Shown: in pieces, positions 1 through 64,000 of the stretch
How positions within the stretch are numbered: the first letter of the stretch is position 1
How the letters are laid out: each line of letters opens with the position of its first letter
Assembly (NCBI GenBank): GCA_022511205.1
Contig: JAFLRY010000004.1
Span: 24,202-88,201 of the forward strand
Reading direction: 5' to 3'
DNA from: Eubacterium sp.
GTDB lineage: Bacteria; Bacillota; Clostridia; Oscillospirales; Acutalibacteraceae
DNA: 64,000 bases
The notes under the pieces: model-generated
What the model saw: only the letters and a program-made list of their open reading frames with translations
Database searches by the model: none
Told to the model about the DNA's origin: nothing
Translations under genes and position numbers: made by a program

Positions 1-366
1 AGGAATAATAAATATTACCCGGTAAATATTGAGCAGCAGGATGAGCTGACGGCTTTTGAACGCTTTATAACCGCTATGGCTCAGCGTGTTGATGCTGAAA
101 ATCCCGGTGTGGACGATTTAATCAAAGCCTATAGCAACGATAATCTCAGCTATATCGGCGCAGTCGCTTCCGTTATCGGCGCGGTCGCTTCTATCTTCGC
201 GCCTCCCGGAGGAGCATTCGTAGCTTTAATCGGCTTGATACTCTCCGTTGTGAGCAAGCTGAAGGGCGCGTCAAGCAAGAAATCTTTGATCGCGTTGATC
301 GTAAGTGTTGTTTGCGCAGTGGTGAGCGCAGTATTAGTTGTGGTGTATTACAAGAATTTCGTATAA
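1..366 (+). CDS. 3' part of a CDS that probably runs off the left window edge; hydrophobic C-terminal tail, function unknown
   Basis: Frame 1 is open from nt 1 with no stop before the tracked ATG at 76. Ala/Val/Ile-rich segments (IGAVASVIGAVASIFAPPGGAFVALIGLILSVV; LIALIVSVVCAVVSAVLVVVYY) look like two TM helices. A hairpin terminator follows. Confidence 0.4.
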   Translation, partial: RNNKYYPVNIEQQDELTAFERFITAMAQRVDAENPGVDDLIKAYSNDNLSYIGAVASVIGAVASIFAPPGGAFVALIGLILSVVSKLKGASSKKSLIALIVSVVCAVVSAVLVVVYYKNFV

Positions 367-403
367 TGCCATTCCAATCTTATATTAAGAACTGAAAAAG
401 AAT

Positions 404-434
404 AAAACGCTATGCATTCTCGCATAGCGTTTTT
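404..434. terminator. Bidirectional intrinsic terminator between convergent genes
   Basis: 9-bp stem acgctatgc (407-415) / gcatagcgt (422-430), flanked by an A-run and a T-run. Confidence 0.6.
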
Positions 435-447
435 CATTTGTGAATTA

Positions 448-2043
448 TCAGTGTTCATCACTCAGCACGGCGTGGGCGCATTTTATGCCGTCCACGGCGG
501 CGGAGACGATACCGCCCGCGTAGCCCGCGCCTTCACCGCAGGGGTAAACTCCCCGCACGTTGCACTGACAGAATTCATCTCTTAAAATTCGCACAGAGCT
601 GGAGCTTCTCGTTTCGGGAGCGGTGAGTACCGCGTCGTAAAGATTGAAGCCCTTCAGCTTTTTATCCATTTCAACGATTGCCGATTTCATCGTCTTGGAA
701 ACCTTTTGGGGCAAACACTCGTCAAGACTTGTAAGTGTAACGCCCGTGGGGCAGGTGGGGTTTACGCTACCAAGCGAAGTACTCGTTATTCCATTAAGAA
801 AATCGCCGACTAATTGAGCCGGGGCTTTGTAATCGCCGCCCGCCAGTTCAAAGGCTTTATGCTCGATCTCTCGCTGATAATAAATTCCCGCCAGCGGGTG
901 CTTGCTTGGAAAATCGCAGGGTTCAATGCCTACAAGTAAAGCACTGTTGGCGTTTTCGCCGTCTCGCGCAAGGCTGCTCATGCCATTCACTATAACGCCC
1001 TCTTTTTCGCTGGCGGCGGCAACCACCGTTCCGCCGGGGCACATACAAAACGTATACGCTCCGCGCTCGTGCAAACCGTGGCAGGCAAGCTTGTAATCAG
1101 CCGCGCCGAGCTTGGGATGATCGGCAAATTTGCCGTACTGCGCCTTGTTTATTAGGCTTTGTGGATGCTCGATCCTTGCGCCAACGGAAAAGGGTTTTTG
1201 AATTATCTCAACACCGAGATCGTAGAGCATTTCAACGGTGTCCCTCGCGCTGTGACCGATTGCCATAATAACGCTGTCAGCTTCCATATCGGCTTTAACG
1301 CCGTTTTTACTGTAGGTGATCCCCTGCACGAAGCCGTTGTAGATGATCAGCTTTTCAAGCTTCGTTTCAAGGCGCACCTCGCCGCCTAAGCGTTCGATCT
1401 TTTTCCTTATGTTCTTAACAACTACAGCAAGCCTGTCCGTGCCGATATGGGGCTTGGAGGAGTAGAGTATTTCCTCGGGCGCGCCTGCCTCGTAAAGCTC
1501 GTCAAGCACCTTGCGAATGAACGGGCTTTTTATTCCCGTGGTGAGCTTGCCGTCTGAAAACGTACCTGCTCCGCCCTCGCCGAACTGAACGTTTGATTCC
1601 TCGTTCAGCCTGCGCTTCGTCCAAAATTCGTTAACGTCCTTTTGGCGCGCGTCAATGTCCTTCCCGCGTTCAAGAATGATCGGCCTCAATCCCGCTTCCG
1701 CAAGGATAAGTCCCGCCAGCATGCCCGCAGGGCCGAAGCCCACGATAACCGGTCTGTATTTTGAAACCCGCTTGCTCTCGGGAAGCTCGTAAAAGTATGG
1801 CTTCGCCAAGGCAACTTTTGGCGATTTGCATTTCGCGACGATCTGCCCCTCGTCAAGGCTTATGGTAACGTCCACCGAATAGGTGAAATGCACGTCGTCT
1901 TTTTTTCTCGCGTCTACGCTCTTTTTAAATATTGACAGCTCAGTGATATATTTTTTATTTACTTTAAGAATTTTCGCCGCCTTTTCGGGCAGCAGGCTCT
2001 CCTCCTCGTCAAGGGAAAGCCTTATCTCACTTATTCTTATCAT
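448..2043 (-). CDS. FAD-dependent oxidoreductase (COG2509-like NAD(FAD)-utilizing dehydrogenase)
   Basis: Dinucleotide-binding motif VIVGFGPAGMLAGL. The 531-aa architecture is typical of this family. I prefer the ATG at 2043 (MIRISEIRL) because GGAGA lies 6 nt upstream and falls inside the longer TTG-initiated track ORF. Confidence 0.7.
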   Translation of the reverse strand: MIRISEIRLSLDEEESLLPEKAAKILKVNKKYITELSIFKKSVDARKKDDVHFTYSVDVTISLDEGQIVAKCKSPKVALAKPYFYELPESKRVSKYRPVIVGFGPAGMLAGLILAEAGLRPIILERGKDIDARQKDVNEFWTKRRLNEESNVQFGEGGAGTFSDGKLTTGIKSPFIRKVLDELYEAGAPEEILYSSKPHIGTDRLAVVVKNIRKKIERLGGEVRLETKLEKLIIYNGFVQGITYSKNGVKADMEADSVIMAIGHSARDTVEMLYDLGVEIIQKPFSVGARIEHPQSLINKAQYGKFADHPKLGAADYKLACHGLHERGAYTFCMCPGGTVVAAASEKEGVIVNGMSSLARDGENANSALLVGIEPCDFPSKHPLAGIYYQREIEHKAFELAGGDYKAPAQLVGDFLNGITSTSLGSVNPTCPTGVTLTSLDECLPQKVSKTMKSAIVEMDKKLKGFNLYDAVLTAPETRSSSSVRILRDEFCQCNVRGVYPCGEGAGYAGGIVSAAVDGIKCAHAVLSDEH

Positions 2044-3157
2044 TTCTTTTCTCCGCAATTTTTTCGGCGGCGGCTATGCCGCTCGTCCACGCAAAATCAA
2101 GATTAAATCCTCCGCAGGGAAACTGCTTATCGAGAAGCTCACCGCAGATGTATAGATCTTTAACGTATTTTGATTCAAATCCGTCCACCTCGTTGAGAGG
2201 TATACCGCCGTTCGTTATCTGGGCAAAGTCAAAGCCCTTGGTGCCCGTGATGATCAGCCGCCAGCTTTTGGCGATTTTTGCCGCCGTTTCGGTGTTGTTT
2301 AGAGCCTGCTTTAAAATAATATTGGATAGCGCTTCTCCGAATATTCCCCGCAGACTGCCAAAATCTTCCATATAATTTTTAAGCTCAGCTTCACTTATTT
2401 CCGGCGCAAGATCAAGCACTGCAACGCATTTTTCGGGCTTTTCCTTTGAGAAATTCCCGCTGACGATATGGGATAGATCCATTGCCGCTATGCCGGAAAG
2501 CCCGTATTCGGTGAACAGTATTTCACCGTATTCCTCGCCTTTGATCTCTCCGCCGATTTCGATTTTGATATTGCACCTCGTGCGAGTACCCTTTATCGCT
2601 CTCGGGTATTTGCTCGAAGAGGTCAGCTGAACGAGGGCTGGGGAGAGCGGCGCAACGCTGTGCCCGAGGGGCTTGAGTAAAGCGTAGCCGCTGCCGTTTG
2701 AGCCGAGATTTTTCTGCGCCTTGCCGCCTGCAGCTACGATAACGCTGTCCGCCATAAAGCTTCCCTTTGAGGAATTGACCGTAAGGTCTCTGCCGAGCTT
2801 CGTGACCTCGCAGTCGGTGATGATTTTAACGCCAAGCTTTTCACTCGCTTCAAGGAGCGTATCAAGAACTGTCTGCGCCTTCAGCGAATAGGGATATATT
2901 CGTCCCTGCTCCTCTTCCCGCAGAATAAGCCCTGTGCTATTGAAAAAAAGCTTGGTGCGCTCAAAGCCCTCAGCATTCTTATTCGTAAGGTTGCACCTGC
3001 CGTTTCCCGTGGCAAGTATTTTCTTTCCCGGGGAGGGCAAACGCTCAAGTATTATTACTTTTTCATTCGGCGTGCTCTGTTTAAGGGCGATCGCCGCCGC
3101 CAGTCCGGACGCGCCCGCGCCTATAATAATTGTGGTCATAGCTTCTCCAAAATACAA
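2027..3157 (-). CDS. HI0933/YhiN-like (BaiN-type) FAD-binding flavoprotein
   Basis: N-terminal IIIGAGASGLAAA Rossmann motif, GNGRCN motif, and C-terminal GGFNL/AWTSG typical of the HI0933 family. The 3' end overlaps the next gene. Confidence 0.7.
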   Translation of the reverse strand: MYFGEAMTTIIIGAGASGLAAAIALKQSTPNEKVIILERLPSPGKKILATGNGRCNLTNKNAEGFERTKLFFNSTGLILREEEQGRIYPYSLKAQTVLDTLLEASEKLGVKIITDCEVTKLGRDLTVNSSKGSFMADSVIVAAGGKAQKNLGSNGSGYALLKPLGHSVAPLSPALVQLTSSSKYPRAIKGTRTRCNIKIEIGGEIKGEEYGEILFTEYGLSGIAAMDLSHIVSGNFSKEKPEKCVAVLDLAPEISEAELKNYMEDFGSLRGIFGEALSNIILKQALNNTETAAKIAKSWRLIITGTKGFDFAQITNGGIPLNEVDGFESKYVKDLYICGELLDKQFPCGGFNLDFAWTSGIAAAEKIAEKRNDKNK

Positions 3158-3224
3158 TATATATGCGTGTTTTCTATATAATAATATAAATTTAAAATAA
3201 TTGCAAACTTTTTGGCAAAATTGC

Positions 3225-3254
3225 TTGACTTTGTCTTTCCCGTTGTGGTATATT
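3225..3254 (+). promoter_or_regulatory. Sigma-A-type promoter for rpmG-secE-nusG
   Basis: TTGACT (3225-3230), 18-nt spacer ending in TGG, then TATATT (3249-3254), i.e. an extended -10. Confidence 0.55.
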
Positions 3255-3383
3255 ATGGATACCTCGAAAAGGGGTTAATTTTTTTGCCCAAAATTTTTGC
3301 TTTCGGCAGGAGCCGCCGCGTTGGGTTCCAAGCTGTAAGCGCCGAGGGAGATTAAAAATCGAGATTAAAATGGAGGTGCCGAA

Positions 3384-3533
3384 ATGAGAGTTAAAGTTAC
3401 TTTAGCTTGCACTGAATGCAAACAACGCAATTACAACACGATGAAAAACAAAAAGAACACTCCGGACAGACTTGAGATGAACAAGTATTGCCCATTCTGT
3501 AAGAAACACACCCCTCATAGAGAAACGAAGTAA
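3384..3533 (+). CDS. rpmG: 50S ribosomal protein L33
   Basis: 49-aa ORF below the track cutoff: [49 protein letters not shown], with CxxC...CxxC. GGAGG lies upstream. It sits in the canonical position before secE-nusG. Confidence 0.93.
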
Positions 3534-3545
3534 CGGAGGATAAAA

Positions 3546-3980
3546 ATGGCAGAAGATAAGAAAGTCGAAAAAGATGCAAAAAAGCCTGCCAAGGACGGCA
3601 AGAGCAAAAAGCCAAGAAAGAACCCTTTCAAGTCCATTGCTTCTTTCTTTAAGAGTGTTAACGCAGAGCGTAAGAAGGTCGTTTGGCCGACCGCTAAGGA
3701 AACGCTTAAAAACGCGGCTATCGTTCTCGTAGTTACCGTTATAGTAGGTGTTGCCATTTATGCGATCGATTCACTTCTTTCTTTAGGAATGGAGCAGCTT
3801 AGAAATTGGGCTCCCGAGAAGACCACCGTAAGCACCAGCGTTGAGAGCACTTCCGGTGATGCCGATGAGGATACTACCGGCGATGCTGCAGAAGGTACAA
3901 CCGGTAATACCACAGAGGGTACGACCGGCAGCACTGAGGGATCTTCCGAAAACAGCACCGAGGGAACCTCAGGCAATTAA
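3546..3980 (+). CDS. secE: Preprotein translocase subunit SecE with an extended low-complexity C-terminal tail
   Basis: Position between rpmG and nusG. Lys-rich N-terminus, conserved KKVVWPT motif and a single TM helix (AAIVLVVTVIVGVAIYAI). About 55 extra acidic T/G/E/S-rich residues at the C-terminus. Confidence 0.8.
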   Translation: MAEDKKVEKDAKKPAKDGKSKKPRKNPFKSIASFFKSVNAERKKVVWPTAKETLKNAAIVLVVTVIVGVAIYAIDSLLSLGMEQLRNWAPEKTTVSTSVESTSGDADEDTTGDAAEGTTGNTTEGTTGSTEGSSENSTEGTSGN

Positions 3981-4013
3981 GAGGGATTTTATTAACGGAG
4001 GCTCAATATCCAT

Positions 4014-4538
4014 ATGGAAGAAGCTAAATGGTACGTTGCCCACACGTTTTCAGGCTATGAAAACAAGGTGGCAAGCAATATTCAGACCGTTGTTGAAAAC
4101 CGCAATCTTCACGATTTGATCCAGGAGGTTTCGGTGCCCACCGAAACGGTCGTTGAAATCAAAGAAGACGGAAGCAAAAAAGAAGTGGAGAGAAAGATCT
4201 TTCCCGGTTACGTGCTTGTTAAAATGGTTATGAACGACGATACTTGGTACGTTGTTCGCAACATCAGAGGCTGCACGGGCTTCGTAGGCCCGGAAAGCAA
4301 GCCAGTTCCCCTCACTGAGGAAGAGGTTAAAAAGCTCGGCATAGAAAAGATCACCGTTGAGGTTGCCTATGCGCCCGGCGATCTCGTAAATGTTATTGAC
4401 GGACCTCTCGAGGGCTTCTCAGGCACGGTCGATTCCGTTGACGTAACGAAAAACAGCGTTCTCGTTACGATCTCTATGTTCGGACGTGAAACGGCTGTTG
4501 AATTTGAGCTTGATCAGCTTGAAAAGATCAGTGATTAA
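4014..4538 (+). CDS. nusG: Transcription termination/antitermination factor NusG
   Basis: KWYVAHTFSGYENKV NGN-domain start and a C-terminal KOW region (GDLVNVIDGPLEGFSGTV). Canonical synteny. Confidence 0.95.
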   Translation: MEEAKWYVAHTFSGYENKVASNIQTVVENRNLHDLIQEVSVPTETVVEIKEDGSKKEVERKIFPGYVLVKMVMNDDTWYVVRNIRGCTGFVGPESKPVPLTEEEVKKLGIEKITVEVAYAPGDLVNVIDGPLEGFSGTVDSVDVTKNSVLVTISMFGRETAVEFELDQLEKISD

Positions 4539-4642
4539 TTTTAGGTAATTAGCAGTATATCTGCTTGTTATTCACCGCTTGCGGTGAGTGGGAGGGAATT
4601 TGCTTTCCCGCCAAACCACATTATTTAGGAGGAAATTTATTT

Positions 4643-5068
4643 ATGGCTCAGAAGGTAGTAGGTTTAATTAAACTTCAGATCCCTGCAGGCAAAGCAACTC
4701 CGGCGCCCCCGGTAGGTCCTGCACTTGGTCAGCACGGTGTAAACATCATGGCGTTTACCAAGGAATTCAACGAGAGAACGAAGAACGACGTTGGTCTTAT
4801 CATTCCCGTTGTTATCACCGTTTTTGATGACCGTTCATTCACTTTCATAACGAAAACACCCCCCGCTGCGGTTCTTATTAAGAAGGCCTGCGGAATCGAA
4901 TCCGGTTCAGGCGTTCCCAACAAGACCAAGGTTGCAACGATCACCAAGGCTCAGATCCAGCAGATCGCTGAAACGAAGCTTCCCGATCTCAACGCGGCAA
5001 ATCTTGAAGCCGCTATGAGCATGATCGCCGGCACTGCGCGCAGCATGGGCGTAGTAGTAGAAGACTGA
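4643..5068 (+). CDS. rplK: 50S ribosomal protein L11
   Basis: [36 protein letters not shown] is the L11 signature. The ATG at 4643 follows AGGAGG, so the track's upstream extension from 4565 is spurious. Confidence 0.95.
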
Positions 5069-5118
5069 TTCCCCGTGTGGGAGGAAAAATCCGATTAACC
5101 ACTAGGAGGTAATTTATT

Positions 5119-5826
5119 ATGAAACACGGAAAGAAATACGTAGAAAGCGCTAAGCTTGTTGACCGCGCAAATTTATATGAAACGGCAGAGGCTCTTGAGC
5201 TCGCCGCCAAAACGGCAACGGCTAAGTTTGATGAAACGATAGAAGTACACGTTCGCTTAGGTGTTGACTCCCGTCACGCAGACCAGCAGGTTCGCGGCGC
5301 GGTAGTTCTTCCCAACGGAACCGGTAAGGACGTTAGAGTTGCCGTTTTCGCAAAGGGCGATCTCGCTAAGGCTGCTGAGGAAGCAGGCGCCGATATCGTA
5401 GGCGACGCAGACCTCGTTCAGAAGATCCAGGGCGGCTGGATGGAATTCGACGTTGCTATCGCCAGCCCCGATATGATGGGATTCGTAGGACGTTTAGGTA
5501 AGGTTCTCGGCCCGAGAGGTCTTATGCCTTCTCCCAAGGCAGGTACTGTAACGATGGACGTTGCTAAGGCTGTTGTTGAGGCTAAGGCAGGTAAGATCGA
5601 GTACCGTCTTGATAAGTCCAACATCATTCACTGCCCCATCGGCAAGGCTTCCTTTGGTACTGAGAAGCTTCAGGAGAACTTCAATGCGCTTCTTGACGCG
5701 ATCATCAAGGCAAAGCCCGCCGCCGCAAAAGGTCAGTATATCAGATCCTGCACCGTTGCGTCCACCATGGGCCCCGGCGTTCGCATCAATCCCAACAGAG
5801 TTGGTTCAGGCGCAGTAGCCGAGTAA
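5119..5826 (+). CDS. rplA: 50S ribosomal protein L1
   Basis: MKHGKKY..., [13 protein letters not shown] and [11 protein letters not shown] motifs. Synteny after rplK. Confidence 0.95.
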
Positions 5827-5839
5827 TTTAATTTTGGTA

Positions 5840-5868
5840 TTGACAGGGCTTTCGCTCTGTGTTACAAT
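5840..5868 (+). promoter_or_regulatory. Consensus sigma-A promoter for the rplJL operon
   Basis: TTGACA (5840-5845), 17-nt spacer, TACAAT (5863-5868). Confidence 0.7.
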
Positions 5869-6083
5869 ACATTCGCTGTTCAGCCAAAGACAGCAGGTAC
5901 CGTTTCGGTGTAAGTTTATCGCCTGCCGAGGAATGAGCATTTTAAATGATATATAGGTATTTATATATTTATTAAGAAATGTCGTGCGTTCCTCTTGGTT
6001 TACGAAGGGAACGCACTTTTCGTTTTTTGGAAACAGCTTAAAGTCCGTTAGCAATAACGGCAAATAAGTATGGAGGTATAGTA
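5869..6083 (+). promoter_or_regulatory. Ribosomal protein L10 leader with a terminator-like attenuator hairpin
   Basis: About 215-nt untranslated leader between the promoter and rplJ. Stem gtgcgttcc (5984-5992) / ggaacgcac (6008-6016) is followed by TTTTCGTTTTTT. Position matches the L10(L12)4 autoregulatory leaders of Firmicutes. Confidence 0.6.
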
Positions 6084-6650
6084 ATGCCAAGCACAGCAAT
6101 TCTTGAAAAGAAACAGGCGCAGGTTGCCGCTCTTGCCGAAAGAATTAAGAGCTCTATTGCCGGTGTTGTCGTTGACTACAAGGGTATTAACGTAGCAGAC
6201 GATACCAAGCTTCGTAAAGAGCTTCGTGAAGCAGGCGTTGAGTACACGGTTGTTAAGAACACGATGCTCAAGAGAGCTGCTGACGATGCGGGTCTTTCAG
6301 GCCTTGATGACGTTCTTGAAGGCACCACGGCACTTGCAACAAGCGCAGATGATTACGTTGCATCAGCGCGTATTCTTCAGAAGTTCGCTGACACTCACAA
6401 AAACTTCACCTTAAAGTCAGGTTATCTTGACGGTGCGGTTATCAGCACGGAAAAGCTTCAGTCACTTGCAAAGCTTCCCTCAAGAGAAGTTCTTCTTGCA
6501 ACTGTTTGCAGCGTATTCAACGCTCCGATAGCAGCATTCGCAAGAGGCGTTAAGGCGATCGTTGAAAAAGGCGGCGTTGAGGAATGTTTAAACGCTAAAA
6601 CAGCAGAGGCTCCCGCAGAGGAAGCACCTGCAGCAGAGACTGCCGAATAA
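6084..6650 (+). CDS. rplJ: 50S ribosomal protein L10
   Basis: Typical L10 N-terminus ([39 protein letters not shown]). Synteny before rplL. Confidence 0.93.
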
Positions 6651-6693
6651 TCGGCAAAAACTTAAAAAATTCTTTATTTTGGAGGAAATAAAA

Positions 6694-7068
6694 ATGGCAT
6701 CAGAGAATGTAATGAAAATCGTTGAAGAGCTTAAGACTCTCACGGTTCTTGAGCTTTCAGAGCTCGTATCAGCAGTAGAAGAAGAATTCGGCGTAAGCGC
6801 TGCAGCAGCAGTAGCAGTAGCAGCTCCCGCAGACGCAGCTCCCGCAGAGGAAGAGAAGACTGAGTTCGACGTTGTACTTACCAACGTTGGCGCGAACAAG
6901 ATCGCTGTTATCAAGGCTGTTCGTGAGGCTACCGGTCTTGGTCTTAAGGAAGCAAAGGCTATCGTTGACGCTGCTCCCGCAACCGTTAAGGAAGCTATGC
7001 CCACCGCTGACGCTGAGGCTCTCAAGGCCGCTCTTGCTGAGGCTGGCGCAACTGTTGAGCTTAAATAA
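6694..7068 (+). CDS. rplL: 50S ribosomal protein L7/L12
   Basis: Ala-rich hinge and C-terminal [24 protein letters not shown] signature. The ATG at 6694 is preceded by GGAGGA (6681-6686). Confidence 0.95.
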
Positions 7069-7087
7069 GTTCATTCTTACAATTCAG

Positions 7088-7125
7088 AAAGACGGTGTGA
7101 GTACCCCACACCGTCTTTTTTCTTT
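7088..7125 (+). terminator. Intrinsic terminator after rplL
   Basis: 12-bp stem aaagacggtgtg / cacaccgtcttt followed by a T-run. Confidence 0.8.
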
Positions 7126-7193
7126 TCTCCATTCGCTCTATATTGACAACTGCTACAGCATATGATATTTTTAAATCAAAGGAGGTAATATTT

Positions 7194-7355
7194 ATGAAAG
7201 AAGAATTAAGCACCGGCTGGCGAATATTTATAGCAATATTATGTATGCTCGGCTTTGGTTTTCTCACTATCGTTTTTGGAACCTTCAGTTGGACGGAAGT
7301 ACTCCAAAACGCCCTGCTCGGAACGATCGCCGTATTCGTGGTATTAATAAGATAG
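7194..7355 (+). CDS. Small (53 aa) two-TM membrane protein, function unknown
   Basis: AGGAGG lies 7 nt before the ATG at 7194. Hydrophobic segments are IFIAILCMLGFGFLTIVFGTF and LLGTIAVFVVLI. Flanked by terminators. Confidence 0.4.
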   Translation: MKEELSTGWRIFIAILCMLGFGFLTIVFGTFSWTEVLQNALLGTIAVFVVLIR

Positions 7356-7375
7356 TATTATATAAAAACAATATA

Positions 7376-7412
7376 AAAAGACGGTATGGAATGCCATACC
7401 GTCTTTAATTTT
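7376..7412. terminator. Bidirectional intrinsic terminator
   Basis: Stem gacggtatgg (7380-7389) / ccataccgtc (7394-7403), flanked by an A-run and a T-run. Lies between convergent genes. Confidence 0.7.
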
Positions 7413-7416
7413 TTAT

Positions 7417-8019
7417 TCACTCTATTTTCTCTCCGTCCTGAAGAAAGGCATAGCGGGTTTTCATCATATCCGTGTCAACGCCCTCATAATGCTCTAAATA
7501 GTCAAGCATGGGCTCAATTTCGTCAAACACGGCGAAAAGCTCAAGAGAATCGTTTTTCACAAAGTTCTCCTCAACGGAATGGTTGATCATATCCACCAGC
7601 TTATCATAGTAGCCGTCAACATTAAAAATAACGATCGCCTTATTATGTCTGCCAAGTTGTTTGAGCGCGTAGACCTCGAAGAATTCCTCAAAAGTTCCAA
7701 CGCCGCCGGGAGCGATGATGAACGCGTCGGAATGATCCTCCATATATGTCTTTCTCTGCGCCATGGTTTCTGTGTACTTGAATTTCGTGCAGTTATCGTA
7801 AAGCAGATTGTGTATCTTCATAAAGGTAGGCGCAACGCCTAAGATATATCCGCCGTTATCAAATTCTCCCCTTGCGGAAGCGCCCATAACGCCGCAGTTG
7901 CCACCCCCGAAAACAAGACCGATACCGCGTTTAGCCATGGCGCGGCCCAGCTCATAGGACGCATTGATATACTTTTCATCAATAATATCGCTTGATGCGC
8001 CGAAAACACAAATATTCAT
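7417..8019 (-). CDS. LOG family protein (TIGR00730-type nucleotide phosphoribohydrolase)
   Basis: GGGNCGVMG and PGGVGTFEE signature motifs. Confidence 0.8.
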   Translation of the reverse strand: MNICVFGASSDIIDEKYINASYELGRAMAKRGIGLVFGGGNCGVMGASARGEFDNGGYILGVAPTFMKIHNLLYDNCTKFKYTETMAQRKTYMEDHSDAFIIAPGGVGTFEEFFEVYALKQLGRHNKAIVIFNVDGYYDKLVDMINHSVEENFVKNDSLELFAVFDEIEPMLDYLEHYEGVDTDMMKTRYAFLQDGEKIE

Positions 8020-8186
8020 ATGATCACCCTTTTGATTAGTTTAATTATAATTATTCTATGCAAAACTTATTATATCAGCACACGGCACCTTAATCAATAA
8101 AATATTTATTTATGCCCCATATTTGCTTGAAATAGACGAAAGGGGAGTATATAATATATCTGTAAAAATACAAGGAGAAAACTTCT

Positions 8187-9587
8187 ATGAATAGTTTTAT
8201 GGATAAGGATTTTTTGCTGGATACCCCAACGGCGAAAAAGCTTTTTCACGAATATTGCGAAAACCTTCCCATATGCGATTATCATTGCCATTTAAGTCCA
8301 AAGGAGATCTACGAAAATGAAGCGCCTGCTGATATCTCTCAGCTCTGGCTCAGCGGAGATCACTATAAATGGCGCGCCATGCGCTCCTGCGGAGTGAGCG
8401 AGGATTATTGCACGGGAAACAGAACGGGCAGAGAAAAATTTCAAAAATTCGCCTATGCGCTTCAGTACGCGATTGGCAATCCGCTATATCATTGGGCGCA
8501 TATTGAACTCCAAAAGTATTTTGGAATCGATACACCGCTTTCAGCGAAAACTGCCGACGAGATATACGACCGCGCCAACGAAGCTATGGCAAAGGGCGAT
8601 TTCCGTCCTCAAAGCCTTATTACGCGCTCAAACGTTAAGGTGATCTGCACCACGGACGATCCCATAGACGATTTGAAATATCACAAGCTTTTAAAGGAAG
8701 TTGACGGCTTCGACTGTCAGGTGCTTCCCTCTTACCGTCCCGATAAGGCGCTGAACGCAAACCTTGACGGCTTTGCCGAGTATATCAATAAGCTCGGAGA
8801 GATTGCGGGCGTTGAGATCAAATCATATAAAGACGTGATCGCAGCGTTGTTGAAGCGTGCCGACTATTTCAATGAGGTCGGTTGCCGCATTTCGGATCAG
8901 TCCTTCGATTACGTTCCCTTCACCATTGCTGACGATGATGAGATAGAAGCGATCTTCACCCGCGCGATGAAGGGAGAAGCACTCACGCAGGCAGAGGTTG
9001 ACGCCTACAGAACGAAGATCATGCTCGCTCTCGGCGAAAAGTATCACGAGCTGGGCTGGGCGATGGAAATACATATCGGCGCGATGAGAAACAACAACAC
9101 CGCTATGTTTAAAAAGCTCGGCGCGGACGTGGGCTTCGATTCTATCGGGGATCACAACATTGCCCATACCCTAAGCCGTTTTCTTGACGCGCTCAATGTC
9201 AAAGGCAAGCTTCCGAAAACGATCCTTTTCAACCTTAATAATAAGGATAACGTGGTGCTCGCCACTATGCTTGGCAATTTCCAGAGTGACGAGGCTGAAT
9301 CCAAAATTCAGTTTGGCCCTGCCTGGTGGTTCCTTGATACGATGGACGGTATGACGGATCAGATGAAAGCCCTCGGAAATCTCGGAATCCTCGGCAAATT
9401 CGTCGGTATGGAGACGGATTCCCGCTCCTTCACCTCATATGGCAGACACGATTATTTCCGCCGCATTCTGTGCGCTCTCATCGGCAGATGGGTCGAGGAC
9501 GGCTGGTATGCCAACGATGAGGAAATATTGGCGGAAATCGTTCAGGGCATATCCTACAATAACGCAATGAAATATTTTAATTTTTAA
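8187..9587 (+). CDS. uxaC: Glucuronate isomerase
   Basis: 466 aa. N-terminal FMDKDFLLDTPTAKKLFHEY...PICDYHCHL is the UxaC signature. Followed by kdgK-eda. Confidence 0.9.
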   Translation: MNSFMDKDFLLDTPTAKKLFHEYCENLPICDYHCHLSPKEIYENEAPADISQLWLSGDHYKWRAMRSCGVSEDYCTGNRTGREKFQKFAYALQYAIGNPLYHWAHIELQKYFGIDTPLSAKTADEIYDRANEAMAKGDFRPQSLITRSNVKVICTTDDPIDDLKYHKLLKEVDGFDCQVLPSYRPDKALNANLDGFAEYINKLGEIAGVEIKSYKDVIAALLKRADYFNEVGCRISDQSFDYVPFTIADDDEIEAIFTRAMKGEALTQAEVDAYRTKIMLALGEKYHELGWAMEIHIGAMRNNNTAMFKKLGADVGFDSIGDHNIAHTLSRFLDALNVKGKLPKTILFNLNNKDNVVLATMLGNFQSDEAESKIQFGPAWWFLDTMDGMTDQMKALGNLGILGKFVGMETDSRSFTSYGRHDYFRRILCALIGRWVEDGWYANDEEILAEIVQGISYNNAMKYFNF

Positions 9588-9605
9588 TATTCGGAGGACA
9601 GTAAA

Positions 9606-10703
9606 ATGAATTTAAATTTAAGACCTAAAGAGGAATGTACTTTTGATGAAATTTCTCTTGGTGAAATCATGCTTCGCCTTGATCCCGGCGAGGGCAGGAT
9701 CAAAACCGCCCGCAGCTTTAAAGCATGGGAAGGCGGCGGAGAATACAACGTTGCTCGCGGTCTGCGCCGTTGCTTCGGTATGAAAACGTCAGTAGTTACC
9801 GCTTTTGCGGAAAACGAGATCGGCTATCTCCTTGAGGATCTTATTCTTCAGGGCGGTGTTGACACCTCGCTTATCAAATGGGCGAAGTACGACGGCATTG
9901 GCAGAACCACGAGAAACGGTATCAACTTTACCGAAAGAGGCTTTGGTATCCGCGGAGCGGTAGGCACTTCTGACAGAGGGAACACCGCCATCAGCCAGTT
10001 AAAGCCCGGCGACATTGATTGGGATTACATTTTCGGCACGCTCGGCGTTCGTTGGCTCCACACGGGCGGCATCTTTGCGGCGCTTTCCGAAAACTCAGCG
10101 CAGGTTGCCATTGAAGCAGTGAAAGCGGCTAAGAAGTACGGTACGATCGTTTCCTACGATCTTAATTACCGCCCCTCGCTTTGGAAGGACATCGGCGGTC
10201 AGGCAAAGGCGCAGGAGGTCAACAAGGAGCTTGCTAAGTACATTGACGTTATGATCGGTAACGAGGAAGATTTCACCGCTTGCCTTGGCTTTGAGATCGA
10301 GGGCAACGATGCCGATCTTAAAGAGCTGAATATGGACGGATACGTTAAAATGCTTGGCGAGGTTTGCAAGGCATATCCGAATTTCAAGGTTATCGCCACC
10401 ACACTTCGCACCGTTAAGACCGCTACTGTTAACGACTGGAAGGCGATTTGCTACGCTGACGGCAAGGTTTATAATTCAATTGAGTTCCCCGGTCTCGAGA
10501 TCCTTGACCGCGTAGGCGGTGGCGACAGCTTTGCTTCCGGCCTTATCTACGGACTTATGACCTACGAGGACGCGCAGAAAGCGGTAAACTACGGCGTTGT
10601 TCACGGCGCGCTTGCTATGACCACCCCCGGTGATACTTCTATGGCTTCACTCAAGGAAGTTGAAGCAAAGGTAAACGGTGCGTCTGCAAGGGTGCAGAGA
10701 TAA
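9606..10703 (+). CDS. kdgK: PfkB-family sugar kinase, probable 2-dehydro-3-deoxygluconokinase
   Basis: Ribokinase-like C-terminal motif DRVGGGDSFASGL. Sits between uxaC and eda. Confidence 0.7.
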   Translation: MNLNLRPKEECTFDEISLGEIMLRLDPGEGRIKTARSFKAWEGGGEYNVARGLRRCFGMKTSVVTAFAENEIGYLLEDLILQGGVDTSLIKWAKYDGIGRTTRNGINFTERGFGIRGAVGTSDRGNTAISQLKPGDIDWDYIFGTLGVRWLHTGGIFAALSENSAQVAIEAVKAAKKYGTIVSYDLNYRPSLWKDIGGQAKAQEVNKELAKYIDVMIGNEEDFTACLGFEIEGNDADLKELNMDGYVKMLGEVCKAYPNFKVIATTLRTVKTATVNDWKAICYADGKVYNSIEFPGLEILDRVGGGDSFASGLIYGLMTYEDAQKAVNYGVVHGALAMTTPGDTSMASLKEVEAKVNGASARVQR

Positions 10704-10885
10704 AATCGCGTCTTTTTCCGTTATGCTTCGTTACTGCCAAAATTTCTCTCGGTCACGTACCGCTCGTACGCTCCCGTCGCAGAAATTTTGTCAAAGCCTT
10801 GCCTAACGAAAAAATCCGCCGATTTTATAAATCATGCTGCAAAAAATTAACTTAAAATATATAAATGATTATAGGAGATAAAATT

Positions 10886-11545
10886 ATGGCCAATAAAATT
10901 GAAACACTTGCGAAAATTCAGGAGGTCGGCATCGTAGCCGTTGTTCGCGCAACGTCTATCGAGCAGGCTGAAAAAATCACAGACGCTTGTATTGCCGGCG
11001 GCGTTGCCGCTATCGAGCTCACTTTCACCGTTCCCCACGCAGATAAGCTTATCGAGGCGATGAGAGCAAAGTATAACAGCGGCGAGATCATTATCGGCGC
11101 AGGCACTGTTATGGATGCCGCCACCGCGAGAATCGCCATTCTTGCCGGTGCGGAGTACGTTGTTGCTCCCTATTTTGATCCCGAAACAGTTAAATGCTGC
11201 AACCGCTACGGCATTCCCTCAATGCCGGGTATCTACACCCCCACCGAGGCAGTTGCCGCTATGGAGTGCGGCGCGGACGTGCTCAAGGTATTCCCCGGTG
11301 ATATCGCAGGCCCCGCATTCATTAAGGATATTCACGGCCCGATCCCGAACGCGGTTATGATGCCCTCGGGCGGCGTTGACGTTGATAACGTTAAAGATTG
11401 GATCAAGGCCGGCGCGATCGCTTGCGGCGCGGGTTCGTCACTTATCGCCGGCGCAAAGACCGGTGATTACGATAAGATCACCGAAACCGGTAAGCTTTTC
11501 GTTCAGCGCATCAAGGAAGCAAGAGCCGAAATGGCGAAAAAGTAA
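10886..11545 (+). CDS. eda: KDPG / 4-hydroxy-2-oxoglutarate aldolase
   Basis: GIVAVVRA...IAGGVAAIELTF and VLKVFPG motifs of Eda aldolases. The ATG at 10886 is preceded by AGGAGA. Confidence 0.85.
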   Translation: MANKIETLAKIQEVGIVAVVRATSIEQAEKITDACIAGGVAAIELTFTVPHADKLIEAMRAKYNSGEIIIGAGTVMDAATARIAILAGAEYVVAPYFDPETVKCCNRYGIPSMPGIYTPTEAVAAMECGADVLKVFPGDIAGPAFIKDIHGPIPNAVMMPSGGVDVDNVKDWIKAGAIACGAGSSLIAGAKTGDYDKITETGKLFVQRIKEARAEMAKK

Positions 11546-11552
11546 TACGCTT

Positions 11553-11592
11553 TCGCAAAAAAAACGAGCCGCTCCTCGGAGCGGCTCTGTTA
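11553..11592. terminator. Bidirectional hairpin terminator (stronger on the minus strand)
   Basis: Stem gagccgct / agcggctc. On the minus strand it is followed by GTTTTTTTT; on the plus strand only by a weak T-tract. Confidence 0.6.
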
Positions 11593-11639
11593 ATTAAAAT
11601 TTAAGTTTTTGCAGCAAAAACTTCTCGACTTTCCGCAAA

Positions 11640-11726
11640 TTAGTCTAAGATATTTCCGCTGCGGTGTACGTATGCCTTGTCTAAACCGGCAAGGATCCTA
11701 GCACACTTAATGAGTTGTTTAAGCAT
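11640..11726 (-). CDS. Stand-alone 28-codon micro-ORF (MLKQLIKCARILAGLDKAYVHRSGNILD), function unknown
   Basis: ATG at 11726 is preceded by AAGGAGGG with 8-nt spacing. A consensus promoter lies upstream and a hairpin plus T-run downstream. Not in the ORF track because it is under 60 aa. Confidence 0.35.
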   Translation of the reverse strand: MLKQLIKCARILAGLDKAYVHRSGNILD

Positions 11727-11760
11727 ATCTATATCCCTCCTTAACTCATTTTCTGCCCAC

Positions 11761-11788
11761 ATTATAGCACGCAATTTTTAAATGTCAA
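11761..11788 (-). promoter_or_regulatory. Near-consensus sigma-A promoter driving the micro-ORF
   Basis: Minus strand reads TTGACA (11788-11783), 16-nt spacer ending in TGC, TATAAT (11766-11761). Confidence 0.55.
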
Positions 11789-12040
11789 CACTATTGTTTT
11801 AAAATAGCTGATATTTATGAAATGTAAACAAAATAATATGATGATAACGATAAATTATGGTTATCTTTTTATTTAAAATATACAAAAATCAGCCTGTTAA
11901 AAGTCTAAATACGGGGCTATGATATCATATGAGTACGGCGATAAAAAATTTGTAAAATCTCGCGATTTTCAAAAATAAATTTCACCAAACTTTACCTTTT
12001 TTACGAGATGTGTTATCATTTGAGAAGGAGAGTTTTAGCT

Positions 12041-12841
12041 ATGATTGAACTTAAAAATTTGCCGATTGAAATTTACAGGTTAATTAAAGACCTTTCGTAT
12101 CAAACAGACAGTATCGGGGAGTCCGATTCAACTGTTCTGCTTTTTGAGAATATGGTGTTGAAAATTGAAAAATCAAGTCCGCAAGCCGATAACGAGCGTG
12201 GAGTTATGAATTGGCTTCGGGGTAAGCTGCCCGTTCCAAAGGTTATCGCTTTTGCTCAGGAGAACGGATATAATTATCTGTTAATGTCAAAACTTGAGGG
12301 CGAAATGTCCTGCTCAGAGCATAATTTGAAATCGCTTGAAAACACGGTTATCGCCCTTGCGGAGGGATTAAAAATGCTTTGGAGCGTTGATATCAGCGAT
12401 TGCCCTTATGTCAATGATCTTGACATTAAGCTGAAAAGCGCAAAATACAATATCGAAAATGGCCTTGTAGATACCGATGATTTTAATGAGGACACCTTAG
12501 GCGAAGGCGGCTTTGAAGACGTTGATGAGCTTTACGATTTTTTGCTGAACAACAGACCCGAGGAGGACTTAGTGCTTTCCCACGGAGATTACTGTTTGCC
12601 AAATATTTTTATTAAAGACGGCAAGGTTTCGGGCTTTCTTGATCTCGGTAAAACAGGAATTGCCGACAGGTGGCAGGATATCGCCCTGTGCGTGCGTTCG
12701 CTAAAGTATAATATCTGCGATTGGTTTGGATTGAGCGAAAACGATTATGATAAATATAAGGCACTGTTTTATTCAAGGCTCGGCATAGAAGAAGACGCAC
12801 AAAAGCTGAGATACTATATTCTGCTTGATGAATTGTTTTGA
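12041..12841 (+). CDS. Aminoglycoside 3'-phosphotransferase-like kinase (APH(3') family)
   Basis: HGDYCLPNIF catalytic loop and FLDLGKTGIADRWQDIALCVRS, as in APH(3') enzymes. The ATG at 12041 follows GGAGAG. Confidence 0.8.
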   Translation: MIELKNLPIEIYRLIKDLSYQTDSIGESDSTVLLFENMVLKIEKSSPQADNERGVMNWLRGKLPVPKVIAFAQENGYNYLLMSKLEGEMSCSEHNLKSLENTVIALAEGLKMLWSVDISDCPYVNDLDIKLKSAKYNIENGLVDTDDFNEDTLGEGGFEDVDELYDFLLNNRPEEDLVLSHGDYCLPNIFIKDGKVSGFLDLGKTGIADRWQDIALCVRSLKYNICDWFGLSENDYDKYKALFYSRLGIEEDAQKLRYYILLDELF

Positions 12842-12851
12842 AGGAGTAAAA

Positions 12852-13553
12852 ATGGTAATTAAATGTATTTGGGAGCATAACTGGAGCGATACGCTTTTGT
12901 ATGCGGAAAATTGTATAGGCGCTTTTGCGCGTGGCGAAAACAAGGAAATCGCGCTGAGCAAAATGCCCGATGAAATCAAAGCGTATTTGAAATGGCGCGG
13001 TGAGTCTGTGCCGGAGATTCTTGTGCCTGAAATCGTTGAGGAAAAGCAGTCTGAGCTGAACATTGCGGACGCTGATTCAGACGTTATTTTCAATTCCGAA
13101 AAGCAACCGCTGACAAAGGAAGAATATCTTGAATTGAAAGCTCTGGCATTGAAATCAGCGGAGGACTTTTTAGCACTGTATAATTCCATTCCCGACAAAG
13201 ACAAAACCTGTCTGCCAAAGCGAAAAACCTTTTACGGCGACGTACCCATAACGGCAAACGAAATGTACGAGCACACAAAAAACGTGAATTCCTATTATTT
13301 CGGCGAGATCGGCGTTGGTGCCGATAATCGCGGCACGATCCTTGAATGTAGGCAAAGGGGCTTTGAACTGCTTGAAAAGCAAGCCGATTATTTGGATAAC
13401 AAGGTCTTTGACGGAAGCTACGGCGAGCAATGGTCCTTGCGCAAGGTTTTGCGCAGGTTCATCTGGCACGACAGGATCCACGCGAAAGCAATGTACAAAA
13501 TGGCGGTAAACACTTTTGGCCAAAATAGCGTGCCGAATATTTTTGAGTTTTAG
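12852..13553 (+). CDS. Hypothetical protein, possibly DinB-fold
   Basis: AGGAG lies before the ATG at 12852. The C-terminal part (EMYEHTKNV...RRFIWHDRIHAKAMYKM) resembles DinB/YfiT-type His-rich helical bundles. This is a weak call. Confidence 0.35.
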   Translation: MVIKCIWEHNWSDTLLYAENCIGAFARGENKEIALSKMPDEIKAYLKWRGESVPEILVPEIVEEKQSELNIADADSDVIFNSEKQPLTKEEYLELKALALKSAEDFLALYNSIPDKDKTCLPKRKTFYGDVPITANEMYEHTKNVNSYYFGEIGVGADNRGTILECRQRGFELLEKQADYLDNKVFDGSYGEQWSLRKVLRRFIWHDRIHAKAMYKMAVNTFGQNSVPNIFEF

Positions 13554-13564
13554 GAGAATGAAAA

Positions 13565-13972
13565 GTGATAAATATTAGATTGGCAAAGAAAGCAGATCTT
13601 CCGTTTTTGGAGAAAAACGATCGGCATATAAGGCCCAGCGAGATTAAGGCATTGGTCGGGCAGAACAGAATTCTGCTGGTTGAAATGGACGGCGAGATCA
13701 TCGGCTGGCTTCGGTGGAGCCTGTTTTGGGACAATACGCCCTTTATGAATATGCTCTATTTTCTCGAGGGCTACAGGGGCAAAGGCTACGGCAGACAGAT
13801 CGTTGAGCATTGGGAAACCCAAATGCGGAATTGTGGCTACGATATGGTAATGACTTCATCATTATCGGATGAACAGGCGCAGCATTTTTACAGAAAACTG
13901 GGCTACGTTGATTCAGGCTCGTTGCTTCTGCCCGGCGAGGCACTGGAAATCATATTTACTAAAAAGATATAA
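13565..13972 (+). CDS. GNAT family N-acetyltransferase
   Basis: Acetyl-CoA binding motif YRGKGYGRQIV. 135 aa. GTG start 12 nt after the preceding stop. Confidence 0.75.
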   Translation: MINIRLAKKADLPFLEKNDRHIRPSEIKALVGQNRILLVEMDGEIIGWLRWSLFWDNTPFMNMLYFLEGYRGKGYGRQIVEHWETQMRNCGYDMVMTSSLSDEQAQHFYRKLGYVDSGSLLLPGEALEIIFTKKI

Positions 13973-14006
13973 AAAAGACGGTAGGGCTTAACCTTACCGT
14001 CTTTTG
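13971..14006. terminator. Bidirectional intrinsic terminator
   Basis: aaaaaagacggtaggg...ccttaccgtctttt between convergent genes. Confidence 0.7.
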
Positions 14007-14017
14007 TTATATGTGTT

Positions 14018-14599
14018 CTATTTTGTATGCTCATCAAGGGTGAGTTCATAAGCGGGCAGAAATTCCTTTCGGAAATATTCAACTTCCGGCATATTGATTT
14101 CTTCAACGATGCGTTTTTGGCTTTCAAGGGCGATCTCAAATTCTCTGTTGCCCATTCGGATCTCCTCAATGCATTTTATCAGCGCGCCGATCTTGTCCGC
14201 CGCCTTAACGATTTTCCAAAGCTCCTCGTCCTCCGTCTGCTTTTCAAACAGGGGAACATAATCTTCTTTTAAATCCTCGGGGAGCATTGCAAGAAGCCTT
14301 TCACCCGCAACTCTTTCGATATCCTTATAAACGCTCTTGATATCCTCGTTGTAATATTTAACAGGCGTTGGCATATCGCCGGTGATGACCTCGGTTGTAT
14401 CATGATACAGCGCCAGCACCGCGCATCTTTCGGCATCGTAATTTTTACCGAATTTTTTATTGCCTATTATGCAAAGGGCGTGGGCGATGACCGCAACGCT
14501 GTGGCTGTGTTCCGCAATATTTTCTTTTGCGGTATTGCGCATAAGCGCCCAGCGGTCGATCAGCTTCATTCTGTTGACCATCGCAAAAAAATTGCTCAT
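14018..14599 (-). CDS. HD-domain phosphohydrolase (YfbR-like 5'-deoxynucleotidase)
   Basis: ENIAEHSHSVAVIA...LYHDTTEVITGD HD motifs. 193 aa. Immediately downstream of aspS. Confidence 0.75.
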   Translation of the reverse strand: MSNFFAMVNRMKLIDRWALMRNTAKENIAEHSHSVAVIAHALCIIGNKKFGKNYDAERCAVLALYHDTTEVITGDMPTPVKYYNEDIKSVYKDIERVAGERLLAMLPEDLKEDYVPLFEKQTEDEELWKIVKAADKIGALIKCIEEIRMGNREFEIALESQKRIVEEINMPEVEYFRKEFLPAYELTLDEHTK

Positions 14600-14601
14600 T
14601 G

Positions 14602-16380
14602 TTATTCCTCTTCTGACAATTTGATTCCCAGCTCGCCGAGCTGAAGATCGTCTATATTAGACGGTGCGCCGCTCATGAGCTCGCTGGCGTTCTGCACCTT
14701 CGGGAACGCCGTAACGTCACGCAGGCTGTCAGCGCTGCAAATAAGCATCGCAAGCCTGTCAAGACCTAAGCCAAGACCGCCGTGGGGCGGAGCGGCGTAT
14801 TTATACGCTTCAACGAGGAAGCCGAACTTGGCATCGATCTCCTCCTGCTCCATACCGAGAAGCTCAAACATCTTGTTCTGAAGCGCGCAGTCGGTAATTC
14901 TCATGGAGCCGGAGCAAAGCTCAGTTCCGTTGAGAACAAGGTCAAAGGCTTTCGCGCGGACTGCCGCCTTGTCGGTATCAAGATAGGGGATACATTCGTC
15001 AAGGGGCATAGTGAAGGGGTGATGCATCGCAAGCCATTCGCCGCTCTCCTCGTCGAACTCAAAGAAGGGCATTTCGGTTATCCAAAGGTAATTCCACTTG
15101 TTTTCGGGGATCATATTCAGCGCCTTCGCAACGGTAAGGCGAAGCGCACCCATAACAGAGAGAGCAAGGCTCGTTTTGCCGCTGACGATAAATACGCAGT
15201 CGCCGCGCTTTGCGCCGAGCTTTTCAAGCAGAGCCTCAAGCTCGCCCTCTTTAAGAAATTTTCCAAAGGAGCAGGCGGGCGCTTCATCCGCCCAGCGAAT
15301 ATAGGCAAGGCCTTTGGCGCCGATACCTTTGGCGTATTCGGTGAGCTTGTCTATCTTCTTTCTTGTGTATTCAACCGCGGCGTTTTCGGCAACGATGGCC
15401 TTAACGCTTCCGCCCTCCTCAACAGCCGCCTTAAATACGGCAAAATCGGTGGAAGCCGCCCAGTCGGAAATATCCTGAATCAGCATATCAAAGCGGGTAT
15501 CCGGCTTATCGGAGCCGTATTTGCTCATAGCCTCGGCAAAGGTCATTCTCGGCAGGGGAGACGCGATATCAACGTCCAGCGTTTCCTTCATCAGCTTCAC
15601 GATGAAGCCCTCGGCCATATTCATAATATCGTCCGTATCAACGAAGCTCATCTCAAGGTCGATCTGTGTAAATTCGGGCTGACGGTCTGCGCGAAGGTCC
15701 TCATCCCGGAAGCATCTCGCAAGCTGAATATAGCGGTCAAAGCCCGAAACCATAAGCAGCTGCTTGTAGATCTGAGGGCTTTGGGGCAGAGCGTAAAACT
15801 TACCGTTGTGGATTCTGCTGGGAACTACATAGTCGCGAGCGCCCTCGGGAGTAGATTTTATCATCATCGGTGTTTCGATCTCAATGAAATCGTTGGCGTA
15901 GAAATACTCACGGGCGATCTGCGCGATCTTATGGCGCATAATAATATTCTTTGTGAGCTTCTCGTTTCTAAGAGCGAGATAGCGGTATTTGAGGGTGGTC
16001 TCATCGCCGACAGCGTCTGTCTTCGCGATCTCGAAGGGAGGCGTCTGCGCCTTTGAAACGATGCGAAGCTCAGTAACCTCAATCTCGATCTCACCGGTGG
16101 GAATTTCGTGATTCTTGCTTTCGCGCTCTTTTACGATGCCTTTGAGAGCAAGCACGTATTCGCTTCTTACGGACTGCGCCTTTGCGAAAGTCTCTCTGTC
16201 CGTTCTGTCATTAAACGAGATCTGCACGATACCCGTCTTATCTCTTAAATCAATGAAAATCAAATTTCCAAGGTCGCGCTGGCGCTGAGCCCAGCCGAAA
16301 AGGGTGACCTCTCTGCCCTCGTCCGCTAAGCGTAAATTGCCGCAGTAATCTGTTCTTTTAAGTCCTTTAATACTCTCCAT
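14602..16380 (-). CDS. aspS: Aspartate--tRNA ligase
   Basis: 592 aa with class II motifs (FRDEDLRADRQPEFTQID, GLGLGLDRL) and an OB-fold N-terminus. Confidence 0.95.
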   Translation of the reverse strand: MESIKGLKRTDYCGNLRLADEGREVTLFGWAQRQRDLGNLIFIDLRDKTGIVQISFNDRTDRETFAKAQSVRSEYVLALKGIVKERESKNHEIPTGEIEIEVTELRIVSKAQTPPFEIAKTDAVGDETTLKYRYLALRNEKLTKNIIMRHKIAQIAREYFYANDFIEIETPMMIKSTPEGARDYVVPSRIHNGKFYALPQSPQIYKQLLMVSGFDRYIQLARCFRDEDLRADRQPEFTQIDLEMSFVDTDDIMNMAEGFIVKLMKETLDVDIASPLPRMTFAEAMSKYGSDKPDTRFDMLIQDISDWAASTDFAVFKAAVEEGGSVKAIVAENAAVEYTRKKIDKLTEYAKGIGAKGLAYIRWADEAPACSFGKFLKEGELEALLEKLGAKRGDCVFIVSGKTSLALSVMGALRLTVAKALNMIPENKWNYLWITEMPFFEFDEESGEWLAMHHPFTMPLDECIPYLDTDKAAVRAKAFDLVLNGTELCSGSMRITDCALQNKMFELLGMEQEEIDAKFGFLVEAYKYAAPPHGGLGLGLDRLAMLICSADSLRDVTAFPKVQNASELMSGAPSNIDDLQLGELGIKLSEEE

Positions 16381-17723
16381 TATTCATTATCTCCTACTTT
16401 GAAAAGCGAGCCAAAATCAAAGGCTTCGCCGTTTATTTCAAGATCAGCAAGCTGCTCAGAAAGCGTTATATTGTAGTAGCCGCTTACAAACGTTGAAAGG
16501 GCTATCTCCGTTTCCTCGCCGGTTTGCATATTTTTCAGCTTGGCAATGCCCTCGCTTACTTCGTTATCGCCTAAAACCACGGTGAATTTGGCGCCCAGCT
16601 TATCGGCGTATTTCATCTGCGCGCGAAGCCCTCTGCCGTTGATATCGTAAAGGCAGGAAAAGCCCTCCTCACGCATATCTTTCGCTATCTCAACGGCTTT
16701 CAGCGTTGCCTTTTCGCCCATTGAAACGATGAACAGATCGGGTTTGCTGCTCTCGGGAAAATCGCAGCCCTGTGTTTCCATAAGAAGCATAAGCCTTTCA
16801 AGACCCATTCCGAAACCGAGAGACGGAGTGTGCTGACCGCCCAGCTCCTCGATAAGCCCGTCGTATCTTCCGCCGCCGCAAACGGTTCCCTGAGCGCCGA
16901 TGGAATTTGAAACGAATTCAAATACCGTTTTGGTGTAGTAATCAAGTCCGCGAACGATCTTTGGATTAACGATGAAATCGATGTTTTCAGCCTTTAAATA
17001 TTTCTGCACCTGCTCAAAATGCTCTTTGCACGCATCGCAAAGATAATCAAGCACTACGGGCGCGTCCTCAGCGATCTTGGAGCAAACGGGTGATTTGCAA
17101 TCAAGAATACGCATTGGGTTTCTTTCAAGCCTGTCTCGGCAGGAATCGCAAAGCTCATCCTGCTTCGCGCGGAAATATTCCTTAAGCGCTTCGTGGTATT
17201 TTGCGCGGCATTCGGGGCAGCCGATGGAGTTTATCTCAAGGCTGATATCCTTAACGCCGAGATTATCGAAAATTGATTTCGCAAGGCTGATTATCTCCGC
17301 GTCCGCAAGGGGAGACTGAGAGCCGAAGCACTCCACGCCAAACTGGTGGAACTCGCGAAGTCTGCCCGCCTGAGGCTTTTCGTAGCGGTAGCAGGAGGTG
17401 ATGTAGCACACCTTTTGAGGCAGCGCTTCGTTGCTCAGTCCGTTTTCAAGAAAGGCGCGCGCCGCGCCTGCCGTACCCTCCGGGCGAAGCGTGATATTTC
17501 TGCCGCCCTTATCATCGAAGGAATACATTTCCTTTTGAACAACGTCCGTAGTATCGCCGACACCGCGCTGAAAAAGCTCCGTATGCTCGAAAACGGGGGT
17601 GCGTATCTCCTTGTAGCCGTATTTTTCAGCCACGTCGAGCGCCGTTGCCTCTATATACTGATTTTTGTGAACTTCCTTTGGAAGCACGTCCTTCGTGCCT
17701 TTTATAGCTTTAGTAATTAACAC
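16380..17723 (-). CDS. hisS: Histidine--tRNA ligase
   Basis: KGTKDVLP, RYEKPQAGRLREFHQ and GGGRYDGL motifs. I prefer the GTG at 17723, preceded by AGGAGA, over the track's longer ORF. The stop overlaps the aspS start. Confidence 0.9.
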   Translation of the reverse strand: MLITKAIKGTKDVLPKEVHKNQYIEATALDVAEKYGYKEIRTPVFEHTELFQRGVGDTTDVVQKEMYSFDDKGGRNITLRPEGTAGAARAFLENGLSNEALPQKVCYITSCYRYEKPQAGRLREFHQFGVECFGSQSPLADAEIISLAKSIFDNLGVKDISLEINSIGCPECRAKYHEALKEYFRAKQDELCDSCRDRLERNPMRILDCKSPVCSKIAEDAPVVLDYLCDACKEHFEQVQKYLKAENIDFIVNPKIVRGLDYYTKTVFEFVSNSIGAQGTVCGGGRYDGLIEELGGQHTPSLGFGMGLERLMLLMETQGCDFPESSKPDLFIVSMGEKATLKAVEIAKDMREEGFSCLYDINGRGLRAQMKYADKLGAKFTVVLGDNEVSEGIAKLKNMQTGEETEIALSTFVSGYYNITLSEQLADLEINGEAFDFGSLFKVGDNE

Positions 17724-17738
17724 TTTATTTCTCCTATC

Positions 17739-17764
17739 AAAAAAGGGTGAGCCAAGCCCACCCC
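17739..17764 (-). terminator. Terminator-like hairpin between mgsA and hisS
   Basis: Minus strand reads GGGTGGGCTTGGCTCACCC followed by TTTTTT, ending about 15 nt before the hisS SD. Confidence 0.45.
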
Positions 17765-17816
17765 GAATATTAGGCAAAGCAAATAAAAATGCGGATTTGG
17801 TTTGCCGGATTGCACA

Positions 17817-18227
17817 TTATGAACTGTAACGTGGGTTTACTATTTCTCTCCATTCAAAATCGCCGCGCTCAAGTCCTCTGATGAGGGCTTCCGAGGTCGC
17901 GATATTCGTTGCGTAGGGGATGTTGTGAACGTCGCAGAGCCTGAGAAGATCGTTGTCGTTAGGCTCGTGGGGCTTGGGATTGAGGGGATCTCTGAAAAAG
18001 ATCATCAGATCGATCTCGTTGCAGGCGATACGGCTCGCAATCTGCTGGCCGCCGCCCTGACTTCCCGCAAGGAAGCAGTTGATATTGAGCCCCGTTGCTT
18101 CCTTAACGAGCTTTCCCGTGGTGCCCGTTGCGCATAGCTCGTGGCGGCTCATGATTCCGCAGTATGCAATGCAGAATTGAACGAGTAACTCTTTTTTTGC
18201 GTCATGTGCTATGAGTGCTATATTCAT
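17817..18227 (-). CDS. mgsA: Methylglyoxal synthase
   Basis: [10 protein letters not shown]...ATGTTG...GGDQQI-like (GGGQQI) signature. 136 aa. Confidence 0.9.
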
Positions 18228-18313
18228 AAATTCCTCCGATTAAGTTTGGTGATAAGATGATAACATAATTGTAAACCTTATTCAATATAAAATCTTAAAA
18301 TATTACAAAATTA

Positions 18314-20335
18314 TCAATCAAGGAGCGTTCCGGTCTGCTGGGCGGGCGGCTCATCGGTGTTGTTTGAATAATAATAATCGATAAGAGCGGCGGTGATCGA
18401 AGAGGTAGAAGTACCTGAACCTGCCCATTCAATTGCGGAGGCGATCGCTATTTCGGGATTTTTATAGGGCGCAAAGGAGATAAGGAAACCGTTGTTGGCT
18501 TTCTTTCCGTTTCGCTGAACAGTTGAAGTACCTGTTTTGCAGGCAACGTCAACCTCAAGCGGGTTATATATGTGCCTGATATCCGTTTCCGTGGCAACTC
18601 TTCTCATACCGGTTTTAACGATGGAGTAGGTCTTATCGGAAATGGGAAGCTCTTCCGCCACCACGATATTTGTATCGTCAACCGAGCCGGTAGAGCTGTC
18701 AATGATCGCCTTAACAAGATGAAGCTCGTATCTCGTACCGCCGTTTGCAATAGTGGCGCAGTAGTTCGCGAGCTGAAGCGGAGTAAAAAGATTGTCCGAC
18801 TGACCGATGGCGCTTTGAACGGTATCACCCGGTCTCCATGTTTTATTATACTTTTCCGCGCTGGCAGGACCTGCCAAAACTCCCGCCGCCTCACTGATCT
18901 CAACACCTGTTTTTTCACCGAGGCCAAACATTGAGGCGTATTCATTCATCTTGGCAATGCCAAGCTTGATGGCGCAGTTGTAGAAGAACGTGTTGCAGGA
19001 ATCGCGTAATGCCCTTGTTACGGACAGTCTTGAGCCATTGCCATGCTTGAGCTGCAGGCATTCAAAGGGATGGTCGTAATATATAAATGTTTTCTGGCAG
19101 GCGAAGGTAGTGTCTTCGGTAATAGCACCCTCCTCCAGCGCCGCGCAGGCCATTGCGGGCTTAAAGGTTGAACCGGGCGCGTAAAGACCGAGAGCAAATC
19201 TGTTATACATCGGCTGCATCGGATCGTTCGCAAGCTTTGAATAATTATTATAGTAATCGTATATATCGTAGGTGGGGTAGGAAGCGGCGCAAAGCACCTC
19301 GCCGGTATGGACCTTTTGAAGAACTACCGCTCCCGCGCCTTGCGTGCGGTTAGCGTCTACGCAGACGTTTTTCAACTCCTCCTGAGCCACGCGCTGAAGA
19401 TCCTTATCGATAGTGAGGACAACGGTGTTTCCCTTAACGGGAGCTTTGGTTACCTCCTCGGTAACGTTGCCCTCGTTGTCTATGGTGATGGTAAGCTCGC
19501 CGGGAGTGCCTCTAAGCACGCTCTCCATAGCGGATTCAATGCCGCTTCCGCCGATCATATCGGAAATGCCGTAGCCGCTTTCCTTCAGCGTTTCGTATTC
19601 GTCGGCATTGATTTTTCTAACCGTGCCGAGGATGTGGGGAGCAAGGGTGGAATCGGTATATTCACGGAAGGAGACTGCCTTAACGTCCGCTCCGCGATAG
19701 CTGACCTGATCCTCCTTGATAGCCGCGACAGTTTCGTTGCTTACATCGTCCGCGATCGTGATGCGGTTTTCGATTGAAAACATTCTCAGTGTAAGCTCGT
19801 AACGTATCCCGCCGATCTTAAGCGCGTCTTTAACGCTGTAATCCTCAAGCCCGTAAAGCTCCACCATAACGTCAAAGCAGTTTTGCGCCGTGGCGTAGCT
19901 CTGAACGTTGAAAGCGCCCGGGCCTTTCATAACGGCAACGGCGTCCTCATCGTCTGTGAAAACCACCTTGTTATTTTTCAGGGCGAGCGGAAGATTGTTT
20001 ACATATTCCTCGTCGCTTTTTTCGAAAAGCTTGATAAGGTTGTATAAAATTTTGTTTCGCGCCGCGTTTTCGGATCTTGGCGGGAAATATGCCGCGTCAA
20101 GAATGATTGAATTCGCAAGACGGTTGGTTACCAGCGTGTTTCCGTTTCTGTCAACTATATCGCCGCGGGCAGCCTCTATCGGCACGGTGTAGGTGCTGAC
20201 AGCGTTGTTTCGTGAAATATAGTATTCGTGATTTACTATCTGAATGTCATAGAGAATATATCCGAAGCCCAATACGATCGCCGCCACTAAAATCAGCGCG
20301 ATCGCCGAGCGGATACTGCTGTGTCTGCCCTTCAC
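18314..20335 (-). CDS. mrdA: Penicillin-binding protein 2 (peptidoglycan D,D-transpeptidase)
   Basis: N-terminal TM anchor plus STFKP (SxxK), SCN (SxN) and KTGTS (KTG) motifs. Downstream of mreBCD. Confidence 0.88.
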   Translation of the reverse strand: MKGRHSSIRSAIALILVAAIVLGFGYILYDIQIVNHEYYISRNNAVSTYTVPIEAARGDIVDRNGNTLVTNRLANSIILDAAYFPPRSENAARNKILYNLIKLFEKSDEEYVNNLPLALKNNKVVFTDDEDAVAVMKGPGAFNVQSYATAQNCFDVMVELYGLEDYSVKDALKIGGIRYELTLRMFSIENRITIADDVSNETVAAIKEDQVSYRGADVKAVSFREYTDSTLAPHILGTVRKINADEYETLKESGYGISDMIGGSGIESAMESVLRGTPGELTITIDNEGNVTEEVTKAPVKGNTVVLTIDKDLQRVAQEELKNVCVDANRTQGAGAVVLQKVHTGEVLCAASYPTYDIYDYYNNYSKLANDPMQPMYNRFALGLYAPGSTFKPAMACAALEEGAITEDTTFACQKTFIYYDHPFECLQLKHGNGSRLSVTRALRDSCNTFFYNCAIKLGIAKMNEYASMFGLGEKTGVEISEAAGVLAGPASAEKYNKTWRPGDTVQSAIGQSDNLFTPLQLANYCATIANGGTRYELHLVKAIIDSSTGSVDDTNIVVAEELPISDKTYSIVKTGMRRVATETDIRHIYNPLEVDVACKTGTSTVQRNGKKANNGFLISFAPYKNPEIAIASAIEWAGSGTSTSSITAALIDYYYSNNTDEPPAQQTGTLLD

Positions 20336-20370
20336 GGTGATCTCCTTTCATCAAAAATAATACAGAGCCG

Positions 20371-20898
20371 TTAAAACGTTTTCGCAGGCGTGTTGAGCCT
20401 TTTTTTAACGGGATAAATGCACGCCCAAAGCAGCGGGAATAAAATCGCTGTGTAAAGCGCGCTTGGGAAGTAGAAGTTGATTATGCTGAGCTCCGCGCCT
20501 TTTACGTTCTTTATGATGATAAAGAACAGCCAGTAAAGAAAGGCGTACAGGAAAACGGTCAGCGTTGAAAAAACGAAGTTTGCAATAAACGTATTTCTTA
20601 AAATATAGGTGACGAGGGCGGCGCTGATGAAGCACATAACGCACATAAAAACCGCGTTGAAGCCCAGATGAACGGCAGAGGTCATATCCCAGAGCAGTCC
20701 GCCGAATAAGCCGAGAATCCCCGCAAGCACCTCATCCTCGCCCATTCCGAGGATTATGCACACGGGAAGCAGCAGAAAGCACCTTGCTCCGCCTATCTCA
20801 AGGGTGAGCCCCTGGGTATTCTGTATTAGGGCGATCACGGCGATTATCACCAGATAGACCGCCGTTTTTATTCCCTTTTGCTTAGAAGTCAGCTCCAA
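20371..20898 (-). CDS. mreD: Rod shape-determining protein MreD
   Basis: 175-aa polytopic membrane protein directly after mreC. Confidence 0.75.
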   Translation of the reverse strand: MELTSKQKGIKTAVYLVIIAVIALIQNTQGLTLEIGGARCFLLLPVCIILGMGEDEVLAGILGLFGGLLWDMTSAVHLGFNAVFMCVMCFISAALVTYILRNTFIANFVFSTLTVFLYAFLYWLFFIIIKNVKGAELSIINFYFPSALYTAILFPLLWACIYPVKKRLNTPAKTF

Positions 20899-20900
20899 TT

Positions 20901-21740
20901 TTATTCCCCGCTTTCGTTGTTGATAAGAACGAGGCAGTTGGAGATGTTATTAACGTCAATGCCGGGTGTGATAACGGCATAATTTGAGATAGAGGCCGGA
21001 TCAGCGGCCACCTCATCAACCGTGCCGATAACAAGCCCCTTTGGTATTTTTCCGCTTATGCCCGCCGTGGAAATTATTGAGCCATAGGAAACGGAAGCAT
21101 CAGCGGCAAGATTTGCCATTTTGCATTTCCCCTGCGCGGCAAGGGAAGCGTCTCCCGTAACGTAGGATATCTCGTTTGATACGATCTCATAGGCCGAAAC
21201 CGAAAAATCGGGATCAAGGATCGTTTTAACTACGCTGTGGCTCGGATACGCGCTGCTTATGATGCCGACTATGTAGTTGCCGTAAAGCACCGCGTCGCCC
21301 TCCTTGATGCCGTTGAGAGTACCCTTGTTGATCGTGTACGAGCCGAAAATATCAGCCACGTCCCTTGAAACGGCGTTTGCCTCAACGAATTCGAAGCCGG
21401 GATTATCCTCTTTAAGACCGAGAGCATCCTTATAAAGGGCGTTTTGCCTTTGAAGATTTTCAAAATCGCCAAGCTGAGCCTGAAGCTCGCCAACCTGTTT
21501 TTCAAGCGCGTCTATTTTTTCAAGATAGGCGGAATTTCCGCTCGCTTCGCCGAAAACATCGGTAATGGCGTTTGAAAGCTTCGTTGCCGCCCAGTTGGCA
21601 GGGGTGAATATGATTCCGACTATGCCGGACTGCGCCGTTTCACTTTTTCCCGCCAGCGCGCAGATAAGAGCGCCCGCAAGGATCAAAACGATGATCCCCG
21701 TTATTAACTTGAAACGTTTGCTTTGGAAAAGGGTTTTCAT
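20901..21740 (-). CDS. mreC: Rod shape-determining protein MreC
   Basis: N-terminal TM helix, a coiled-coil (LEKQVGELQAQLGDFENLQRQN) and beta-rich C-terminal domains. Synteny. Confidence 0.85.
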   Translation of the reverse strand: MKTLFQSKRFKLITGIIVLILAGALICALAGKSETAQSGIVGIIFTPANWAATKLSNAITDVFGEASGNSAYLEKIDALEKQVGELQAQLGDFENLQRQNALYKDALGLKEDNPGFEFVEANAVSRDVADIFGSYTINKGTLNGIKEGDAVLYGNYIVGIISSAYPSHSVVKTILDPDFSVSAYEIVSNEISYVTGDASLAAQGKCKMANLAADASVSYGSIISTAGISGKIPKGLVIGTVDEVAADPASISNYAVITPGIDVNNISNCLVLINNESGE

Positions 21741-22723
21741 CTTACTCTTGCCTTTCTGAGCTTTGCCGCCGCGCCGATCGCCACAGCCTCAAGCGGAATA
21801 TCCGTAGTATGAACGGTGATCTTCGTCTCTTTTTCAATAAGCTCCGGAAGTCCTCTTAAAAGAGAAGTACCGCCGGTGATATAAATTCCCTTGTCGATAA
21901 TATCAGCCGCAAGCTCAGGCAGAGTTACCTCAAGCGTTTCCCTGATGGCGTTTATAATTTCCGAAACGGGAACGGAGAGTACCTCTCTGATCTCTTTAGA
22001 GGTTATTTCAACTGCTTTTGGGAGACCGTCCGTTAAATTTCTGCCGCGAACGCCCATTGCGCCCTCGCCGTCATAGGGGGCGGCAGAGCCTATCTTAAGC
22101 TTGATCTCCTCCGCCGTGATAGCGCCTATCAGCAGATTGTGTGATTTTTTCATATAGTTTATAATTTCCTCATCAAGAGCGTTTCCGGCAGTTTTAATGC
22201 TTTTTCGCGCGGCTATTCCGCCGAGGGAGATAACCGCCACGTCACAAGTGCCTCCGCCGATATCAACGATCATTGAGCCCTTTGCCTCGTTTACAGGCAG
22301 ACCAACGCCCAGCGCCGCCGCCATAGGCTCTTCTATAAGCTCAACGTCCGACGCGCCCGCGGAGCGTGTTGCATCCTCAACCGCGCGCCTTTCAACCTCT
22401 GTAACTCCGCTGGGAACGGAGATAACAACTCTCGTTTTCGTGAAAAACGAACGCTTTGAGGAGCGGTAAATAAAATCGTGGAGCATATCGGCAGTCATAT
22501 CAAAATCCGCGATAACGCCGTCGTTAAGAGGCTTTATGGCAACTATTGAGCCGGGCGTTCTGCCGATCATCTGCTTTGCGTTGCTTCCTGTAGCAAGAAC
22601 TCTGCGGGATTTAACGTCCACCGCCACAACGGAGGGCTCGCTGAGGATGATTCTGCCCTTTCTGTCGCAAATAAGGGTGTTTTCGGTACCTAAATCAATG
22701 CCGATATCTCTTGTTAATATCAT
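21737..22723 (-). CDS. mreB: Rod shape-determining protein MreB
   Basis: Actin-like ATPase motifs DIGIDLGTENT and DIGGGTCDVAV. 328 aa. Confidence 0.93.
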   Translation of the reverse strand: MILTRDIGIDLGTENTLICDRKGRIILSEPSVVAVDVKSRRVLATGSNAKQMIGRTPGSIVAIKPLNDGVIADFDMTADMLHDFIYRSSKRSFFTKTRVVISVPSGVTEVERRAVEDATRSAGASDVELIEEPMAAALGVGLPVNEAKGSMIVDIGGGTCDVAVISLGGIAARKSIKTAGNALDEEIINYMKKSHNLLIGAITAEEIKLKIGSAAPYDGEGAMGVRGRNLTDGLPKAVEITSKEIREVLSVPVSEIINAIRETLEVTLPELAADIIDKGIYITGGTSLLRGLPELIEKETKITVHTTDIPLEAVAIGAAAKLRKARVR

Positions 22724-22842
22724 AAATCTCTCTCGCTTTCAACAATCGAATATTTTAGAAATCCATATGTATTTTCTATTATATATTAATTAAAAATTTA
22801 TCACAATACCAAAATATAAAATTAATAAAATATTTTAATTCT

Positions 22843-22874
22843 AAAAATAATTACCCTATCCGAAGGGATAGGGT
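22843..22874 (-). terminator. Intrinsic terminator after the deacetylase gene
   Basis: Stem accctatcc / ggatagggt with a GAAG loop, followed by a T-run on the minus strand. Confidence 0.7.
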
Positions 22875-22890
22875 AGAAGCTTTGCGCGGT

Positions 22891-23742
22891 TTAAAGATCG
22901 GTTGTAAACGTGTAGCCCTGCTCTCTGATGTTGTCTATAACGCTGCCGAGAATATCGGCGTTTGTACTGCTGACAGCGTGAAGAAGAATAATAGCGCCGT
23001 TGTGGGTGGATGAGGTTATATGATCGTATGCCGCTGCGGGGTCGGGCGGAGAGCTCGTGTCCCAATCGGCGTAGGCGAAGCTCCAGAAAAGAGTTTCATA
23101 GTCGAGGCTGTCCGCAAGGGCAAGAGTACGCTCGCTGAAAGCGCCTTCGGGAAATCGGAAATACTTCATTTCATACCCGAACTCATCAATAACGTAATCG
23201 TGTAAAAACATTATTTCCTCCGTGGCAGTGTCAACATCAATATTCGTGAAATTGTAATGCCTGTAGGAGTGGTTTCCCACGATATGCCCTTCGTCTATCA
23301 TACGTTCTACCAGCTCGGGATTGTCCTTAACGTAATCGTAGGTGCAAAAGAAGATCGCCTTTACGTTCTTTTCCTTAAGCGTATCAAGGATCTGGGCCGA
23401 ATATCCGTTTTCATAGCCTTCGTCAAAGGTCAGACAAACATGCTTATCGTCTGCCATAAGCCATTTTCCGCCGATTTCCTCGAACCGCTCTTGAAGCTTT
23501 GTTGGATCAACCGGTCTTGCGTGTTCAATGATATGGCCCGGTCCCCAGACGATCGGGGTGGTGTCATACTGAGAAAAATCAAGGGCTATCCCCGTGGGCT
23601 GAACGGTCGTATCCGCTAAGTTCGTAGTATTTGGTGAAGTGTTTTCCCCTTGTCTGTTTTCCTGCGCGATCCTGCCTGTATTGTTTGCGCAACCGCCGAG
23701 CAGAAGCAGGATCGGCATTATTGCTAAAATTATTTTTTTCAT
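22891..23742 (-). CDS. Polysaccharide deacetylase (CE4/NodB) lipoprotein
   Basis: Lipobox LLLGGC after MKKIILAIMPI. NodB motifs LTFDEG and HSYRH. I prefer the ATG at 23742. Confidence 0.8.
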   Translation of the reverse strand: MKKIILAIMPILLLLGGCANNTGRIAQENRQGENTSPNTTNLADTTVQPTGIALDFSQYDTTPIVWGPGHIIEHARPVDPTKLQERFEEIGGKWLMADDKHVCLTFDEGYENGYSAQILDTLKEKNVKAIFFCTYDYVKDNPELVERMIDEGHIVGNHSYRHYNFTNIDVDTATEEIMFLHDYVIDEFGYEMKYFRFPEGAFSERTLALADSLDYETLFWSFAYADWDTSSPPDPAAAYDHITSSTHNGAIILLHAVSSTNADILGSVIDNIREQGYTFTTDL

Positions 23743-23850
23743 AAAAAACTCCTTCCGCAATTATTTTTTGCGAAAGGAGAAATAATATAAATGGCAGATT
23801 TTATTTGACAAATTTTTTAGTTTTAAAAAGGTAATATTCTGTATTGAAAA

Positions 23851-24975
23851 TTATTGGGCGTTTTCTGCCTCGGCAACGCTTTTCTGCTTGAGATAGGCGT
23901 TTATGAAGCCGTCGATATCGCCATCCATAACGGCGTTGATATTGCCCATTTCAAAGCCCGTTCTGTGATCCTTAGCCATGGTATAGGGCATAAATACATA
24001 GGATCTGATCTGGCTTCCCCAGGCGATCTCCTTTTGATCTCCCTTTATATCCTCAATGCGCTCAAGATTTTCGCGTTCCTTGATTTCCACAAGCTTTGAT
24101 TTCAGCATTCTCATCGCCACCTCGCGGTTCTGGTGCTGAGAGCGCTCGATCTGACAGGCAACTACGATGCCCGTGGGAATATGTGTAAGGCGTACCGCCG
24201 ATGAGGTTTTGTTTACCTTTTGACCGCCTGCGCCGGAGGCTCTGTAAACGTCCATTTTAATATCCTCGTCACGGATCTCCACGTTCACGTCATCATCAAT
24301 CTCAGGCATAACCTCAAGGGAAGCGAAGGAGGTGTGCCTTCTGCCGGAGGAATCAAAGGGCGATACTCTTACAAGGCGGTGTATGCCCATTTCACCCTTG
24401 AGATAGCCGTAGGCGTTGTCGCCCTCAATAAGGATGGTGGCGCTTTTGAGCCCCGCAACGTCGCCGTCAAGGTAATCGAGGGTGGAAACCTTGTAGCCGT
24501 GGCGCTCGCCCCAGCGGTTATACATTCTGAAAAGCATTTCCGCCCAGTCCATAGCTTCCGTTCCGCCTGCGCCGGCGTGGAAGGTAAGCAGGGCGTTTTT
24601 ATTGTCAAACTCGCCGCTTAAAAGGGTGGAGAGGGTGAGGCTTTCGATCCTTTTTTCAATATCGTTAACGGAGGAAACGCAGTCCTCCAGCAGGCTTTCG
24701 TCGCCTTCCTCGTCCGCAAGCTCTATCATAACGAGGGCGTCGTCATAATCGCTCTTAAGGCTTTCATAGCTTGAAAGCTTAGCCTTCAGCGAGCCTGTTT
24801 TTTTCAGAATTTTCTGGCTGTTTTCCATATCGTCCCAAAAATCGGGGGCCGCCGCCTGCGCTTCAAGCTGAGCGATCTCGTCTTTTACAAGGTCTATGGC
24901 AAGCGCTTCTCTAAGATTGAGGATCGGTTTTTCCGATTCCAGCAGACGGAATCTCAGATTTTCAAATTCAAGCAT
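23851..24975 (-). CDS. prfB: Peptide chain release factor 2 (single uninterrupted ORF)
   Basis: SPF tripeptide (RVSPFDS) and GGQ motif (SGAGGQKVNKT). 374 aa with no in-frame stop near codon 25. Confidence 0.92.
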   Translation of the reverse strand: MLEFENLRFRLLESEKPILNLREALAIDLVKDEIAQLEAQAAAPDFWDDMENSQKILKKTGSLKAKLSSYESLKSDYDDALVMIELADEEGDESLLEDCVSSVNDIEKRIESLTLSTLLSGEFDNKNALLTFHAGAGGTEAMDWAEMLFRMYNRWGERHGYKVSTLDYLDGDVAGLKSATILIEGDNAYGYLKGEMGIHRLVRVSPFDSSGRRHTSFASLEVMPEIDDDVNVEIRDEDIKMDVYRASGAGGQKVNKTSSAVRLTHIPTGIVVACQIERSQHQNREVAMRMLKSKLVEIKERENLERIEDIKGDQKEIAWGSQIRSYVFMPYTMAKDHRTGFEMGNINAVMDGDIDGFINAYLKQKSVAEAENAQ

Positions 24976-25157
24976 CGTATTACTCCTTTATTGATACAAA
25001 CACTGGTTATTATAAACAACTTATGCGCTCTTTGCAAGTAAACTGATAAAAATATGTTTACATTATTTTAATCAGTATGTTGATTTTTTATGATAAGTTA
25101 AGTATAATCTATATTAATTGAGTAATTATAAATGTAAAATTTTTACAGGAGTTACAA

Positions 25158-26144
25158 ATGTTTTTATACGAAAATGAAATATGCCCGGTTTGTTCGAGGG
25201 AATTTGAACGGGGCGACGATATAGTTACCTGCCCTGAGTGCGGCACTCCGCACCACAGGGAATGCTATAAGGATTACGGCGGGTGCAAAAACCGCTCGCT
25301 TCACGGCACGGATTTCGTGTATAAAAGGGGCGAAGGCGTTTCTGCTCCGAAAGTGGAGAAAAGCTTCAAATACAGTCCGTTTCTCACCGAGTTACCCTTA
25401 GGTGAAGAAAAGAAAGACGAGTATTATAAGCCCGAAAATGCCGAAAGCATTGAAAATAGCGAGACCGGGGAAAAGCCGGAGGCACTTGAGCAAGCCGTTT
25501 CAGAAGCTGCTGAACCTCAGGAAAATCAAGATGAGATAGACGGCGTTAAAACCGAGGATGTCGTTTCGGTGGTAGCGGTAAACACCTTTAAATTTCTGCC
25601 GAAATTCAAAAGAAACAAGCTCTTTAACTGGAATTGGAGCGCTTTCTTTTTTGGCTCCTACTATTTGTTTTTCAGAAAAATGTACGTTCAGGGTGCCGTT
25701 TTCATGGCGCTTGATTACGTTATCAGCCTCGTGGTTTCCGCGGCGTTTATGTCAGCAGGCGTTGCCTACGCAAAGGTGTTTGTGAACGTGAAAACGCCAA
25801 ACGATTATTTGGAAGCATGGAATACATTTTCGGCTGATCCCGAATTTAAGAATTATATGATAGCTACGGCGATCATATTGGTAAGCACTATAGTGCTTCA
25901 TATTATTTGCGCAATGCTGGCGGATAGCCTTTACCGCAAAAAGGTTTTCAATATTATCCGTATTGTTGATGAAAAGATCAAAATGGGCGAAAGCTTTTCG
26001 CTTATAGGGCCAATGATGTCGATGGAAACGAATATGAGCCAAAAGGATATGAGAAAAATATTCCTTTCAAGGCAGGGCGGAGTAAACCCATGGGCGCCGC
26101 TTTTCGCGATGATCATAACGAATTTTTTATTAAGAATGCTTTAA
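25158..26144 (+). CDS. Zinc-ribbon/RING-like N-terminal domain fused to a DUF2628-like multi-pass membrane domain
   Basis: CPVC...CPEC..HHREC...C cysteine cluster, an acidic linker, then hydrophobic helices (WSAFFFGSYYLFFRKMY...). Confidence 0.5.
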   Translation: MFLYENEICPVCSREFERGDDIVTCPECGTPHHRECYKDYGGCKNRSLHGTDFVYKRGEGVSAPKVEKSFKYSPFLTELPLGEEKKDEYYKPENAESIENSETGEKPEALEQAVSEAAEPQENQDEIDGVKTEDVVSVVAVNTFKFLPKFKRNKLFNWNWSAFFFGSYYLFFRKMYVQGAVFMALDYVISLVVSAAFMSAGVAYAKVFVNVKTPNDYLEAWNTFSADPEFKNYMIATAIILVSTIVLHIICAMLADSLYRKKVFNIIRIVDEKIKMGESFSLIGPMMSMETNMSQKDMRKIFLSRQGGVNPWAPLFAMIITNFLLRML

Positions 26145-26189
26145 TTTTCATATCAGAAATTCAAAAAAATAATTTAGGAGGATATAATT

Positions 26190-27065
26190 ATGAAAGTAAG
26201 AAAGGCAATAATCCCCGCAGCGGGTATGGGCACAAGAGTGCTTCCCGCGTCAAAGGCAGTTCCGAAGGAAATGCTCAACATAGTTGACAAGCCCGCGATC
26301 CAGTACATCGTTGAGGAGGCTTTTGCTTCGGGTATTGAGGAGGTTCTCATTATCACCAACAGAAACAAGGGCGCTATCGAGGATCATTTTGACCACGCCT
26401 TTGAGCTGGAGGCAAAGCTTGCGGGCAACGAGAGCAAAAAGGCTATTTATGAGGACGTTTTGGCATGCGCCAACTTCGGCAACATCTATTTCTTAAGGCA
26501 GAAGGTTACGGGAGGTCTCGGCCACGCGGTGCTCTGCGCCAAGAATTTCGTTGGAAATGAACCCTTCGCAGTGCTTTACGGCGATGACGTTATCCTTTCG
26601 GACGTTCCTGTAACGAAGCAGCTTTGCGACGCGTATGAAAAATACGGCAAGGGCGTTGTCGGCGTTAAGGAAGTTCCCGGCATGGCAATTACGAAATACT
26701 GCTCACTTAAGACGGAGCATATTGAGGATAACTGCTATAACTGTACCGATATGATCGAAAAGCCGAAGCCTGAGGAAATCATGGGCAACTACTCCATTCT
26801 CGGCAGAGTTGTGCTTCCTCCGGAAATTTTCGATATTCTTGAGGAAACTCCCCTCGGCGCGGGCAATGAGCTTCAGCTTACGGACGCTATGAAAACGCTC
26901 GCTCAGACTTCCGGCGTTGTTGCTGTTGATTACGTTGGCAAGCGCTACGATATGGGCAACAAGTTCGGCATTCTTGAAGCGAACATTGAGGTTGGACTCA
27001 AGCACCCCGAAACCAAAGAAGAGCTTAAAGAATTCATAAAGAAAATCGCGAAGGACCTTGACTAA
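26190..27065 (+). CDS. galU: UTP--glucose-1-phosphate uridylyltransferase
   Basis: KAIIPAAGMGTRVLPASKAVPKEMLNIVDKP signature. 291 aa. Confidence 0.92.
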   Translation: MKVRKAIIPAAGMGTRVLPASKAVPKEMLNIVDKPAIQYIVEEAFASGIEEVLIITNRNKGAIEDHFDHAFELEAKLAGNESKKAIYEDVLACANFGNIYFLRQKVTGGLGHAVLCAKNFVGNEPFAVLYGDDVILSDVPVTKQLCDAYEKYGKGVVGVKEVPGMAITKYCSLKTEHIEDNCYNCTDMIEKPKPEEIMGNYSILGRVVLPPEIFDILEETPLGAGNELQLTDAMKTLAQTSGVVAVDYVGKRYDMGNKFGILEANIEVGLKHPETKEELKEFIKKIAKDLD

Positions 27066-27132
27066 AAGCGTTTTAGAAACCGAAATTTAAATTTCGATCG
27101 GCATATTTTACCAATGAAACAGAGGGAAAATA

Positions 27133-28185
27133 TTGGATAATTATTACTATCAGCCGCCGAACTGGAATCAGCCTCCCGGATATGATCCGCAGGGTAGCGA
27201 AAACACTTCGGCAATGCGCAATATGTATTACATCGAAAAAGCAAGGCTTGAGAGAAAGCAGATCAGGAAAGCGGGCAACGCCATCGGTCTGGCCATGACG
27301 GCTTACGTTTTGGTGCAGCTGGCGGCTTCGCTCGTATTGAGTATAGACGGATTATATGAAAAATATCTGTCCTCTCCCATTTTTCAGGCAAGCTTCAACA
27401 CCATAGCGGTGGAACTCTGCGCCCTTGTTATTCCGTTTGGGATCATGGCGCTCATAAATAAAAAGAATTACGAATCAGATCTTATCCCCGCGGAGAAGCT
27501 GCCCTTCGGCAGGGCTTGCCTTTGGGTGGGCTTCGGTATGCTTTGCTGTATAGGCGCTGATTACGTCGTAGGCATCCTTGTAACCATCTTCGATTCCTTC
27601 GGCTATACGCTTACTCAGCCTGAAACCGCAGACCCAAACACGCTTTTTGCCTGCATAATGAGCGTTGTAAGCACGGCGATCGTGCCGGCGCTCTGCGAGG
27701 AGTTCTCACTGCGTTGCTGCTCGCTGGGGCTTGTGAAAAAATACGGCAAGGGCTTCGGTGTTTTCTGTGTTTCGCTCGTTTTCGGACTTCTTCACGGAAA
27801 CGTTATTCAGCTTGTTTTCGCCACTCTCGTAGGTCTGATCTTAGGCTTTGTTACGGTGAAAACCAACAGCATTGTCCCGGCCGTTTTGATCCATGCTTTC
27901 AATAACGGTATGGCCGTAGCAGGCGACGTTTTCGTCTATGCCTTCGGCGAGTCGGCGAATGAATATTCAACGTACGCTATGTTTGCCTTTTGGTTCATAG
28001 TAGGCGTGCTGTGCGCCGCCATATTGGCATTAAAGGGTCAGTTTAAAAAAGATATTAAAAGTATCAATTACGAGCCCTATCAAAACTCTGCCTTGAAAAA
28101 GGCAGCAACGTTCTTCTTCGTTCCGGGAATGATAATTCCGTTCCTTTTCCTCGTTTTTGAAACGTTGATGAGCGTGGAATCGTGA
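27133..28185 (+). CDS. CPBP family intramembrane glutamic endopeptidase
   Basis: EEFSLR, FGLLH and HAFNN motifs within a polytopic membrane protein. TTG start after GAGGGA. Confidence 0.75.
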   Translation: MDNYYYQPPNWNQPPGYDPQGSENTSAMRNMYYIEKARLERKQIRKAGNAIGLAMTAYVLVQLAASLVLSIDGLYEKYLSSPIFQASFNTIAVELCALVIPFGIMALINKKNYESDLIPAEKLPFGRACLWVGFGMLCCIGADYVVGILVTIFDSFGYTLTQPETADPNTLFACIMSVVSTAIVPALCEEFSLRCCSLGLVKKYGKGFGVFCVSLVFGLLHGNVIQLVFATLVGLILGFVTVKTNSIVPAVLIHAFNNGMAVAGDVFVYAFGESANEYSTYAMFAFWFIVGVLCAAILALKGQFKKDIKSINYEPYQNSALKKAATFFFVPGMIIPFLFLVFETLMSVES

Positions 28186-28631
28186 TGAACGAGTTTATGC
28201 AAAGGGCAATCGAGCTTGCCGAAATGAGCGCCGCAGAGGGCGAAGTGCCTGTTGGCGCGGTTGTTGTTAAGGAGAATACGATCGTAGGCGAGGGAAGAAA
28301 CAGGCGCGAGCTTGGAAAAAATGCCCTGTATCACGCTGAGCTTCAGGCCATAGACAGCGCCTGCAAAAAGCTTGGCGGCTGGCGACTCTGGCAATGCGAG
28401 ATGTTCGTTACCCTTGAGCCCTGCCCCATGTGCGCGGGAGCGATAGTGAATTCAAGGCTGAAAAAAGTAACCTTCGGCGCTTACGATAAAAAGGCGGGTT
28501 CCTTCGGCTCTGTTGTGAATTTCAACGATCTGCCCTATAACCATAAGCCGGAGATAGTGGGCGGTGAAAATGAAGCCGAATGCGCGGCTTTGCTAACGGA
28601 TTTCTTTAAAAGGCTCAGAGATACGAAATAA
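28182..28631 (+). CDS. tadA: tRNA adenosine(34) deaminase
   Basis: HAEL...PCPMCAGA zinc-binding CDA motifs. 149 aa. Start overlaps the previous stop. Confidence 0.9.
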   Translation: MMNEFMQRAIELAEMSAAEGEVPVGAVVVKENTIVGEGRNRRELGKNALYHAELQAIDSACKKLGGWRLWQCEMFVTLEPCPMCAGAIVNSRLKKVTFGAYDKKAGSFGSVVNFNDLPYNHKPEIVGGENEAECAALLTDFFKRLRDTK

Positions 28632-28636
28632 AATAT

Positions 28637-28667
28637 TGCGGCGGAAATTTCACCGCCGCATTTTTTT
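28637..28667 (+). terminator. Intrinsic terminator after tadA
   Basis: Stem tgcggcgg / ccgccgca followed by TTTTTTT. Confidence 0.8.
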
Positions 28668-28740
28668 GTTATTAATTACTATCTTTTTTTCGTCATTTGT
28701 GTTATTCTTAAATAAGAGTTTTCAATAAAGGGGTAATATT

Positions 28741-30390
28741 ATGGAAAAGTATTTTATCAGCTATACTGCGAACGGAGAAAAATTCACGGCGAAAAGCAGC
28801 AAAACGCCTCATTTCACCGTAGAAACGGAGAAAAACGGCAACAGAACCACTGTGATTTTGAACGCCGAAACACCTGTAACGATCGATAAATTTATGATCG
28901 CGCTGGATTATAGCTACAAAGAGGATCAGAGAATTTTTGTAAACGGCTATCAGTCTTGGACGGACAGTAAGGAATATTTCCTTGATGAGGAGATGACGGA
29001 ACTCAGCAAATTTGCCGAGCGCTACGTGCATAATTCTCTTGTTAAGAAGATAGGCTTGGGTAAATCGGGTGATTATGCATTCTGCGATTATCCTCGTCAA
29101 AAGGGCGTGTTTTACGGCTTTTCCTACGGCTACGTGAGAAGCGGAAGCATTGTTGATATTTTCGGCTCGTTAAGCGAAAGATGCGGCTTTACGATCGTAC
29201 GCTTTGACGTGGAAAAATCCCAGGTGATTATCGAAAAGGAGCTGGAGGGCGTTGTTTTCAGCGGCAGACAGACCGTTGCTGATTACGCCGTGATCAGCGG
29301 AGAATACGATGCGGCGTTTGATGAGTATTTTGAGCTGATGGGTGTTAAATGCCTGCAAAATGAAACGAAATGCGGCTATACCACTTGGTATAACTATTAC
29401 GGCAACGTCACCCAGGATATCGTTATGCGCGATCTTGAATCTCTTTCCAGGCTCGGCGAAAAGGTCGATATCTTCCAGATAGACGACGGCTACCAGAAGG
29501 CTATCGGCGACTGGACTGAAACGAAAGAGGAAAAGTTCCCGGACGGTATGAAGATGATCGCCGATGAGATACATAAAAAGGATATGCTGGCGGGCTTGTG
29601 GCTCGCGCCCCTTGCGGCTACGCGGAATTCCTCCATTTATCAAAATCACAGGGATTGGCTCGTTCACGATGAAAAGGGCAAGCCCTATTGCGCCGGCCAC
29701 AACTGGGGTGGCTTCTTCGCGCTTGATATCTATAATGAGGAAGCAAGGGAGTACATCAGGAATTTCTTCAACGTTATCCTCAACGATTGGGGCTTCGATA
29801 TGGTGAAGCTGGATTTCCTCTATGCCGCCTGCGTTCTGCCGATTCATGGCAAGAGCAGGGGAGAAGTTATGTGTGACGCGATGGATCTCATCAGAGATTG
29901 CGTTGGCGATAAGTTGATCCTCGGTTGCGGTGTTCCCCTTATGCCAACATTCGGCAAGGTGGATTTCTGCAGAGTCGGTGCTGATGTAGACCTTTGCTGG
30001 AAGCATAAAAAACACAGAACGAGAGAGGATGTAAGCACGCCAAACACCGTAAACTGCTCGATTTTCCGCCGCCATCTTAACGGCAGAGCATTCCTCAACG
30101 ATCCTGACGTTTTCCTTCTTCGTGACAATAACCTTGATATGACCTTTGAGCAAAAGGAATTGCTCGCAAAGATCAATTCAATATTCGGCAGTCTGCTGTT
30201 CGTTTCCGATAACGTAGCCGAATACAGCGATAAACAGACCGAGGTTTTCCTCAACACCATAAAGAAAAAAGACGTAAAGATCATCAGCGCCGAGTATTCC
30301 GAGAGGAATATAATCAACGTGGAATACACTGTTGACGGAGAGGCGCAAACGCTGAAATTCAATTCCGAAACAGGCGAGATCATCAAATAA
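28741..30390 (+). CDS. Alpha-galactosidase-like glycoside hydrolase (GH36-type catalytic core)
   Basis: FQIDDGYQKAIGDW and KLDFLY motifs are typical of the melibiase clan. No signal peptide. Monocistronic, between two terminators. Confidence 0.65.
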   Translation: MEKYFISYTANGEKFTAKSSKTPHFTVETEKNGNRTTVILNAETPVTIDKFMIALDYSYKEDQRIFVNGYQSWTDSKEYFLDEEMTELSKFAERYVHNSLVKKIGLGKSGDYAFCDYPRQKGVFYGFSYGYVRSGSIVDIFGSLSERCGFTIVRFDVEKSQVIIEKELEGVVFSGRQTVADYAVISGEYDAAFDEYFELMGVKCLQNETKCGYTTWYNYYGNVTQDIVMRDLESLSRLGEKVDIFQIDDGYQKAIGDWTETKEEKFPDGMKMIADEIHKKDMLAGLWLAPLAATRNSSIYQNHRDWLVHDEKGKPYCAGHNWGGFFALDIYNEEAREYIRNFFNVILNDWGFDMVKLDFLYAACVLPIHGKSRGEVMCDAMDLIRDCVGDKLILGCGVPLMPTFGKVDFCRVGADVDLCWKHKKHRTREDVSTPNTVNCSIFRRHLNGRAFLNDPDVFLLRDNNLDMTFEQKELLAKINSIFGSLLFVSDNVAEYSDKQTEVFLNTIKKKDVKIISAEYSERNIINVEYTVDGEAQTLKFNSETGEIIK

Positions 30391-30399
30391 AGAAATTGA

Positions 30400-30440
30400 A
30401 AAAGGAAGCGCTCCGTCGTGAAGCCGCTTCCTTTTATTAT
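30400..30440 (+). terminator. Intrinsic terminator
   Basis: Stem aaaggaagcg (30401-10) / cgcttccttt (30425-34) followed by a T-rich tail. Confidence 0.7.
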
Positions 30441-30538
30441 CTAAAAATTTTCAAATACTGTTTAACCGAATCGCTTTTTTCGGTACTATACTAATGAAAG
30501 CTTTCAAAACTAACTTTTCCAAGGGAGGAGGGAACGGC

Positions 30539-32080
30539 TTGAAGCAGACGAACGTGGCTGAATTCGTTGAGGAAAATCTCAAAACGATCTTTGCTTATGC
30601 TTTATCGCGCGTTTCTGATTGTGATGATGCCGAGGATTTGACGAACGATATCGTGCTGGCGATTTTGCAGAGCGCGGATAAAATAAAAGATCCGAACGCC
30701 TTTTACGGCTACATTTGGGGCATCGCCTCAAACACCTATAAAAAGTTCTTACGAAAAAAGAACCGCCACGCATTTGAAACGCTTGATGAAAACTTTTCAG
30801 ATGAAACCGATTTTACCGATGATCTGCTTTTGCGCGAGGATATTATGGCGCTGCGCCGTGAAACGGCACTGCTTTCCAAAGAATACAGAGAGTGTACGAT
30901 TGCCTATTATTACGACGGCTTATCCTGCGCCGAGGTCTCAAAGAAGCTGAAAATCTCTCCCGAAATGGTAAAATACTATCTCTTTAAAACGAGAAAAATT
31001 TTGAAGGAAGGTATCAGTATGGAAAGAGAATTCGGTGAAAAAAGCTTCAGACCCGAGCCCTTTGAATTCGTTACGATTTATACAGGAATAGCGAACTCCG
31101 AATACGGAAATTTGTTCACGAGAAAGCTGCCGGGGCAGATATTGCTATCGGCGTATTATACGTCTATGTCGGTCAGGGAGCTTGCAATAGAGCTGGGCGT
31201 TGCCTCTGTTTATCTTGAGGACGAGCTGACTCTGCTTGAAAAGTATAATTTAATAACAAAGCTGCCGTCGGGGAAATATCAGACGAAGCTCGTGATATTT
31301 ACCGACGTGTTTACGGAGGAATTTTATCGCTCGGCTGAAAAGACCGCAATGTCTGCGCTTGGCGATATCATTTCAGGGATCAGCGGAAAGCTTGATGAAA
31401 TCAGAAAAATCAATTTTGTATGTGAAAAATTATCCGACAGACGACTTTTGTGGGGTCTCCTCTTTGTTATTATGCTTTGGGGAAACCGCGAGTTTACGCA
31501 AAGATATCCACAGTATGAAGCGGATAATAAAATTTACGGCGAAGCGCGCGGTATAAACTACGGCGTTTCAAATTATGGATCGCAAACCGAATTTGCTTGC
31601 GGTGTGTTTGCGGGCTATGCGGGCATAGATGAGAATTATTACGCTACCGCCGCCGATTTCGGAATTCTTCCCGAAAGAAACCGCTTTTTTGCAAATACGG
31701 ATATGGAAGAATTTGCGCAGAAAATATATGATGCGCTTTCAGGCAAATGTGAGCCGGAGTTTATCATTCTGTCCAAAGCGGAGGAACAGCACCTTTTTGA
31801 ACTTTTTAAAGACGAGATCGGTTTAATGGCAGGGCTTTATGATAAGCTGTTTGCCTACGCCTGCGAGGCTATGCGCGCCCACGCACCGAAAAGAATAAGC
31901 GAGCAGATCGAGCGTATCGTTTTTAAAACTTTATGCTTTCAAACAGTTGGCTTTATCGGCGGCTGTGCCGTTAAATCAGGCGCGCTCGCGATCCCTGATT
32001 TCAACGGTCCTGCGGCAGTGTGCGTGCGCGAAAATACGAAAACAGCCAAAGCTATCGTTAATCGGAATATTCAAATTTAA
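30539..32080 (+). CDS. Sigma-70-family (ECF-like) sigma factor with a roughly 340-aa C-terminal extension
   Basis: Region 2 (DAEDLTNDIVLAI...) and region 4 HTH (LSCAEVSKKLKISPEMVKYYLFKTRKILK), then a second wHTH-like segment (MSVRELAIELGVASVYLEDELTLLEKYNLI) and a long soluble domain. The TTG at 30539 has GGAGG 7 nt upstream. The ATG at 30494 has no SD. Confidence 0.65.
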   Translation: MKQTNVAEFVEENLKTIFAYALSRVSDCDDAEDLTNDIVLAILQSADKIKDPNAFYGYIWGIASNTYKKFLRKKNRHAFETLDENFSDETDFTDDLLLREDIMALRRETALLSKEYRECTIAYYYDGLSCAEVSKKLKISPEMVKYYLFKTRKILKEGISMEREFGEKSFRPEPFEFVTIYTGIANSEYGNLFTRKLPGQILLSAYYTSMSVRELAIELGVASVYLEDELTLLEKYNLITKLPSGKYQTKLVIFTDVFTEEFYRSAEKTAMSALGDIISGISGKLDEIRKINFVCEKLSDRRLLWGLLFVIMLWGNREFTQRYPQYEADNKIYGEARGINYGVSNYGSQTEFACGVFAGYAGIDENYYATAADFGILPERNRFFANTDMEEFAQKIYDALSGKCEPEFIILSKAEEQHLFELFKDEIGLMAGLYDKLFAYACEAMRAHAPKRISEQIERIVFKTLCFQTVGFIGGCAVKSGALAIPDFNGPAAVCVRENTKTAKAIVNRNIQI

Positions 32081-32081
32081 A

Positions 32082-32114
32082 CGATCCCTCGGTCAGACTA
32101 TGACCGAGGGATCG
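32082..32114. terminator. Perfect 14-bp hairpin between convergent genes
   Basis: cgatccctcggtca (32082-95) / tgaccgagggatcg (32101-14). There is no strong T-run on either side. Confidence 0.55.
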
Positions 32115-32121
32115 AAACTTA

Positions 32122-32646
32122 TTAAGGGATATTTGTTACGCTTTTATCTTTTGAAAAACCTTTGCTTTCAAAAATTTTATCCGTCAGCTCAAATATCTGC
32201 TCCATTTGCTCTTCCGAATATTCTGATTTGTTTTCACTTGCGTCACGAAGCGAAAGATCGTAAATAATTGCAGTTCCGCTGTTTTCATAGGTCTTTAGCT
32301 CAAACAATATGGAATCGCCTTTGCCATCTCCGTCCATGTCAAATTCATATTCTTCGACTTTGGCACCGTCTTTATCAACGTAAGAATTGTAGTTGGCGAT
32401 AAAATCCTTCAGGTCTAAATCCTCGCCGTTGATTATATGGCCTATCCCCTCAAACAGAGCGCCGTCAGTGGCGGCATTTGCCGTGAGTGAACCGCAAAGC
32501 AAAACGGCAATCAGCGCGATTGCGATTATCAGACCCTTGTGTATTCTTTTGATATGTTTCTTTTCAGTCATCTCAAAAATCCTTTCTATCGTTTTTTCGG
32601 ATGGATTGATCTGTGAGAAGGCCTTTTTATAATTATCTCTAAGCAT
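32122..32646 (-). CDS. Single-pass membrane protein, putative anti-sigma factor
   Basis: Overlaps the stop of the upstream ECF sigma gene by 8 nt. Short cytoplasmic N-terminus, TM helix GLIIAIALIAVLLCG, and an extracytoplasmic domain. Confidence 0.5.
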   Translation of the reverse strand: MLRDNYKKAFSQINPSEKTIERIFEMTEKKHIKRIHKGLIIAIALIAVLLCGSLTANAATDGALFEGIGHIINGEDLDLKDFIANYNSYVDKDGAKVEEYEFDMDGDGKGDSILFELKTYENSGTAIIYDLSLRDASENKSEYSEEQMEQIFELTDKIFESKGFSKDKSVTNIP

Positions 32647-33121
32647 TTATCCATTCATCTCCTAAAATTTCTTTTAAATCTTTTCTCGCGCGGTGAAGCC
32701 TTGTCTTTACTGCTGATTCTTTTATTTTCAAAAGCGCTGATATGTCCTTAACAGTCATATCCTCATAATAAAAAAGATGTATCACAACGCGTTCTTTTTT
32801 CGGCAGGGAAGCCACGGCTTTGTATAGATCATAACTGGTATCCTCTTTAAAGGTGTATGTTTCAGGCGCTTCCTCAAGGGAAACGCTTTTTCTTTTGAAA
32901 GGGGATTTGATGTAATTCTTGCTTTCGTTCACGCGAACTGCCGTCGGCCATTTATCGATGTGGGCGTTGTCGGTAAAAGGCTTATCATATTTCCAAAGCT
33001 TTAAAAATACATGCTGGAGAATATCCTCCGCGTCGCTGTGATTTTGCGTAAAAGACAGAATGATCAGAAACAGCCGCTGGCTGTTTCGCTTTATGCAGTT
33101 TATGAATTCGTTTTGAGTCAT
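32639..33121 (-). CDS. ECF-type RNA polymerase sigma factor
   Basis: 160 aa. Region 2 (AEDILQHVFLKLW) and region 4 HTH (MTVKDISALLKIKESAVKTRLHRARKDL). Confidence 0.8.
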   Translation of the reverse strand: MTQNEFINCIKRNSQRLFLIILSFTQNHSDAEDILQHVFLKLWKYDKPFTDNAHIDKWPTAVRVNESKNYIKSPFKRKSVSLEEAPETYTFKEDTSYDLYKAVASLPKKERVVIHLFYYEDMTVKDISALLKIKESAVKTRLHRARKDLKEILGDEWINA

Positions 33122-33289
33122 CGCTTCACCGCCCGCTGAAAGGTCCTTTCATTATTATAACAATTCAGCGCCGCAAAAGGTTACATAATATTGAATTTTC
33201 TTGAAATAAAAAATAGCCTCCCCTGTGTAAGGAGAGGTTTTCTATTGTAGGGGACGGCGTCCTCGACTTCCCGTTTGACGGGGATTGTT

Positions 33290-34183
33290 TTATTCGATTT
33301 TTTCAACAGGTATCGCTATCCTCGCTCCGTTCTCCGGCTGCGCGCCGTAATTGAAGGACGGCGATTTTTCTTTTATCGGCTTATATCCAAAGCGCGCAAA
33401 ATCGTATTTTTCGATCGCCCTGTCAACACAGCCTATTGCATACGCGAAATCATCCTCATTTTCATATGGCTCGCTTTGAAAATAAAGATAAAGGCTTTCC
33501 GGCAGCTCACTTATCTCGTATCCGGGTATTTCAAAAGGGTAATCGAGCGGAACTTCAACGCCCGCCGCAATTGGCGAATAGCCCTCTTTAATCAAATCAT
33601 CAGGTAATTCAATAAGCGCGGCAGTGTCAAACTTTTCGTTGATGCTGTTCAGCAAGCCTTCCCATTCACAGCCGTTTTCCTCGCAGTAGGATAAATAGCC
33701 GTTTGCGGTTTTGGATCTTTTAAATATCAGCTTCCTTTTCGGCTTCGTTATCAGCGAAACGGTGCATATCATCGAATTTTTATCCATATCTTTTCCCTCA
33801 TTGTTTTTGATAATATGATAATGGTTTATAGGGTATTGAACGAATAAAGGAATCGGGCATGGTTCAATTCTGTATTCTTTGGGAGCAATGGAAAACCTGC
33901 TTTTGAACGCCCTTGTGAAGCCCTCGTGTGATTGAAAATTGCTTTCCAGCGCGATGCTTAAAATCGATTCATCGCTTTTGGAAAGTTTCTTCGCGCTGTT
34001 GGTCAGCATTATTTGTTTAACGTACTCGGCAGGTGTCATATTAAGAAATTCCTTAAACATCCTGTCCGCATGCCGCTTTGAATAGCCTATATAACGGTAG
34101 AGTTTTTCAATGCTGAAATCGTCATCTTCAATATGAGCTTTTATGTAGCGTTGCATTTCAGAAACGATTTTTATTTTGTCCAT
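33290..34183 (-). CDS. AraC-family transcriptional regulator with a GyrI-like effector-binding domain
   Basis: N-terminal AraC HTH (IGYSKRHADRMFKEFLNMTPAEYV...GFQSHEGFTRAFK) and a C-terminal GyrI-like half. Confidence 0.75.
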   Translation of the reverse strand: MDKIKIVSEMQRYIKAHIEDDDFSIEKLYRYIGYSKRHADRMFKEFLNMTPAEYVKQIMLTNSAKKLSKSDESILSIALESNFQSHEGFTRAFKSRFSIAPKEYRIEPCPIPLFVQYPINHYHIIKNNEGKDMDKNSMICTVSLITKPKRKLIFKRSKTANGYLSYCEENGCEWEGLLNSINEKFDTAALIELPDDLIKEGYSPIAAGVEVPLDYPFEIPGYEISELPESLYLYFQSEPYENEDDFAYAIGCVDRAIEKYDFARFGYKPIKEKSPSFNYGAQPENGARIAIPVEKIE

Positions 34184-34436
34184 ATCCCCACCACCATTAT
34201 ATTAGCACAAATCAGGCATTCTTTCTTGACCGAATCGGACAAAATTATTTTATCACAAATGGTTTTATTTTAAAACAGAGAAAACGAGGCAAAAAGGCAC
34301 GGCATAAGCCGTGCCCATGGATCACCTTTTAGCAATCAGAATGAATACCTCAAGGCAAATGTATTAAGCAGTTGCAAATCAGGTATTCATTTGTTTTTAT
34401 AAATCCTAATTAAAAAATTACAGATTATAAAATTTC

Positions 34437-34625
34437 TTACTTCATAGACTCTTCGTAAGCCTTGATCATTTTCTTAACCATCTGGCCGCCTACAGAACCT
34501 GCCTGCTTAGAGGTAAGGTCACCGTTGTAACCCTGCTTGAGGTTAACACCAACTTCGCTGGCAGCTTCCATCTTGAATCTGTTGAGAGCCTCTTTAGCCT
34601 CAGGAACTACGTTCTTGTTTGACAT
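34437..34625 (-). CDS. Alpha/beta-type small acid-soluble spore protein
   Basis: 62 aa with KMEAASEVGV and GSVGGQMVKKMI SASP signatures. Confidence 0.9.
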   Translation of the reverse strand: MSNKNVVPEAKEALNRFKMEAASEVGVNLKQGYNGDLTSKQAGSVGGQMVKKMIKAYEESMK

Positions 34626-34844
34626 CTAATAACACTCCTTTTTCAATTTATTTCAAAAGCAAAAAGGATTTATCGCAAATGCAATCAATTCTTATCGCTC
34701 TTGCAAGAATATTATTAGCGCTTATTCGCGTTTTAAAATTGAAAAATTTTAGCAAAAATGAGATTTTAGTTTTACTTGATCAATAAACCTTGGCGGAGGA
34801 TTCTTTACCCTTATTTTTTGCGCTATTGCAAAGCCCCGTATGCA

Positions 34845-34873
34845 TTGACTTTATAATTTTTGAGATATATAAT
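34845..34873 (+). promoter_or_regulatory. Candidate sigma-A promoter of the sulfoglycolysis-like operon
   Basis: TTGACT (34845-50), 17-nt spacer, TATAAT (34868-73). Confidence 0.45.
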
Positions 34874-34901
34874 TAGATTAGAATTATTATGGGGTGATAA
34901 T

Positions 34902-36893
34902 TTGAGATTTGTGGAAAGCAAAAGGGGCGTTGCCGTTGAAAGAAACGGCAAAACGCTTTATGAGTTTTGCGTTGGCAATGAGTTTTGCCGCCTCGGCGCA
35001 GGGCAAAACGCTTATTCAATGAGCCACGGCAGCTTTAAAATTAAAGAAAAGATCAAATCGAGCGATTCGTTTGATATAAAAGCCGCGTCCGTTGAAAACG
35101 GCGTGCTCATAATCGTTATTGAATGCGGTATTTTTGAAATCAGCATTGACGGCGACCGTATCTGTGTTACGCCGAATGTGCCCGAAAAGTACAACAGAAT
35201 GTGGATAAAGCTTCCCGCAGAAAAGGGCGAAAGTGTTTACGGCTGCGGCGAGATATTCACGGAGTTTGATCTTCGCGGAAAGAACGTGAACGTTTGGGTT
35301 GCCGAGCATATCAACGCTTTGCAAACGGCTAAGAAGATTTTGAAAATGGCGTTCGGCGTGCGCAACACCACGAAGAAGCAGAAATTCAGGAATTACGAGA
35401 CCTATTACGCCGAGCCTACCTTCATCAGCTCGCGCAAATATTATTTCCATTCCGATACCACCGCCAGATGCGAATTTGATTTCACGAATGACAATTATCA
35501 TTTGCTTAAAACGGACAGTATTGCACCGTTTTATATCGGCTTTGCGGATAGTTTCGAACAGCTTGAAGGCGATCTCACCGCTCTGCTCGGTCGCCAGCCT
35601 GAGCTTCCCGATTGGGTGTACGATGGCGCGATCCTCGGCATTCAGGGCGGAACGGACGTTATGATGAGCAAGGTTGATGCCTGCCTTAACGCGAACACCT
35701 CCGTGTGCGGAGTATGGATACAGGACTGGGAGGGCAGGCGCGTTACCGCCGTCGGCAAACAGCTTCAGTGGAACTGGCAGTGGGACGAGGAGCTTTATCC
35801 AAAGCTTGACGAAAAGATCAAAGAGCTGAACGCAAAGGGCATCAAGGTGCTTGGCTACATCAATCCGTTCCTTGCCGTTGAGAAGCCCCTTTATAAAGAG
35901 GCGCACGAAAAGGGCTACTGCGTTAAGAATAAGGACGGCGAGGATTACTACGTTACGATAACCACCTTCCCCGCCGCAATGGTGGATCTCACAAATCCCG
36001 ACGCTTACGAATGGCTCAAAAATATAATCAAAAAGAATATGATCGGTCTCGGTCTTTCGGGCTGGATGGCGGATTTCGGCGAATATCTCCCAACGGACTC
36101 AGTGCTTTTCAGCGGAGAAGACGCGGAGCTTAAGCACAACACTTGGGCGGCGCTTTGGGCAAAACTCAACCGCGAGGCGATAGAGGAGTGTGGCAAGCTG
36201 GGTGAAATCATGTTCTTCACCAGAGCGGGCTATACGGATACGAAAAAATATTCCACGATGATGTGGAACGGCGATAATCACGTTGATTATTCCATAGATT
36301 TCGGCTTGCCCAGCGTTATTCCCGCCGCGCTTTCGCTGACCTGTTGCGGCTTCGGCTTAAGCCATTCCGACGTGGGCGGATACACGACGTTCCTTAATCT
36401 TAAACGCTCCGGCGAGCTCTTTATGCGCTGGGCGGAGATGAATGCCTTTTCGCCGCTTATGCGAAGCCACGAGGGTCTGAATCCGGACGTTAACGCGCAG
36501 TTTGACCACAACGAGGAAGTCCTTAACCACCACGCGAAAATGAGCAGAATTCATAAAGCCTTAAAGCCGTATCTGAAAAAGTGCGTTGAGGAAAACGCCA
36601 ACAGCGGTGCCGGCGTAATCAGACCGCTGTTCTTCCATTATGACGAGCCGGTGGCGTATAAAGAAGCCTATGAATATCTGCTTGGCAGAGATATCCTCGT
36701 TGCACCCGTTATCAAAGAAAACGCGAATAGCAGAAGCGTTTATCTTCCCAATGACCAATGGGTACATCTGTGGAGCGGAAATGAATACGGCGGAGGAACT
36801 TATGATATAAGCTCACCGCTTGGCGAGCCACCCGTATTTATAAGAAAAAACGCGGAAATGTTTGATGAATTATTATCAGTTAAAAACGCTTAA
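34902..36893 (+). CDS. GH31 glycosidase closely resembling sulfoquinovosidase YihQ
   Basis: Long collinear similarity to E. coli YihQ as I recall it (QPELPDW, LGIQGG, WIQDW, WNWQW, GWMADFGEYLPTD, YSTMMWNGD, HSDVGGYTT, LLGRDILVAPV). The start is uncertain: TTG 34902 lies downstream of the candidate -10, while TTG 34860 would give 677 aa. Confidence 0.75.
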   Translation: MRFVESKRGVAVERNGKTLYEFCVGNEFCRLGAGQNAYSMSHGSFKIKEKIKSSDSFDIKAASVENGVLIIVIECGIFEISIDGDRICVTPNVPEKYNRMWIKLPAEKGESVYGCGEIFTEFDLRGKNVNVWVAEHINALQTAKKILKMAFGVRNTTKKQKFRNYETYYAEPTFISSRKYYFHSDTTARCEFDFTNDNYHLLKTDSIAPFYIGFADSFEQLEGDLTALLGRQPELPDWVYDGAILGIQGGTDVMMSKVDACLNANTSVCGVWIQDWEGRRVTAVGKQLQWNWQWDEELYPKLDEKIKELNAKGIKVLGYINPFLAVEKPLYKEAHEKGYCVKNKDGEDYYVTITTFPAAMVDLTNPDAYEWLKNIIKKNMIGLGLSGWMADFGEYLPTDSVLFSGEDAELKHNTWAALWAKLNREAIEECGKLGEIMFFTRAGYTDTKKYSTMMWNGDNHVDYSIDFGLPSVIPAALSLTCCGFGLSHSDVGGYTTFLNLKRSGELFMRWAEMNAFSPLMRSHEGLNPDVNAQFDHNEEVLNHHAKMSRIHKALKPYLKKCVEENANSGAGVIRPLFFHYDEPVAYKEAYEYLLGRDILVAPVIKENANSRSVYLPNDQWVHLWSGNEYGGGTYDISSPLGEPPVFIRKNAEMFDELLSVKNA

Positions 36894-36912
36894 AAATTAG
36901 GAGGAAAAAGCG

Positions 36913-37602
36913 ATGAAATATTTTCTTGACAGTGCCAAAATAGACGAGATCAGAGAGGCGTATGACACCTTCGGTATCGACGGCATCACCACCAACCCCA
37001 ACCACATTATGAACTCCGGCAAGCCGTTTTACACGGTAATCAAAGAGCTTGCCGATTTCGTTCGGGAAAAAGGCGTTGAGGGCTGGGATAAATTCCCGAT
37101 CTCCGTTGAGATCAACCCGCATCTTGACGATGCTGACGAAATGGTGGCAATGGGAACGAAAATCGCGGCAATGAGCCCCAATTTCGTTATTAAAATTCCC
37201 TGCACGCAGGCGGGCATCACCGCCGCCAGAAGATTAGAGCAAAAGGGCGTAAGAACGAATCTCACCCTCGTTTTCTCCGCTTCTCAGGCGCTTATTGCCG
37301 CTAAAAACAACTCTCTGTTCGTATCTCCCTTTATCGGCTGGAAGGAGAACAGCGGCGAAGATTGCGTTCAGTACATTCAGGATATCGTAACGATCTATGA
37401 AAATTACGGCTTCCTCGGCAAAACGCAGATCATCTGCGCCGCAGTACGAAACGGAAAGCAGTTCGTTGACTGCGCGGTTGCGGGTGCCGATATCGTAACC
37501 GCCGGGCTTCAGGTTTATAAGGACAGCTTCTATCACCCCTTCACCGATTACGGCCTTGAGAAATTCCAAGCGGCTTGGGACAACACGATTACAGAGGAAT
37601 AA
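36913..37602 (+). CDS. Small Tal/FSA-family class I transaldolase/aldolase; candidate 6-deoxy-6-sulfofructose transaldolase
   Basis: 229 aa. MKYFLDSA...GITTNP start and a Schiff-base lysine context (FVIKIPCT) typical of the FSA/TalB-like subfamily. Operon context. Confidence 0.65.
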   Translation: MKYFLDSAKIDEIREAYDTFGIDGITTNPNHIMNSGKPFYTVIKELADFVREKGVEGWDKFPISVEINPHLDDADEMVAMGTKIAAMSPNFVIKIPCTQAGITAARRLEQKGVRTNLTLVFSASQALIAAKNNSLFVSPFIGWKENSGEDCVQYIQDIVTIYENYGFLGKTQIICAAVRNGKQFVDCAVAGADIVTAGLQVYKDSFYHPFTDYGLEKFQAAWDNTITEE

Positions 37603-37615
37603 CGGAGACAGACAA

Positions 37616-38482
37616 ATGAAAATAGGATTTATCGGGCTCGGCATTATGGGCGAGTCCATGAGCGAAAATATAGTAAAAAAGCATAACGATAAGGTGTTTG
37701 TCAGCGATCTCAACAAGTCACAGGTGGAAAAGCTTGCCGCGGTTGGCGCGGTTCCCTGCGACAGCAATATCGAGGTCGCGAAAAACGCGGATGTAATTAT
37801 CACAATGGTGCCGAAATCGGAGCATGTTAAGGCGGTTTATACGGAAATTCTTGACGAGATCAATGAGGGCAAGATATGCATTGATATGAGCACGATCGAT
37901 CCCTCCGTTTCCGTTGAGGTATCCAAAATGATAAAAGCAAAGGGCGCTCAGTTTGCGGATGCGCCCGTTGTTAAATCAAAGCCCGCCGCGATCGAGGGTA
38001 CGCTCGGCGTGCTTGTGGGCTGTGACGAGGAGCTTTTCCCCGTGATCGAGCCGATTTTAAAGTATATGGGCTGTAACGTTATCCGCATGGGCGAAAACGG
38101 CAAGGGTCTCGTTATGAAAATTTGCCACAATGCCCTTTGCGCCGAGATACAGAACGGTGTGAACGAAACCCTTATTCTTGCCCGCAAAATGGGCATTTCC
38201 ACGGAGGATTACCACACCGCCATTTCCTACGGCGGCGCCCAGTGCTTCTATCTTGACGCTCAGTGGAAAAATATAGACAGCGAGAATTGGGCAACTGCCT
38301 TCTCTCTTGAAAATGAAAACAAAGATTTGGGCATTTGCCAAAGACTTGCCGCTGAAACCGAAACGCCTATGCCCGGCATGGAAACTGCCAAGGCGGTTTA
38401 CGCCAAGGGTATGGAAGCAGGCATCGGCAAGGAGGACTGGCGCGCCACCTATAAGGTGGTAAGAGGCGATTACGATGCTTAA
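37616..38482 (+). CDS. Beta-hydroxyacid dehydrogenase family NAD(P)H oxidoreductase; candidate sulfolactaldehyde reductase (YihU-like)
   Basis: MKIGFIGLGIMGESM Rossmann start and the 3-hydroxyisobutyrate dehydrogenase-like core. GGAGA precedes the ATG at 37616. Confidence 0.65.
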   Translation: MKIGFIGLGIMGESMSENIVKKHNDKVFVSDLNKSQVEKLAAVGAVPCDSNIEVAKNADVIITMVPKSEHVKAVYTEILDEINEGKICIDMSTIDPSVSVEVSKMIKAKGAQFADAPVVKSKPAAIEGTLGVLVGCDEELFPVIEPILKYMGCNVIRMGENGKGLVMKICHNALCAEIQNGVNETLILARKMGISTEDYHTAISYGGAQCFYLDAQWKNIDSENWATAFSLENENKDLGICQRLAAETETPMPGMETAKAVYAKGMEAGIGKEDWRATYKVVRGDYDA

Positions 38483-39140
38483 GCACCTGAACAGCGTTAA
38501 CGACGTTAAGATCTATTCCGTTTTTGATGATGCGTTTAAAAGCTACGGCAGGGTTCATGCAGGCTTTGATCTGAGCGAACTTACAGGCTATATGGAAAGC
38601 GAAACTGCCGTGCCGGAAAGCGGAAACGTTTACGTTCCCTCGGTTGAAGCGATGGAAAACACCGAGGCGTGCGATATTATTAGAAAAACAGTATACGGCG
38701 CTATGCCGATTCAAATCGGCTACTGCAACGGTAGGAATACCACGTATAACGGCTTTGAATATCACAAATGCAGTGAGATAAATATAGCCGTTACCGATTT
38801 TATGCTGGTGCTTGGGCACGTTTGGCAGATAGAAGATAATCAGTTTTTCGTGGGCAACGAAAGGGTTTTCTTCGTGCCGAAGGGAACTATGCTGGAAATG
38901 TTCCAGACAACGCTTCATTTAAGCCCCTGCGCGGTGAGCGACGAGGGCTTTAAGGATATCGTTATCCTTGCAAAAGGCACGAATACTCCTCTTGAAAGCC
39001 CGAAGCAGATCGTTACAGATGAGGATGCGCTCCTGCTTCAAAAGAATAAATGGGTCATCGCCCATAAAGATCGAGAGCCACTTGTTCGCCAGGGCGCGCA
39101 TATCGGGCTCATCGGCGAAAATAAAGAACTCAAATATTAA
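38475..39140 (+). CDS. Cupin-like protein of unknown function (DUF4867-like)
   Basis: 221 aa. The start overlaps the reductase stop (ATGCTTAA). Beta-rich with conserved His/Glu positions. The family assignment is from memory of DUF4867 proteins in sulfo-TAL clusters. Confidence 0.45.
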   Translation: MLKHLNSVNDVKIYSVFDDAFKSYGRVHAGFDLSELTGYMESETAVPESGNVYVPSVEAMENTEACDIIRKTVYGAMPIQIGYCNGRNTTYNGFEYHKCSEINIAVTDFMLVLGHVWQIEDNQFFVGNERVFFVPKGTMLEMFQTTLHLSPCAVSDEGFKDIVILAKGTNTPLESPKQIVTDEDALLLQKNKWVIAHKDREPLVRQGAHIGLIGENKELKY

Positions 39141-39155
39141 ACAAGGTGAAACAAA

Positions 39156-40490
39156 ATGAAATTTGAATGCGCATATATTCCAATCGGCGTGCCGACCTTT
39201 CATCTGGAATCAGCCCAAAGGGAATTTGAAAATTCAATATCAATGCTTAAAAGTGTGTGCGAGGATATAAAATATCCCGATGAAATGCTTCTTTCTATTG
39301 ATAAGCTGAAAGCGTTTCTCGATACGCTTGCTCCGCAGCTCGTTATCGTTCAGAATATCACGTTCGCAAACGCGGCGTATATCAGCGAGGTATTAAAGTA
39401 TTTCGACTGCCCCGTACTGCTCTGGACGCTCCGCGAGCCTGTTATTGACGGCGGCAGACTTCGCCTTAATTCGCTGACGGGCGCGTTTTCCGCGGCAAAT
39501 ACTATGGCGGCGCTTGGCAGGCATTTTGAATACGTGTTCGGTTCTCCCGCAGAGGAAAGCGTTCGGCAAAAGATAAAAGCGGTTGTTTCAGCTGCTAAGC
39601 TTAAGTCCGCAATGAAAGCGCTGAAGCTTGTTCAAATAGGTCACACTCCCCAGGGCTTCGGCTTCGGCAGAGCGAATGATAATGAAATGCTCAAAAACTT
39701 CGGCGTAACGCTCGATTCCATTGAAGCGAGGGAGCTTATCGACAAGGCAAAGGCATATACCGATGATGAAGCCGCCGAGTATCTTGAAAAGGCGGCAGGT
39801 TGCATAAACTGCCTGTCTGACATTCCCGAAAAAAACAGACTTGATTTCGCAAGGCTCTATAAGGCGTATTACGAATTCTGCCGCGATAACGGAGTGGGCG
39901 CGATAGCTTCCCGCTGTTGGCCCGATTTCTTCGTATCCTTCGGTACGCCCGTCTGCTCAGCGCTCGCAATGCTGAACGATCTCGGTATACCTGCCGCCTG
40001 TGAGGCAGACGCTTACGGCGCGCTTTCAATGTTCGCGGCGCAGTATTTAACGGGCAATCCCGCCTTTTTCGGCGATCCTGTTTCAATGGATGAGGGCGAA
40101 AACACTATCACTTTCTGGCATTGCGGTACCGCCGCCTGCTCTCTTGCCCGCGAGGATACGGGTGCCGTGGCGGACGTTCATTGCAACCGGAAGATAGGTC
40201 CTACCCTTGATTTCGGTTGCAAGCCCTGTGATGCCGCAACGATCATCAGAATCGGCAAAAAAGCAAACGGCGATTTTAGAATTTTCGTTTCTGTTGGCGA
40301 AATACTTGATAAGCCGAAGCAGTTTAACGGCACTTCGCTGGTGGTCAAAACGAAATCCAATGCCGCTGAGATCATCAACAGGGCGGTCAAGGACGGCTGG
40401 GAGCCGCACTTTGCCGTTAGCTACGGCAATATCAGCGAGGAAATGAAAGCCCTCGGCGGCATGCTTGGCATTGAGGTAGTTTGCTACTGA
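39156..40490 (+). CDS. L-fucose/L-arabinose isomerase-like sugar isomerase; candidate aldose-ketose isomerase of the pathway
   Basis: 444 aa. N-terminal Rossmann-like half and C-terminal ACEADAYGALS / FWHCG segments reminiscent of FucI-type isomerases. Operon context. Confidence 0.5.
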   Translation: MKFECAYIPIGVPTFHLESAQREFENSISMLKSVCEDIKYPDEMLLSIDKLKAFLDTLAPQLVIVQNITFANAAYISEVLKYFDCPVLLWTLREPVIDGGRLRLNSLTGAFSAANTMAALGRHFEYVFGSPAEESVRQKIKAVVSAAKLKSAMKALKLVQIGHTPQGFGFGRANDNEMLKNFGVTLDSIEARELIDKAKAYTDDEAAEYLEKAAGCINCLSDIPEKNRLDFARLYKAYYEFCRDNGVGAIASRCWPDFFVSFGTPVCSALAMLNDLGIPAACEADAYGALSMFAAQYLTGNPAFFGDPVSMDEGENTITFWHCGTAACSLAREDTGAVADVHCNRKIGPTLDFGCKPCDAATIIRIGKKANGDFRIFVSVGEILDKPKQFNGTSLVVKTKSNAAEIINRAVKDGWEPHFAVSYGNISEEMKALGGMLGIEVVCY

Positions 40491-41221
40491 TGATTGAAAA
40501 AATAATTTTTGAAATAATCGTTTTCCTTTCCAACATAATTCAGTGTATAACGGGCTTTGCGGGAACGGTGCTTGCCATGCCCTTTTCGGTTATGCTGGTG
40601 GGATACGATACGGCAAAGCCGATCCTGAATATCCTCGGCATTGCCGCGTCAATCGGCGTGTTGCTCGCCGATCGGAAGAGCGTTAATAAAAAGGAATTCA
40701 TAAAAATTATTTCCGTAATGTTCGCGGGAATTATTGCCGGAATGTTCCTTGCCTCATTCTTTAAAGGCAATGCCTCCATTCTTTATAAATTGCTTGGAAC
40801 GATCGTAATTATTTTTGCCCTCGTCAACGGCATAAAGTTTTTAAAGAAAAAGGAGAGCGCGGAGTTAAATCCGGTCGCCTCCTACGCGATTCTCATTGCG
40901 GCAGGCGTGGTTCACGGAATGTTCGTTTGCGGCGGTCCGCTTCTTGTAACCTACGCTTCAATGAAGCTCAGGGATACTAAGGAATTCAGGGCAACGCTTT
41001 CCGCCGTGTGGATAGTATTAAACACGGTGATCCTTTTCGGCGATATAGGAAACGGATATTTCAGCGGCGATGTCTTAATGCTTACCGCGATTTCCCTGAT
41101 AGTTCTCATTGGCGCAGTTTGGCTCGGCAACCTCATAAGCAAAAAGCTCAGCAAAAAAGTCTTTTTAGTTTTAACGTATATTCTTATGCTGATAAGCGGC
41201 ATATCTTTATTTGTAAAATAG
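40490..41221 (+). CDS. TauE/SafE (TSUP) family anion exporter; candidate organosulfonate exporter
   Basis: Roughly 7-8 TM helices with a two-fold repeat. Length and G-rich helices are typical of TauE/SafE. The ATG overlaps the isomerase stop (TGATG). Confidence 0.6.
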   Translation: MIEKIIFEIIVFLSNIIQCITGFAGTVLAMPFSVMLVGYDTAKPILNILGIAASIGVLLADRKSVNKKEFIKIISVMFAGIIAGMFLASFFKGNASILYKLLGTIVIIFALVNGIKFLKKKESAELNPVASYAILIAAGVVHGMFVCGGPLLVTYASMKLRDTKEFRATLSAVWIVLNTVILFGDIGNGYFSGDVLMLTAISLIVLIGAVWLGNLISKKLSKKVFLVLTYILMLISGISLFVK

Positions 41222-41307
41222 CCTGTGTTCAGCAGAGGCTTAGTAATAAATAATTATTTTTCAGACGAGCTTTGATCGCTTCGTCTAAATGAAAGGGGTA
41301 AAATTTA

Positions 41308-42735
41308 ATGGAAGAAAAAATGCAGACACACGGTATTAAATTTAAAGACAAGTTCGGCTACGCGCTGGGCGATATGGGCGGGCTTTTGTCCTTCTCACTT
41401 ATCGCGGCATTCCTGAATATGTTTTATACCGACGTTCTCGGAATCTCCGCCGGCGCGATAACCGTACTCATGATCGTCGCCAGAGTTTGGGACGCGGTGA
41501 ACGATCCTATCTGGGGCGCGTTTATCGATTCAAGAAAGCCCACTAAGCACGGACGTTTCAGACCTTATATCCTTTGGGCTTCGTTCCCATTGGCTGTGGG
41601 CGCGTTCCTGATGTTTTTCAAGATCCCGGGGCTTTCGGATAATCAGTATCTCATCTTTGCCTACATAACCTATATTTTCTACGGAATGATGTACACGGGC
41701 GTTAACATTCCCTACGGCTCACTTGCCTCCGTTATAACGGATGATGAGATCGAGCGTTCATCGCTTTCCATGTGGAGATCAATCGGCGCAGGCATCGGCG
41801 GTCTGCCGGCACAGATCCTGCTTCCGCTGGTGGTTTACTCAACGGTAGTTACTGCGGACGGCTCAAGCGCAAAGGTTCTTGATCCTACCAAGCTCTCCAT
41901 AGCCGTTGGCTGCCTTGCGGTTTTGTCAATAATCATATTCCTTGCGCATTTCAAGCTGACCAAGGAAAGAGTTCTGCTGCCACCTACCCAAAAGCAGAGC
42001 GATTTCAACGTTTTGCAAACGATCAAGGTACTTATCAAAAACAAGCCCTTCCTCATTCTCTGCGGCGTTTCAATGCTTCTCATCTGCTTCCAGATGTATA
42101 CCCAGACGGTTTACAACTATCTTTTCAAAAACTATTTTGAAAAGCCGGGTCTTTACAGCATAGTTACTATATGTACCTATCTCCCAATGGCAATGTTCCT
42201 GCCGATCATGGGCAAACTTATCAAAAAATACGGCAAAAAAGAGATATGTGCTGTTGGTCTCGGTTTCGCGGCGGCTATCAACGTTATCATGTATCTTGTG
42301 GGCTTTACGGCGGCTGCCTCAAATCCCTACATATTCCTTGGCCTCGTATTCTTATCGGGCGCAGGGCAGACCTTCCTTGTGCTTGAGGTTTGGGCGCTTG
42401 TTATGGACGTTATCGACTATCAGGAATTTCTTTCAGGCAGACGCGAAGAAGGCACTTCCTACAGCTTCTATTCATTCGCGAGAAAGCTTGGCCAAACCAT
42501 CGCCGGCGCCGGCGCTTCCGCGATACTCGGCTTCATTGGCTATGACGGCAAGCTTGCCACTCAGCCTCCCGAGGTTTTAACGAAGCTCTATGACGCGGCA
42601 ACCCTTGTTCCCGCTATCATTCTCGTGATCATGTTCGTTCTTACGGCCTTCTGCTATAAGCTTTCGAAGAAAGAGCTTGAAAAGCTTCATAATAATATTG
42701 AAATTATGAGGGAGAATAAGGAAAAAGGAATATAA
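41308..42735 (+). CDS. GPH-family (MelB/YihO-like) glycoside:cation symporter
   Basis: FGYALGDMGG and RVWDAVNDPIWG signature of glycoside-pentoside-hexuronide transporters. 12 TM helices. Confidence 0.8.
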   Translation: MEEKMQTHGIKFKDKFGYALGDMGGLLSFSLIAAFLNMFYTDVLGISAGAITVLMIVARVWDAVNDPIWGAFIDSRKPTKHGRFRPYILWASFPLAVGAFLMFFKIPGLSDNQYLIFAYITYIFYGMMYTGVNIPYGSLASVITDDEIERSSLSMWRSIGAGIGGLPAQILLPLVVYSTVVTADGSSAKVLDPTKLSIAVGCLAVLSIIIFLAHFKLTKERVLLPPTQKQSDFNVLQTIKVLIKNKPFLILCGVSMLLICFQMYTQTVYNYLFKNYFEKPGLYSIVTICTYLPMAMFLPIMGKLIKKYGKKEICAVGLGFAAAINVIMYLVGFTAAASNPYIFLGLVFLSGAGQTFLVLEVWALVMDVIDYQEFLSGRREEGTSYSFYSFARKLGQTIAGAGASAILGFIGYDGKLATQPPEVLTKLYDAATLVPAIILVIMFVLTAFCYKLSKKELEKLHNNIEIMRENKEKGI

Positions 42736-42738
42736 GCA

Positions 42739-45237
42739 ATGAAAGAAAATAAGATCCACGTTGCATACGGCTTTCACGTTAACTGCTATCATTCCTACAG
42801 GGGCGATACGAACGATAATCTCGGCTTCGGCTCGGATATCAGAATTATCAGAAAAACGATTGACGTTTTAAACAAATTCAACGAAGAGGGAATTCCCGTT
42901 AAGGCAACCTGGGATACGGAAAATTTCTTTTCCCTTGAGAAAATTCTGCCCGAATATGCCCCCGATATCATCGAGGGAATGAAGGAACGCGTTGAGAAAT
43001 ACGGCGATGAGAATATCATTATGGGCTACAACAACGGCGCGCTATCCGCTATGACGGAGGATGAGTTCTGCGCCTCCGTTGACCTTGCCGTAACGAATCC
43101 CGAGGGTTCGGGGCTTGCCGATATTTTCGGCACCTGTGAAAAGATCGTAAGACCGCAGGAGGTTATGTTCACTCCCTCGCAGGTAACACTTTATAATAAG
43201 CTTGGCGTAAAGGCGCTTTGCCTTTACTACAGCTGCGTTCCCTTTGACGCTTTCAGAACGATCGTTCCGAAGCTTCCCGATGAGATCGCCTTTAACCCGG
43301 TTACCTATACCTACAAGGGTGAGCGCATGACGATCATTCCCACCTACAGCAATTCCGACGTATGCGACGCGGGCTGTCTCAGAGCGTGGGTCAAGGAGCT
43401 TCACGCAAAGCAGGAGAGCGGCGAGATCAACAGCGATCTGTTCATTTTTATCAATATGGATGCGGACGGAATATTCTGGGAAACGCTGGATTTAGGACCG
43501 CTCACCGGCAAGATCGCCAATACGGACGGCATTCACGGCCTCGTTAAGGAGATCGCCGATCTGCCCTATATCGTTTACGATACGCCCGGCGGATATCTCA
43601 AAAACCACAAGCCGATCGGCAGTATTGAATTCACTCACGACACGGCGGACGGCAACTTTACCGGCTACGCTTCATGGTCCGAAAAGCCCTTCAACAGAAA
43701 AATCTGGACTTCCCTTGAGCGTGCCAGAGCAATGGCAAAGATCAACGCCGCCGAGGATAGGCTATCGCCCTCGTTTAAAGACAGAGTGCTTCTGCTTTCC
43801 ACCACCCATTTCGGTCTCGCAACGCCGGTCCTCAACATTCAAAGAGAGAAAACGGCGCTGGAGCTTGCCGAAAAGGTTGTTGAAGCAGAGCTTAAAGCCC
43901 TGCCCAAAGTTGAAAAGATCACGCTTTACAATATTTCAAGATCCAATTTCCAGTGCGTTCAGCTTAAGCTGAATGAAAAGATAGAGGACATCGGAAAGCT
44001 CACTGTTAAGGGCAGCGGGTTAAAGGATTGGTCGCTCATTCCAATGGATGATGAAACCTCCTCCGTTTTTGCAATGCTCAGGTTTGGCGCGGTTCGCGAT
44101 AAGTATGAGATCGAGATCACCCAAAACGGCAGAAGGAAGAAAAGGGAATTCTCAAACGTTGTTGCCAGCGATAAGTTGACGATGAAATTCTCCGTTCACG
44201 GCAATCTCTATGAGGTGTCGAGTGACGGCAAAATTCTCGGCGATGAGGAATTTTTCAAAAGCTTTATCACCTACGATAATAAGGAATATTCTTTTGATAA
44301 AAAGACTGCGACCGCGCTCAACTGCGCGGGGAGCGCAAACGGCGTTCGCGTGAGCGGAGAGATTCATCTTCCCGATGAACTTCACGCGGGGCATTTTGAG
44401 TATGATTTCTTTACGATTAAAAGCTCAAGCGCGGTGTTCGCGAGGATAAACGTACAGTACCCCTATACCTCTGAAAACACCTCAATTTCAACGGAGAATT
44501 CATCTCTCGGCAGATATTCCGATATGAAGTGGACCGAGGCGGTCCCGCTCCAAATAACCCCGAAGCTCAGCGGTGATATTTCAGTTGTTAAGCGCAATTT
44601 TATGGAGGACGTTTCAAGCTTCAGAACCCAGTCCTTCCCCGAATGTGACGACAAAAACGATCAGCTTGCTTCCTTTAATCATCAGCTTACGGGCGGATTC
44701 GTGGGGCTGACCGATGAAAACGGCGGTATCATTATCGCCAACGCGCGCCAAGTCCTCAATTCCATGGCACATTGCCCTATGCGCCTTGAAAAGGATAAGA
44801 CCGTTCGTATGAATCCATTCGGCACTTATTACGGAAAACAGCGCCACCACTGGGGCAGGGCGAAGGACGAGATCCTCGCCACCTACACGCTCGTTACTCC
44901 GCAGGGCAAATCGATAGCACCATCGTATAACGGCAACGCAGAAACGGCTATGCTGGCGTTTTACGCCGTAGATACTCCGATCCCCACAGACGATGAACGC
45001 AAAGAGATCAACGCCTTTGCGGACGGCTGTGTAGCGGTCGCTCCCGAGGGCGCGCTCGTTCAGGCGTTTTGCGGCGATAATGTTGTTATCAAAGCGGCGA
45101 ATGCGGACGGTGTTGACGAGAAAGACCTCAAAAGTCCCGTGCTTTCAGGCCTCAACGGCAACCTTATGAATTACATAGCAAAAGGCGCAAAAGCTATCAG
45201 CCATATAGTTGCAACCCAAATCAAAAACAGAAAGTGA
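42739..45237 (+). CDS. 832-aa cytoplasmic protein of unknown function with GH38/GH57-like features
   Basis: No signal peptide or TM helix. The N-terminal VAYGFHVNCYHSYRGD segment and the C-terminal NHQLTGGFVGLTDENGGIIIAN beta-sandwich-like region are reminiscent of the GH38/GH57/CE4 (beta/alpha)7 superfamily. Starts 3 nt after the transporter stop. Confidence 0.35.
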   Translation: MKENKIHVAYGFHVNCYHSYRGDTNDNLGFGSDIRIIRKTIDVLNKFNEEGIPVKATWDTENFFSLEKILPEYAPDIIEGMKERVEKYGDENIIMGYNNGALSAMTEDEFCASVDLAVTNPEGSGLADIFGTCEKIVRPQEVMFTPSQVTLYNKLGVKALCLYYSCVPFDAFRTIVPKLPDEIAFNPVTYTYKGERMTIIPTYSNSDVCDAGCLRAWVKELHAKQESGEINSDLFIFINMDADGIFWETLDLGPLTGKIANTDGIHGLVKEIADLPYIVYDTPGGYLKNHKPIGSIEFTHDTADGNFTGYASWSEKPFNRKIWTSLERARAMAKINAAEDRLSPSFKDRVLLLSTTHFGLATPVLNIQREKTALELAEKVVEAELKALPKVEKITLYNISRSNFQCVQLKLNEKIEDIGKLTVKGSGLKDWSLIPMDDETSSVFAMLRFGAVRDKYEIEITQNGRRKKREFSNVVASDKLTMKFSVHGNLYEVSSDGKILGDEEFFKSFITYDNKEYSFDKKTATALNCAGSANGVRVSGEIHLPDELHAGHFEYDFFTIKSSSAVFARINVQYPYTSENTSISTENSSLGRYSDMKWTEAVPLQITPKLSGDISVVKRNFMEDVSSFRTQSFPECDDKNDQLASFNHQLTGGFVGLTDENGGIIIANARQVLNSMAHCPMRLEKDKTVRMNPFGTYYGKQRHHWGRAKDEILATYTLVTPQGKSIAPSYNGNAETAMLAFYAVDTPIPTDDERKEINAFADGCVAVAPEGALVQAFCGDNVVIKAANADGVDEKDLKSPVLSGLNGNLMNYIAKGAKAISHIVATQIKNRK

Positions 45238-45244
45238 TGATACT

Positions 45245-46138
45245 ATGTCATTCGTAATAAAAGCAATGGGGAAATTCTGGGAGAGCAATTCCAAAAAGGA
45301 CGCAAGGCTTCGTGCCACCCAGACCGAGCCGGAGGGAATAGAGAGGATTTACGATATTCCCTATATTGATGACGGCGATAAATATCATCTGCTGGATGTT
45401 TACTATCCCGAAAACAGAGACGGAAATCTCCCCGTAATAATAGACGTTCACGGCGGAGGTTGGATGGCAAACGTTAAGGATTTCAACCGCCTTTATTGCC
45501 TGCACCTTGCTAAGAGGGGATACACGGTATTTAATATGAATTACCGGCTTGTTCCCTCCGTAACCGTTAAGGAACAGCTTCAGGACGTTGCCTGCGCCAT
45601 AAAATGGATAGGGGAGCATATGGCGGAATATCCCTGCGATACGGATAAGATAATGCTCACTGGCGATTCTGCGGGCGGTCAGCTTGCTTCTTACGCCGCA
45701 GTCATGATGAAGTGTGAGGAGCTTCGCCGAGTATTCGAAACTGTTGATTTTGATATGAAGCTTTCCGCCCTTGCACTTACTTCGCCCGTTGCCTATATGA
45801 ATAAATGCGGCGTTATGAGCATTTATACAAGGCAGATGTGGGGCGATTACAAAAATAGCGAACATGGCAAATATATGGATTTTGACGATATCGCTCATTT
45901 AGCACCGCTTCCGCCGACTTATCTTGTAACAAGCAGCGGCGATTCGATGGGCAGAAAAACCACACGCAGAGCGGCGGAGAAGATAAAGCAAACGGGAAGC
46001 GAATACAAGCTTCACGATTATCCCAAATATGAGGGAAAGCATCTTCCCCATGTTTTCGCCGTGCTTCGCCCCGAAAGCAAAGCCGGAAGCGAGCAGATAG
46101 ACGAGATGCTTGAATTTTTCAGAAAACATATTGGATAA
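45245..46138 (+). CDS. Alpha/beta-hydrolase esterase (HSL/Aes-like family)
   Basis: VHGGGW oxyanion motif and GDSAGG nucleophile elbow. The start is ambiguous: ATG 45245, or 45209 overlapping the previous gene. Confidence 0.7.
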   Translation: MSFVIKAMGKFWESNSKKDARLRATQTEPEGIERIYDIPYIDDGDKYHLLDVYYPENRDGNLPVIIDVHGGGWMANVKDFNRLYCLHLAKRGYTVFNMNYRLVPSVTVKEQLQDVACAIKWIGEHMAEYPCDTDKIMLTGDSAGGQLASYAAVMMKCEELRRVFETVDFDMKLSALALTSPVAYMNKCGVMSIYTRQMWGDYKNSEHGKYMDFDDIAHLAPLPPTYLVTSSGDSMGRKTTRRAAEKIKQTGSEYKLHDYPKYEGKHLPHVFAVLRPESKAGSEQIDEMLEFFRKHIG

Positions 46139-46140
46139 AG

Positions 46141-46176
46141 AAAATCCCCTGCGCAACGCGCAGGGATTTCTTTTTA
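46141..46176. terminator. Bidirectional terminator closing the operon
   Basis: aaaatcccctgcgc-aacg-cgcagggattt followed by CTTTTT. Lies between convergent genes. Confidence 0.65.
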
Positions 46177-46179
46177 TAT

Positions 46180-46647
46180 TTAGCGAAATTTTTCTAATCT
46201 ATATAACTGCTCATCATCAACGGTATCAACTCCGTTTTTATAACGGTAGCCCATTTTTTTATAAAATTCCACGGCTGTAATAGATGCGGGAATTTCAATG
46301 CGTTTTGCCCTTAAAAAGTATTCGTCCTGTTCAAGGGTTTCGATGATTTTTCTGCCGATTCCTTTACCCTGATATTCGGGCAATACGAATATTGTAAACA
46401 AACTGCTTTCATCTTCTTTACCCCAGTATGCGCCGATCCCGCCGCAACCGATAATTTTCTCATCTTCACAAACAACGTAAAAATGCACCCACGTTGCGCG
46501 CTCGATCAATTTCTTGGGCGTGAAAAAGAGAATTTCCTTTTCGATGAATTCAGGCGAATAATCCTTACTATTCGTTGTTCTTAAAGTTTTGGCAATCACC
46601 TCAGACAACTCTACGCTATCCTCATTTTTGAATCTTCTTATGATCAT
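46180..46647 (-). CDS. GNAT family N-acetyltransferase
   Basis: YQGKGIGRKII acetyl-CoA motif. I prefer the ATG at 46647 (MIIRRFKNED), preceded by AAAGGA. Confidence 0.7.
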   Translation of the reverse strand: MIIRRFKNEDSVELSEVIAKTLRTTNSKDYSPEFIEKEILFFTPKKLIERATWVHFYVVCEDEKIIGCGGIGAYWGKEDESSLFTIFVLPEYQGKGIGRKIIETLEQDEYFLRAKRIEIPASITAVEFYKKMGYRYKNGVDTVDDEQLYRLEKFR

Positions 46648-46654
46648 TCTAAAA

Positions 46655-47446
46655 TCATTCCTTTCTGAATATATCAAGTATATGGTTTGAGAGACCGACG
46701 CAGTCCTCGCGTTCGCATATCTTATAATGATACTCCATATAATCGGCAAATGTATCGTCATTCATAGCGTTTATCGCATCCATCATATAGCGGTGAAGTA
46801 TATCCGTGCCGACGTAATGAAGCCTTGTTACGTTGAAATCAGACATCAGCTTATCAATATCCTCTTTGCGTTGCGGGAAAAATAAGCCCTCAGGCACGGG
46901 CATAGCGTTAAAATCGCCGTCGATCAAACCCTTTTCTCTCAGTTCGTTTACAGTTCCCGTGATATAGTTCTGATGTATGAGAATATCAACGCCTACGTAG
47001 GCGCAGAATATCACGCCACCCTTTTTCGTAACTCTTATGGCTTCCGAAATAGCGCTTCGTCTGTCCTCCTCTTTGAACAGATGATACATTGGACCGAGTA
47101 GGAGCGTTATATCGTACTTGTTATCCTCAATGAAGCTGAGATCGCAGGCGTCGCCCTGAACCACCGTAACATTCTGCTCAGGTGTTATTTTGCTTTTGAA
47201 AACGTCTATATTGTGCGGGATGAGCTCCACCGCGTCAATGTTGTAGCCCTCGTCCGCAAGAGCGAGGGAATATCTGCCCGTACCCGCGCCGATCTCAAGT
47301 ATACTCATTCCCTTTTCAAGATATTTTTTAATGTATTTCATCGTAGTTATGAATTCAACGGAATTCGCCCTTGGCGCAAGTCTGCCATCCTCATCGTGGC
47401 TGTTATAATATTCGTTTAAAACTTCTATTTCCTTTTGTCTGTTCAT
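46655..47446 (-). CDS. Class I SAM-dependent methyltransferase
   Basis: ILEIGAGTGRYS motif I and the DITLLLGPMYHL region. 263 aa. Confidence 0.75.
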   Translation of the reverse strand: MNRQKEIEVLNEYYNSHDEDGRLAPRANSVEFITTMKYIKKYLEKGMSILEIGAGTGRYSLALADEGYNIDAVELIPHNIDVFKSKITPEQNVTVVQGDACDLSFIEDNKYDITLLLGPMYHLFKEEDRRSAISEAIRVTKKGGVIFCAYVGVDILIHQNYITGTVNELREKGLIDGDFNAMPVPEGLFFPQRKEDIDKLMSDFNVTRLHYVGTDILHRYMMDAINAMNDDTFADYMEYHYKICEREDCVGLSNHILDIFRKE

Positions 47447-47919
47447 CGTTTTTTCTCCTTTTTATAGTTGATTATAGTCATTCTTTCGTTTATGATTTTT
47501 CGCTCGCCATACATCACATAGCCAAGCTTTTCGTATAGGTGGATATTGTTTTTCTCTTCTAAAATCGTATCGAGCCGCCATTCGGTTGAATCGGGATATT
47601 TGCGCTCGGCAATTATCAACGCCCGCTGACCGACGCCTTGATTTCTGTATTCGGGAAGAATATAAAAGCGATTTAAAAGCATATGATCGTTTCTGCTCCC
47701 GATCTCCATTGCTCCCGCGATCTTGCCGCCCCAAAGCACCCAGTAACTGTCTATAATTGGATTGAGAAAATGTATGCTGAATTTTTTCAGGCGTTCCGTT
47801 GCGGGGCTGGTATCATAATCTCGATATTTATCAAGGGTGTCTTTAAAGCCTTTTTTCTGGTAACGCCAAGCTTTGAGCATTTCGCGCTTTTTGATTTTTA
47901 CTAATTTGATGTTTTCCAT
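47443..47919 (-). CDS. GNAT family N-acetyltransferase
   Basis: YRNQGVGQRAL motif. The ATG at 47919 is preceded by AGGAGGG. The stop overlaps the next gene's start. Confidence 0.7.
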   Translation of the reverse strand: MENIKLVKIKKREMLKAWRYQKKGFKDTLDKYRDYDTSPATERLKKFSIHFLNPIIDSYWVLWGGKIAGAMEIGSRNDHMLLNRFYILPEYRNQGVGQRALIIAERKYPDSTEWRLDTILEEKNNIHLYEKLGYVMYGERKIINERMTIINYKKEKKR

Positions 47920-47931
47920 ATCTTTCCCTCC

Positions 47932-47972
47932 TAAAAAAATAACCGCTGACGAACTTGTGTTCATCAGCGGTT
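47932..47972 (-). terminator. Intrinsic terminator (downstream of rlmH, just before the GNAT SD)
   Basis: About 14-bp stem aaccgctgacgaac / gttcatcagcggtt followed on the minus strand by ATTTTTTT. Confidence 0.6.
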
Positions 47973-48152
47973 TAATATGCTATCGCAAAATCACGATTTA
48001 AATAACCCCAAATGAACACACGACAAATAATCCCATGCGTAATCCATGAGATAAAGATCGTTGTTCATTTTTGAGTTTCTGTAAATCATAACTAAAATTC
48101 CTTTGTTTTCTTTAGTTAATATTAACAAACAAATATAGATTTGTCAACATCG

Positions 48153-48632
48153 TTATTTATGATATTTTGAATTGTTGCTTATCGAAAACGCGCGGTATAC
48201 CTGTTCCAGAAGCACCATTCTTGCAAGCTGGTGGGGAAGAGTAAGCTTGCCGAAGGAAAACTTTATCTTGCCGAGCGCCTTGACCTCATCGGAAATTCCA
48301 AACGATCCGCCGATTATAAATGTAACCGCAGAATGCTCAAGGCTTATTTTTTCAAGCTGAGCGGAGAATTCGGGAGAGGAAAACTCTTTTCCCTCAATGC
48401 AAAGGGGAATAACACAGCTCCCCTTTGGGATTTTGGCGATAATGCGCGCGCCCTCTTTTTCGATTACGTTTTTGATTTCCGAATCGGACGGATCATCGCC
48501 GCAACGCTCCTCCGCCACCTCGATAACGTTCACCTTTGAAAAAGCCGAAATACGCTTGATATATTCAGCGCAGCCGTCTCTCAGATACTGCTCCTTTAGC
48601 TTGCCAACGCAAACAACGTTCACACTTATCAT
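48153..48632 (-). CDS. rlmH: 23S rRNA (pseudouridine1915-N3)-methyltransferase
   Basis: 159 aa SPOUT fold. The C-terminal LPHQLARMVLLEQVYRAFSI...YHK signature is present. Confidence 0.9.
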   Translation of the reverse strand: MISVNVVCVGKLKEQYLRDGCAEYIKRISAFSKVNVIEVAEERCGDDPSDSEIKNVIEKEGARIIAKIPKGSCVIPLCIEGKEFSSPEFSAQLEKISLEHSAVTFIIGGSFGISDEVKALGKIKFSFGKLTLPHQLARMVLLEQVYRAFSISNNSKYHK

Positions 48633-49429
48633 AAAACGATCAGTCCTCCGTTATTCTCCGGCGCTGAAACGTAGAGCCTGTAATCTGCGTTTTCTTTAGC
48701 CCCGATCTCAGCGAGAGCGGCAATTGCGCTCTGCCTTGCGATTTCAGGCACATTGTTTTCCTTGCTTAAATGGGACAGCACAAAGCGGGTGGTGCCGCCC
48801 TGCAAAAGCTCTTTGGCAAATTCGCCGGCGGCGAAATTTGAAAGATGGCCTTTTGCCGATAGTATTCTTTTTTTCAGTATGTAGGGATAGGGTCCGTTTT
48901 CAAGCATTGAAATTTCGTGATTTGATTCAAGAAAGATCATATCCGTGCCCGCGAGAGTTATCTTAGCATCGTCCGTAACGTAGCCCGTATCGGTGCAAAC
49001 GGAGATCTTTCTGCCGTCTGAAAGTGTGAATTTATAGCCCAAGCAGGAGACGGAATCGTGGGAATTCCTGAAGGCCTCGGCCCTGATGCCGTCAAGCTCA
49101 AGAAATCGGTCTATTTCAAAGGCGCTTACTTTTTCATTGATTATCTGCACTCGGCGCATTTCCTCAAGGGTTTCGGGAGACGCGAAAACGGGAATTTTAT
49201 GCTTCGAGGCAAACACCCGCACGCCGGAAACGTGATCGTGGTGCTCGTGTGTAACGAAGATCGCCCTGATGCTTTTGGGATCAACGCCGATCCTGCCCAG
49301 CGCGATCTCGCATCTTTTTGCCGAAACGCCGATGTCCACCAGCACTCCGCCGTTTCCGGACCCAATATATATTGAATTTCCCGAGCTCCCCGAAAAGAGC
49401 TGACACGCTTTTGCCATAGTTTTCTCCAT
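48629..49429 (-). CDS. MBL-fold metallo-hydrolase (YycJ/WalJ-like)
   Basis: THEHHDH metal-binding motif. 266 aa. Classical position upstream of rlmH in Firmicutes. Confidence 0.8.
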   Translation of the reverse strand: MEKTMAKACQLFSGSSGNSIYIGSGNGGVLVDIGVSAKRCEIALGRIGVDPKSIRAIFVTHEHHDHVSGVRVFASKHKIPVFASPETLEEMRRVQIINEKVSAFEIDRFLELDGIRAEAFRNSHDSVSCLGYKFTLSDGRKISVCTDTGYVTDDAKITLAGTDMIFLESNHEISMLENGPYPYILKKRILSAKGHLSNFAAGEFAKELLQGGTTRFVLSHLSKENNVPEIARQSAIAALAEIGAKENADYRLYVSAPENNGGLIVL

Positions 49430-49532
49430 TCAGGCAAAGCAAACCAAATCCAAACACGGTTTATTGGTTGCTTTACCTATGTTTCAAAAAACAAGGGTGA
49501 CGAACGTCACCCTTATATACTGTAAAATTTAT

Positions 49533-50819
49533 TTAACCCACTTCAGCCACAATATTGGCTTCGCTTACCTCAACGCGCTTTATAACAGCGCCGAGATTAG
49601 AGAATTTTTCGATAACGTCCTCGTAGCCGCGGTCTATATACTGCACGCCCTCGATAATTGTTTCGCCCTTAGCGATAAGGCCTGCAATGATGAGCGCCGC
49701 GCCCGCGCGAAGATCGGTAGCCATAACCTTAACGCCGCAGAGCTCTTTTACGCCGTCGATGATCGCAAGCTTGCCGTCCACCTGAATATTGGCGCCCATT
49801 CTGGTGAGCTGACCAACGTATTGGAAGCGGTTATCCCATACGGATTCAGATAAAAGTGAAGTACCGTTAGCAACTGAAAGAAGCACTGCCATCTGGGGTT
49901 GCATATCCGTTGGGAAGCCCGGGTGGGGCATAGTTTTAACGTTGCACTTGTTGAGGGGCTTAAATCTTGTTACACGGATCGCGTCGTCATACTCGATAAC
50001 TTCCGCGCCGGCTTCAATAAGCTTTGCGGTAATAGATTCAAGGTGCTTCGGGATCACGTTTTTAACGAAAACGTCTCCGCCGCAGGCAGCCGCAGCAAGC
50101 ATATACGTTCCCGCCTCGATCTGATCGGGAATTATGGAATAGGTGCAGCCGTGGAGCTTTTCAACACCGCGGATTTTTATAACGTCCGTGCCGGCGCCTC
50201 TAACGTCCGCGCCCATGGAGTTGAGAAAGTTTGCCACGTCAACTATATGGGGTTCTTTAGCGGCATTTTCAATAACCGTAAGCCCTCTTGCGAGAACGGC
50301 GGCAAGCATAATATTTATAGTTGCGCCAACGGAAACGTTATCCATATAAATGGAAGTTCCCACAAGCTTCTCAGCGCTGGCGTAAACCATTCCGTTAGCG
50401 ATCTCAACGCTTGCCCCAAGCATTTCAAAGCCCTTCTTATGAAGGTCTATGGGACGCACTCCGAAATCACAGCCGCCGGGAAGTGCAACCTCGGCGTTCT
50501 TGTATCTGCCGAGCATCGCGCCGATGAGATAATAGCTTGCTCTGAAATGAGAAGTCAGATCGGACGGTACGCTTTTATTCTTTATATATCTTGAATCGAT
50601 CTCAATAGTATCGGCATTGACAAGCTTAATGTCAGCGCCCATGCTATCAAGAATTTTAATGATATATGAAACGTCCGAAATTTTAGGTATGTTTTCGATC
50701 CTGACAACGTCGTTGGCAAGGATCGCTGCGGGTATAATGGCAACAGCCGCGTTTTTGGCTCCGCCGATATTAACTTCGCCGAAAAGCTCGTGTCCGCCCT
50801 CGATAACAAAATTTTCCAA
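49533..50819 (-). CDS. murA: UDP-N-acetylglucosamine 1-carboxyvinyltransferase
   Basis: 428 aa. GGAKNAAVAI and LPGGCDFGVRPID (catalytic Cys loop) are present. TTG start after AGAGGGA. Confidence 0.93.
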   Translation of the reverse strand: MENFVIEGGHELFGEVNIGGAKNAAVAIIPAAILANDVVRIENIPKISDVSYIIKILDSMGADIKLVNADTIEIDSRYIKNKSVPSDLTSHFRASYYLIGAMLGRYKNAEVALPGGCDFGVRPIDLHKKGFEMLGASVEIANGMVYASAEKLVGTSIYMDNVSVGATINIMLAAVLARGLTVIENAAKEPHIVDVANFLNSMGADVRGAGTDVIKIRGVEKLHGCTYSIIPDQIEAGTYMLAAAACGGDVFVKNVIPKHLESITAKLIEAGAEVIEYDDAIRVTRFKPLNKCNVKTMPHPGFPTDMQPQMAVLLSVANGTSLLSESVWDNRFQYVGQLTRMGANIQVDGKLAIIDGVKELCGVKVMATDLRAGAALIIAGLIAKGETIIEGVQYIDRGYEDVIEKFSNLGAVIKRVEVSEANIVAEVG

Positions 50820-51253
50820 ATCGATTCCCTCTTAACTAAAGACTTATAATATAAGGTAAGTAAAAGCAAAAATGCGAATTTGTAATCAAATGCATTCGGA
50901 GTACAGCGCCCGTAAACCTGTGTGAAACAGACAATATCGCCTATGGTGCTATACTTCTTTGCTATTTTAACACAGTGTTTCAAAAAAATAAAGCCCTTTT
51001 AATATTTCGATACACTTTTGTAACATTTATTTTCGACCGAAAACAACAATATATATGGCTGAAACCGATAAAATGATGCTAAATAAAGTGAAAAAATTTT
51101 TTTAAAAAAATTTACAAAATCACACATTTACAATATTTACAAAAGAATTACACGCTTATTTCGCTTATGTTCTGTTATATTATTAGTGAAAAAAGAGCGG
51201 TTTATTACAAAGTAAATTCATCATTTTAAAGAAAATTTTGAATGAAATTTTAT

Positions 51254-51280
51254 ATAAAAAGAGCAGTCCGAAGACTGCTC
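51254..51280 (-). terminator. Intrinsic terminator after the metallophosphoesterase gene
   Basis: Stem gagcagtc / gactgctc with a CGAA loop, followed by TTTTTATATA on the minus strand. Confidence 0.75.
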
Positions 51281-51290
51281 TGAAATTTCA

Positions 51291-52661
51291 TTAAATCGTA
51301 GCGTGCTGATTGTTTATTTCTCCGCCGGTGAGCGCATTATCGAATGCCTTTATCAGCTCCTCGGTAAAATCAGCGTCTCGCTTCAGTGACGAAAGACCGC
51401 GGATGACGCCAACCACCAGCTCGTAATAATCGCTTCCTTTTTCCGTAGTATCAAGCGCGCCGTCCAAAACCGAAAGAAATATCTCGTCTATAAAATCCTT
51501 AAGGGGCTTGTAATGATATCTTTGAACAGCGGCTTTCGGAACATATTTGGCAAGCCCAAACGCTTTTAAAAGCTTATAAACGTCGTAGGCAAGCATAGTA
51601 TCAAGCTTATGCAATATAGGCCTCGCAATTACCCAATAGGCGCTTAGCTTTTTACCGCTCAGCTGAAGCGCGGAAAGCCTCTCGGAAAAATCTTCCTTTG
51701 TTTTGCATTCAAGCACCCGGTTGATCACGTTTGCGGCGTGCTTTGCGAGAAACGGCATTGCCTCAATTTCTCTGCCGTTTAAAATGACGCTTTTCAGGTG
51801 ATCAACGTCATAAGTAATAGTATCGTTATCATTTACCGTAACGGTAACGATGGGCGCGGGATAACCGCAAAGAGAGCCCACGTTCACCTCGGTTATTGTA
51901 TTGCCTTTTTCGCTTGTGAATTTAGCGGTGCTTTGCATATGGCTGTGGCCCACAAACATATATTTTAGCCCCGTGTCCGCAAAGCGGGAGGCAACGTGAT
52001 CCCTGTCGGCAACGCAGACAGAGCCGATCGCTATAAGCGGCGATATGTGGGGCATAAGCAGATGATGCTCCGCGCCGATGATCATACAGCCGTCACACTT
52101 CGCGTTTTCGATCTGCCGTTCTATCCACTGCCAGCAATCCTCGGTAAAGCCCGCGTGATCGTTTTCGTTTTTATCGTCATTCAGGCAAAGGACTCTCAGC
52201 TTGTTACCAAGCTGAACTGTATAACAGATTGTGCCGATTTTGGTGATGAAGCTGTCTATTGCCTGTGCAGGGCCGAAATCCTTATAGAATTCGGGAAGCT
52301 CGTCGCTCCTCATAACCTCCACGTCATTTGAAACTGTATCGCCGTCAAAGCGCCTTGGGTTGCCGTCACAGCACCAGTCGTGGGTAGCGGTGATAACGAA
52401 AACCGGCTTTGATTTTTTCAGATCGTAAAGCTTTTCGCGGAATTCGACATGAGAAGCTCTTTCGCCGTTATTCGAAAGATCGCCCAAAATAAACACCGCG
52501 TCCGTATCGCTTTCGGCAATCTGCTTGAAGGCGGAATCTATAATCTCCCCGGTTTCGGCAAGGCATTTCTGATCCGAGCCTGAGCGAAGCTCGTATGCCT
52601 TTCCCGTAGTTCCGAGTGTTTTTGAATAATGGTGTGTGTCCGCAATAAAAGTGATTTTCAT
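51291..52661 (-). CDS. Metallophosphoesterase with a roughly 200-aa helical C-terminal domain
   Basis: Calcineurin-like motifs DTHH, GDLSNNG and GHSH. 456 aa. Confidence 0.7.
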   Translation of the reverse strand: MKITFIADTHHYSKTLGTTGKAYELRSGSDQKCLAETGEIIDSAFKQIAESDTDAVFILGDLSNNGERASHVEFREKLYDLKKSKPVFVITATHDWCCDGNPRRFDGDTVSNDVEVMRSDELPEFYKDFGPAQAIDSFITKIGTICYTVQLGNKLRVLCLNDDKNENDHAGFTEDCWQWIERQIENAKCDGCMIIGAEHHLLMPHISPLIAIGSVCVADRDHVASRFADTGLKYMFVGHSHMQSTAKFTSEKGNTITEVNVGSLCGYPAPIVTVTVNDNDTITYDVDHLKSVILNGREIEAMPFLAKHAANVINRVLECKTKEDFSERLSALQLSGKKLSAYWVIARPILHKLDTMLAYDVYKLLKAFGLAKYVPKAAVQRYHYKPLKDFIDEIFLSVLDGALDTTEKGSDYYELVVGVIRGLSSLKRDADFTEELIKAFDNALTGGEINNQHATI

Positions 52662-52674
52662 ATTTCCCGCTCCG

Positions 52675-53256
52675 CTATTTTATTTTTGTGATTTTATCAC
52701 CCTTAACGAGATAGACGTTATCGGCAATATCCATCATGGCTTTATCGTTCATGGAATCGGTATAAAAATTCTCTATGTGAGCGTCGGGATAAAGCTCGTT
52801 AAATATTTTCACCTTGTTTTCAAGAAAGCAAAGTCGGGTGAATTTCCCCGTTTCCCTGTCTATGCTTGAGCCAACGTAGTTTTTGATATTCATTCGCTTC
52901 GCTATTTCGTCAAGGATAAAATCGGTTGTTCCGGAAACGATGATGTCGCTTTCTTTCCTGACGGTTTCGTACCACGGCTTGATCTTCTTTTCGTTTTTAT
53001 TCCAAAAATCAACGATGTGTTCGGTAGGATCGCCGGCGTTTACGTAATATCCTTCAAGAAAAGAGGCGTACGCCTTTATCGCTTCCTCCACCGTAAAGAG
53101 ATGCAGACCGTCCTTTATAGCTATAACGATAAGCTTGGGGATATATTTCCAAATCTTTATATCTCGCTTAACATAATAAAGGATAAAGTCGACGAGAGTC
53201 TCGCCGTCATATATCGTGTTATCAAAATCAAAAACGTTAACGTTCAATTGCTTCAC
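52675..53256 (-). CDS. HAD-superfamily hydrolase
   Basis: DFDNT (DxDxT) motif I, SGT motif II and a distal DSMND. 193 aa. Confidence 0.7.
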   Translation of the reverse strand: MKQLNVNVFDFDNTIYDGETLVDFILYYVKRDIKIWKYIPKLIVIAIKDGLHLFTVEEAIKAYASFLEGYYVNAGDPTEHIVDFWNKNEKKIKPWYETVRKESDIIVSGTTDFILDEIAKRMNIKNYVGSSIDRETGKFTRLCFLENKVKIFNELYPDAHIENFYTDSMNDKAMMDIADNVYLVKGDKITKIK

Positions 53257-53428
53257 CGCTCTAAATATATACTGATTTTATATTAACAAATCATGTGAAA
53301 TAAATCAATATTTTCCGCCGTTGAAGCTAAAATTCTTGACATAGTGCGAAATTAAATATATATTAGAATAAGTATATTTAAATATAATATATTTATTTTA
53401 TGCATTCCGTAAGGCACAGGTTCATTTT

Positions 53429-54754
53429 ATGAGAAAAAACAATCCTATTAAAACAGACATTATTATCGTAGGCAGCGGTGTAGCGGGGCTTTTTGCCGCC
53501 CTTTGTCTGCCAAGGGATAAGGAGATCCTTATCATCACCAAAGAGGATCTCAAGGAGTGCGATTCCTACCTTGCCCAGGGCGGCGTTTGTGTGCTTAAGA
53601 GCATTGATGATTTCAACTGCTATTTTGAGGACACGATGAAGGCGGGTCACTACGAAAACGATCCCGAAAGCGTTCGCGTTATGATAGAATCCTCCCCGGA
53701 GATAATCGGTAAAGTGGTTGATCTCGGCGTTAAGTTTGATACGGATAATGACGGCGATTTCGACTATACGAGAGAGGGCGCTCACAGGCAAAACCGCATT
53801 CTTCACCACAAGGATGAAACGGGTAAGGAGATCACAGCCACGCTGCTTTCCATTGCTCTTGAGCGTGAGAATATTACCCTTGTTCCCCAAACCACAATGG
53901 TTGATATTATTGAAAAGAACAATATTTGCTACGGCATCGTCTGCGAGGACGAATATGGAGAAAAGGGTACGATAGTTGCCGATGATATCATTCTCGCCAC
54001 CGGCGGCATCGGCGGGCTTTTCAACAATTCAACGAATTTCCCCCATATAACGGGCGACGCTTTTGCCATTGCCCTTATGCACGGCATTGAGCTTAAGGAT
54101 ATGAATTATATCCAGATCCACCCAACAACACTTTACAGCAAAAAAGAGGGCAGGCGCTTCCTTATAAGCGAGAGCGTTCGCGGTGAGGGTGCTATACTGC
54201 TCAATGAAGACGGCAAAAGATTTACGGACGAGCTTCAACCCCGCGACGTGGTGACAGACGCTATCTGTAAGGAAATGGAAAAATTCGGAACGGATCACGT
54301 TTATATAACGCTCCCCGGAATGGCCAGCGAGGAGGCAAAGGAACGCTTCCCCAACATCTTTGAGGCGTGCATGGAGGAGGGCTACGATATCACGAAGGAC
54401 AGAGTACCCGTTACTCCCGGCCAGCACTATATGATGGGCGGCATCAAGACGGATATCAACGGCAAAACTTCTATGGAGCATCTCTACGCGGTGGGAGAGA
54501 CCGCTTGCACGGGCGTTCACGGCAAAAACAGACTTGCTTCAAACAGTCTGCTGGAAAGCCTCGTTTTCTCAAAGCGCGCGGCGGATCTTATAGCCGCCTC
54601 AAACGGTGAAAAAGAGGGCGAGATCCCCGATGTTGATCCCTATTCCTACCCCGAAAAAGCGGTTCGTGAAAAGAATTTCAAGAATCTTATAATGAATGAA
54701 ATCAAGAGAAAGGACAGAGCCTTTTATGATAAATGGTGTAACGATGAAAATTAA
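53429..54754 (+). CDS. nadB: L-aspartate oxidase
   Basis: IIVGSGVAGL FAD motif and the GGIKTD / HGKNRLASNSLLE signatures. Followed by nadC. Confidence 0.9.
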   Translation: MRKNNPIKTDIIIVGSGVAGLFAALCLPRDKEILIITKEDLKECDSYLAQGGVCVLKSIDDFNCYFEDTMKAGHYENDPESVRVMIESSPEIIGKVVDLGVKFDTDNDGDFDYTREGAHRQNRILHHKDETGKEITATLLSIALERENITLVPQTTMVDIIEKNNICYGIVCEDEYGEKGTIVADDIILATGGIGGLFNNSTNFPHITGDAFAIALMHGIELKDMNYIQIHPTTLYSKKEGRRFLISESVRGEGAILLNEDGKRFTDELQPRDVVTDAICKEMEKFGTDHVYITLPGMASEEAKERFPNIFEACMEEGYDITKDRVPVTPGQHYMMGGIKTDINGKTSMEHLYAVGETACTGVHGKNRLASNSLLESLVFSKRAADLIAASNGEKEGEIPDVDPYSYPEKAVREKNFKNLIMNEIKRKDRAFYDKWCNDEN

Positions 54755-55583
54755 CGTTGACGAGTATATTCTCAACACTTTGCGCGAGGACATAACCAGC
54801 GAGGACGTTTCCACCAACGCCGTTATGCCCGAGGACAGGCAGGGAAAAGCGGAACTCATCTGCAAGCAGGACGGCGTTATCTGCGGCCTCGGTATTTTTG
54901 AGCGCACCTTTAAATTGTTGGATGAAACATCACGTTTTGAAACCGAAGTCAAAGACGGCGATTTCGTAAAAAAAGGTCAGCTTATCGGCGTTATTTACGG
55001 CGATATCAAGGCGATCCTTTCGGGCGAGAGAACGGGGCTTAACTATCTCCAGCGAATGAGCGGCATCGCCACCATGACGAGGGAATATATGGATGAGCTT
55101 AAGGGCTACAAGACCGTTTTGCTTGATACGAGAAAGACTACGCCCAATATGCGCCCCTTTGAAAAATACGCCGTAACAGTCGGCGGAGCGACCAACCACC
55201 GCTATAATCTTTCGGACGGCGTGCTTCTGAAAGACAATCACATCGGCGCTGCGGGCTCGATCACTAAGGCTATTCAGATGGCTAAGGCATATGCGCCTTT
55301 TGTAAGAAAGATAGAGATCGAAACGGAAACCCTCGAGCAGGTGCAGGAGGCTCTTGATGCCGGCGCTGATATCATCATGCTTGACAATATGGATAATGAA
55401 ACGATGAAAAAGGCTGTTGAAATGATCGGCGGCAAGGCGCAGACCGAGTGTTCGGGTAACGTTACGAAAGCACGCCTTAAGGAGATCGCGGAGATCGGCG
55501 TTGATTTCGTATCCTGCGGCGCGCTGACCCACTCCGCCCCCATTATGGACGTAAGCCTTAAAAACCTGACCCCCATTGAATAA
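54744..55583 (+). CDS. nadC: Nicotinate-nucleotide diphosphorylase (carboxylating)
   Basis: LDTRKTTPNMR, KDNH and MLDNM motifs. The ATG at 54744 overlaps the nadB stop by 11 nt. Confidence 0.9.
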   Translation: MKINVDEYILNTLREDITSEDVSTNAVMPEDRQGKAELICKQDGVICGLGIFERTFKLLDETSRFETEVKDGDFVKKGQLIGVIYGDIKAILSGERTGLNYLQRMSGIATMTREYMDELKGYKTVLLDTRKTTPNMRPFEKYAVTVGGATNHRYNLSDGVLLKDNHIGAAGSITKAIQMAKAYAPFVRKIEIETETLEQVQEALDAGADIIMLDNMDNETMKKAVEMIGGKAQTECSGNVTKARLKEIAEIGVDFVSCGALTHSAPIMDVSLKNLTPIE

Positions 55584-55584
55584 T

Positions 55585-57201
55585 ATGAAACTGATTTTAC
55601 TTTCCTCTCTTGAAAAGATTATGAGAAATGAAGCTCCGAGCAATAAAGAATTTCGGGGCTTCTCTATGCTTAATAATGAAAAAAAGTCTTTTCAGCTTTA
55701 TATCGAAGCGGAGCACGATGCCGTCAGCCTTGAGATAAAGTCTGATTTGGACTGCGTTCATGCCTACACAGTCGAGTATATCCCAAGCAAATTTGCGATC
55801 AACGAAAAGACTGCCGACGATTACGTTATAAGAAGCGAAGACGGCTATTATCCCGATCTGCTTCTGCCTGTGGAGGAAGATATCAAGCTTGAAAACGGAA
55901 AAAAGACCCTGTGGTTTGAAATAGATTCCGAGGATACTATCCCTGCGGGAGAACACGTTATTGAATTGACGGTTTCAAGCGGCGCTGAGCGGGAAACCGC
56001 CGCGCTGACTATAGAGGTTATCAATTGCCCCCTTGAAAAGCAAAGCCTTATTTTCACAAACTGGTTTCACACGGATTGCCTTATGGATGAATACAAGGTC
56101 GGCGCTTTTTCCGATGAATATTGGCGCATCGCCAAAAGCTATCTGAAAACAGCCGTAAGGCACGGGATGAACTGCGTTTTAACGCCGCTATTCACACCTC
56201 CGCTTGACACGCAGGTGTTCGGTGAACGTCCCACTGTTCAGCTTGTTGACGTTACCGTGAGCAAGGGCAAATACACCTTTAATTTCGATAAGCTTATAAA
56301 ATGGATCGATATGGCGCACGCCTGCGGCATTGAATATTTTGAAATGTCCCATTTCTTTACGCAATGGGGCGCGAAGCACGCGCCGAAAATCGTGGCAACG
56401 GTGAACGGCAAAGCGAAAAAAATATTCGGCTGGAAAACCTTAGCCGTATCAAAGAAATACAGAAATTTCTTAACTCAGTTTTCAACGGAGCTTAAGGCAT
56501 TCATTGAAAAACGCGAGCTAAAGGACAAGGTGCTTATCCACGTCAGCGACGAGCCGAATAAATCCACCTACCACACCTACGTTCCCGCTTCCAAGCTTAT
56601 ACATAAGCTGTTTGAGGGCTACAAGATCGTTGACGCCCTTTCGGAGTATAAGTTTTATGAAGAAGGCATCGTCACCGGCCCCATAGTGAACAACATAAGC
56701 GTTAAGAATTTTATAGGAAAAGTGCCGGAGCTTTGGACTTATTACTGCACCGGGCAGGATCACGAATACGTTTCAAACAGATATTTCTCCATTCCCTCCG
56801 TTCGAAACAGAGTGCTTGGCTATCAGTTGTATAAATTTAACGCCGTGGGATTTTTGCACTGGGGCTTCAATTTCTGGTATACGAGATTTTCAAGAAAAAA
56901 GATAAATCCGTATGAGATTACGGATGCGGGCGGAAGCTTCCAGTCAGGCGACAGCTTTGTAGTTTATCCGGGAAGCAACGGCGCGCCCCTTTGCTCCCTT
57001 AGGCTAAAGGTTTTCTACGATGCGTTTCAGGATATGATGGCGCTTCAAACCCTCGAAAAGCTTGCGGGCAGGGAAGCGGCGCTTTCGATCCTTGAACAGG
57101 GGCTTGATGAAGAACTGACTTTCTCGTGTTATCCCCATTCGGACGAATGGCTTCTTGAAACGAGAGAAAGAATAAATCGCACAATAAAAGATTATATATA
57201 A
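55585..57201 (+). CDS. DUF4091-like protein (glycoside-hydrolase-like TIM barrel, function unknown)
   Basis: About 540 aa, no signal peptide. The N-terminal beta domain plus a central barrel-like region resemble the DUF4091 family as I recall it. Starts 2 nt after the nadC stop. Confidence 0.45.
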   Translation: MKLILLSSLEKIMRNEAPSNKEFRGFSMLNNEKKSFQLYIEAEHDAVSLEIKSDLDCVHAYTVEYIPSKFAINEKTADDYVIRSEDGYYPDLLLPVEEDIKLENGKKTLWFEIDSEDTIPAGEHVIELTVSSGAERETAALTIEVINCPLEKQSLIFTNWFHTDCLMDEYKVGAFSDEYWRIAKSYLKTAVRHGMNCVLTPLFTPPLDTQVFGERPTVQLVDVTVSKGKYTFNFDKLIKWIDMAHACGIEYFEMSHFFTQWGAKHAPKIVATVNGKAKKIFGWKTLAVSKKYRNFLTQFSTELKAFIEKRELKDKVLIHVSDEPNKSTYHTYVPASKLIHKLFEGYKIVDALSEYKFYEEGIVTGPIVNNISVKNFIGKVPELWTYYCTGQDHEYVSNRYFSIPSVRNRVLGYQLYKFNAVGFLHWGFNFWYTRFSRKKINPYEITDAGGSFQSGDSFVVYPGSNGAPLCSLRLKVFYDAFQDMMALQTLEKLAGREAALSILEQGLDEELTFSCYPHSDEWLLETRERINRTIKDYI

Positions 57202-57239
57202 ATAGCGGAAGGATTTGCTCCTTCCGCTATAAGTTTTTT
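57202..57239. terminator. Bidirectional terminator
   Basis: 12-bp stem atagcggaagga / tccttccgctat followed by AAGTTTTTT. Lies between convergent genes. Confidence 0.75.
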
Positions 57240-58314
57240 AGCCTGTGATCGTTCCGCCGCCGAGGACGGTGTCGCCGTCATACAAAACCAGCGCCTGACC
57301 TACGGTGATCGCCCGCTGTGGCTCGTCAAAGGTGATCTTAATAGTATTCTCGTCAAGCTGAACAGCGGTGCAGGGCTGTTCCTTCATATTGTATCGCGTT
57401 TTCGCCTTTAGCTTCATCGGCTCGGCAATGGAAGAAACGCTGATGAGGTTTATATCATTGGCTATTACCTCTTTCGTCAAAAGACTTTCGGCGTTTCCGA
57501 GGGTGACAATATTTTTCTCAATATCCTTTGAGCAGACGTAAAGCGGCTCCTTGTAGGCAATGCCAAGCCCCTTTCGCTGACCTATCGTATAGCGGATAAT
57601 TCCGTTGTGCTGGCCGAGGATTTCGCCGTCGGTAGTCACAAAATCGCCCTTGGGATAAGTTTTATTCGCGTGGCCTTCGATGAATTTGGCGTAGTCGCCG
57701 TCCGGCACGAAGCAAATGTCCTGACTGTCCCTCTTTGCGGCATTGATAAAACCGTTTTCCTCGGCGATTTTTCTTATCTCTGATTTTCTGTAATTGCCAA
57801 GGGGGAAACGGATATGCGCAAGCTGCTGCTGCGTGAGAAAATAGAGAACGTAGCTTTGGTCCTTCGTTTCGTCGATTCCCTTTTTCAGCAGGTATCTGCC
57901 GCTTGCCTCATCGTATTCCACGCGGGCGTAGTGTCCCGTAACGACGTAGCCGCATTGCAATTCCTCCGCGCGGTGAAGAAGCGCTTTGAATTTCAGATAG
58001 CGGTTGCAGTCTATACAGGGGTTGGGCGTTCCGCCGCTCTCGTAGGTGGAGATGAATTTTTTAATTACCTTTTCCTCGAAATCGTCCTTGAAATTAAAGA
58101 CGTAATAGGGCATTTTCAGGGAAAAGGCAACGGCACGCGCATCCTCGATATCGTCCAGTGAACAGCAGGTTTTCTCCCTGCTTATGCCGATATCCTCGTT
58201 GTTATAAAGTTTCATCGTAACGCCGAGGCAATCAAAGCCCCGCTCTTTCATCAAATAAGCGGCAACGCTGCTGTCAACGCCGCCGCTCATTGCTATAAGT
58301 GCTTTCTTATCCAT
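57238..58314 (-). CDS. mnmA: tRNA 2-thiouridine(34) synthase
   Basis: IAMSGGVDSSVAA PP-loop, the CNRYLKF region, and the 358-aa MnmA architecture. Confidence 0.92.
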   Translation of the reverse strand: MDKKALIAMSGGVDSSVAAYLMKERGFDCLGVTMKLYNNEDIGISREKTCCSLDDIEDARAVAFSLKMPYYVFNFKDDFEEKVIKKFISTYESGGTPNPCIDCNRYLKFKALLHRAEELQCGYVVTGHYARVEYDEASGRYLLKKGIDETKDQSYVLYFLTQQQLAHIRFPLGNYRKSEIRKIAEENGFINAAKRDSQDICFVPDGDYAKFIEGHANKTYPKGDFVTTDGEILGQHNGIIRYTIGQRKGLGIAYKEPLYVCSKDIEKNIVTLGNAESLLTKEVIANDINLISVSSIAEPMKLKAKTRYNMKEQPCTAVQLDENTIKITFDEPQRAITVGQALVLYDGDTVLGGGTITG

Positions 58315-58326
58315 ACAGATCGCAGC

Positions 58327-59244
58327 TTATCCTCCGTATTCGATCATTTTATCAATGCATTTTTTCGCTTTAAGGCGTGTCTCCTCGTCTATCTCGATAT
58401 CCTCGCCGAACTCGTCATTGCAGCAGGCAAGCACGTCCGGCAGGGTGGTGATCTTCATATTGTGGCAAACAAGATCCTTTGAGAGAGGATAGAATTTCTT
58501 ATCGGGGCAGTCGTATTGCAAATGCTCCGCAATGCTGTTTTCCGTGCCGATGATAAATTCCTTCGCCTCGCTCTTTTTGGCGAAATCCATAATGCCGCTG
58601 GTGGAGCCGATGTATTCAGCCTTTTCCCAAACCTCCGGCATACATTCAGGGTGAACCAGCAGAAGCGCGTCGGGATGCTCAGCCTTTGCGGCGTTAACGT
58701 GCTTTGAGGAAACGCGGCAGTGGGTGGGACAGCCGCCCGAAACAAGCTTGATATTCTTATCGGGGCACTGCTGCTTAACGAAGGTGCCGAGATTGATATC
58801 GGGGATAAAGAGGATATCCTTTTCAGGCATAGCGTTGATAATTTTAACCGCCGATGATGATGTAACGCACACGTCGCAGATCGTTTTCAGTTGGGCGGTG
58901 GTGTTTATGTAGGCAACCACCTTGAAGCCCGGATTCATCTCTTTAAGCTGCTCGATAAGCTCGTTATCCATTTGCTCCGCCATGGGGCAGCCCGCGTCCT
59001 TGTTCACGAGGATAACGCGCTTTTCGGGGGAGAGTATCTTAACCGTCTCCGCCATAAAGCGCACGCCGCACATAATAACCGTTTTGTTGGGTACCTGCGC
59101 CGCCTTAACGGAAAGAGCGTAGGAATCGCCCACGAAATCGGCGATCTCCGTGATCTCCCGCGCCTGATAGGAATGGGCGAGAATGCATATATCCTTCTCC
59201 GCTTTTACGCGGAGTATCTCCTGTTGCATTTCAAAAACTGTCAT
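58327..59244 (-). CDS. nadA: Quinolinate synthase
   Basis: 305 aa with conserved ILAHSYQ, MAETVKIL and HPEC segments and the Cys ligands. Confidence 0.9.
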   Translation of the reverse strand: MTVFEMQQEILRVKAEKDICILAHSYQAREITEIADFVGDSYALSVKAAQVPNKTVIMCGVRFMAETVKILSPEKRVILVNKDAGCPMAEQMDNELIEQLKEMNPGFKVVAYINTTAQLKTICDVCVTSSSAVKIINAMPEKDILFIPDINLGTFVKQQCPDKNIKLVSGGCPTHCRVSSKHVNAAKAEHPDALLLVHPECMPEVWEKAEYIGSTSGIMDFAKKSEAKEFIIGTENSIAEHLQYDCPDKKFYPLSKDLVCHNMKITTLPDVLACCNDEFGEDIEIDEETRLKAKKCIDKMIEYGG

Positions 59245-59345
59245 AATATCGTCCTCTTAATCAAGTTTGTAATTTATTAGAGTATAACATTATTGATTAC
59301 TAATTGCAATAATTGTGATGTATTTAACAACCCTCGTTTTGTACA

Positions 59346-59381
59346 TAAAAACAAAATGCCCGGATTTGCTCCGAGCATTTT
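59346..59381 (-). terminator. Intrinsic terminator after the 117-aa gene
   Basis: Stem aaatgcccgga / tccgagcattt (one mismatch) followed by a T-run on the minus strand. Confidence 0.65.
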
Positions 59382-59388
59382 ATTTCAA

Positions 59389-59742
59389 TTAAGCTAATTT
59401 ATATAGCGTGCCTGTATCTTTGCCTACGATTTCAAATGTTCTGTAATTGTCACCGTCAAGAAGTGATTTCAACAACCTGCCCGCGTCAATAGCTGCACTT
59501 TTATAGGCTTCTTCTTTGCTTTTCCCTTCCTTAATGTAATAATCATAAAGTTTTTGCATAGGCGTGCCGTTCCAATTTCCGTTATCACCGCCAAACAGAA
59601 TGCGTGCAGAAAACGGCTCATCTTTTTTTATATTGCAAAAGGCATAAACCGCACCCTGCATATATACTTTTATGATTTCAATATCAACAGGTAAAAGGTC
59701 TGCTGATATTTTGTATATCTTTTTATGATTGTTTTTTATCAT
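59389..59742 (-). CDS. Hypothetical 117-aa protein
   Basis: Clean ORF 36 nt downstream of the collagen/LRR gene on the same strand, with its own terminator. I recognise no motif. Confidence 0.4.
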   Translation of the reverse strand: MIKNNHKKIYKISADLLPVDIEIIKVYMQGAVYAFCNIKKDEPFSARILFGGDNGNWNGTPMQKLYDYYIKEGKSKEEAYKSAAIDAGRLLKSLLDGDNYRTFEIVGKDTGTLYKLA

Positions 59743-59778
59743 AATATTCTCTCTTTTTCATATATTATATGCTACATA

Positions 59779-62229
59779 TTAGACGTGAGTCCAATCTGAT
59801 TCAAACCAGTTTTGTTCGCTGTAATTAAAAATAGTAACTGTTCCACTTCCCGAAGCATGGCGGACTTGATTATATCCAACCTCTATTTTAACCGGTCTCC
59901 TTAAGGCGTTGGCGGCATCTTCAGCATTGGACAATGAGTAAGTACGCGTGCTTCTACTTGTGCCACTTGAAGCGGTATTAGCTGTGTAATTGTATTCCAA
60001 CGGTGTTCCGCCACATAGCCAATTGTCTGTTACTTCAAAAGTTACTTGAAGTATACCGCTTTGATAAAATGCATATTTTCCAATATATTTTACACTTTGA
60101 GGAATTGTTACAGATGTTATTGAATAACAGTTGCTGAATGACAATCGCCCTATTTTTTGTAAAGAATTTGGGAAAGATATTGATTCAAGAGCAGGACAAT
60201 CATAAAATGCTAAATCACCAATAGTTGTTATTGTTTGAGGAATTGAGATCGATGTTAGTGAAGTAAGGGATGTAAATCCGTTGCTTAAAATTTGAGTAAC
60301 TTCTTTTTCATTGTGCATTTCAGGAATTTCTATCATTTTGCAATTCTTTGCCGCTCCACCTGCTTTTACGCCATAAGTGTCATCATCAAGCAAAATGAAT
60401 TCCAGGATATTATCTGACAAATCAGATCCACTTACACTACCGAGATTATCGCTTTTACCGTCTGTGTAATAGATGATAAGTTCACCGTTAACAAGCTCTG
60501 TTTTGGCAATACCTCTGCCCGGGTCACCTTTATCGCCCTGCACGCCGGTATCGCCTTTCGCGCCGGTATCACCTTTCTCTCCCTTTAGCTCTTCCTTAAA
60601 CTCCTCCAGCCATTCTTCCTCGCTCGTTGCGTTGGTCTTTCCGTATTTCTTTGCGATCTCATAGGCGGACAGTCCGTCGTCGCCGTCTTTTCCGGGCGCG
60701 CCGTCTGCACCGTTCTTGCCGTCAGCACCCTTGATATTGCCAAGATTTAATACAGTACCGTTATCAAGAGTAACGGTCAACGCGCCTTCTTTGGAAACGG
60801 TTACGTTTTTGATTCCTACACCGTCCCTGCCGTCTTTGCCGTTAACACCGTCAGCGCCTTTGTCACCCTTTTCGCCTTTAGCACCATCTATACCGTTGAT
60901 ACCGTTTGTGCCGTCTTTTCCGTCCTTTCCTACGATCCGACCAAGGTTGATCGTTTGATTATCGGAAAACGTTAAAACAAGCTCACCGTTAGTATTGATA
61001 TTCACGTTGCTGATACCGATTCCGTCTTGACCGTCCCGTCCGTCAGTACCGTTCAAGCCGTCCTTGCCATCAATACCGTTTGCGCCGTCAATACCGTTTA
61101 TGCCATCAATTCCGTCGCGACCGTCTTTACCTACAACGTTTCCGAGATTAGCTGACGTTCCGTTATCAAATATTATTATAAGCTCGCCGTTTTCGTTTAT
61201 TTCTGTTCTTGAAATGGCGTTATTACCATCTACTCCGTCCTTACCGTTTTCGCCTACAACCTTGCCAAGATTTGCAGTTGCACCGTCCGAGTAAGTAATA
61301 ATAAGCTCGCCGAAATCATTGATACTGGTTTCTGTAATTCCTATGCCATCAGCTCCGTTAACACCGTCAGCTCCGTTAATACCATCTGCGCCGTTGACGC
61401 CGTCCTTGCCGTCTGCGCCTTTTATAGCGCCGAGATTTAAGGTTGTGCCATTGGATAAAGTAATATTAAGATTGCCGTCCTCGGTAATAACGATTGAGAG
61501 AATGCCGATACCGTCTTGTCCGTCTTTACCGTCAAAACCATTCTTGCCATCAACGCCGTTCATGCCGTCTTTACCGTTAATTCCATCAATGCCGTTCGTG
61601 CCTACGATTTTATCAAGGTTAACCGTAGAGCCGTCAGAAAATGCAAGGATAAGCTGACCGGCCTCATTAACACTTGCCGATGAGATACCTTTGCCTTCTT
61701 GACCGTCCTTGCCGTCTATGCCATTCGTGCCGTTGACACCGTTAGTTCCGTTTATGCCGTCTTTACCATTCTTTCCGTTTGCTCCGTCTTTACCGTCAGA
61801 GCCCGCAACCTTACCAACATTTATAGTAGTTCCGTCTGAAAGGGTAATGATAAATTCGCCCTTTGATGAAAATTCAGCATTTGCAATGCTTGCACTGTTT
61901 TGATTTGAAACGTTGGCAACTGCCTTGTTCCATTCAGCTTCAGTTCCCGTATAGCCGTTTTCAACTGCGATTTCATATGCTGATTTGCCGCCAAGGGATT
62001 TCAGCCAATCTTCAAGATTTCCGGTATATCCTTGCTCTACCGCAAGCTCATATGCCGATAAGCCGTTTTTGATCTCCCCGGAAGCGGGCAGAGTTCCGGT
62101 TTTGTGTACGATATTCGCTACGATAAAATCAATGCCTATCATAAGTAAAATAGTCACAACAAAGCATAATAATTTTATGAAAAATTTATTCTTTCGTTTT
62201 TGGTTATTAGAAGCAGTTTGAGTATCCAT
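59779..62229 (-). CDS. Membrane-anchored collagen-triple-helix-repeat protein with tail-fibre-like motifs and C-terminal BspA-type leucine-rich repeats
   Basis: N-terminal TM anchor (FFIKLLCFVVTILLMIGIDFIV), SAYELAV/SAYEIAV...GYTGTEAEW motifs, eight G-X-Y tracts alternating with conserved 25-29-aa units, and C-terminal LRRs (ISIPQTITTIGDLAFYDC..., VTIPQSVKYIGKYAFYQS). Confidence 0.75.
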   Translation of the reverse strand: MDTQTASNNQKRKNKFFIKLLCFVVTILLMIGIDFIVANIVHKTGTLPASGEIKNGLSAYELAVEQGYTGNLEDWLKSLGGKSAYEIAVENGYTGTEAEWNKAVANVSNQNSASIANAEFSSKGEFIITLSDGTTINVGKVAGSDGKDGANGKNGKDGINGTNGVNGTNGIDGKDGQEGKGISSASVNEAGQLILAFSDGSTVNLDKIVGTNGIDGINGKDGMNGVDGKNGFDGKDGQDGIGILSIVITEDGNLNITLSNGTTLNLGAIKGADGKDGVNGADGINGADGVNGADGIGITETSINDFGELIITYSDGATANLGKVVGENGKDGVDGNNAISRTEINENGELIIIFDNGTSANLGNVVGKDGRDGIDGINGIDGANGIDGKDGLNGTDGRDGQDGIGISNVNINTNGELVLTFSDNQTINLGRIVGKDGKDGTNGINGIDGAKGEKGDKGADGVNGKDGRDGVGIKNVTVSKEGALTVTLDNGTVLNLGNIKGADGKNGADGAPGKDGDDGLSAYEIAKKYGKTNATSEEEWLEEFKEELKGEKGDTGAKGDTGVQGDKGDPGRGIAKTELVNGELIIYYTDGKSDNLGSVSGSDLSDNILEFILLDDDTYGVKAGGAAKNCKMIEIPEMHNEKEVTQILSNGFTSLTSLTSISIPQTITTIGDLAFYDCPALESISFPNSLQKIGRLSFSNCYSITSVTIPQSVKYIGKYAFYQSGILQVTFEVTDNWLCGGTPLEYNYTANTASSGTSRSTRTYSLSNAEDAANALRRPVKIEVGYNQVRHASGSGTVTIFNYSEQNWFESDWTHV
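60430..61884 (-). repeat. Intragenic tandem mosaic repeat (collagen G-X-Y tracts plus beta-unit modules)
   Basis: Recurrent GGN-GAY/AAY-GGN codon periodicity (plus strand shows gccgtc/accgtt repeats). Eight copies of the unit I..v.I.e.GeLiit.SDGt..NLG.v.G. Confidence 0.8.
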
Positions 62230-62351
62230 ATTCTTCCTCCTAAATATTATTTGAATTTATTATAATACTCAAATTGCAGATTGTCAACGCAAATAGCGTT
62301 TTACAAAGAAATATTATTCTCTTTCATTTAAAATCATAAGTAGGTGATATT

Positions 62352-62696
62352 ATGAGCTTTGGAAATAATTTGCGTACTTTAATTGAAGAACGAAATCTAA
62401 CTCAAAAGGAACTGGCTAAAAAGCTTAATATAGCTCCGTCTACAATGGGTAGTTATGTTCAAAATACAAGAGAACCCGATTTCAATACGTTAAAATTGTT
62501 TGCGGAATACTTTGATGTTTCAACTGATTACCTTTTAGATCATAATTCAAATCAAACCTTCAGTCATCAGGAGGATGAATTGCTGCGAATTTTTCGATCG
62601 TTATCTTCCACTCAAAAAGATATTTGTATTGAGCAATGCAAAGCGTTTGTAAAGATAAATTACAGGGAAAAAGAAGAAACGGCAAAATCATCATAG
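62352..62696 (+). CDS. XRE-family helix-turn-helix transcriptional regulator
   Basis: NLRTLIEERNLTQKELAKKLNIAPSTMGSYVQNTREP is a classic HTH_3 motif. Divergent from the collagen/LRR gene. Confidence 0.85.
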   Translation: MSFGNNLRTLIEERNLTQKELAKKLNIAPSTMGSYVQNTREPDFNTLKLFAEYFDVSTDYLLDHNSNQTFSHQEDELLRIFRSLSSTQKDICIEQCKAFVKINYREKEETAKSS

Positions 62697-62725
62697 TAGA
62701 TTTTAAAAATTATAGTAATCAATAA

Positions 62726-62765
62726 AAACAAATGCGGCGAGATTTTCTCGCCGCATTTGTTTGAT
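62726..62765 (+). terminator. Intrinsic terminator after the XRE gene
   Basis: 16-bp stem aaacaaatgcggcgag / ctcgccgcatttgttt. Confidence 0.8.
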
Positions 62766-62866
62766 ATATTATTTCATTATTACCTGTGCAATGCAATAAC
62801 AGATTTTATAAATCGTCTGCTTTGCAGACCCTATTCTCTTCTCTTTTCACTTCTTCACTCTTCACT

Positions 62867-62906
62867 AAAACAAAATGCTCCCCGAAATAGGGGAGCTGTT
62901 TGTTTT
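62867..62906 (-). terminator. Intrinsic terminator after iscU/nifU
   Basis: Stem gctcccc / ggggagc, extended by flanking aaaacaaa / tttgtttt. Abuts the stop codon. Confidence 0.65.
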
Positions 62907-63336
62907 AATGTCCGCAGCCCTCGCAGTGAGCGCAATCGGTGGGGAACATAGCAGGATCATAAGGGATATTATTCTTATCATAATAATCCTTAACCGCCGC
63001 CTTAACCGCTTCCTCAGCGAGAACAGAGCAGTGAAGCTTGTGCGCCGGCAGGCCGTCGAGAGCCTCAACTACTGCCTTGTTTGAAAGCTCAAGCGCCTCT
63101 TCGATCTTTTTTCCCTTGATCATCTCCGTTGCCATTGATGAGGTAGCAATGGCAGAGCCGCAGCCGAAGGTGTTGAACTTAACGTCTGTAATAACGCCGT
63201 CCTCAACCTTAAGGTAAATTTTCATGATGTCTCCGCAAACGGCGTTGCCTACTTCGCCCACGCCGTCAGCATCGTCCATTTTGCCAACGTTTCTCGGATT
63301 CTGGAAATGATCCATAACCTTTTCACTATATAACAT
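62905..63336 (-). CDS. iscU: Fe-S cluster assembly scaffold protein (NifU/IscU type)
   Basis: NPRNVG..., [15 protein letters not shown] and LPAHKLHCS motifs. 143 aa. Confidence 0.9.
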
Positions 63337-64000
63337 GATCCATCTCTCCTTTTGTAAGTGATTCCCAAACGGGTGATATGTTTCTCAAATATTCAACGAT
63401 CCCCGGAACGGTATCGATGATATATTCAATTTCCTCAGGTGTGTTTTCCTCGCAGATGGAAAGTCTCAGCGAGCCGTGGGCAACCTCGTGGGGCAGACCG
63501 ATCGCCAGCAGAACGTGGCTGGGGTCAAGTGATCCGGAGGTGCAGGCAGAGCCGCTGGAGGCTTCGATTCCCTTCGCGTCAAGGAGAAGCAGCAGGCTTT
63601 CGCCTTCTATGCCCTCAAAGCACATATTGACGTTGCCGGGAAGTCTCTTAACGGGATCGCCGTTGAGAACGGAGTGGGGAATAGCGGATAAGCCCTCAAT
63701 AAGCCTGTCGCGAAGCTTTGATACGTATTCGGTGTTCTTATCAATGGCGTTGCAGGCATCGTCAAGCGCCTTGGCAAGACCAAGTATAGCGGGGAGATTT
63801 TCCGTTCCCGCGCGCTTACCGCGCTCCTGAGCGCCGCCCTCAATAAGATTCTGAAGCAGTATGCCCTTTCTGCAATAGAGCGCGCCAACACCCTTCGGTC
63901 CGTGGAACTTGTGGGCGGAAAGGGAGAGCATATCAATGTTCATCGCCTTAACGTCTATCTTGATATGACCTGCCGCCTGAACAGCGTCCGTGTGGAAAAG
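63326..64000 (-). CDS. nifS: Cysteine desulfurase (NifS/IscS type), 5'-truncated by the window edge
   Basis: [12 protein letters not shown] (PLP lysine) and SSGSACTSG (catalytic Cys loop). The frame stays open to nt 64000 ([17 protein letters not shown]...). Confidence 0.9.

Follow-up and report, generated by a model that had tools for sequence, protein, structure and literature searches.

A GH57-like protein family that travels with SftA-like importers in Clostridia, a candidate accessory enzyme of sulfoquinovose-glycoside use

Introduction

The breakdown of sulfoquinovose by gut and rumen Clostridia feeds the producers of hydrogen sulfide, and the Acutalibacteraceae and Oscillospiraceae hold most of the YihQ genes of the rumen. 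The least understood part of the pathway is its entry, where glycosides are imported, acyl groups are removed and an enzyme frees the sugar. As described, the sulfo-transaldolase (sulfo-TAL) pathway needs no second glycosidase. What is the role of the 832-aa protein that is encoded, along with a YihQ-type GH31, in a sulfo-TAL operon of the window (the whole 64-kb stretch of DNA analysed here)? An earlier note on this DNA had seen GH38/GH57-like features in the protein, had assigned it to no known family and had held it to be co-expressed with its neighbours. We followed up these claims using sequence comparison, structure prediction and the gene neighbourhoods of the homologues.

Results

The gene and its operon

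Judged by sequence, the open reading frame at 42739–45237 is genuinely coding beyond doubt, because it has 911 homologues and a family of ~385 clusters at 50% identity that match at E<=1e-3. The best 120 of the 911 homologues have 69–93% identity and equal length. The window holds a single copy, and the protein is very widely and strongly conserved in the Acutalibacteraceae whatever the context. Some homologues carry the NCBI name 'glycosyl hydrolase family 57'. The predicted product is a soluble cytoplasmic protein. In agreement with the earlier note, no signal peptide was found in it, and its highest Kyte-Doolittle value, averaged over 19 residues, is 1.2, too low for a transmembrane helix.

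The position of the gene is also as the earlier note had described it. The gap between the stop codon of the MFS_2 transporter gene (TAA, 42733–42735) and the ATG at 42739 is 3 nt, with a Shine-Dalgarno-like AAAGGA ~9 nt upstream of the ATG. The claim that the end of the gene, at the TGA of 45235–45237, abuts or overlaps the esterase gene holds for either start of the latter: the esterase frame is readable from TTG 45209, which gives an overlap of 29 nt, and the more likely start, by homology with loci L005 and L007, is ATG 45245, which leaves a gap of 7 nt. Co-expression is predicted from this tight spacing, from a scan that found no strong terminator-like site inside the operon and from the strong bidirectional terminator after the esterase gene. 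A single strong promoter-like site precedes the GH31 gene and a single strong terminator follows the esterase gene, which places the 832-aa gene in one predicted transcription unit with homologues of SftG, SftT, SftR, SftX, SftI, SftE and SftA (Table 1). A search of sequencing runs for the stretch returned no RNA run and two DNA runs with 5–6% of its words. An AraC gene is divergent from the operon in the distant cluster L092, as in the window.

Table 1 Features of the operon and of the 832-aa protein, in window coordinates
Feature	Position	Strand	Basis or remark
AraC-family regulator, divergent from operon	33290..34183	-	Pfam HTH_18, HTH_AraC
Sigma-70-like promoter, best match of the region	34845..34873	+	TTGACT-17-TATAAT, 11/12; consensus match only
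YihQ-type GH31 (SftG-like)	34902..36893	+	Pfam GH31
SftT-like transaldolase	36913..37602	+	Pfam TAL_FSA, E 1.7e-42
SftR-like sulfolactaldehyde reductase	37556..38482	+	Pfam NAD_binding_2, NAD_binding_11; unrefined ORF start, relatives 288 aa
SftX (DUF4867)	38475..39140	+	Pfam DUF4867, E 7.6e-73
SftI-like sulfoquinovose isomerase	39156..40490	+	Weak Pfam Fucose_iso_C; position conserved in relatives' clusters
TauE/SafE-type exporter (SftE-like)	40481..41221	+	Pfam TauE
SftA-like MFS_2 (GPH family) glycoside:cation symporter	41308..42735	+	Pfam MFS_2, E 1.2e-82; operon's only importer
GH57-like protein gene	42739..45237	+	ATG start, 832 aa, predicted cytoplasmic
Catalytic domain, residues 1-392	42739..43914	+	(beta/alpha)7 barrel and helical bundle, AF2 model
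Glu141 codon (RPQE motif)	43159..43161	+	Putative nucleophile, 3 residues after beta4 (strand 134-138)
Asp241 codon (NMDAD motif)	43459..43461	+	Putative acid/base, last residue of beta7 (strand 234-241)
C-terminal beta-sandwich region (residues ~393-780) and terminal helix (800-831)	43915..45237	+	DSSP of full model
HSL-type carboxylesterase (BD-FAE / Abhydrolase_3), last operon gene	45245..46138	+	Pfam
Strong bidirectional terminator-like hairpin, operon end	46147..46165	+	8-9 bp, 7 GC pairs, T-runs on both strands

The role of SftX (DUF4867) in sulfoglycolysis clusters has been described (PMC11968277), and in PMC7491151 SftA carries the annotation of an MFS-type sugar:cation symporter. Against plasmid records, tblastn on the importer found no identity above 39% and no annotation that was informative. 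The esterase has 4N5H, esterase B, as its closest solved structure (E 2e-39), lacks a signal peptide and is predicted to be cytoplasmic; it occupies the same position in L005, L007 and L010.

The GH31 frame was listed from TTG 34860, and its likely start is TTG 34902, which follows GGGGTGA. The protein matches E. coli YihQ (5AED) at E 2e-195 and E. rectale SftG (6PNR) at E 1.9e-186. Its motif GKQLQWNW stands where characterised sulfoquinovosidases have GKR..W, with Gln instead of the sulfonate-binding Arg301. Arg301 of the E. coli enzyme is part of the Q/E-RWY sulfonate motif (PMC12780224). Arginine was found at this position in four solved sulfoquinovosidases and in three proteobacterial YihQs, and glutamine in all 13 GH31s that adjoin homologues of the 832-aa protein. 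We take this glutamine to be a trait of the clade and do not read it as a sign of coupling to the 832-aa protein.

Family assignment by sequence

The assignment to no known family stood up to each search that we made. Neither Pfam (at E<=1) nor NCBIfam has a match to the 832-aa protein, and phmmer with two profile searches of PDB sequences retrieved no match, GH57 included. The five conserved regions of the GH57 signature, or a PF03065 hit at the gathering score, were likewise not found; two distant family members reach 19–20 bits with this Pfam model, under the 21.2 cut-off. By eye only, RPQE resembles the GH57 conserved region CSR-3 and NMDAD resembles CSR-4. None of the GH38 Pfam domains (PF01074, PF09261 and PF07748) was detected, and an hhalign comparison with the genuine GH38 encoded near the homologue in L178 was insignificant (probability 2.7%). 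A pairing of the conserved D128-I-F-G with the GH38 motif LPDVFG (DxFG, with its Asp nucleophile) was set aside, as it came from this insignificant alignment; the model shows this segment as a short helix that precedes beta4 and not as the end of a strand. The family is small, uncharacterised and without a Pfam model.

Predicted fold and active site

The AF2 model of residues 1–392 (pLDDT 88, pTM 0.88) has seven main strands, at 6–14, 56–60, 91–95, 134–138, 159–163, 195–203 and 234–241, and then helices at 309–387. This agrees with the architecture of GH57, in which a catalytic (beta/alpha)7 barrel is followed by a helical bundle (PMC6037648). In a Foldseek search of the PDB with this domain the top 18 matches are all GH57, the best being the Thermococcus litoralis 4-alpha-glucanotransferase (E 1.9e-11, TM 0.62–0.64), followed by branching enzymes, amylopullulanases and AmyC. 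GH38 comes after GH57, at ~1e-7. CE4-like or ArnD deacetylases were not the closest structural neighbours: for ArnD and one putative hydrolase/deacetylase, the deacetylase-type proteins among the matches, E is no better than ~1e-4. On the model, the protein has a GH57-type fold and is a remote relative of GH57.

With the full-length model (pTM 0.78), bacterial GH38 is matched along the entire chain (E 4e-21, TM 0.55), and the sandwich region has Foldseek matches to PL26. With its barrel and helical bundle followed by a large beta-sandwich, the predicted chain thus resembles both the bacterial GH38 mannosidases and the GH57 4-alpha-glucanotransferase. Both halves of the earlier note's structural claim are borne out in this way: a GH38/GH57-like N-terminus is seen in the barrel and its GH57 matches, and a GH38-like C-terminal segment in the architecture that this segment gives to the whole chain. 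The motifs that it quoted are present and are conserved across diverse family members.

H13, H18, R21, D23, D241 and D243 are invariant across 48 diverse N-terminal domains. The C-terminal ends of the seven barrel strands, or the positions just after them, hold the invariant H13, H18, D59, N99, E141, D207, D241, D243 and W247 as well as N15, which is nearly invariant. Glu141 is invariant in the same 48 domains and is conserved in 63 of the 71 members of the widest set; for Asp241, also invariant in the 48, the corresponding count is 67 of 71. According to the GH57 rule, the nucleophile is a Glu at beta4 and the proton donor an Asp at beta7 (PMC6037648). By position and conservation, we infer that Glu141 and Asp241 fit the GH57 catalytic pair. 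Conserved loop residues of the C-terminal region are P575, N647, P680, P693 and G695; across the 71 diverse members N647 is nearly invariant, and Q649 and T651 are frequent.

Linkage across relatives

The earlier note had named absence of the gene from the otherwise syntenic clusters of all relatives as a result that would refute its reading. The gene is present in such clusters of relatives, and also in distant relatives whose gene order differs. At 74–93% identity the gene is in the same place, and homologues with 46–49% identity also lie inside sulfo clusters, arranged as 832-aa homologue-GH31-MFS_2-TAL... (L092), MFS_2-832-aa homologue-GH31-TAL (L094), esterase-unknown-GH31-MFS_2-832-aa homologue (L099) and DUF4867-GH31-MFS_2-832-aa homologue (L143). 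YihQ-like GH31 and sulfoglycolysis genes are neighbours in 16 loci, spread over two deep clades and at least four gene orders; these clusters were sampled via the 832-aa protein. In the tree of the 832-aa protein the two sulfo-linked clades are only ~47% identical to each other.

The linkage to the transporter is broader. Among the 102 loci with at least 1.6 kb of flank on both sides, 25 have an MFS_2 gene immediately beside the 832-aa homologue and 46 have one no more than 5 kb away. The SftA-like transporters beside the homologues form one orthogroup from 20 or more loci, the importer of the window included, and their tree mirrors that of the 832-aa protein. This orthogroup takes in pairs that have no GH31 in reach (L122, L144 and L033).

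Most copies, in ~80 crown Acutalibacteraceae/Fimenecus loci, have no adjoining sulfoglycolysis genes and lie in varied, often housekeeping surroundings. Since most crown Acutalibacteraceae copies lie elsewhere, we regard the enzyme as accessory, not core. We sought residues shared by both sulfo-linked clades yet absent from other members, and none was convincing; because no residue separates sulfo-linked from other copies, the enzyme is probably not specific to sulfoquinovose clusters. The sulfo-TAL clusters of E. rectale and Bacillus, as published, list no such gene, and the sulfoglycolysis literature that we searched makes no mention of a conserved GH57-like enzyme co-evolving with the importer.

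A function as alpha-glucuronidase had been prompted by GntR/FCD regulators, GH79, DHDPS and UxuA/Eda near single loci. It was rejected as uronate genes are not recurrent: UxuA and DHDPS were each found at one locus, and GH79 had one further weak match (24% identity).

Discussion

The evolutionarily stable partner of the 832-aa enzyme is the SftA-like importer, and for this reason we propose that it acts on an imported alpha-linked glycoside. The reading towards which we lean, with some reserve, is that of a retaining alpha-glycosidase or transglycosidase on the cargo of SftA-type importers, which would provide an accessory front-end step of sulfoquinovose-glycoside use. Glu141, just after beta4, would be the nucleophile and Asp241, at the end of beta7, the acid/base, and the chemistry would be that of a retaining alpha-glycosidase or transglycosidase. 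The gene would be transcribed within the sulfo-TAL operon in close translational coupling with the SftA-like importer, and the enzyme would cleave or remodel the alpha-linked glycoside brought in by it, next to the YihQ-type GH31 and the cytoplasmic esterase at the entry of the pathway. That the gene travels with the importer gene in gut and rumen Clostridia that are only distantly related suggests that the plant sulfosugar has an entry step not yet described. The searches returned no confident match to a characterised family with an unrelated role, which the earlier note had named as a result that would refute it.

A bolder version, which we consider doubtful, is that the protein represents a new GH57-related GH family acting directly on SftA-imported sulfoquinovose glycosides, in concert with the Gln301 GH31 and the cytoplasmic esterase. 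It could be one more sulfoquinovosidase, unrelated in structure to the others, or could act on an unrecognised sulfoquinovoside, for example a headgroup that is acylated or carries another substituent. Sulfoglycolysis in gut and rumen Clostridia would in that case begin by a route that differs from the E. coli / E. rectale model.

Stated as an alternative, the protein would be a sulfoquinovosidase of a new family, or would cleave a sulfoquinovose glycoside on which the GH31 fails, and the Arg-less GH31 would then have taken on a shifted role. Sulfoquinovose is alpha-linked in SQDG, and the activities of GH57 and GH38, in the PDB matches and in PMC6037648, are all on alpha-linked sugars. The invariant basic residues H13, H18, R21, R84, K316, R330 and R369 lie near the mouth of the barrel and could hold an anionic group. 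Further points in its favour are the glutamine in place of Arg301 in all 13 adjoining GH31s and the fact that the gene is most tightly bound to the SftA-like importer, in the pairs without a GH31 as well. However, most family members are away from sulfo genes, no sulfo-specific residues were found, and the isolated pairs of 832-aa homologue and MFS_2 amid housekeeping genes suggest products that need no special pathway. We hold this reading to be unlikely.

The isolated pairs could also be seen as a melAB-like module that is complete in itself and serves a neutral alpha-glycoside unrelated to the sulfosugar, riding along with the use of thylakoid-lipid headgroups; candidate substrates would be the alpha-galactosyl unit of digalactosylglycerol, raffinose-type sugars and glycosylglycerol. 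MFS_2 transporters are classically paired with alpha-glycosidases, as in melAB and yicIJ, and in loci from the termite gut and elsewhere the pair of 832-aa homologue and MFS_2 occurs by itself. Next to the gene, esterases or lipase-like alpha/beta-hydrolases from two families are found repeatedly, L093 has a glycerol kinase/G3P dehydrogenase operon abutting it, and GH57 includes an alpha-galactosidase and alpha-galactosidase-related enzymes (PMC6037648). This module is rather unlikely, in our judgement, given that the sulfo operons of the window and of its relatives have no importer other than this MFS_2, which belongs to one orthogroup in all sulfo clusters. Moreover, the 832-aa gene stands between MFS_2 and GH31 in L094, and in L092 it comes first in the operon; it is thus not merely appended.

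It is very unlikely that the protein serves housekeeping alpha-glucan metabolism as a GH57-type 4-alpha-glucanotransferase, amylase or branching enzyme and owes its place in the operon to inherited synteny that has no bearing on function. The best structural match, the NCBI name of some homologues, the context-independent conservation in the Acutalibacteraceae and a phosphoglucomutase gene 3 kb off in L178 would fit such an enzyme, but no glycogen or starch gene was found among ~50 annotated neighbour proteins, 36 of them representatives of recurrent families. The enrichment of MFS_2 is strong, the sulfo linkage recurs in several gene orders and in both of the divergent clades, and the Pfam GH57 model does not match the protein.

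Scarcely credible is a non-hydrolase, which would be a glycoside phosphorylase, a transferase or, in partnership with the neighbouring esterase, a deacylase from the 'glycoside hydrolase/deacetylase' barrel superfamily: the superfamily includes deacetylases, with ArnD and the putative hydrolase/deacetylase as weak structural matches, esterases recur beside the gene and conserved basic residues are many, but GH57 and GH38 outscore any deacetylase by 4 to 7 orders of magnitude, Glu after beta4 with Asp at beta7 is a glycosidase arrangement, and we know of no retaining phosphorylase of the GH57-type barrel fold.

Returning to the favoured alpha-glycosidase or transglycosidase of importer cargo, the 832-aa protein is a concrete candidate, ready for cloning, for an entry step that is either missing or an alternative. 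The family to which it belongs is defined by structure and has neither a Pfam model nor a characterised member. Even if the substrate were an ordinary alpha-glycoside, this family would probably be a new GH family or a deep subfamily of GH57.

Comparison with known systems

Among GH57 enzymes, the T. litoralis 4-alpha-glucanotransferase (1K1W/1K1X) is the best structural match of the catalytic domain; the protein shares with it a predicted (beta/alpha)7 barrel, helical bundle and C-terminal beta-sandwich, and like GH57 it has a predicted Glu after beta4 and Asp at beta7. It differs in sequence (~15% identity, and no Pfam GH57 or HMM match to solved GH57), in a much larger C-terminal region with invariant loops of its own, and in its gene neighbours, which are a glycoside symporter and sulfoglycolysis genes and not alpha-glucan genes.

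In multidomain architecture and length it is similar to the bacterial cytoplasmic GH38 alpha-mannosidases of E. faecalis (5KBP) and S. pyogenes (2WYH/2WYI); 5KBP and 2WYI are the best full-length structural matches in Foldseek (E ~1e-21, TM 0.55). In contrast to these, the catalytic domain alone is nearer to GH57, and a GH38 metal motif was not recognised in the protein.

YihQ/SftG of GH31, SqgA of GH188 and SqgH are, like the 832-aa protein, cytoplasmic and encoded beside an importer of sulfoquinovose glycosides, and we presume that it shares with the sulfoquinovosidases an action on alpha-linked glycosides at the entry of the pathway. Its fold is unrelated to theirs, and its gene co-exists with a YihQ-type GH31 in one operon. 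The pairing of an MFS_2 importer with a putative cytoplasmic glycosidase, isolated in many loci, recalls melAB and yicIJ, in which the glycosidases are GH4/GH36 and GH31, whereas the 832-aa protein is GH57-like.

The target ORF and its operon

The ORF encoding the 832-aa target protein begins 3 nt past the TAA stop of the MFS_2 symporter gene (42733-42735), as the earlier note had stated, with a ribosome-binding-like AAAGGA about 9 nt 5' of its ATG. It is certainly a real gene, since it has 911 homologues in a large protein collection (the best 120 of the 911 being 69–93% identical and of the same length) and its relatives form 385 clusters at 50% identity in an exhaustive search. The protein has no N-terminal signal sequence and its most hydrophobic 19-residue window has a Kyte–Doolittle mean of 1.2, too low for a membrane helix, in agreement with what had been read from the sequence. 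The claim that its end abuts or overlaps the esterase gene is refined: the esterase ORF is readable from TTG 45209, which gives a 29-nt overlap, and relatives, in which the esterase starts 7–8 nt past the target stop, favour ATG 45245.

The genes 5' of the target correspond to those of the sulfofructose transaldolase pathway (SftG, T, R, X, I, E and A) known from Bacillus and E. rectale (PMC7491151, PMC11968277). Besides the YihQ-type GH31 they comprise, by Pfam, a TAL_FSA transaldolase, an NAD_binding_2 reductase, DUF4867, a Fucose_iso_C-type isomerase, a TauE exporter and the MFS_2 symporter. A divergent AraC gene is the sole regulator of the window operon, from which a ROK-family gene found in relatives is absent. 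The best promoter-like site of the region overlaps the listed GH31 start, TTG 34860. Because that start falls inside the site, TTG 34902, behind GGGGTGA, is more likely the true one, and it gives a protein of 663 aa, the length in relatives. Judged from spacing and consensus scans, the target is probably gene 8 of 9 of one transcript; the short gap to the symporter, the upstream promoter-like site and the position of the sole strong terminator-like hairpin, past the esterase, support the proposed co-expression.

At the position of Arg301 in E. coli YihQ, all 13 GH31s beside the target carry Gln (GKQ..WNW versus GKR..WNW). In the window the motif is GKQLQWNW (codons near 35760), and the other signature residues (Q262, Q288, W304 and Y508 equivalents) are kept. 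The sulfonate is recognised by the Q/E-RWY motif, to which Arg301 belongs (PMC12780224). Four solved sulfoquinovosidases, E. rectale SftG among them, carry Arg here, as do three plasmid-borne proteobacterial YihQs. We do not take the Gln as a sign that GH31 and target are coupled.

Features of the window operon and of loci (L-numbers) holding target homologues. T, target; > and <, gene direction
Locus	Position	Strand	Feature	Remarks
Window	34845-34873	+	Best promoter-like site of the region	TTGACT-17-TATAAT, 11/12 consensus match
Window	34902-36893	+	YihQ-type GH31	E 2e-195 to E. coli YihQ; 1.9e-186 to tested E. rectale SftG (PDB 6PNR)
Window	41308-42735	+	MFS_2 symporter	SftA-like
Window	42739-45237	+	Target	ATG start, 832 codons; stop TGA 45235-45237
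Window	45245-46138	+	Cytoplasmic HSL-type carboxylesterase	Last operon gene; closest structure 4N5H
Window	46147-46165		Terminator-like hairpin	3' of esterase; sole strong one of the operon
L092			Gene order	AraC< T> GH31> MFS_2> TAL> reductase> DUF4867> TauE> isomerase
L094			Gene order	MFS_2> T> GH31> TAL> reductase> isomerase
L098/L099			Gene order (metagenome)	esterase> unknown> GH31> MFS_2> T
L143			Gene order (metagenome)	DUF4867> GH31> MFS_2> T
L005	7525-8556		ROK-family gene	N-terminal HTH; between TauE and MFS_2
L009	7448-8560		ROK-family gene	As L005
L008	2868-3968		ROK-family gene	As L005
L099	5027-6133		ORF, 368 aa	No Pfam match
L143	2808-3875		ORF, 355 aa	No Pfam match
L143	3872-5710		ORF, 612 aa	No Pfam match
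L094	15922-18466		UxuA, SDR, KDPG-aldolase-type gene	Hexuronate catabolism
L019	4479-6593	-	705-aa protein	No Pfam match
L091	11021-12808		GH79 gene	Overlaps stop of secreted Chloroflexi form
L090	7274-7993		GntR/FCD regulator	Directly before secreted Chloroflexi form
L178	12523-15444	-	GH38 alpha-mannosidase, 973 aa	Convergent with target

Fold and putative catalytic residues

The earlier note had placed the protein in no known family and suggested Pfam HMM and structure-model searches, both of which were run. Pfam gave no family even at E ≤ 1, NCBIfam gave none, and PDB sequences matched neither the target itself nor profiles of 41 or 71 relatives. The full-length model (pLDDT 74, pTM 0.78) matches bacterial GH38 alpha-mannosidases across the whole chain (E about 1e-21, TM 0.55), followed by Golgi mannosidase II and the GH57 4-alpha-glucanotransferase of Thermococcus litoralis. 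When residues 1–392 were modelled alone with 48 diverse sequences from the fetched loci (pLDDT 88, pTM 0.88), the 18 best PDB matches were all GH57 enzymes; GH38 matches were three to four orders of magnitude weaker and deacetylase-type barrels matched at about 1e-4. Two distant family members score 19–20 bits on the Pfam GH57 model, just short of the 21.2 cut-off. Based on the structure matches and these sub-cut-off scores, the catalytic domain is a remote GH57 relative, and the protein owes its GH38-like overall shape to the large C-terminal beta-sandwich. The models thus recover both resemblances noticed earlier, a GH38/GH57-type barrel at the N-terminus and a GH38-like C-terminal part. Some of the most conserved loops coincide with stretches that the full-length model renders poorly, as ligand-dependent active-site loops typically do.

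The seven main strands of the 1–392 model span residues 6-14, 56-60, 91-95, 134-138, 159-163, 195-203 and 234-241. H13, H18, D59, N99, E141, D207, D241, D243 and W247 are invariant in 48 N-terminal domains and N15 is nearly so, and in the model all sit at or just past the C-terminal ends of barrel strands, where the active sites of such barrels lie. GH57 enzymes are retaining; their nucleophile is a Glu at beta4 and their proton donor an Asp at beta7 (PMC6037648). Glu141 (RPQE) is modelled three residues past beta4 and Asp241 (NMDAD) at the end of beta7; model and conservation, rather than superposition, suggest that they are the catalytic pair.

Importer and esterase partners

The transporter is the strongest partner of the target. 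Of the 102 loci whose sequence extends at least 1.6 kb to either side of the target, 25 have an MFS_2 gene as immediate neighbour and 46 have one within 5 kb, and the adjacent SftA-like transporters form one orthogroup whose branching mirrors the target tree. SftA-like/target pairs occur at L122 and L144 with no GH31 within 10 kb on either side, and at L033 with none in the contig's 10 kb upstream; besides this second copy, the genome of L033 carries one in a 'housekeeping' context. In termite-gut loci the MFS_2 gene next 3' of the target is of a different type, and the two have only unrelated genes around them. Based on adjacency counts, mirrored trees and stand-alone pairs, we conclude that the stable unit is importer plus target, which is part of the sulfoquinovose cluster in two old lineages.

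Esterases, too, recur as companions of the target. About 23 loci of the genome set have a BD-FAE/Abhydrolase_3 esterase no more than about 5 kb from the target, arranged in several ways, and Hydrolase_4-type alpha/beta-hydrolases are directly beside it in two other lineages. The presence of a cytoplasmic esterase implies entry of an acylated substrate into the cytoplasm.

Several side observations concern these neighbourhoods. The MFS_2 of L033 is SftA-like and 64% identical to that of the window, with no other sulfo gene in 10 kb upstream. Two Candidatus Fimenecus MAGs carry two target copies each (L033 and L053 on JAZLET010000052.1 and JAZLET010000103.1; L055 and L062 on JAZNIQ010000273.1 and JAZNIQ010000045.1). 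At L019 and seven other loci, the 705-aa protein, an MFS_2, a 2-hydroxyacid dehydrogenase and a xylose-isomerase-like TIM barrel form a conserved unit beside the target, a further unassigned candidate glycoside-utilisation locus. The GH38 gene of L178 is a genuine one, in an Oscillospirales-type MAG, with a phosphoglucomutase gene 3 kb off.

Distribution and linkage to sulfo genes

Close relatives come from MAGs of Acutalibacteraceae, Candidatus Fimenecus and other Oscillospirales of herbivore, human and rodent guts, and cytoplasmic forms of 43–50% identity occur in other Oscillospiraceae and Clostridiales. Anaerolineae (Chloroflexi) forms are about 1000 aa long and carry a fibronectin-III domain as well as a signal or anchor at the N-terminus; their neighbours hint at an ancestral family acting on extracellular plant or microbial glycans. 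At L090, MFS_2 and DHDPS-family genes are also near.

YihQ-like or other sulfo markers are present in 16 of 171 target loci, and the sulfo context in only about ten of 80 species-level genomes. Elsewhere the neighbours differ and are often housekeeping genes (ilvD/ilvC, LMW phosphatase, chromate transporters), and two homologues of 70–74% identity sit amid unrelated genes. On the target tree the sulfo-linked copies fall into two deep clades that share about 47% identity. As far as contigs reach, the first is sulfo-linked throughout; the second, to which the window target belongs, makes up the base of the Acutalibacteraceae clade. None of the crown Acutalibacteraceae/Fimenecus copies, at about 80 loci, is linked to sulfo genes. 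Residues separating sulfo-linked from other copies were looked for and none was found, so the target probably does the same chemistry everywhere.

Three distant homologues were sampled solely for their long contigs. Two (L092, L094) lie within sulfo-transaldolase clusters of differing gene order, and the third (L093) abuts a glycerol kinase/glycerol-3-phosphate dehydrogenase operon. Metagenome loci yield further layouts as well as further copies of the window's arrangement. Absence of the gene from the syntenic clusters of all relatives, an outcome raised earlier, is not what we see, and L092 and L094 even carry it in other orders. All sulfo clusters of the sample were collected through the target, and the co-occurrence described here is that of linked genes. 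The E. rectale and Bacillus clusters as published list no target-like gene (PMC7491151, PMC11968277), and no sulfoglycolysis paper among those searched mentions one.

The L099 and L143 ORFs lie just 5' of the GH31/MFS_2/target module, on high-GC metagenome contigs with no transaldolase within 10 kb. The hexuronate genes directly past the sulfo cluster of the L094 Oscillospiraceae MAG were seen at that locus alone among those examined.

Proposed role and comparison with known systems

We propose that the target is a retaining alpha-glycosidase or transglycosidase of the cytoplasm that uses Glu141 and Asp241 as its catalytic pair, and that it acts on a glycoside brought in by the SftA-type symporter, working alongside the GH31 and the cytoplasmic carboxylesterase. 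The analysis shows the fold, the conservation, the operon structure and the linkage, and from there infers the catalytic pair, the anomeric specificity and the use of what the importer delivers. That glycoside could be a sulfoquinovoside, which the importer link and the many invariant basic residues of the target favour. It could also be a neutral alpha-glycoside of the same dietary source, for example the alpha-galactosyl unit of digalactosylglycerol or another glycosylglycerol, to which the isolated MFS_2/target pairs, the glycerol and esterase neighbour genes and the existence of GH57 alpha-galactosidases point. Alpha-glucans were considered too, but the fold is the only point in their favour and no annotated neighbour supports them. 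An alpha-glucuronide was dropped, since the uronate genes near the target do not recur.

An importer-coupled GH57-like enzyme in at least four operon layouts is unexpected to a specialist, and what these bacteria import and cleave becomes a simple cloning question. What the earlier note observed is confirmed and its interpretation supported, its ideas on the substrate apart. By the model, the target shares the structure and catalytic geometry of GH57 enzymes but fails on their sequence signature; it resembles bacterial GH38 in overall look and again lacks the sequence signature. As the signature fails for both, we file it in neither. In our assessment it would work most like a GH57 enzyme while looking overall like a bacterial GH38, and the description that fits best is either a new, uncharacterised family or a deep branch of GH57-like enzymes, its genomic role being new.
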